The notes beneath the pieces were generated by a model. The model was not told the DNA's origin. It searched no databases and worked only from the letters and a program-made list of their open reading frames with translations. A stretch of 24,637 nucleotides of DNA from a virus (lineage: Duplodnaviria; Caudoviricetes), in IMG/VR virus record IMGVR_UViG_3300037313_000144, positions 1-24,637 of that record. One strand, written 5' to 3'. Every line of letters begins with the position of its first letter. Position 1 is the first letter of the stretch. The position numbers were made by a program, and so were the translations under genes. This document shows positions 1 through 24,637 of the stretch, piece by piece.

Positions 1-1
1 A

Positions 2-76
2 TTGAACCAGCAAGATTCTAATCGTGTCATAGTTCTACATCAAATACCTAGACCAGAGAAAATATCCCATGTTTAA
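2..76 (+). CDS. 3' end of an upstream gene (LNQQDSNRVIVLHQIPRPEKISHV*), possibly terminase small subunit
   Basis: Frame 2 is open from the window edge to TAA 74-76; position upstream of terL and a terminal hydrophobic beta-strand are compatible with TerS; truncated, so uncertain. Confidence 0.4.
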   Translation: MNQQDSNRVIVLHQIPRPEKISHV

Positions 77-137
77 AGAATATCTAAAGAAACATGGTAG
101 ACGTTATTATGAAAAATTACAAAAAGGAGGTAGTGAC

Positions 138-311
138 ATGAAATGTCCTAGATGTGATGAGAGGATGGTGTGGCAAAGTGATTACATGTGTGATGAAATT
201 GATGAAGAGTGTTGCGGAGAAGGTGTGGTTTCATATTATAGTTGTAGTAAGTGTAATGTCGAAGTGGAATTAAAAACAGACTGTAAGGGTCAGAAAGAGG
301 AAGACGAATGA
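138..311 (+). CDS. Small Cys-rich zinc-ribbon protein (57 aa)
   Basis: RBS AAGGAGG precedes ATG 138 (better than ORF-track start 69); CPRC...CSKC motifs; stop overlaps the next start (ATGA). Confidence 0.75.
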   Translation: MKCPRCDERMVWQSDYMCDEIDEECCGEGVVSYYSCSKCNVEVELKTDCKGQKEEDE

Positions 312-964
312 ATCCAGAAGAAATGCAAGCGATGATGTCTCAAGGTGGACAAGAGCAAGCACCACCAGAAGGTGGGGCACCAGAGGAAATGACAGAGGAA
401 CAGTTAGCCCAGCAAGAGCAAATGGATAATGAAATAGCACAAGGTGGGTTTGACCCAGAATCTCCAGAAATGATGGCACCACCAGAGCCGCTAGACATGT
501 TGCCAGAGGTTGTTAATCAATATATGGAACATGCAATAACTGTAAAGGAAGATATGACGCTACATGCTCAGGTAAAGTCTCAGATTCTATCTCAAATGGC
601 TCAGGCTATAAATTACTTAGTTCCCTTGTTGCACGATGACCAAAAGGCCGCTATGGAAATGAAGCAAATGGAAATGGAAATGAACATGCAGATGAAACAG
701 ATGGAATTTCAGATGAAACAACAGGAACATGAAATGAATATGGAATCGAAAAAAGCGGAATTGGAACATAAGGCCGCAGAAATGCAATTGAAACTACAAC
801 ATAACCAGCAAGAGAATCAAATGAAACTACAACAACAAAAAGAAAATCATGAACATAATATAGTCCAGAGTCAAGAAAGCCATGAAAGTAAGATGAAACA
901 ACAAGAACAAGCCGCTAAGTTAAAACAGAGTAACAAACCTGTTAGCGACAAGGGTAAAAAATAG
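308..964 (+). CDS. Gln/Met/Glu-rich coiled-coil protein of unknown function (218 aa)
   Basis: ORF with AGAGGAAG RBS-like sequence and ATGA coupling; low-complexity N-terminus and long QMEM/QQEHE helical C-half. Confidence 0.8.
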   Translation: MNPEEMQAMMSQGGQEQAPPEGGAPEEMTEEQLAQQEQMDNEIAQGGFDPESPEMMAPPEPLDMLPEVVNQYMEHAITVKEDMTLHAQVKSQILSQMAQAINYLVPLLHDDQKAAMEMKQMEMEMNMQMKQMEFQMKQQEHEMNMESKKAELEHKAAEMQLKLQHNQQENQMKLQQQKENHEHNIVQSQESHESKMKQQEQAAKLKQSNKPVSDKGKK

Positions 965-1059
965 TGTGGTGCGTCATTGCAATCGCCATCGTATTTGTAG
1001 TAGGTGCTTTTCTACCAGAACTACCAGAACCAGATGAAAGTGAATACGGAGGAGGATGA
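964..1059 (+). CDS. Small membrane protein (31 aa, MWCVIAIAIVFVVGAFLPELPEPDESEYGGG), not in ORF track
   Basis: GTG overlaps the TAG of the upstream gene; the ORF fills the gap and ends 3 nt before the terL ATG; one hydrophobic helix plus acidic tail. Confidence 0.6.
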   Translation: MWCVIAIAIVFVVGAFLPELPEPDESEYGGG

Positions 1060-1062
1060 AAA

Positions 1063-2577
1063 ATGGATACATGTTATAACTGTAAGGTGGGTACCATGTA
1101 TCCACCTCCAGACCAACACCCGTCATACATTCAATGTAATTCTTGTATGGCAATACAATTAACATATGTACCAATGTATTATCAAGAAGACATGCACATG
1201 GTCAAAACTGGTGGGGATAACGATACAGATATCATTGCCGTATTTGGTGGATACGGTTCTGGTAAATCAAGAAGTACACTACAAGAATTTTTAATGAGAG
1301 CATTAGAAAATCCTAGAGGAAGTGGTTTATTTGCCGCACAGACACTTGGACAACTTAAAAAGACTACACTCAAAACTTTCTTTGAAGAGGTTTGTCCTCC
1401 TCCTCTTGTTCGTTCCTATAATAAAACTGACGGAATTATCATACTCGAAAATGGATTCACTATCTTTGTGGTTGCTACAGACGAAGAACAAAAAATACGT
1501 TCCTTAAATATCGGTCTAGCACATATAGAGGAGATATCTGGTATCAAGAAATCCATCTATACTCAGGTACAATCTCGTATGCGTGACCCATTCACAAGTA
1601 ATAAAGCTATCATTGTAGCATCTAACCCAGCTAATACGTGGATTAAAGATACATTCGTAGATAATGATGCACGTAAAGACCCAACACATCCTCAACATGA
1701 CAAATACAATCGGTTCATGCGTACATTTATCTGGAAAACAGAACTAAATACGTATCTACCAGCTAACTACATCGAAATGAATACCGTTGGTAAGCCTGAG
1801 TGGTATAAAAAGAAATACTTCGAAGGTAGCTTTGAGTACAATAGTGGTATGGTGTATCCAGAAATCTCAACTACATTCATTGACCCATATCCTGTAGTTC
1901 CAGAAAAGACTGATAGGTTTGGTATTCCTAAAGACTGGGAACGTTTTATAGGAATGGACTATGGATTACGTAATCCAACTGCCGTTTGGTTTGGAGCAAT
2001 CAATCCAAAAGAAGGAGAAGTCATTCTCTATGACGAATATTATGTACCAGAGAAGACTTTACCGTACCATGCTGGACAATTAAAAGAAAGAATACAACCA
2101 ATCCCATCAGGTCTACTGCGTTTCATGGTAGCTGACCCAGCCATCAAGAACCGTATGAATGATGTAATCAATGGAAAAAACATTCAATCACACTTCATGG
2201 AGTATGGTTTGTATTTTTCTCTAGGTAATAACAATATCGAATATGGTTTAACCAAAGTAAACAGTTATATCGAAGCTGGTAAGTTAAAAATCTACAAAAC
2301 TTGTATTAATGGCATCACAGAACTGTTACAATATACTTATCCAGAAACAGACATTGACAACGCAGAAGACAACTTAGATGAAAAGCCTGAAAAGAAAAAT
2401 GACCATTTGTGTGATGCTATGCGATACATGATTGCTAGGTTGCCAGATGACGTAGAGTTCTTAAAAGGTACTTCATATGAACCACCAAAAAGCTACAGTG
2501 ATATCCACAACTATGACACGATTGATTATGATGAAAATAACTCAGAAATGTATGATGACTTTTTAGCTTATTATTAG
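1063..2577 (+). CDS. terL: Terminase large subunit
   Basis: Walker A GGYGSGKS, Walker B AHIEE, ASNP coupling motif, RNase H-like nuclease IGMDYG...NDHLCDAMRY; RBS GGAGGA. Confidence 0.95.
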   Translation: MDTCYNCKVGTMYPPPDQHPSYIQCNSCMAIQLTYVPMYYQEDMHMVKTGGDNDTDIIAVFGGYGSGKSRSTLQEFLMRALENPRGSGLFAAQTLGQLKKTTLKTFFEEVCPPPLVRSYNKTDGIIILENGFTIFVVATDEEQKIRSLNIGLAHIEEISGIKKSIYTQVQSRMRDPFTSNKAIIVASNPANTWIKDTFVDNDARKDPTHPQHDKYNRFMRTFIWKTELNTYLPANYIEMNTVGKPEWYKKKYFEGSFEYNSGMVYPEISTTFIDPYPVVPEKTDRFGIPKDWERFIGMDYGLRNPTAVWFGAINPKEGEVILYDEYYVPEKTLPYHAGQLKERIQPIPSGLLRFMVADPAIKNRMNDVINGKNIQSHFMEYGLYFSLGNNNIEYGLTKVNSYIEAGKLKIYKTCINGITELLQYTYPETDIDNAEDNLDEKPEKKNDHLCDAMRYMIARLPDDVEFLKGTSYEPPKSYSDIHNYDTIDYDENNSEMYDDFLAYY

Positions 2578-2588
2578 GAGGAGATTGT

Positions 2589-2849
2589 ATGGATTTCGGT
2601 CAAGCATTATGGTGTATGAAAGATGGTAGTAAGGTAGCACGTAAAGGGTGGAATGGTTCTGGCATGTTCGCATACTACGTAAAGCCAGCTAGCTATCCAG
2701 CACAAATGGATGTCATTAAAGGAATTTTCCCTAATGACTTAGTTCCCTATCGTGGGTACTTTGCTTTAAAAACCGCTCAAAATGATGTAGCTACATGGGT
2801 GCCTAGTGGTTCTGATATTTTAGCAGACGATTGGGAGTGTGTGAACTAA
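2589..2849 (+). CDS. tad2: Tad2-like (DUF2829) Thoeris anti-defence nucleotide sponge
   Basis: 86 aa with MDFGQAL..KVARKGWNG.GMF...YFALKT...WVPS.SDILADDW pattern of DUF2829/Tad2; RBS AGGAGGAG. Confidence 0.85.
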   Translation: MDFGQALWCMKDGSKVARKGWNGSGMFAYYVKPASYPAQMDVIKGIFPNDLVPYRGYFALKTAQNDVATWVPSGSDILADDWECVN

Positions 2850-3145
2850 TGGATAAACTACAATATCAGATTCAATATGTAGATAACTCTTATCGTATAG
2901 TGGATTGGAGAACTGATGAATTCAAATTAGTAGGTATGGCAATTACAGATGGGGATAATGCCATAGTTCTTTCAGATGGCATATTCGTACTTCGTGATAT
3001 TAGAGCCATTGTCCTAGTTCCAGAAATTGTACAAGATGAAGAACCGAAAGATGAAAATCAGTTAGCTGAATGGGGATTCGTTGACCAGCAAACGGCTGAA
3101 TGGTTACGAGCACAAGGTATTGATGTAGGGAGGAACTCTAAATGA
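2849..3145 (+). CDS. Hypothetical protein (98 aa)
   Basis: ATG 2849 overlaps the tad2 TAA, with GGGAG upstream (more likely than track start 2831); stop overlaps portal ATG. Confidence 0.7.
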   Translation: MDKLQYQIQYVDNSYRIVDWRTDEFKLVGMAITDGDNAIVLSDGIFVLRDIRAIVLVPEIVQDEEPKDENQLAEWGFVDQQTAEWLRAQGIDVGRNSK

Positions 3146-5142
3146 ATCCAGAAGAATTAGCTATGATGCAACAAATGATGGGTGGTACAGAACAACCTCA
3201 GCAAATGGAGAATCCTAACCCAGAAGGTCAAGAAGTCAATACACCAGATAATAGTTTATCAGAAGAAGAGGAACGTAAGTTAATTCATAAAGCTATCCGT
3301 AGGTACAATCGTGCGGCATCTGGTATGGATGAACATCACAAACTATGGGCGTTAATTGATAAATTTGATAGAGGGCGACAATGGGATAATGTAAACATTC
3401 CTGTATGGATACCTAAACCGATTACTAACTTAATCCGATATGTACGTACTACGAAACGTGCTAACTTAGCCCAAAACGTGCCACAAGCCAACTTTACGCC
3501 ACTTACTCCAGATGACGAAGAATTAGTGTACAAAATTCAAAAAGCATATGAGCACGTTTGGGATGAACAGAAGATACCACTCATGGTACGTAAGGTCGTA
3601 GACAGAGCGTTACTTCATGGTACATCTATAGCTTATGTGTATGCTGAGGATAATATTCGTGGTAAATACTACGGCGATTATCACAAAGATAACCAGCTTT
3701 ATCGGTATGATATTAAAGTAAAGAAACTAAACAATGCTAACTTCTATGTTGACCCAACGGCCTATTGCATTTATGAAGCAAAGTATGTAACCATTACAGA
3801 ACCTATTGCTTTTTCGGATGTAAAGAATCATCCTATCTTTAGAGAATTTGCTGGAGATAAATTAAAAAAATTAAAATATGTTGATATGCAACGTGACTCA
3901 GACGCTAATGGTGATATCTTTGACAGACCAACTACAAAGTCTGATGAAAGCAATGATACAGATACCGATGACGAAATGTGTACAATGCATGTTCACTGGG
4001 AGAGATACAGAAATGAAGATGGTCGTTGGCAAGTTGACGTTTCCTATTTTCTATGGAATACTGACTTCTTACTATACCGTATTGAGGATTTTAAACCATC
4101 GGTGCTACCGTTTGCAGTTTACCATGACGAGGAGGAAGACACTTCGTTTTGGGGAACTTCTACTGCTATGGATATGCTTGAAAACCAGAAGATTATTAAT
4201 AAAACTGCACAAACCGCTTCGATTATTGGAACTCTACACCAGAATCCCCAAAAGGTCGTACTACGTGAGTCTGGTATTAATGCGGCTGAAATGTCAAGGA
4301 CAGGTACGCTTGCTGGAAAAGTATGGACATCGAATGTACCAAATGCAGTAGAAGTCATTCAACCACCAGACATTCCTAAAGGATTGTTTGATATCGAAGA
4401 CCGTATGAAAGCTGATATTAAAGACATGGCTGGTATTACCGAAGCATACACTGGTGAATCAGTTGGTAGTTTAACAACTTCTACAGGTGTAGATAGTTTG
4501 ATTGACCGTTCAACTATTCGAGATAAAGACAAGGCCATTCAAATTGATAACTTTGTAGAAGAATTATCAGAATTAATTGCAAACTTTATCTTAGTGTACT
4601 GGCAAGAAGAAAGACCAATCATGACTCGTAGAAAGAACGGTAATGCAGATTACATGACATGGACACCAGTAAAAGAAATGGACTATGACAACTTACAGTG
4701 GAGAATCCGTTCTGATGTGTATGCTCATGCTCCAATCACTGCGGCTAGTAAATCTCAGCAAGCAGATAACCTAATGCAACAACAGGGGCAATTCCAGCAT
4801 GACCCACCAATCATTACACCAGAAGAATGGATTAACATGAAGGACTTCCCAGATAAGGAAGACATTCTACTTCGTATGCAAGCTGACAGAGAGAATAAAC
4901 GTAATCAGGATATTCAAGGTCTGAGTGACCAGATTCTACAATTAATCCAGCAAGCACAAGGTCTTAAAGGTCAAGGTGCTACTGACCAGCAAGTTACGGA
5001 ACAAATGGCTCAGCCAGTACAGGAAATCGTACAGAAGACCTTTACATCTGGTACAAAACAAGGTACGGCTGGTGAAATGGGTTCAATGGCTCCAAAGGGA
5101 ACTACATCCCCTACGGCTATGGGCAATATGCAAGCTGGTTAA
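3142..5142 (+). CDS. Portal protein (P22-like podovirus portal)
   Basis: 666 aa downstream of terL; G.QW, PITNLI, FYVDP.A, 'FWGTS...NQKIIN' and 'GITEAYTG' patterns of P22-type portals; Gln-rich C-terminus. Confidence 0.88.
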   Translation: MNPEELAMMQQMMGGTEQPQQMENPNPEGQEVNTPDNSLSEEEERKLIHKAIRRYNRAASGMDEHHKLWALIDKFDRGRQWDNVNIPVWIPKPITNLIRYVRTTKRANLAQNVPQANFTPLTPDDEELVYKIQKAYEHVWDEQKIPLMVRKVVDRALLHGTSIAYVYAEDNIRGKYYGDYHKDNQLYRYDIKVKKLNNANFYVDPTAYCIYEAKYVTITEPIAFSDVKNHPIFREFAGDKLKKLKYVDMQRDSDANGDIFDRPTTKSDESNDTDTDDEMCTMHVHWERYRNEDGRWQVDVSYFLWNTDFLLYRIEDFKPSVLPFAVYHDEEEDTSFWGTSTAMDMLENQKIINKTAQTASIIGTLHQNPQKVVLRESGINAAEMSRTGTLAGKVWTSNVPNAVEVIQPPDIPKGLFDIEDRMKADIKDMAGITEAYTGESVGSLTTSTGVDSLIDRSTIRDKDKAIQIDNFVEELSELIANFILVYWQEERPIMTRRKNGNADYMTWTPVKEMDYDNLQWRIRSDVYAHAPITAASKSQQADNLMQQQGQFQHDPPIITPEEWINMKDFPDKEDILLRMQADRENKRNQDIQGLSDQILQLIQQAQGLKGQGATDQQVTEQMAQPVQEIVQKTFTSGTKQGTAGEMGSMAPKGTTSPTAMGNMQAG

Positions 5143-5179
5143 AAAGAAAGAGCCTAGAGATAGGCTCTTTTTATTTTTT
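5143..5179. terminator. Bidirectional intrinsic terminator between portal and convergent HNH gene
   Basis: Stem AAAGAGCCTA (5147-5156), loop GAGA, TAGGCTCTTT (5161-5170); A-tract before and T-tract after. Confidence 0.85.
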
Positions 5180-5672
5180 CATCTATATTTTCTTTTTTAG
5201 GATGGTCAAATTTTTCATAATCAGTATTTGGAAAGTTAAGTAAAGCTAAATCACCTCTTAATTTCCATGCCGCATAATCTCTAAGTATTGCTAATTCATG
5301 AATGTCTTTACCAGATGCTATCCAAATTGGTTTGGAATTATGAGACATACTTACTTCATAACAATCTTTTCTCGTACTACGTTTAACTCCAAAATAACCA
5401 GTATCATTATTTCTTTCTCGATTGTGATTACTAATTTGAATATTAACTTGACGTAAGTTTTCTTTACGATTATCTAATTTGTTTCGATTAATATGGTCTA
5501 TTATAAATCCCCTTCTACAAGGACATACTAATTGGTGCATTTTTATTACTTTACTTCCAATAGAAGTTCGTGCATATCCTTTATCATCTACATACCAATT
5601 ATGTCTTGATAATAATACATGGTCATCCATATCCACTAAAATAATTTCACCTTTAGTTCCATATATGTTCAT
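5154..5672 (-). CDS. Free-standing HNH homing endonuclease with C-terminal AP2-like DNA-binding domain
   Basis: MHQLV...IIDHINRNKLDNRKENLR HNH motif; C-terminal 'GYFGV...RDYAAWKLRGDLALLNFP' AP2-like; AGGAGGTG RBS favours ATG 5672. Confidence 0.9.
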   Translation of the reverse strand: MNIYGTKGEIILVDMDDHVLLSRHNWYVDDKGYARTSIGSKVIKMHQLVCPCRRGFIIDHINRNKLDNRKENLRQVNIQISNHNRERNNDTGYFGVKRSTRKDCYEVSMSHNSKPIWIASGKDIHELAILRDYAAWKLRGDLALLNFPNTDYEKFDHPKKENIDEKIKRAYL

Positions 5673-5692
5673 AAAGAACACCTCCTAACACT

Positions 5693-5721
5693 ATTATAGT
5701 TAATTGGTTAAGAGGTGTAAA
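5693..5721 (-). promoter_or_regulatory. SigA-type promoter for the HNH gene
   Basis: Minus strand TTTACA (5721-5716), 17-nt spacer, TATAAT (5698-5693), directly upstream of the RBS. Confidence 0.75.
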
Positions 5722-6088
5722 GTTTTTTCTTCTTTTTTCTAGGATGACCTTTCCACCAATGAATAGACATTGGTGTGCCTGTATCCATCATAAGATGTAG
5801 AAAGTATCCACATCCAAAAAGTAGTGCCCATTTCCAGCTATAGAATACACCTATAGGGAAGGAAAATAGTAACAAACTAGGTATAGTATGAGTAAAACCC
5901 CTATGATTAAAAAGCAACCACATAGGAAAGATTCTTCCCATAGGTGCCGCTTTATGGTCACAATCAGGAAAAACAGAGCCAATAAGGAAAGGAATAGGAT
6001 TAAGAAAGACATCATCGACCCCCACTTGAATCATTACCCATATAATCAATGCGAATTGAAAGTGTATTTTACCTGAGAAAGCACACAC
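5708..6088 (-). CDS. YdjM-like membrane-associated metal-dependent hydrolase
   Basis: FPDCDH, HRGFTH and GYFLHLMMD motifs with hydrophobic helices; GTG start with AGAAGGTGG RBS. Confidence 0.85.
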   Translation of the reverse strand: MCAFSGKIHFQFALIIWVMIQVGVDDVFLNPIPFLIGSVFPDCDHKAAPMGRIFPMWLLFNHRGFTHTIPSLLLFSFPIGVFYSWKWALLFGCGYFLHLMMDTGTPMSIHWWKGHPRKKKKKLYTS

Positions 6089-6176
6089 CCACCTTCTATA
6101 TTTTCCTTAGTTCTAGTTTACCCTAGTTCATCTACATTTAATACGTAAAAAAATCTACATATATGGAAGATAATTG

Positions 6177-6205
6177 TTTACATTTGGACGAACATTGGTT
6201 ATATT
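6177..6205 (+). promoter_or_regulatory. SigA-type promoter for scaffold/capsid operon
   Basis: TTTACA (6177-6182), 17-nt spacer, TATATT (6200-6205); restarts transcription after the portal terminator. Confidence 0.6.
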
Positions 6206-6219
6206 TAGTATAGAGAACA

Positions 6220-6290
6220 TTCGCTATCTGGAGCGTAAGCCAGAACACATACAAATTTCGCACAACCCATGCGTAAAAAGGGGAGAGGAG
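6220..6290 (+). promoter_or_regulatory. Putative structured 5' leader: two TTCGC-stem-GCGTAA units before the scaffold RBS
   Basis: TTCGCtatCTGGaGCGTAAgCCAG (6220-6243) and TTCGCacaaCCCatGCGTAAaaaGGG (6257-6282). Confidence 0.5.
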
Positions 6291-6298
6291 TAACCGAT

Positions 6299-7243
6299 AT
6301 GCTATTTGAGAATGAATTGCCATTGAAATTGAATCTACAATTATTCGCTGAGGATGAAGTAGATGACGATGAAGAGGACTACTCTGGCGGTGAAGAAGAC
6401 TTGATGTCGGCCATTAAGAGTTTACAAGAATCAGAGGAAGACGAAGAAGAGGATGAATCAGACGAAGAGGATGATGAAGACGATTCTGAGGATGACGATG
6501 ATGATGAAGACTACGATGATGAAGACGAAGATGAATACGAAGATGATGAAGAGGAAGAGGACGAAGAAGAGGAAGAACTTACTACAAAGAAAAAGCAATC
6601 CAAAGAAGAAAATGCTAAGTTCGCAGAAAAGCGTAGACAATCAGAAGTTAAAAAGCGAGTAGAAGCTGAATTAGAGAGACTGAAAAATGAATCTCCAGAA
6701 TACAAACTTGCTAAAACTCTATCTGATAAGTTTGGCAAACCTGTAGAACAAATCATGGCTGAAATGGAAGAAGCGGCTCTTGTAGAAGAATCCAAACAAT
6801 CTAAAGTTCCACTCGAAATCCTACGTAATCAAAAGGCCGCAAATGACAGAGCAGACCAGCTTGAGAGACAACTCAATGAATTGAAATTTCAAAGTTGGCA
6901 AACTCAAATTAATGCAGACAGAGCGAAACTCGAAAAACAGTACCCAGTACTAGAGTCTGATGACCTAGACTTAGCGGTGGATTATATCCTTAATACTGTT
7001 AAAAATGTAGACCTACCATTGGAACAAGCGGTATTCGCAGTTCATGGAAAGAAAATCATAGACAGTTTGGCAAATGCTAAGGTACAAGACAAGCTGGCTA
7101 ATGAAAGTGGTCGAAAGAAAAAGACCGCATTACCTGTAGGTAACGGCAAAGCTAAGAGTACTAAACAATTAACATCTGACGAAGCATACATCGCCAAGCA
7201 ATTTGGTATGACTGCTGAGGAATACAACCAATATAAAAATTAA
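6299..7243 (+). CDS. Capsid scaffolding protein with N-terminal Prp-cleavage motif and long acidic tract
   Basis: GGAGAGGAG RBS before ATG 6299; LKLNLQLFA motif; D/E tract, coiled coil, C-terminal 'AKQFGMTAEEYNQYK'; upstream of capsid genes. Confidence 0.85.
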   Translation: MLFENELPLKLNLQLFAEDEVDDDEEDYSGGEEDLMSAIKSLQESEEDEEEDESDEEDDEDDSEDDDDDEDYDDEDEDEYEDDEEEEDEEEEELTTKKKQSKEENAKFAEKRRQSEVKKRVEAELERLKNESPEYKLAKTLSDKFGKPVEQIMAEMEEAALVEESKQSKVPLEILRNQKAANDRADQLERQLNELKFQSWQTQINADRAKLEKQYPVLESDDLDLAVDYILNTVKNVDLPLEQAVFAVHGKKIIDSLANAKVQDKLANESGRKKKTALPVGNGKAKSTKQLTSDEAYIAKQFGMTAEEYNQYKN

Positions 7244-7270
7244 TAAATTACAAATTAGGAGGGAAATAAA

Positions 7271-7777
7271 ATGGCATTTGTATTTGCTTACGGATTAGAT
7301 GGAACATTAACTACTCCAATTAAAGATATGCCACTAGAAACTGTAACTAACTACACGAACGGTGGTATGAAAAAAGGCGACCTAGTTACAACTACTGCGG
7401 CTGGTTTAATCAAACGTGTAGGTGCGGCTGGTGGTGCTGGTATCGGTGTTACAGAAGGTGGAGAATTTACAGGTCTTGCTGGTGCTCCATATACTGCGAC
7501 TAATGCTTCATTTACTGCTTCTTCAATTGATACTACTAAAAACCCTAACGGTGTAGCTAAAGTTCGTATGGATAAAGCGGCAGTATATAAAGTTCCTGTG
7601 GCTCAATCTGGTGCTAAACAAACTGCTAATAACGCTGACATTGGTGTATCATATTCAATTTTATTAGCGGCTGGTACTAATGACCAAACAGTAGATTTAA
7701 ATACTACAACTACACCATCTGTGAAAGTTGTTGACTACTCTAAAGACGGAAAATTTGTATTCGTTACATTAGTATAA
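7271..7777 (+). CDS. Probable capsid decoration/cement protein
   Basis: 168 aa, G/A/T-rich beta protein with 'KKGDLV' motif, between scaffold and major capsid; AGGAGGG RBS. Confidence 0.65.
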   Translation: MAFVFAYGLDGTLTTPIKDMPLETVTNYTNGGMKKGDLVTTTAAGLIKRVGAAGGAGIGVTEGGEFTGLAGAPYTATNASFTASSIDTTKNPNGVAKVRMDKAAVYKVPVAQSGAKQTANNADIGVSYSILLAAGTNDQTVDLNTTTTPSVKVVDYSKDGKFVFVTLV

Positions 7778-7802
7778 TTAACCTACAAGGAGGGAATTAA
7801 CC

Positions 7803-8729
7803 ATGTTACAACAACAATCATTTGGTCGTTTACTAGAACCTGGCCTACGTAAAGTTTTCATGGAAACATACAAAGAAAAGGCTGAACAGTATTCTAAAAT
7901 TTTCAATGTTCAAAATTCAAATAAAGCAATTGAAACTGACTTACGGATGGGTGGATTCGGTCTTTGGGAAAAGAAAGATTCTGCTGGTTCTGTAGTATTC
8001 CAAGATACAGTTGACCCACAAGCATTACAATACATCCATGAAGAATTCGCTTCTGGTTTTACTGTAGAGCGTAAACTAGTGGATGACGAACAATACAACC
8101 AAATCTCTAAAATGGGTAAAGCGTTAGGTCGTGCGGCACGTGCTACAATTGAAACTAAAGCGGCTGAGATATTAAACAACGCTTTTACTGTCAACGGTTT
8201 TGATGGTGCTCCATTAATCTCTACAACTCACAAACGTCTTGATGGTGGTACAATGTCCAACCGCCTTGCCGCTTCCGATGGAGCGTCTTCTGCGGATGGA
8301 TTACTAACGGATGCTAACTTAAAAGCGGCTCTTATCCAGATGTCTCGTCAAGTGGATGATAGAGGTATTCTTATCCAAACACAACCTACTAAACTTATAG
8401 TTCCACGTACTCTTGAATATAAGGCTCGTACTATCTTAGGTTCAATGAATATTTCATCTACTGGTAACGGTACTGGAATTACAAATGATAAGAACGTAAT
8501 TCAAGGGTCGCTGGAAGTTATTCCAATGGATTACATTACTTCAAGTACTGCATGGTTCTTACTTGACCCTAGTGTAGCAGAACTTAACTTCTTCTGGAGA
8601 AAGCGTCTTGAGTTCAAGCAAGATGAAGACTTCTCTACAATGCAAGCTAAATATCGTGGTTACATGCGTTTCTCTTGTGGATACTCTGATTACAGAGGTA
8701 TCTTTGGTTCATTAGGAACTGGAGCATAA
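7803..8729 (+). CDS. Major capsid protein (HK97 fold, Mu gpT-like family)
   Basis: 308 aa; 'LLEPGL', 'DDEQYNQI', 'DGAPLIS..H', 'PTKLIVP..LE..A', 'AWFL', 'RFSCGYSDYRG' patterns; followed by a strong terminator. Confidence 0.9.
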   Translation: MLQQQSFGRLLEPGLRKVFMETYKEKAEQYSKIFNVQNSNKAIETDLRMGGFGLWEKKDSAGSVVFQDTVDPQALQYIHEEFASGFTVERKLVDDEQYNQISKMGKALGRAARATIETKAAEILNNAFTVNGFDGAPLISTTHKRLDGGTMSNRLAASDGASSADGLLTDANLKAALIQMSRQVDDRGILIQTQPTKLIVPRTLEYKARTILGSMNISSTGNGTGITNDKNVIQGSLEVIPMDYITSSTAWFLLDPSVAELNFFWRKRLEFKQDEDFSTMQAKYRGYMRFSCGYSDYRGIFGSLGTGA

Positions 8730-8742
8730 TTTTAACTAACAG

Positions 8743-8775
8743 AATCCCCTTACCCTCATGGTGAGGGGATTTTTT
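8743..8775 (+). terminator. Intrinsic terminator after major capsid gene
   Basis: AATCCCCTTACC-ctcat-GGTGAGGGGATT followed by T-run. Confidence 0.88.
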
Positions 8776-8795
8776 CAATAAGAAGGAGGTAAATC

Positions 8796-10484
8796 ATGGA
8801 CATCATATTAAAACGAACGGATAAAGGTTACAAGTTTACTTACACTCTAGTTAATGAAGATGATTCTGTAGTTGATTTAACTGGAACATCTGTAGTTTTT
8901 AACATGGGTGATAAAAATACAGTAGTTGTAAATAAACCAGCGGTCATAGAAGATGCGTTAAATGGAGTAGTATCTTATACTTTCACAGAACAAGATACAC
9001 TTATTGAAGGTAATTTTGTAGGTGAATTTGTAGTAAATACAGATGATAATACTTCAATCACTTATCCTAGAAATAATTATATTGTAGCAAGTATTCTAGG
9101 AAATGTAGATGCTGATGGTTTCAATATAACACTTGATTTAATTGCAACAAAGCAAGGTGATTTTGAAAATAAACTTAGCAGTATCTTACTACAAGCTGGT
9201 AATATAAAAATGTCTACTATGAATGACTACACATGGGTAGCATCTGCTAATCAAATAACTTATATTATGCCAGCAGGTTCAAATTACAACTCATCAAGTA
9301 AATGGTTTGAAGTACAAGTAGGCGGTGTTCTTGTAGACCCAAATTTGATACTAAGTAGTATAGAAAATCAGTTTACCTTATTGATAGATTCAAACTTAAT
9401 TAAAAGTGGCATGATAGTTCGTGCAAGATGGACAGAACCCGTTGCACCAGTATCACCAAGTTTAGAAGCTACTGTAGTTCAATTAGAATCATCTGTGGCA
9501 GATAAATCCAAGAAAACTGTTGTGTTTTTAGCTGATTTTAACGGTACAGATAATGAGGTTAAAATCCAAGCGGCTATTGATTACGCAGTAGCGAATGGAA
9601 TTAAAACTGTATTGATGGAAGATAAAACATATATCATTTCAGCAAGGATTCTAATTAAAACAGGTATTAAGTTGGTTGGTGGATATAAAACTTCCTTCAC
9701 AGTTTACGGAGTTAACTACAATGTATTAGAATTTCAGAAAAATTCTTCCGCAGAAGGTTTCACTATTAATATAGATGATGTGAACTTTGTTGGAAATGTA
9801 CTCTATTTTGACGGTGTGTATCGCTATTACAATTCATGGAACCGTACAGCCGTGAGAAACATGCAGATTATTGATTGGAACGACTACCGTAAAGCAACGG
9901 GTGTAAAACTTCTATCTAGAAATGCAAACGATGAAATATCTTTCTTAGTTTTTGATAATGTGAAAATCGTTAGCATGAATGTAGGAGTGTCTCTGCAATG
10001 TACTGCACCTACTCCAAGCGGAAACGCTTATATTAATGCAAATCGTTTTAATAACTTCACCTTAGAAGGTTGTAATGAGATGATTAATATTTCCTCACAA
10101 GTAACTGTTCCTGCTGAATGTTCGGGAAATATTTTCTCTAGTTTACAAATACAACCTTCCTACGCTACACAAACACTTATCACAGTTAATGGTGGGTATA
10201 ATGTATTTGATGGAATGATATGGGATTTACAGTTAATTCCTCATTCTAATAACGTAATCTTTTGTACGGCACAAGCAGAATATACTCGATTTAATCTTCA
10301 AAATATGCCTTATACAAGGGTGTCGGATTTAGGTAATCAAAACGATGCAGGACGTTTATCTATCTTAGAAAACAGAACAACTGATAGAACAACTACTTTA
10401 GTAGGACAAATGTGGTTTAGGACAGATACAAACACTATAAAAGTTGTAACTGGAACAGGTATTAAAACTATAACCCCTGTATAG
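8796..10484 (+). CDS. Spike/fibre protein 1: BppU-like N-terminal domain plus pectin-lyase-like beta-helix
   Basis: N-terminal 'VDLTGTSVVF...GVVSYTFTEQDT..G.F.GEF.V...TYP' is BppU_N-like; 'DNEVKIQAAIDYA' opens a beta-helix region. Confidence 0.7.
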   Translation: MDIILKRTDKGYKFTYTLVNEDDSVVDLTGTSVVFNMGDKNTVVVNKPAVIEDALNGVVSYTFTEQDTLIEGNFVGEFVVNTDDNTSITYPRNNYIVASILGNVDADGFNITLDLIATKQGDFENKLSSILLQAGNIKMSTMNDYTWVASANQITYIMPAGSNYNSSSKWFEVQVGGVLVDPNLILSSIENQFTLLIDSNLIKSGMIVRARWTEPVAPVSPSLEATVVQLESSVADKSKKTVVFLADFNGTDNEVKIQAAIDYAVANGIKTVLMEDKTYIISARILIKTGIKLVGGYKTSFTVYGVNYNVLEFQKNSSAEGFTINIDDVNFVGNVLYFDGVYRYYNSWNRTAVRNMQIIDWNDYRKATGVKLLSRNANDEISFLVFDNVKIVSMNVGVSLQCTAPTPSGNAYINANRFNNFTLEGCNEMINISSQVTVPAECSGNIFSSLQIQPSYATQTLITVNGGYNVFDGMIWDLQLIPHSNNVIFCTAQAEYTRFNLQNMPYTRVSDLGNQNDAGRLSILENRTTDRTTTLVGQMWFRTDTNTIKVVTGTGIKTITPV

Positions 10485-10563
10485 TGGTAATAATTACTTT
10501 ACACTTGGACAAAATTGTGAATCTATAATTGATAAATTAATTTATTCATAAGGAGGAAATAAT

Positions 10564-11925
10564 ATGTCATTTGGAATTGATGCTCAATTGGTTTTTGATA
10601 CTGATGGTAAAAGTGTATCTAATAAATTAACAGATATTAAAAATAAAAGTAACAATTATCGAGTAGATGTAATAGTTGATTATAAAGCAGTTGGTGATGA
10701 TGTTACGGATGATGGTATAAAAATCCAACAAGCAATTACGGATGTATTTAATGCCGGTGGTGGAACTATATTCTTTCCGAAACCTCCTGTTAAATATAAG
10801 TATAGTCAGACGTTATTAGTTCCTGAGAATGTATTCCTTGAAGGTATCGGAGAAGGTACAACTGGTTCACGGTTACATTATATAGGTTCATCGTGGGCAA
10901 TGGTTACATCAAGTAAACATCAACGTAATTCATTTAAAAACTTACGTTTTGACTTAAATGGAACTGCGAATGGATTGAGAATAGGGGATGTAGTAGCTAA
11001 CTTAGCTGGTAATATACCTATTCAACATTATTTAGAGAATGTCACGTTTGAGAATATAGCCAGTGGATTCACTGCTTTACAGACATCTAATGTATCTCAC
11101 ATTTCCATGAAGCGTGTGAGAATAGGATACGGTTCCACTGTAGGTGGTAATGCTTTAAAGATTACCGCAGATGGTTTCAACAGTGGAGTATTCAAAGCAG
11201 AAGATTGTACATTCGGACGTGTAGATGCCACAGATATTGCTATCGAAATCAACGGAACTGTAAACTTAGATTCTTATAACTTTGACTCTTGTTATATTGG
11301 CGGACAACGTGTAAAAATTGGCGAGACTGAAGTAGTTCGTTCCGTTAATTTTGAAGCTTGTCATGGAGAATTTAGATTACTTGCTGGTTCTGGTTTACCA
11401 AATGTAGATGCATTTCAACTATTCAAAGTATACGGTGGTTCATGGAAAGGTGGTACAATTACATGTTTTGGTGCATCTAGTTCCAATGCTTTCCGTTTTA
11501 AATCAGATGTAAAGAAGTTCAATATTGAAGCGGTAGAAGCTAATGGGGTAATGGGTGTAATTTACCTACAAGATGGTGGTACAACTGTAGAAGGTTGTAT
11601 ACTACAAGAAGCAAACTTGACCAACGGTTCAATTGCTACTCAATTCAGTGGAGTATCTGACCAAAATTTTAAATTGTTAGCTAGACGATTCCAGACAGAA
11701 AACATTAACGTAAAGTCTATATTCAGTGTAGATGCAGTTAATAAACAAGAATGGGGTTCTGCCGCACCTACTATTAATGGGTGGACTAGGGGAGATAGAG
11801 TATGGAATACCTTACCTTCGGAACTGGGTACAACAGGAAGTAAGTATGTAATCACTGGATGGATATGTACGGTTACAGGAACTCCAGGTACATGGTTACA
11901 AATACGCAGTTTAACAGGCAATTAA
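10564..11925 (+). CDS. Spike protein 2, pectate-lyase-3-like beta-helix (candidate depolymerase)
   Basis: 'VIVDYKAVGDDVTDD...IQQAI...GGGTIFFP' motif; C-terminal 'WTRGDRVWN..P...GWICTVTGTPGTW' seen in phage spikes. Confidence 0.75.
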   Translation: MSFGIDAQLVFDTDGKSVSNKLTDIKNKSNNYRVDVIVDYKAVGDDVTDDGIKIQQAITDVFNAGGGTIFFPKPPVKYKYSQTLLVPENVFLEGIGEGTTGSRLHYIGSSWAMVTSSKHQRNSFKNLRFDLNGTANGLRIGDVVANLAGNIPIQHYLENVTFENIASGFTALQTSNVSHISMKRVRIGYGSTVGGNALKITADGFNSGVFKAEDCTFGRVDATDIAIEINGTVNLDSYNFDSCYIGGQRVKIGETEVVRSVNFEACHGEFRLLAGSGLPNVDAFQLFKVYGGSWKGGTITCFGASSSNAFRFKSDVKKFNIEAVEANGVMGVIYLQDGGTTVEGCILQEANLTNGSIATQFSGVSDQNFKLLARRFQTENINVKSIFSVDAVNKQEWGSAAPTINGWTRGDRVWNTLPSELGTTGSKYVITGWICTVTGTPGTWLQIRSLTGN

Positions 11926-11947
11926 TATAAAAATAGGAGGAATTGAT

Positions 11948-12541
11948 ATGAAAATGAGTGAGATATTTACCGCAGTTAAATCATTGGCTGAAAACGATAC
12001 AGGTATTTCTAATAACAACATTACGATGTGGGTAGACCAAGCTATCAATCGTATCAATCAAGCATTACAAGCGAATATCCCAGTGACTACTGGGAAACCG
12101 ATTACTTATGAACCAGAATTTGATGTACGATATCATGAGTCATTAGTTTTATTTTCTGTAGGTAAATACAGAGAATCTGATTCAGATTACAATAGCGGTG
12201 TATATTTTATGAATCAATTCGCAGATATGGTTAGGACAATGCAACGTGACATGGTGCTACAACCTAGTGTGCGAACTGATTACAATATTCAACAAATAAT
12301 AGTGGAAAATGCTGGTACTCTCTTGTATACTTTAACTATGCCATATGGTTCATATTTTGATGTAATAACAGTTTATAACAATAATGTACTTTTAGATTCA
12401 ATGTATTATAGTATTAATCTAAATACAAAATCTATTACATTTAAGGGAATTTCCTTAGTTCCAAATGACAAAATTACAATCGTATTTGAAAATAATTCAG
12501 ATTTAAATAATCCACCTTACGGATGGTGGAGTGCATTTTAG
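11948..12541 (+). CDS. Probable head-to-tail adaptor (P22 gp4 / T7 gp11 position)
   Basis: Helical N-half 'ITMWVDQAINRIN...YHESLVLF'; lies directly before the nozzle-like gene. Confidence 0.6.
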   Translation: MKMSEIFTAVKSLAENDTGISNNNITMWVDQAINRINQALQANIPVTTGKPITYEPEFDVRYHESLVLFSVGKYRESDSDYNSGVYFMNQFADMVRTMQRDMVLQPSVRTDYNIQQIIVENAGTLLYTLTMPYGSYFDVITVYNNNVLLDSMYYSINLNTKSITFKGISLVPNDKITIVFENNSDLNNPPYGWWSAF

Positions 12542-12552
12542 GAGGGATATGA

Positions 12553-14439
12553 ATGGCGAGACAACCTTACTCAGTCAATACATCAGATAAACAGATGGAA
12601 GTCTTTAGTTCCTTCGATGGAGGAATGAATACACAAGAACATCCATCTAAATTAAACGATAATGAATTTACTCTCATGCAAAATGTAAACATCGTAGCTG
12701 GTGGAATTGTAACCAATAGAGAAGCCTATGCTCGAACAAAAGTTCTAGGTAGTTTAAACTTAGGTGTTTCTCAAGGTTTGTTTTATTATGATAATCTTAA
12801 TAATAGTACTATCATTCATGCTATTGGTGGAAAATTATATAAACTTAACGAACAAACAGGAGCGACTACATTATTACCAATTACTGATTTAGCAAGTGGG
12901 TTTCAGACAACTAGACCAGTTGAAGCAGTTCAATATCGAACGCTATTGTATATCGCTACAGGTAGTGGATTAGTTAAATTCGATGGTACTACTGCTTCAC
13001 TAGTTCAAGCATATAAACCTACTGGACTTGAAGCCTTGTACATTGGAACTAATGGATATGCGGCTGACCCCGATAATTTCCTAGCTGACATTACAGCTGG
13101 AGCATCTAATAACATCTTAGGTATTAAAAGTGACCAACGATATGGAGTCGTAAATAAAAGCGTAACGTTTACGGCATATTCAGAAAAGATTGCATCAGAT
13201 ACTTTACAATATAAGTTTTCATCTAAGTATGTAACTGAGCCTAAATTCACTCAATGGGCTGATTGGGGTTTGACTAAAACGATGTCTCATAAATTCGGTA
13301 AGAATACAGATTACCAAATTAAATGTGAGATTCGTAAAAATGGAACTACGGTTACGTTAGATGAATATATCATTCCTAAGTTTAGGGTAGCATCTACACC
13401 AGATGCAAAGCCAGAAGCGACTATTAACTTTGAAGATATGAAATTATGTAATCGAATTTTATTACATTATGACCGTTTAGTTCTATATGGTGATACGAAT
13501 AATCCAGACCACATGTATACATCTCATCTGAACAATTTTGCTTATTTCCCTAGAACAAACATTATGCGAATAAGTGACCCAACCAGAGGTAGTTTAAATT
13601 CTGTAATTCAATATAAGAACTTCTTAGTTTGTTTTACAACAAATTCAATTCAAATGATTACAGGTGTGGCACCATCGGAATATGCAAAAATACCAATTCA
13701 TACTACCATAGGTACTAAACATCCGTATTCAGTTCAAGTAATGAAGAATTATATTGTATTTGTATCTAGAGACAACAGTGTGTATATTCTAAAATCATTC
13801 AACTATTCTACTACAGATAAATTAAATGTAGAAAGGATTGATTTAGAGATTAAAGATGCACTAACAACTGACTTAAATGGTGTATCTAAAAAAGTTATTG
13901 GAATGATACACAATGACCAATATTATTTGTATGTTCAAACAGGTACTAATTGTCATATTTACAGATTCTATTATGAATTAGGTGTATGGGTTCGAGATTA
14001 TGTAGCTAATAATTATTCAACTATGAAATCAATTAACGGCTCATTATATCTAACACCAGATGAAACAGGACAGTTGCATAAATTAACTAAAGATGTATTC
14101 ATGGATGATTTAAAAACACGATTTACTATGACTATTGCATCAAAAGATTATGACTACGGTTTGCCTTATCACAAGAAGAAATTAAAACAATTTCAACTTA
14201 TTTCAAAAGTACAATCCGATACAAGTATTGTAGTAGTATTAACCGCTGATAGTACTACAAATTTATTAATCTCACCTGTAACCGTTGACCCAACTAAAAA
14301 TGGTACAGACTCTCAAAAATTCATATTACCAGTTAATGGTCGATTTAGATACATTAAATCCATCATTAAAGCGGAAGTTAAAAGTAATGTTCAATTACTA
14401 AGTTTTGGCTTTGTATTCAAATATAGTTCACCGAAATAG
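12553..14439 (+). CDS. Probable tail nozzle / tail tubular protein (P22 gp10 / T7 gp12-like beta-propeller)
   Basis: 628 aa beta-rich; N-terminal 'F.GGMNT...L.DNE...MQNV' typical of podovirus nozzle proteins. Confidence 0.7.
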   Translation: MARQPYSVNTSDKQMEVFSSFDGGMNTQEHPSKLNDNEFTLMQNVNIVAGGIVTNREAYARTKVLGSLNLGVSQGLFYYDNLNNSTIIHAIGGKLYKLNEQTGATTLLPITDLASGFQTTRPVEAVQYRTLLYIATGSGLVKFDGTTASLVQAYKPTGLEALYIGTNGYAADPDNFLADITAGASNNILGIKSDQRYGVVNKSVTFTAYSEKIASDTLQYKFSSKYVTEPKFTQWADWGLTKTMSHKFGKNTDYQIKCEIRKNGTTVTLDEYIIPKFRVASTPDAKPEATINFEDMKLCNRILLHYDRLVLYGDTNNPDHMYTSHLNNFAYFPRTNIMRISDPTRGSLNSVIQYKNFLVCFTTNSIQMITGVAPSEYAKIPIHTTIGTKHPYSVQVMKNYIVFVSRDNSVYILKSFNYSTTDKLNVERIDLEIKDALTTDLNGVSKKVIGMIHNDQYYLYVQTGTNCHIYRFYYELGVWVRDYVANNYSTMKSINGSLYLTPDETGQLHKLTKDVFMDDLKTRFTMTIASKDYDYGLPYHKKKLKQFQLISKVQSDTSIVVVLTADSTTNLLISPVTVDPTKNGTDSQKFILPVNGRFRYIKSIIKAEVKSNVQLLSFGFVFKYSSPK

Positions 14440-14451
14440 GAGGTGTGGTCA

Positions 14452-15342
14452 ATGGCTGAAAGTTATGAACAAACTGAATTACCATTACCATATGAAGAAA
14501 CTGATGGGGAGGAATTTTCCCCTGTTGCCACATCTGAAGAAGTAACTAATCGTACAGTATTATCTGATACCGATTATAACGGAGTAGTTATCAATGACAT
14601 TGACGGTATCATCATTACTAGTTTATTAAATAAATTAAAACTTAATGCTCAACAAGGAATTGAGATAACGAAACTATCAGATGGTTCACTTGTATTCTCT
14701 ATAGATGCTACAACTGGTGATGGTGTATTCTCAGGTACAGTAAAAGTAAATGCCGCTAATAAATGGGGTAACACTGCGGCAATTCAATTGCAGAATGGTG
14801 ATATCACTGGTCTGAATGGAGCGTACATGAAGGACGTAGCTGATAATGAAGGGGAAGGTGTGCTCTTTCTAAAAACAGGTAAAGTTGCTGGTGATTATTC
14901 GGATGCTATAAATGATTATTGGACTTTACGAGTTGATGGTGGCGGTACATTGCTACTTGATGGTAAACCTGTGTATTATAGCGGTCAGAATAACTTTTTA
15001 TGGGATGGCTACGCATATCCTGTAGATGGGTCTACACTAACTCCAACTAAGACATTAACGCAGTGTCCTAACGGTTGGATATTAGTCTGGTCGGATTTTG
15101 ATGCTCCATCTACTCCCCAAAACTATAATTGGTACACATCAGTTATTCCTAAGTTTGTGGGTGACAACGGAAATAACTGGTCTTTCGCTATTCCAACAGG
15201 TACTTCTACAAGTTCATATGCTGATTTAGCCGCTAAATCATTAATCATCTACAATGATAGAATCGTAGGGGATTCTTCTGCGAGCGGTAACTCTACAGGT
15301 ATTTCCGCTGACATTGTTTTACGCTACGTAATAGCGTATTAA
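14452..15342 (+). CDS. Tail fibre / receptor-binding protein
   Basis: AGGAGGTG RBS before ATG 14452; C-terminal 'LWDG...CPNGWILVWSD...VLRYVIAY' domain resembling Bacillota phage tail proteins. Confidence 0.6.
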   Translation: MAESYEQTELPLPYEETDGEEFSPVATSEEVTNRTVLSDTDYNGVVINDIDGIIITSLLNKLKLNAQQGIEITKLSDGSLVFSIDATTGDGVFSGTVKVNAANKWGNTAAIQLQNGDITGLNGAYMKDVADNEGEGVLFLKTGKVAGDYSDAINDYWTLRVDGGGTLLLDGKPVYYSGQNNFLWDGYAYPVDGSTLTPTKTLTQCPNGWILVWSDFDAPSTPQNYNWYTSVIPKFVGDNGNNWSFAIPTGTSTSSYADLAAKSLIIYNDRIVGDSSASGNSTGISADIVLRYVIAY

Positions 15343-15357
15343 GGGGGGATATAAAAA

Positions 15358-15918
15358 ATGAAGATATATATTCTGGTAAATGAATCGACAAATGAGGTAC
15401 TGCAACTATCTAAGTCAAGAAACATGGAGAGTGAAATTGAGGTAGAGATAGCTGATAACCACTCTATTTTTTCTAAACATTTTAAGTTCTTTAAGTATAT
15501 GAATGGTGAAATATTGGAAATTGATGAACTCATATTAAACGATGCGAAAATCAGAAAGAGTAATGAGTTACAGAATGAATGTAATAAAACTATTTTAGGT
15601 CGATTTTACGCTGAGTTAGATGGGGTGACCTATCAATTCTCATGTGATAATGAAGCACAAAAGAACTTCGATAAAGCCTTAAAAGTATTTGAGAAGGGTT
15701 GGAGAACTGAGTTACTATGGACTGTGTATGACATGAACGGAAACGTATTACGATTGATAGTACGAGCAGACCAATACGCTCCACTTTACATGGCACATCT
15801 AGACCACATACAGTATAACATTTCTAAGTTTCGAGATACCTTACAACCAATAGTTGAAAACGCACAAACCGTTGATGAGGTTAAAAATGTTACGTATATG
15901 GGTGGGGTTCAATCATGA
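15358..15918 (+). CDS. DUF4376-like tail fibre assembly protein
   Basis: 'AKIRKSNEL...C...I..F...Y.FSCD.EAQ.N' and 'VENAQTVDEVKNV' patterns; follows the fibre gene. Confidence 0.6.
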   Translation: MKIYILVNESTNEVLQLSKSRNMESEIEVEIADNHSIFSKHFKFFKYMNGEILEIDELILNDAKIRKSNELQNECNKTILGRFYAELDGVTYQFSCDNEAQKNFDKALKVFEKGWRTELLWTVYDMNGNVLRLIVRADQYAPLYMAHLDHIQYNISKFRDTLQPIVENAQTVDEVKNVTYMGGVQS

Positions 15919-16115
15919 AAAAGTATATCTGGAATATCCTTGTATCACTTGACCAATTGGGTAATACACTTTTGGGCGGTAATCCTGATGAGACCATTAG
16001 TTCAAGGATGGCTAAAAGAGCTAGAAAAGGCGATAAACTGGGGATACGAGTTTGTAAGATTCTCAATTACTTTGATGAAGGTCACTGTGAAAAGACAATT
16101 GAATTAGATGAATAA
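15915..16115 (+). CDS. Conserved small phage protein (66 aa)
   Basis: 'WNIL..LDQLGNTLLGG.PDETISSR...C..L..FD..HC' pattern often seen next to tail-fibre genes; ATGA-coupled. Confidence 0.7.
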   Translation: MKKYIWNILVSLDQLGNTLLGGNPDETISSRMAKRARKGDKLGIRVCKILNYFDEGHCEKTIELDE

Positions 16116-16125
16116 CCTAAAAAAT

Positions 16126-16153
16126 GAGGGAACTGTTGTAGTTCCCTCTTTTT
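16126..16153 (+). terminator. Intrinsic terminator after tail module
   Basis: GAGGGAACT-gttgt-AGTTCCCTC followed by TTTTT. Confidence 0.8.
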
Positions 16154-16168
16154 ACTAATGTAGTAGTA

Positions 16169-16177
16169 TGATATACT
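16169..16177 (+). promoter_or_regulatory. Candidate extended -10 promoter for internal-protein operon
   Basis: TGaTATACT just after the terminator and about 40 nt upstream of the ATG; -35 is weak. Confidence 0.4.
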
Positions 16178-16219
16178 AATTGTAGTTAATACGGAAAATT
16201 TTTGAAGGAGGTAATACTA

Positions 16220-17956
16220 ATGATTTTAAACGAAGCGTCTGGAATGAGCAAGGTTAAAAAGACAAAAAAAGCAAAAAAGAAGAAAACACCTTCTTATTCT
16301 GGCAGTCACCCATTATTAGGTGGACATCGAAATAGTGATGGTGCTAAAAAGAAAAAGAGCAAACCAAAAAAGAAAGTAACACCTTCATATAGCGGTAGTC
16401 ATCCATTACTTGGAGGAAACCGAAATAGTGATGGTGTCACAAAGAAAAAGAAAAAGAGTACATCAAAACATAAAAAGACACCTTCATATTCTGGTAGTCA
16501 TCCACTACTAGGTGGGAATAGAAATAGTGACAAAACTGGATATAAAGCACCAGTTAAAAAGAAAAAGAAAAAAATTACTGCAAAGAATAAAAGCATGATT
16601 AACACGCATGAAGACCAAACAAATAATAAAGCGGTACGTGATGCGTGGAATAAAGCACATGGTATTGGTACAAAGAAAGCACCTACAACTAAAGTAGTAG
16701 CTAAGAAACCTGTTACTTCTACTACTAAAAAACCTGTAGTTTCTACTAAGGCTCCAGTTACGAAAGCACCAGTAAAGACTACAACTCCAAAAACTAATCC
16801 AGTCACAAAGGTACCAGTTGGTAAAGGTAATCCTGTAACAAAGAAGCCAAAATCAACTACTCCAAAGAAGCCAGCTACTAAACCAGCGGCTCCTAAAGCT
16901 ACTGATTGGTCTAAGTATACGAAAGACCAATTATTGAAAGATGACAAATTACGTGCGGATTATATTAAAGCTAATCCAACCTCTGCGTATACAAAAGAAT
17001 GGCAGACTAACGACTACAAGCGTTATAATGACATGATTTTGAACGATAAAGGTATGACTGATGGACAGAGAAAATACTACAATGAATTGCTTGGTAAGTG
17101 GGGTTTTGAAGATTACAATGATGTGAATGTCCAAAATCAATATCACTTGAAACAAGACAAACAGAAAGCCATTGACGCTGAAACTGTACAGTTAAATCAA
17201 AGTTTAGGTACGATGGATGCTCAAGCCTTTCAACAAAAACAACAAATGCAACAAGAAATGGCTACACGTGGTATTACTGATTCTGGTATTGCGGCAGATG
17301 CTTACGCTAGAGCACAAGCATTAAATGGACAAAATTATTCACAAGCGTATGCTGATTCAGCTAAAACTAAAGCAGACATCACTGCACAATATACAGATGC
17401 ATTAAATCAATCGAAACAAACACAAGCGGAAGCTAAAGCGGCTCAAGAAGCGGCTACGGCTGAATCCATTACTGAACAACTGAAAGCACAAACTGAGCAA
17501 GATAAATATCTCACTAGTTCCACTGGTTATGTTTACTTGAATGGTAAAGTGCTGAAAGATAAAGCTGGTAATCCATTAACATCTATGGCATATATGAAAC
17601 TACAAGAAGAGAATCGTCATAACATTGCTGGTGAAAGTGCGGCTATGCAAAAAATCAATAATGACCTTGCAATGGCTACACAAAAACTTAATTACAATTG
17701 GGCATCACTTGACCTTAAATCTCAACAGGCACAAGCTGATATTGCTAATGCTCAAGCTAAATTGGAATTGGCGGCTCGTAATGCAGATACGGCTGAGGTT
17801 CGAGTACAAGCTGGTATCTTAAATAACGAGATTAAGAGTATCCAAAAACAAATTGATGGATACAAAAAGGCTGGTAAGAAAGTTCCTAAGAGTCTTAAAT
17901 CTAAACTTAAAAAAGTAATGGGTAAGATGGACAAACTGGCTAATATGGGAAAGTAG
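16220..17956 (+). CDS. Lys-rich repeat-containing probable internal virion (ejection) protein, 578 aa
   Basis: AAGGAGG RBS before ATG 16220; basic repeats, K/T/P/V linker, Ala/Gln helical C-half; 'MATRGITDSGIAA' resembles podovirus ejection-protein motifs; position after tail genes. Confidence 0.7.
   Translation: MILNEASGMSKVKKTKKAKKKKTPSYSGSHPLLGGHRNSDGAKKKKSKPKKKVTPSYSGSHPLLGGNRNSDGVTKKKKKSTSKHKKTPSYSGSHPLLGGNRNSDKTGYKAPVKKKKKKITAKNKSMINTHEDQTNNKAVRDAWNKAHGIGTKKAPTTKVVAKKPVTSTTKKPVVSTKAPVTKAPVKTTTPKTNPVTKVPVGKGNPVTKKPKSTTPKKPATKPAAPKATDWSKYTKDQLLKDDKLRADYIKANPTSAYTKEWQTNDYKRYNDMILNDKGMTDGQRKYYNELLGKWGFEDYNDVNVQNQYHLKQDKQKAIDAETVQLNQSLGTMDAQAFQQKQQMQQEMATRGITDSGIAADAYARAQALNGQNYSQAYADSAKTKADITAQYTDALNQSKQTQAEAKAAQEAATAESITEQLKAQTEQDKYLTSSTGYVYLNGKVLKDKAGNPLTSMAYMKLQEENRHNIAGESAAMQKINNDLAMATQKLNYNWASLDLKSQQAQADIANAQAKLELAARNADTAEVRVQAGILNNEIKSIQKQIDGYKKAGKKVPKSLKSKLKKVMGKMDKLANMGK
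16286..16531 (+). repeat. Three copies of a 54-nt coding repeat (TPSYSGSHPLLGG[H/N]RNSD)
   Basis: Copies at 16286-16339, 16379-16432 and 16478-16531, separated by poly-Lys spacers; nucleotide differences almost all synonymous. Confidence 0.92.
17947..17953 (+). other. Putative -1 ribosomal frameshift site G GGA AAG
   Basis: X XXY YYZ heptamer in the correct phase directly before the TAG; the -1 frame is open into the NlpC/P60 ORF. Confidence 0.75.
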
Positions 17957-17994
17957 ATGAAAATTCAAACGGAGGTGGTTTAGAAGCTATCAAC

Positions 17995-18771
17995 GTGGGT
18001 AAATCACTTATCGGTAAAACGAAGTACGTCTGGGGTGGTGGACGTACTTCAAATGACATCAAGAATGGTAGGTTTGATTGCTCTGGGTTCGTCAACTACG
18101 CATTTAAGAAATCTGGTATCGACTTAGGTGGAGGAAATACGGATACAATTGCTAAGCAAGGTGTACGTGTAGACCCTAGTGATATGCAAGTTGGTGACAT
18201 TGTTTTCTTTGATACGTATAAGAAAAACGGACATGTCGGTATCTACGTTGGTGATGGTAAATTCATTGGTTCCCAAAGTGCAACTGGTGTGGCTATCGCT
18301 AGTATGTCAAGCGGTTACTTTGCTAAGAAATTTAAAGGTTACGTCATTCGTGTAAATGGTGGAGGACATCAAAAGACAATTGCAGAAGGTAATGCTGAGT
18401 GGGAAAAGAGTAATAGCTACAGTAACATGTGGAAGACAAAGAAATATTCCAGTAGTTCCAGCTATAGGAACTTTACAGGTCACTTGAATGAAGCTATGAC
18501 CAAAGGAGTACCTAGGCAATGGGCTAGTGCAATGGCTGAATTAGTTGGTCGTGAATCCACATGGAATCCGAACGCTAAGAATCCTAAATCAACGGCTCAT
18601 GGTTATGCTCAGTTCCTAAATTCTACAGTTAAAGAATATCAAAGACGTTATCCGAATTTAAAATATAGTAGACCAGTAGACCAATTAATCATGATGTATC
18701 ATTACGTGAAAGACCGTTACGGTACACCAGAGAAAGCGTTGCGGTACTGGGATAAACATAATTACTATTAG
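17995..18771 (+). CDS. NlpC/P60 peptidase plus SLT-like lytic transglycosylase (virion-associated peptidoglycan hydrolase); probably expressed as a frameshift extension from 17953
   Basis: YVWGG, FDCSGF and GHVGIY (NlpC/P60 Cys/His); RESTWNPNA.N..STA.G.AQF (SLT Glu); frame open from 17944. Confidence 0.88.
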   Translation: MGKSLIGKTKYVWGGGRTSNDIKNGRFDCSGFVNYAFKKSGIDLGGGNTDTIAKQGVRVDPSDMQVGDIVFFDTYKKNGHVGIYVGDGKFIGSQSATGVAIASMSSGYFAKKFKGYVIRVNGGGHQKTIAEGNAEWEKSNSYSNMWKTKKYSSSSSYRNFTGHLNEAMTKGVPRQWASAMAELVGRESTWNPNAKNPKSTAHGYAQFLNSTVKEYQRRYPNLKYSRPVDQLIMMYHYVKDRYGTPEKALRYWDKHNYY

Positions 18772-18783
18772 GAGGTTAGTATT

Positions 18784-21700
18784 ATGGTAAAATCAGCCGA
18801 ACAAGTAATGGCTGAAATAGAAGCGGCTATTGGGGGAAAACGAAAGTATAACCTTGATATTCCAGACTACCTTTCTATCCTAGCTAATCATAAGGGCATC
18901 GACTTAGGTGCCCCTATTGATTATTCTGACTTCGATATTTCTACACATAGCACTAAGAAGAAAAAGAAAAAGAAGAATGGGCTAAAGCCTAATTTTTGGG
19001 ATATGATATCTGGTACCCTAGGTCAACCAAGTGGAATATTTACGGATTCTGCTTATCACACTATCAAAGATATAAAAGATAAAAAGAAATCCGCTGGAGA
19101 AAAACTACTGGATATCTTATTCAAGGATTCTATTGGCGGCTCCATTGGTCGTGGTATCAAGAATGGTGCTAAAGAACAGTGGAAAGATTGGACAGATGGT
19201 AAAGCATCATGGGGTGATGTTCCTCTAGTTGGTTTCTTGCATGGTGCAGACAAGGGCTGGAAGCGTGGAGATGACATCATGGAAGAATTAGGTGTCAAGA
19301 ATCGCTGGGGTAAAGTCGGTGGTGGTATTGGTTTAGATATCGCACTTGACCCATTAACCTACTTAACTGGTGGTTTATCAATGGCTACTAAACTAGGAAA
19401 AGTAGCAGAAGTAGCTAAGATGGCTGAACTAGGGGAATCCATTGGTATAGCTGGTAAGTTTAAAAAATCAGATGACTTCTTACAGGCGGCTAGTAAAGTG
19501 TTTAAAGCTAAGTATGCTAAGTATGATGGTCTGTCTGATGATTTAGTGGAAAGAGTTGTAGCTAGGAAGGTTGGTAAATTAGCAGAAGAATTAAAAACTG
19601 CTCGTAATACAACCATCAACTCGAATATTAACAAATGGGGTGTCTCAGTTCCCTTCTCCAATAAAATGACAGGTGCTATTGGTAACATAAGAGAAGGTAG
19701 TTTACTACATCGTACAGAAGCTACTGTAGGTAATGACCTTGTAAAGAATTTAATTGCTAAAGGCGGTAATGATTCTCCATCATTTAAAGCTACATTAGAA
19801 CAAGTAGTTAAAACTAGATATGGTGTAGAACAATTAGGTGAATTGACTAAAACACAATTTGATGACTTAGCTAAACACATGGAACCATTAGTTGATAAAC
19901 TACGTAATCAAAAATCATTACCAGACGTAAAGGTTACACAAGAAGTAGTAGACCAGATAATGCCACAAAAAGACTTCGCTAGATTAATGAATAACTTTAG
20001 AAAACAGAATCTAAAAGGAGCAGGAATCCAAAATTGGGATGCAGTAAAGAATCAATTGAATGAGATTCTATTACAAACTGGACATGATGAGAAACTCCGT
20101 AGTTCCGTAGGTGCTCATTTGGCTGAAATGGTATCTGATTATTGGAAACATACAAAAACTGGTATGCGTGGTATTTCTAAAGCAGACAGAGCGGCAAGAG
20201 CAGAATCAATGAAGTGGGCGAGTACATTCTTAAAAGATACTGAGAAAATTAAGAGTGTAAAAACTACGGTAAAAGAAATACATCCTAAAGGTAATCCTTT
20301 GGATATATCAACTAAGAACGCAAGAGATATCAATAAGGTAACTGATAAACTACGGAAAACAGATTACAATGAAGTGACTAGAGCGAAGACAAAGTTAGAA
20401 CATGTCTTTGATAAACATAATCCGTTCGATGCACGTACTCTAAAAACTGGTGATAAGTTTGTAGATTCAATGGCTGACCACATAGCTGATGCCAATTCTC
20501 GTAAACTAGGGGAAACTGCTATGTACACCAGAGGATTAGAGAAAGTAGCTAAGGTCATCAAGTCAAACAAAATGAGTAAGAAAGAAATGAAGGACGCTAT
20601 TTATTATCTAGAGAAAAAGGCTCCTAAGTCATACGGTAAAGATTGGGTGCCATCTCGAAACGTTAAGAAGTTAGCTGATACCATACGTCCTTTAGTTAAA
20701 GATATTGGTGATGATGATGTAGCGGCTGGTGTATTATCTAATCTATCAAAAAACTACTTCCCACACGTTGTCAATAAATCCAACAAGGCTTTGAAAGAAA
20801 TGATGGAATTCGCAGAACGTCATAAATCACTAAATGGATTAAAGAATGAAAATAAATTCGATAAGTCACGTAGAAGTTTTAAGACCATTGCTGATAGAGA
20901 TGACTACATCGAAGAATTATCCAAACTAAGGACTAAAACTACAGACCCAGATGAACTAGCGTCTATCGACAAGCAACTAGAACACGTAGAAGATATGTTC
21001 GATGTTGATGTAGTTTCAGCATTAACACGAAGGGCTAAAGAGGGTGTTCGTGCTAGAGCAGTAAAGGAAATGCAAACTAAACTCTCTAGATACGGAATGA
21101 TGAAATCCCTTGAAAAAGGCTCTGATGAAATGCCCCCAGAAGGTCTAAAAAGACTTGACAAGGATGAAGTAAAGAAGTTAGGATTAAGTAAAGATGTAGC
21201 ACATTATATGCACAAAGATGTATTAGATGGTCTGAAACGCATAGATGACGTTTTTACAAATGAAGGTATGAATAACGCATATCGACACCTAGCGGCAGTA
21301 TCAGATATCTGGAGACCACTAGTTACTTACTACAAACCAGCCCACTATATAAATAACATGATTGGTAATACATTTACGAATTTAGCGGCTGGTGTGAAAA
21401 CTAGAGATTACAATGTTGCTAGAAAGCTACTGTTCGGATACATGAAGGGTAAACTTTCTGAATCAGAAATGAAGATTATGAAAAATGCGTACAGGCACAA
21501 TGTTATTGCTGGAGGATTCCTATTTGACTCTAAAACTACTTTTGAATTTGCTGAACCTAAGACATTAGAAAAAGTAGCTAAAGCCATAGGTGATAATAAG
21601 GGTATCCGAAAAGCACGTAAAGCTGGTGAAATTGTAGATGATATCTATCGTCTAGCAAACTTCGTTAATGGCCTTGATAAGTACGGTAATGTGGAACGTG

Positions 21701-22257
21701 CCGCTAATCAAGTACGGACATATTTATTCAACTACAATGAACTAACTAACGCTGATAGAGGGATGAGGGTAGCCGTACCATTCTGGAACTGGACAAAGCG
21801 TAATATTCCATTGCAACTACGTTTGTTAATGGAGAATCCAAAGTTCATCTTGAATACAGACAGAATGAGACACCTATTCAATGATGGAGAGAAGGGTGAA
21901 GATTGGCAGAAGAATACTGGAATCAAGGTATCTAAGGATAGATACACTACAGTTCCAGCACCAGCCAATGACTTAGAAATACTGTCTGACCCACTATCAT
22001 TCTTAGGTAGTACCAACCCAGCATTGAAAATGCCATTGGAAATGAAAACGAATAAAAAATTGTACACAGGTAAACCAATCAGTTACGGCTCCAATGAACT
22101 ACAACCAGAAGACATCATTCCCTACCTCATGTCCAATTTGGGTGTAGGTAAAAACGCATACGATGTTGCAAGTGGAGACTCCTCCTTACTTGAAGCAATT
22201 GCGAATATGATTAAATCTACATCCAAAATAAATCCAAAAGGTGGGGGAGGTAATTAA
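18784..22257 (+). CDS. Large probable internal virion / ejection protein (1157 aa)
   Basis: Helical, Lys-rich; 'DIALDPLTYL.GG', 'NYFPH' and 'YLFNY..LT.....VPFWNWTKRNIP' patterns of large podovirus internal proteins; last gene before the lysis cassette. Confidence 0.7.
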   Translation: MVKSAEQVMAEIEAAIGGKRKYNLDIPDYLSILANHKGIDLGAPIDYSDFDISTHSTKKKKKKKNGLKPNFWDMISGTLGQPSGIFTDSAYHTIKDIKDKKKSAGEKLLDILFKDSIGGSIGRGIKNGAKEQWKDWTDGKASWGDVPLVGFLHGADKGWKRGDDIMEELGVKNRWGKVGGGIGLDIALDPLTYLTGGLSMATKLGKVAEVAKMAELGESIGIAGKFKKSDDFLQAASKVFKAKYAKYDGLSDDLVERVVARKVGKLAEELKTARNTTINSNINKWGVSVPFSNKMTGAIGNIREGSLLHRTEATVGNDLVKNLIAKGGNDSPSFKATLEQVVKTRYGVEQLGELTKTQFDDLAKHMEPLVDKLRNQKSLPDVKVTQEVVDQIMPQKDFARLMNNFRKQNLKGAGIQNWDAVKNQLNEILLQTGHDEKLRSSVGAHLAEMVSDYWKHTKTGMRGISKADRAARAESMKWASTFLKDTEKIKSVKTTVKEIHPKGNPLDISTKNARDINKVTDKLRKTDYNEVTRAKTKLEHVFDKHNPFDARTLKTGDKFVDSMADHIADANSRKLGETAMYTRGLEKVAKVIKSNKMSKKEMKDAIYYLEKKAPKSYGKDWVPSRNVKKLADTIRPLVKDIGDDDVAAGVLSNLSKNYFPHVVNKSNKALKEMMEFAERHKSLNGLKNENKFDKSRRSFKTIADRDDYIEELSKLRTKTTDPDELASIDKQLEHVEDMFDVDVVSALTRRAKEGVRARAVKEMQTKLSRYGMMKSLEKGSDEMPPEGLKRLDKDEVKKLGLSKDVAHYMHKDVLDGLKRIDDVFTNEGMNNAYRHLAAVSDIWRPLVTYYKPAHYINNMIGNTFTNLAAGVKTRDYNVARKLLFGYMKGKLSESEMKIMKNAYRHNVIAGGFLFDSKTTFEFAEPKTLEKVAKAIGDNKGIRKARKAGEIVDDIYRLANFVNGLDKYGNVERAANQVRTYLFNYNELTNADRGMRVAVPFWNWTKRNIPLQLRLLMENPKFILNTDRMRHLFNDGEKGEDWQKNTGIKVSKDRYTTVPAPANDLEILSDPLSFLGSTNPALKMPLEMKTNKKLYTGKPISYGSNELQPEDIIPYLMSNLGVGKNAYDVASGDSSLLEAIANMIKSTSKINPKGGGGN

Positions 22258-22258
22258 T

Positions 22259-22483
22259 ATGTCACAACAAATAAATCCGAGTGTAGAGGGAAGGTTAACT
22301 TCCCTTGAAATTCGTATGGCAGTCAATGAAAATGATGTGAAAGCAGTTCGTGATGAAATCAAAGGCATTAAGGATGACACGAAATGGTTAAGACGTACTG
22401 TAACTGGAGCATTAATAACCGCTACAATTGTAGGGGTAATCGGTGTAGTATTCGCTCTTATCAAATTTGTAGTAATTAAATAG
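22259..22483 (+). CDS. xhlA: XhlA-family lysis membrane protein
   Basis: GGGGAGG RBS before ATG 22259; coiled coil then 'DTKWLRRTVTGALI' and a C-terminal TM helix. Confidence 0.8.
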   Translation: MSQQINPSVEGRLTSLEIRMAVNENDVKAVRDEIKGIKDDTKWLRRTVTGALITATIVGVIGVVFALIKFVVIK

Positions 22484-22495
22484 GGAGATGACGTC

Positions 22496-22663
22496 ATGAA
22501 TAAAACAGTAATCGCTCCATTTGTTGCTCTAGGTGCATTAGTTATTAAATCTATATTACACATTGAATTATCGAATGAAATACAAGATGGTATCGTAGTT
22601 GGTATTTTAGCAGTTTTTAGTGCGTATGGTGTTTGGAAGAATCATAAGAAAGAGGTTAAATAA
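22496..22663 (+). CDS. Holin (55 aa), not in ORF track
   Basis: MNKTVIAPFVALGALVIKSILHIELSNEIQDGIVVGILAVFSAYGVWKNHKKEVK; two hydrophobic segments, WKN motif, basic C-terminus; GGGAG RBS; between xhlA and lysin. Confidence 0.85.
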   Translation: MNKTVIAPFVALGALVIKSILHIELSNEIQDGIVVGILAVFSAYGVWKNHKKEVK

Positions 22664-22664
22664 T

Positions 22665-23318
22665 ATGAAAATCTCAAAAGCTGGATTGGATTTAATTAAA
22701 CACTTCGAAGGATGCCTACTTTATGGATACAAGGATGTAGTTGGAGTACCTACAATTGGATACGGACATACAGGTGGTGTAGTTGTAGGTCATAGAATTA
22801 CACAAGTCGAAGCTGATACATTACTTAGACATGATTTAGATAGATTTGAAGAGAGTGTAGATAAGTTGGTAACTGTAAATATCAATCAACACCAATTTGA
22901 TGCTCTAGTTGCCTTTAGTTTTAATGTTGGGTCTGGTGCTTTAAAAACATCCACATTACTTAAAAAAGTAAATGCGAAGGATTTTACTGGTGCCGCTAAG
23001 GAATTCGCAAAGTGGAACAAAGGTACAATTGATGGGGAGAAAGTAGTATTAAACGGATTGACTAGACGTAGAAAAGCGGAAGCTGAATTGTTCTTGAAAC
23101 CTGTACCGTCTACTGCTCCTAAATATCCTAAGCATCCGATTGAAAAAGGAGATAGTGACCACGCAAGCATAAAGTTAATTCAAAAACGATTACACATTGA
23201 TGTCGATGGTGTTTTTGGAAACGGTACATGGATGGCGGTTCGTAATTTCCAAGCACATAATGGTTTGGAAGTAGATGGTGTCGTAGGCAAACTTACATGG
23301 TCAAAACTATTTAAATAA
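22665..23318 (+). CDS. Endolysin: GH24 lysozyme plus C-terminal peptidoglycan-binding domain
   Basis: FEG...KD.VGVPTIGYGHT catalytic E/D/T; 'GLTRRRKAE'; DGVFG...VRNFQ..NGLEVDGVVGKLTW (PG_binding_1); start ATG 22665 after AGAGG. Confidence 0.93.
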   Translation: MKISKAGLDLIKHFEGCLLYGYKDVVGVPTIGYGHTGGVVVGHRITQVEADTLLRHDLDRFEESVDKLVTVNINQHQFDALVAFSFNVGSGALKTSTLLKKVNAKDFTGAAKEFAKWNKGTIDGEKVVLNGLTRRRKAEAELFLKPVPSTAPKYPKHPIEKGDSDHASIKLIQKRLHIDVDGVFGNGTWMAVRNFQAHNGLEVDGVVGKLTWSKLFK

Positions 23319-23322
23319 AAAG

Positions 23323-23349
23323 AAAGCCCACTCTTTAGGAGTGGGTTTT
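23323..23349. terminator. Bidirectional terminator between lysin and convergent genes
   Basis: AAAGCCCACTC-tttag-GAGTGGGTTTT, A-rich upstream. Confidence 0.8.
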
Positions 23350-23778
23350 GTCATACCAATCTAATGCTCGTTTAGAGTAGTCCAACATTTTCACAAAGTC
23401 TTCTCTACCATTCTTGTAATTTGCTCTTTGTGCATACTTGATAATATGTCCAATCGCAAACCCCATGAATACATCTGGTGGAAAACCTTCCTGTAGGAAC
23501 TGGATGGTATCTATGTTATGCTGGTGATAATGTGCTGGTTTATTAAATACTTTCTCTAGTTCCTCCCATTCCTTTTTAAATCGTGCGGATTCTTCTGGTG
23601 TAAGATTTTTAGCTTCCAATGGTTTATTAATAGCTTGCTCTAGTTTCTTACCCATTTCACGTGATTCTTGATAACACGATATACAATACGAATTACCTTC
23701 ATGTAAAGTTCTTATTTCACCTAGTTCAAATAATCTATGACAAACACAACAATGATTGTCATTGTAAGGTTTCTGCAT
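23335..23778 (-). CDS. DUF3310-domain protein with N-terminal Cys-rich (Zn-finger-like) region
   Basis: 'KPAHY...IDTI...F..G.IIKY..RA..KNG.ED..K...Y' DUF3310 pattern; CCVC...CISC at N-terminus. Confidence 0.8.
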   Translation of the reverse strand: MQKPYNDNHCCVCHRLFELGEIRTLHEGNSYCISCYQESREMGKKLEQAINKPLEAKNLTPEESARFKKEWEELEKVFNKPAHYHQHNIDTIQFLQEGFPPDVFMGFAIGHIIKYAQRANYKNGREDFVKMLDYSKRALDWYDKTHS

Positions 23779-24388
23779 GTGCGGAAATCACTCCTCTAAA
23801 ATTCTTTGTCAATTCACAAACTTGTGTGAATGAAGTTTTCTGGTAGTGCATAAGATAAGGTAGGAATCCTGATTTATCCTCACCGATGTCACATTGATTT
23901 ATATCACCAGCTACTACACCATGACTAGAATCATGTAATCGTGTGAGGACTTTCTTTATTTCTCGTTTAGTACAATTTTGTGCTTCATCTAGGAATACAA
24001 TAGCGTTTTTAATATTACCACCACGCATATAGTTATGAGAATAAGCATGAATGTAAGCATGTGGTCTGAATTCATATTTACTGAAAATGACTTTCTCTGG
24101 GTTATCACCAATGGCAATGATGGCATCATACAAAGCGGTTAGATATTTACGCTCTTTTTCTGTTTCATCACCTTTAGTGAAACCTAACGCACCTTCTTCT
24201 ACAGTAGGAAAAATATAATGTAAGTGCTTACCCATAATTTTTGCAGTACCTACAGGAATTGTTGTTTTACCACTACCAGCCCTTGCCTGTACAAATGTCA
24301 TGAGATTGTCTACAATTGAGTCACCATACATTTCTTGTTCCTCAGTTAAGTTTAGGCCATAAAATAATGTATTTTTAGGTAGCGGCAT
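23759..24388 (-). CDS. phoH: PhoH-family ATPase
   Basis: Walker A ARAGSGKT, 'YMRG', 'FLDEAQN', 'GDINQCD', 'NFRG'. Confidence 0.92.
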   Translation of the reverse strand: MPLPKNTLFYGLNLTEEQEMYGDSIVDNLMTFVQARAGSGKTTIPVGTAKIMGKHLHYIFPTVEEGALGFTKGDETEKERKYLTALYDAIIAIGDNPEKVIFSKYEFRPHAYIHAYSHNYMRGGNIKNAIVFLDEAQNCTKREIKKVLTRLHDSSHGVVAGDINQCDIGEDKSGFLPYLMHYQKTSFTQVCELTKNFRGVISAHAETLQ

Positions 24389-24579
24389 TAGTCTTCCTCC
24401 TCAATTTCTTCTACTTCCATTTCAATCCCTTGGATATAAGACATTTCTATTAAGAAGTCAAATACATATTCTGCTAAATCAAGTACTTCATCTGCGGCTG
24501 GAGCGTAACCATCTTGAACCAATCTGGAATACAGATACTTAGCAATTTGTGCTTCATCAATGAATATCTCTTTCATCAT
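24388..24579 (-). CDS. YozD-like small acidic protein (start may be the second ATG, 24576)
   Basis: 'IDEAQIA.YLY..LV..GY.P..DE..DLA...FDFLIE' resembles Bacillus YozD; GGGGAG RBS; stop overlaps phoH start. Confidence 0.65.
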   Translation of the reverse strand: MMKEIFIDEAQIAKYLYSRLVQDGYAPAADEVLDLAEYVFDFLIEMSYIQGIEMEVEEIEEED

Positions 24580-24587
24580 GACTCCCC

Positions 24588-24635
24588 CTAATGCTTAATG
24601 GTTTGCAAATACTTACCTTTACCTCTAGTTGTAGT
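24588..24635 (-). CDS. 3' end of an upstream minus-strand gene (TTTRGKGKYLQTIKH*)
   Basis: Open frame from the window edge ending at a TAG adjacent to the next RBS; truncated. Confidence 0.35.
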   Translation of the reverse strand, partial: TTTRGKGKYLQTIKH

Positions 24636-24637
24636 AT

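Follow-up and report, generated by a model that had tools for sequence, protein, structure and literature searches.

A Putative Frameshift Joining a Predicted Cell Wall Hydrolase to a Likely Ejection Protein in a Family of Short-Tailed Phages

The DNA examined here (referred to below as the window) consists of positions 1 to 24,637 of IMG/VR virus record IMGVR_UViG_3300037313_000144 and belongs to a short-tailed phage from soil. It raises the question of how a predicted peptidoglycan hydrolase comes to be expressed from a reading frame (ORF2) that lies open at -1 across the end of the preceding gene (ORF1). A first-pass annotation of the same DNA had proposed that a programmed frameshift adds the hydrolase to a minor share of the ORF1 product. 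Since ORF1 ends on a slip signal that leads into a hydrolase frame without a conserved start, two protein forms are likely to be made from one gene. We put at roughly 0.87 the probability that ribosomes slip at G_GGA_AAG to yield an 850-aa hydrolase fusion beside the 578-aa product, and that both forms are packaged and ejected; the fusion would probably be the minor form. The features concerned are collected in Table 1.

Table 1. Positions of the features discussed, in window coordinates
Feature	Position	Strand	Remarks
Strong ORF1 ribosome-binding site (RBS)	16205..16212	+	anti-SD duplex -13.5 kcal/mol
ORF1, 578 aa, zero-frame product	16220..17956	+	likely internal virion (ejection-type) protein, by gene position
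ORF2, open -1 frame	17944..18771	+	predicted 272-aa C-terminal extension, giving an 850-aa fusion
-1 slippery heptamer G_GGA_AAG	17947..17953	+	in X_XXY_YYZ phase, directly 5' of the stop
ORF1 stop TAG	17954..17956	+	adjoins the shift site; might act as a pause
Predicted NlpC/P60 endopeptidase domain, CwlO-like	17968..18354	+	Pfam PF00877, E 1e-25
SD-like run GGAGGTGG	17971..17978	+	17 nt 3' of the heptamer; codes Gly-Gly in the -1 frame
GTG	17995..17997	+	first start of the ORF finder, not an annotation; not conserved
Predicted SLT/lysozyme-like domain	18466..18768	+	PF01464, E 4e-5; score 23.5 vs cut-off 21.3
ORF3, 1157 aa, own RBS	18784..22257	+	likely large ejection protein; same position in relatives
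Diagnostic tryptic peptide of the predicted fusion, window's phage			VDENSNGGGLEAINVGK

The Carrier Gene, the Slip Site and the Hydrolase Frame

The proteins scanned in the window include a P22-like portal and a weak match to the SU10 adaptor, and none of them matched tail-tube or tape-measure proteins. The closest cultivated matches to the portal and to a 628-aa protein are in the Paenibacillus phages API480 and SV21; the latter protein comes closest to "stabilization" clusters of phages (0.87-0.88), which is no more than a lead. ORF1 belongs to a group of large ORFs without annotation that lies between the nozzle/fibre and lysis genes, and from this position its product is likely to be a DNA-injection or ejection protein. 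Its N-terminus (about residues 1-228) is variable and rich in Lys, Thr and Pro and is followed by a conserved long-helix core; the predicted structure consists mostly of long helices (pLDDT 74, pTM 0.48). Pfam, PHROG and fold searches gave no family match for ORF1 (nothing at E <= 0.001 in the PDB or BFVD), and the atlas search likewise gave no family. Nothing was found for it in cultured phages by blastn or tblastn, and searches of metagenome and genome contigs with the ORF1 alignment, and of genomes with the ORF3 alignment, also returned nothing.

ORF1 terminates ATG GGA AAG TAG, and the claim that this places G_GGA_AAG in phase directly before the stop proved accurate. Across 18 window genes with 6658 codon positions, in-phase heptamers occur 24 times, and the one at 17947-17953 is the sole example at an ORF end; GGGAAAG occurs once on the + strand of the window. 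In 16 related loci, 158 further ORF ends were compared, and a single one carries a heptamer within its last three codon positions. In E. coli, G_GGA_AAG is described as highly shift-prone (PMC5009743).

The -1 frame has a TAA at 17941, is open from 17944 and reads YGKVDENSNGGGLEAINVGKSLIGKTKYVWGG to 18771, entering NlpC/P60 and SLT domains as had been proposed. The former aligns with CwlO (PDB 23tz/8wt3, E 7.5e-37) and shows the catalytic Cys and His of C40 peptidases at 18079-81 and 18232-34; these residues (C46 and H97) are invariant in 11 of 11 aligned sequences. The SLT domain has a putative catalytic Glu of the lytic transglycosylases at 18553-55, within an E204-S205 pair that is invariant in 8 of 8.

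ORF2 overlaps ORF1 without a discernible start of its own. The GTG at 17995, which had been taken for an annotated start, is a pick of the ORF finder; the accompanying remark that it cuts into the first NlpC/P60 helix holds, the codon falling within the part of ORF2 that matches the first helix in the catalytic domain of B. subtilis CwlO (alignment from residue 9 at the E-value given above). Its anti-SD duplex amounts to -3.5 kcal/mol, as compared to -5.9 to -13.6 at all 14 of the other scored window starts. Close relatives lose this GTG yet keep the heptamer, and among relatives the position is occupied by GTT (L015), GTA (all covering contigs of runs X13, X14 and X16), ATA (L007) or GCT (L017). 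The weak duplex and the loss in relatives rule this codon out as the ORF2 start. No start with a normal Shine-Dalgarno (SD) sequence is present for ORF2 in the window, L015, L016, L017, L007, L112, L116 or L117, and in L015 the first start of any kind comes at residue 74, past the catalytic Cys. The first-pass annotation had named homologs with a well-spaced RBS in place of the heptamer as a finding that would tell against a frameshift; the homologs instead retain a shift motif and lack a well-spaced RBS with a start. A zero-frame mini-ORF of 8 codons (ATG 17957, right past the stop) was rejected because it is lost in L016.

Junctions Among Relatives of the Window

At all 10 distinct split junctions for which DNA was compared, a shift motif of known type ends the upstream ORF and is matched to the frame of the hydrolase, with the stop lying 0-2 codons past the motif. 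Five motifs, namely four -1 types and a +1 type (CCC-stop), occupy the same place: G_GGA_AAG in the window, L015 and L016, A_AAT_TTT in L017, G_GAT_TTT in L116, G_GGT_TTT in 7 of 7 Pagevirus records, and CCC_TAG (L007) or CCC_TAA (L112, L117) where the hydrolase is at +1. For L112 and L117, the protein sequences had led us to expect CCC-stop sites before these were found in the DNA. Sites of the G_GU type are used by T7 gene 10, and CCC_UGA serves Listeria phages for +1 shifting (PMC5009743).

A protein survey of 54 homolog clusters divides them into 17 that are fused in frame and 37 that are split, about 33 of the latter being known from protein only. The added part is NlpC/P60 plus SLT, SLT only, or a PF21277 domain, and 16 of the 17 in-frame clusters (P0010 and 16 others, in line with the suggestion that such fusions be sought among homologs) carry a hydrolase-type tail. 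Shift-compatible residues end 30 of the 37 split clusters (20 GK, 6 P, 2 GF followed by 0-2 residues, 1 NF and 1 KK); of the remaining seven, three have GK 1-5 residues earlier and four show nothing obvious. The residue preceding a terminal GK is in none of 20 cases one that lacks a G-ending codon, as against 80 of 215 internal xGK. Fused, -1 and +1 states interchange across relatives and are interleaved on a tree from a quick search (2 of 54 rows omitted for short cores), with at least 10 changes for the fused state and 8 for terminal GK.

The arrangement also resides, unannotated, in cultivated phages. The Pageviruses, which are podophages of B. megaterium (Page, Pony, Pookie, Pascal, Palmer, Pavlov and poppyseed; gp17-18 or "lytic tail protein"), share with the window the gene order and an NlpC/P60 plus SLT frame at -1, and each of the seven records has a heptamer in phase; Pascal has been shown by TEM to be a podophage. 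Their hydrolase is annotated as a second gene, for which two different start positions, both within the domain, have been chosen. The Pagevirus ORF1 is a distant relative of the window's, with no direct profile match, and is linked to it through cluster P0171. On the evidence of these sequences, the arrangement is family-wide, with its five motifs including +1 sites.

The hydrolase is not universal, since no such frame follows the ORF1-like gene in several distant relatives (L029, L033, L036, L038, L039, L043 and phage API480). A motif scan yielded 50 loci, and long frames on both sides were present only in 5 that were already known. Nothing was found for cluster P0029 in viral contigs or for longer forms of 1291-3685 aa (an uninformative length window), and a plasmid search gave generic NlpC matches only. 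In L035, a distant in-frame fusion known from DNA, a single in-phase heptamer of unclear meaning occurs near the linker.

Other Readings of the Junction

A sequencing or assembly indel, or the recent breakage of a single gene, would leave a similar picture, and the in-frame fusions in 17 of the 54 clusters speak for such a reading. Three other IMG/VR contigs, however, have the identical sequence, as do contigs at 31x and 78x coverage (from possible source samples); a variant contig from a non-source sample differs by 9 substitutions without any gap; across the junction, relatives of about 86% identity show net indels of 0 or -3; and the layout recurs in Pascal, a PCR-confirmed isolate genome, and in 6 other Pagevirus records. 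Because independent contigs from 8 runs keep the frame offset and show no indel at the junction, assembly error, which the first-pass annotation had listed as a way for its proposal to fail, is refuted at the level of contigs, and we consider this reading as a whole extremely improbable.

ORF2 might instead be a separate gene, translated at a low level from a non-canonical codon behind the SD-like run at 17971-17978 or by re-initiation past the ORF1 stop, with the heptamer being incidental or secondary. The run forms a duplex of -15.2 kcal/mol, and at 9 of 10 junctions equivalents of -11 to -15.6 kcal/mol lie within 28 nt past the stop, as compared to 3 of 520 coding windows; duplexes of -11 or stronger are found in 10 of 53 Gly-run controls. 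So strong a run 3' of the shift site could mean that initiation occurs there independently. In the Pageviruses an in-frame ATA follows GGAGG at a distance of 7 nt, and in L118 and L120 the hydrolases are on separate genes with real starts. Those two hydrolases have N-terminal leaders of their own, however, which ORF2 does not, and no in-frame start is common to the junctions, whatever the spacing: 7 nt past GGAGG one finds GAA, AAC, AAA, GCA, ATA and CAG, no start is conserved behind the window's run, and L116 and L117 are without any candidate. The run, moreover, encodes the Gly-Gly that also opens the CwlO domain, and a separate gene would leave unexplained why the frame offset is matched every time by one of five shift motifs. 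We regard this explanation as improbable.

It is about as hard to credit that the fusion arises by transcriptional slippage, or by low-level translational errors that rescue an indel, in the course of an "indifferent" domain shuffling with no selected ratio. The interleaving of the three states on the tree would suit such shuffling, as would the want of a conserved RNA stimulator, and for Ig-like extensions a similar indifference has been ascribed to chance (PMC5009743). The hairpins that had been put forward as stimulators are not conserved: the fold forms in the window (z -3.0 over 40 nt) but not in L015 (83% identical, z -0.7) or L016 (58% identical, z +0.2), which leaves that part of the proposal unsupported, and over six junctions other than the window's, z-scores range from -1.7 to +0.9. 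Upstream SD stimulators are likewise lacking at the junctions, where anti-SD values run from -0.7 to -6.7 and none is strong. Against indifference, the motifs are of the tRNA re-pairing type and not long homopolymer runs, and about 30 clusters, down to roughly 30% identity, retain the split state together with its motif. The retention of motif-bearing split genes counts against selection for the fusion only, since repair by one base would be easy.

In the frameshift reading that we favor, tRNA-Gly and tRNA-Lys would slip in tandem from GGA AAG to GGG AAA, aided by the adjacent stop, and the hydrolase would have no substantial source besides the resulting minor form. Both forms would be packaged inside the virion and ejected via the short tail, whereupon a few enzyme-tipped subunits might break a thick Gram-positive wall at its peptide cross-links (by NlpC/P60) and its glycan strands (by SLT) while plain subunits form the remainder of the conduit. 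In this way, the frameshift would set the ratio of enzyme to scaffold. A further conjecture, which we hold to be unlikely, is that a whole group of Bacillota podophages tunes the number of its hydrolase-bearing ejected subunits by recoding, through repeated in-frame/-1/+1 switching, and with the start-less SD element as a 3' stimulator. Such an element might, for example, act through a bound 30S subunit as a roadblock; the available text of the cited literature makes no mention of a stimulator of this kind. Under the same conjecture, in-frame relatives that end in N-F-K might run the design backwards, a shift to a stop giving the short form.

Known Counterparts and Implications

The gpG/gpGT pair of phage lambda is made at the heptamer GGGAAAG. 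As is proposed for the window, the -1 shift of lambda lies near the end of a gene in a morphogenesis module and sets the ratio of two products, and the same heptamer is that of g-t in HCTV-5 (PMC5009743). G and GT, however, are non-virion chaperones of long tails with a non-catalytic extension, encoded between the tail-tube and tape-measure genes, whereas the window's phage has a P22-like portal, shows no tail-tube or tape-measure match among the proteins scanned and has a predicted enzyme as the extension. Closer in outcome are the Ig-like extensions of T3/T7 gp10A/B and the phages Lactobacillus A2 and Listeria PSA, A118 and A500, in which short and extended forms of a virion protein arise from a site at the gene end, and among whose relatives the junction switches between -1, +1 (CCC-stop) and in-frame versions (PMC5009743). 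These differ from the present case in that a predicted peptidoglycan hydrolase is added here in place of an Ig-like domain, to a carrier that is likely of the ejection type and not a capsid or tail-tube subunit.

Hydrolases borne on virion proteins are known from other sources. In the Alteromonas podovirus vB_AspP-H4/4 (MF278336; PMC5658483), a putative -1 frameshift is described as joining a lysin domain to an internal virion protein (gp39/gp40). There, the polarity is reversed, with the enzyme first and a free lysin as the short product; the phage is T7-like with a Gram-negative host, and the report is a single in-silico note, likened to the window by its description. The lactococcal Tal2009 and TalTP901-1 proteins occur with or without a C-terminal peptidoglycan hydrolase, the full form being better on stationary cells (PMC6115969), but their forms come about by proteolytic processing in siphovirus tail tips and not by recoding. 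T7 gp16, SP6 gp36 and phiKMV gp36 carry on internal virion proteins a hydrolase domain that is mobile between ejection proteins (PMC8954989, PMC5380687); these fusions are in frame and constitutive, and the phages infect Gram-negative hosts. The ejection-protein review among these two sources covers Gram-negative hosts, and the word "frameshift" is absent from the available text of both reviews.

Frameshift extension of virion proteins is known for Ig-like domains, and what would be new here is an extension that is a predicted hydrolase. The annotation of all seven Pagevirus genomes is to be corrected, the starts given for their "lytic tail protein" being inside the catalytic domain, and because these phages are cultivated, on a laboratory host that is harmless, the proposed fusion is directly testable. 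Across the family, junctions that are in frame, at -1 or at +1 form a ready-made series in which to ask whether recoding is selected for the ratio of products or merely tolerated. After tail chaperones and Ig-like decoration, the dosing of a virion-borne enzyme would be the third purpose for which tailed phages commonly use programmed frameshifting. To our knowledge, the ways in which short-tailed phages outside of the phi29 group cross the thick Gram-positive wall have barely been described, and it is on this step of infection that the predicted fusion would bear.

The junction between ORF1 and the hydrolase frame

As the first-pass annotation had noted, ORF1 ends ATG GGA AAG TAG with G_GGA_AAG in phase, and the open -1 frame leads into the NlpC/P60 and SLT domains of ORF2. 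Among 18 genes of the window, in-phase heptamers occur at 24 of 6658 codon positions, and only G_GGA_AAG at ORF1 lies at a gene end; the 158 other ORF ends of 16 related loci include one with an in-phase heptamer and two with a CCC-stop. The -1 frame residues 5' of the GTG at 17995 can be aligned to the beginning of the catalytic domain in the CwlO structure (from residue 9) and to the in-frame fusion protein P0010, and are therefore coding, so that the GTG cuts into the start of the NlpC/P60 domain, as had been suspected. We consider the junction to be a programmed frameshift with a probability of roughly 0.87. Tandem -1 slippage would yield products of 578 and 850 aa, and the adjacent ORF1 stop would be a likely pause.

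Features of the window and of related loci
Locus	Feature	Coordinates (strand)	Remarks
Window	ORF	5154-5681 (-)	Presumably an HNH endonuclease, by eye; inserted between portal and scaffold genes
Window	ORF	5708-6088 (-)	Between the portal and scaffold genes, as an insertion; presumably a membrane metal-dependent hydrolase, judged by eye
Window	Terminator-like hairpin	16126-16148	T-runs on both strands; just 5' of ORF1
Window	ORF1	16220-17956	578 aa
Window	Repeats in ORF1	16285-16535	Lys-rich N-terminus
Window	-1 frame (ORF2)	17944-18771	NlpC/P60 and SLT
Window	G_GGA_AAG	17947-17953	Putative shift site
Window	GTG	17995	
Window	ORF3		1157 aa
Window	ORF	23759-24388 (-)	Presumably a PhoH-like ATPase, by eye
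L001	Lytic tail protein start	5028	Pagevirus
L002	Lytic tail protein start	5133	Pagevirus
L052-L056	Lytic tail protein start		Pagevirus
L118	SLT and NlpC/P60 genes	3255-4422	
L120	SLT and NlpC/P60 genes	3303-4525	

An indel error would also place ORF1 and the hydrolase in different frames, as had been recognized at the outset. Proteins without any difference are found on three further IMG/VR contigs; contigs from metagenome runs X1 and X3 (31x and 78x, possible source samples) show 0 differences over 17500-18400, the X11 contig is identical at the junction and the X12 contig has 9 substitutions and 0 gaps. Relatives of ~86% identity from one study (X13, X14 and X16) cross the junction with a net length change of 0 or -3 and no change within 17945-17956 among the matches listed. 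Since independent contigs keep the frame offset, an artefact is ruled out at the level of contigs, the level, rather than that of raw reads, at which the runs were checked; the recoding junction is real and conserved.

Independent initiation of ORF2 at the GTG, which had been doubted, is poorly compatible with several observations. With the generally known anti-Shine-Dalgarno (SD) motif, its duplex amounts to -3.5 kcal/mol versus -5.9 to -13.6 for 14 of 14 other window starts, and the codon is GTA at all covering depth in X13, X14 and X16. The first start codon of L015 (ORF2 81% identical) is at residue 74, past the catalytic Cys, and that of L016 immediately precedes the catalytic Glu, at residue 65; L116 has none ahead of the hydrolase domain. 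The catalytic Cys motif is absent from the called protein in 13 of 24 ORF2 homologs inspected, some of which may be contig fragments. In all seven Pagevirus records the start of the lytic tail protein is placed inside the NlpC/P60 domain, at two different positions, which is probably a misannotation.

Diversity of junctions among relatives

Examination of homologous loci for a conserved shift site or in-frame fusions, as had been proposed, uncovered both. All ten distinct split junctions available as DNA have an ORF1 ending on a shift-type motif that fits the hydrolase frame: for a -1 shift, G_GGA_AAG (window, L015 and L016, the extension of L016 being SLT only), A_AAT_TTT (L017), G_GGT_TTT (Pascal, Page and all 7 Pagevirus records) and G_GAT_TTT (L116); for a +1 shift, CCC_TAG (L007) and CCC_TAA (L112, L117). 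The N-termini of called proteins (F-P-N, Y-P-K) led to a prediction of the sites in L112 and L117, which their DNA then confirmed. The ORF1 of L007 is homologous to that of the window (hhalign 95%); the Pagevirus-type ORF1 (Pascal, Page, L112, L116, L117) gave no direct match to it, and protein P0171 bridges the two types (E 6e-15 to Pascal, 7e-6 to the window).

At the protein level, a match with E < 1e-10 that extends to the end of the ORF1 core was obtained for 82 of 276 sequences. Grouping these at 70% identity gave 54 clusters, of which 37 are split and 17 are in-frame fusions. The split proteins end in GK (20 clusters), P (6), GF followed by 0-2 residues (2), NF (1) or KK (1); three more have GK 1-5 residues from the end and four show no visible motif. 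The P-ending class is mixed, because L116 has a -1 site although its ORF1 ends LP. Residues lacking a G-ending codon precede none of the 20 terminal GK pairs, versus 80 of 215 internal xGK, which is what G_GGA_AAR requires. A quick tree (52 clusters) shows the junction states interleaved, with at least 10 changes for fused and at least 8 for GK-ending clusters (6 and 4 forced changes on starred branches alone), and sister pairs unite P- with GK-ending and fused with GF-ending clusters.

The tails of the 17 fusions comprise 13 with an SLT-type motif, one Pfam SLT match, two PF21277 domains and one in which nothing was identified. P0011, P0015 and P0151 carry PF21277 (VgrG3-like C-terminal) instead of NlpC/SLT at the same junction; the enzyme cassette is therefore swappable. 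The in-frame fusions P0010, P0011 and P0015 read N-F-K at the junction, and L017 stops at N-F. If N-F-K is coded A_AAT_TTT_AAA, a -1 shift would lead to a stop and a short form, a reversed design.

The loci L035 and L123 have in-frame fusions. In L118 and L120 the SLT and NlpC/P60 domains are divided between two small genes, each with a start and a Gln-rich leader of its own; this is a third architecture of the same hydrolase module. Other genes directly follow the ORF1-like gene, with no hydrolase frame, in L029, L033, L036, L038/L044, L039, L043 and API480; L121 and L122 are unrelated.

Signals around the putative shift site and precedents

A downstream hairpin had been put forward as a stimulator, but it is not conserved across the junctions, at which neither a conserved hairpin nor a 5' SD stimulator was found. 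An SD-like run lies within 28 nt 3' of nine of the ten junctions (controls: 3/520 coding, 16/207 Gly-Gly and 10/53 Gly-run windows), although these are not ten independent events because the loci are related. No common in-frame start follows the run across junctions, and it may reflect linker codon choice, a relic ribosome-binding site, weak independent initiation or a stimulatory element.

According to the sections of the review by Atkins et al. (2016, PMC5009743) drawn on here, shifting at G_GGA_AAG occurs very readily in E. coli, T7 gene 10 and other viruses make use of sites with G_GU or G_GA as the first triplet, a +1 shift occurs at CCC_UGA in Listeria phages, and Ig-like extensions are added indifferently by -1, +1 or in-frame decoding. 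Literature searches, mostly outside subscription journals and without supplements, found no description of an ORF1/ORF2-type junction, and none of six Pagevirus genome announcements was retrieved when 'frameshift' was required. The nearest precedent, from an excerpt of PMC5658483, is a one-sentence in silico note on Alteromonas podovirus H4/4 (GenBank MF278336), in which, unlike in the window, the enzyme comes first. Tal of phages Tuc2009 and TP901-1 is a functional analogue, but is processed by proteolysis according to an excerpt of PMC6115969.

Genome context and the role of ORF1

The 24.6-kb record (51% complete by CheckV) holds a phage morphogenesis module in the order terminase, P22-like portal, major capsid, a weak SU10-type adaptor match, fibre genes, ORF1, ORF2, ORF3 and a lysozyme-type endolysin. 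The terminator-like hairpin 5' of ORF1 suggests a separate transcription unit for ORF1-ORF3. Scans of window proteins (14 and 13 proteins) turned up neither a tail-tube nor a tape-measure protein. The nearest cultivated matches are Paenibacillus phages API480 and SV21 for the portal and a 628-aa tail protein, and B. megaterium Pageviruses, podophages by electron microscopy (Pascal genome announcement), for ORF2; the runs containing window DNA are soil and rhizosphere metagenomes. On these grounds we infer a short-tailed phage with a host in the Bacillota.

The N-terminus of ORF1 contains three imperfect repeats (TPSYSGSHPLLGG-RNSD), in a region entirely different among close homologs. Its core is predicted to consist of long helices and gave no fold match, so that its putative role, that of an ejected internal protein, is deduced from gene position and from the hydrolases known to be fused to ejection proteins (excerpts of PMC8954989 and PMC5380687).
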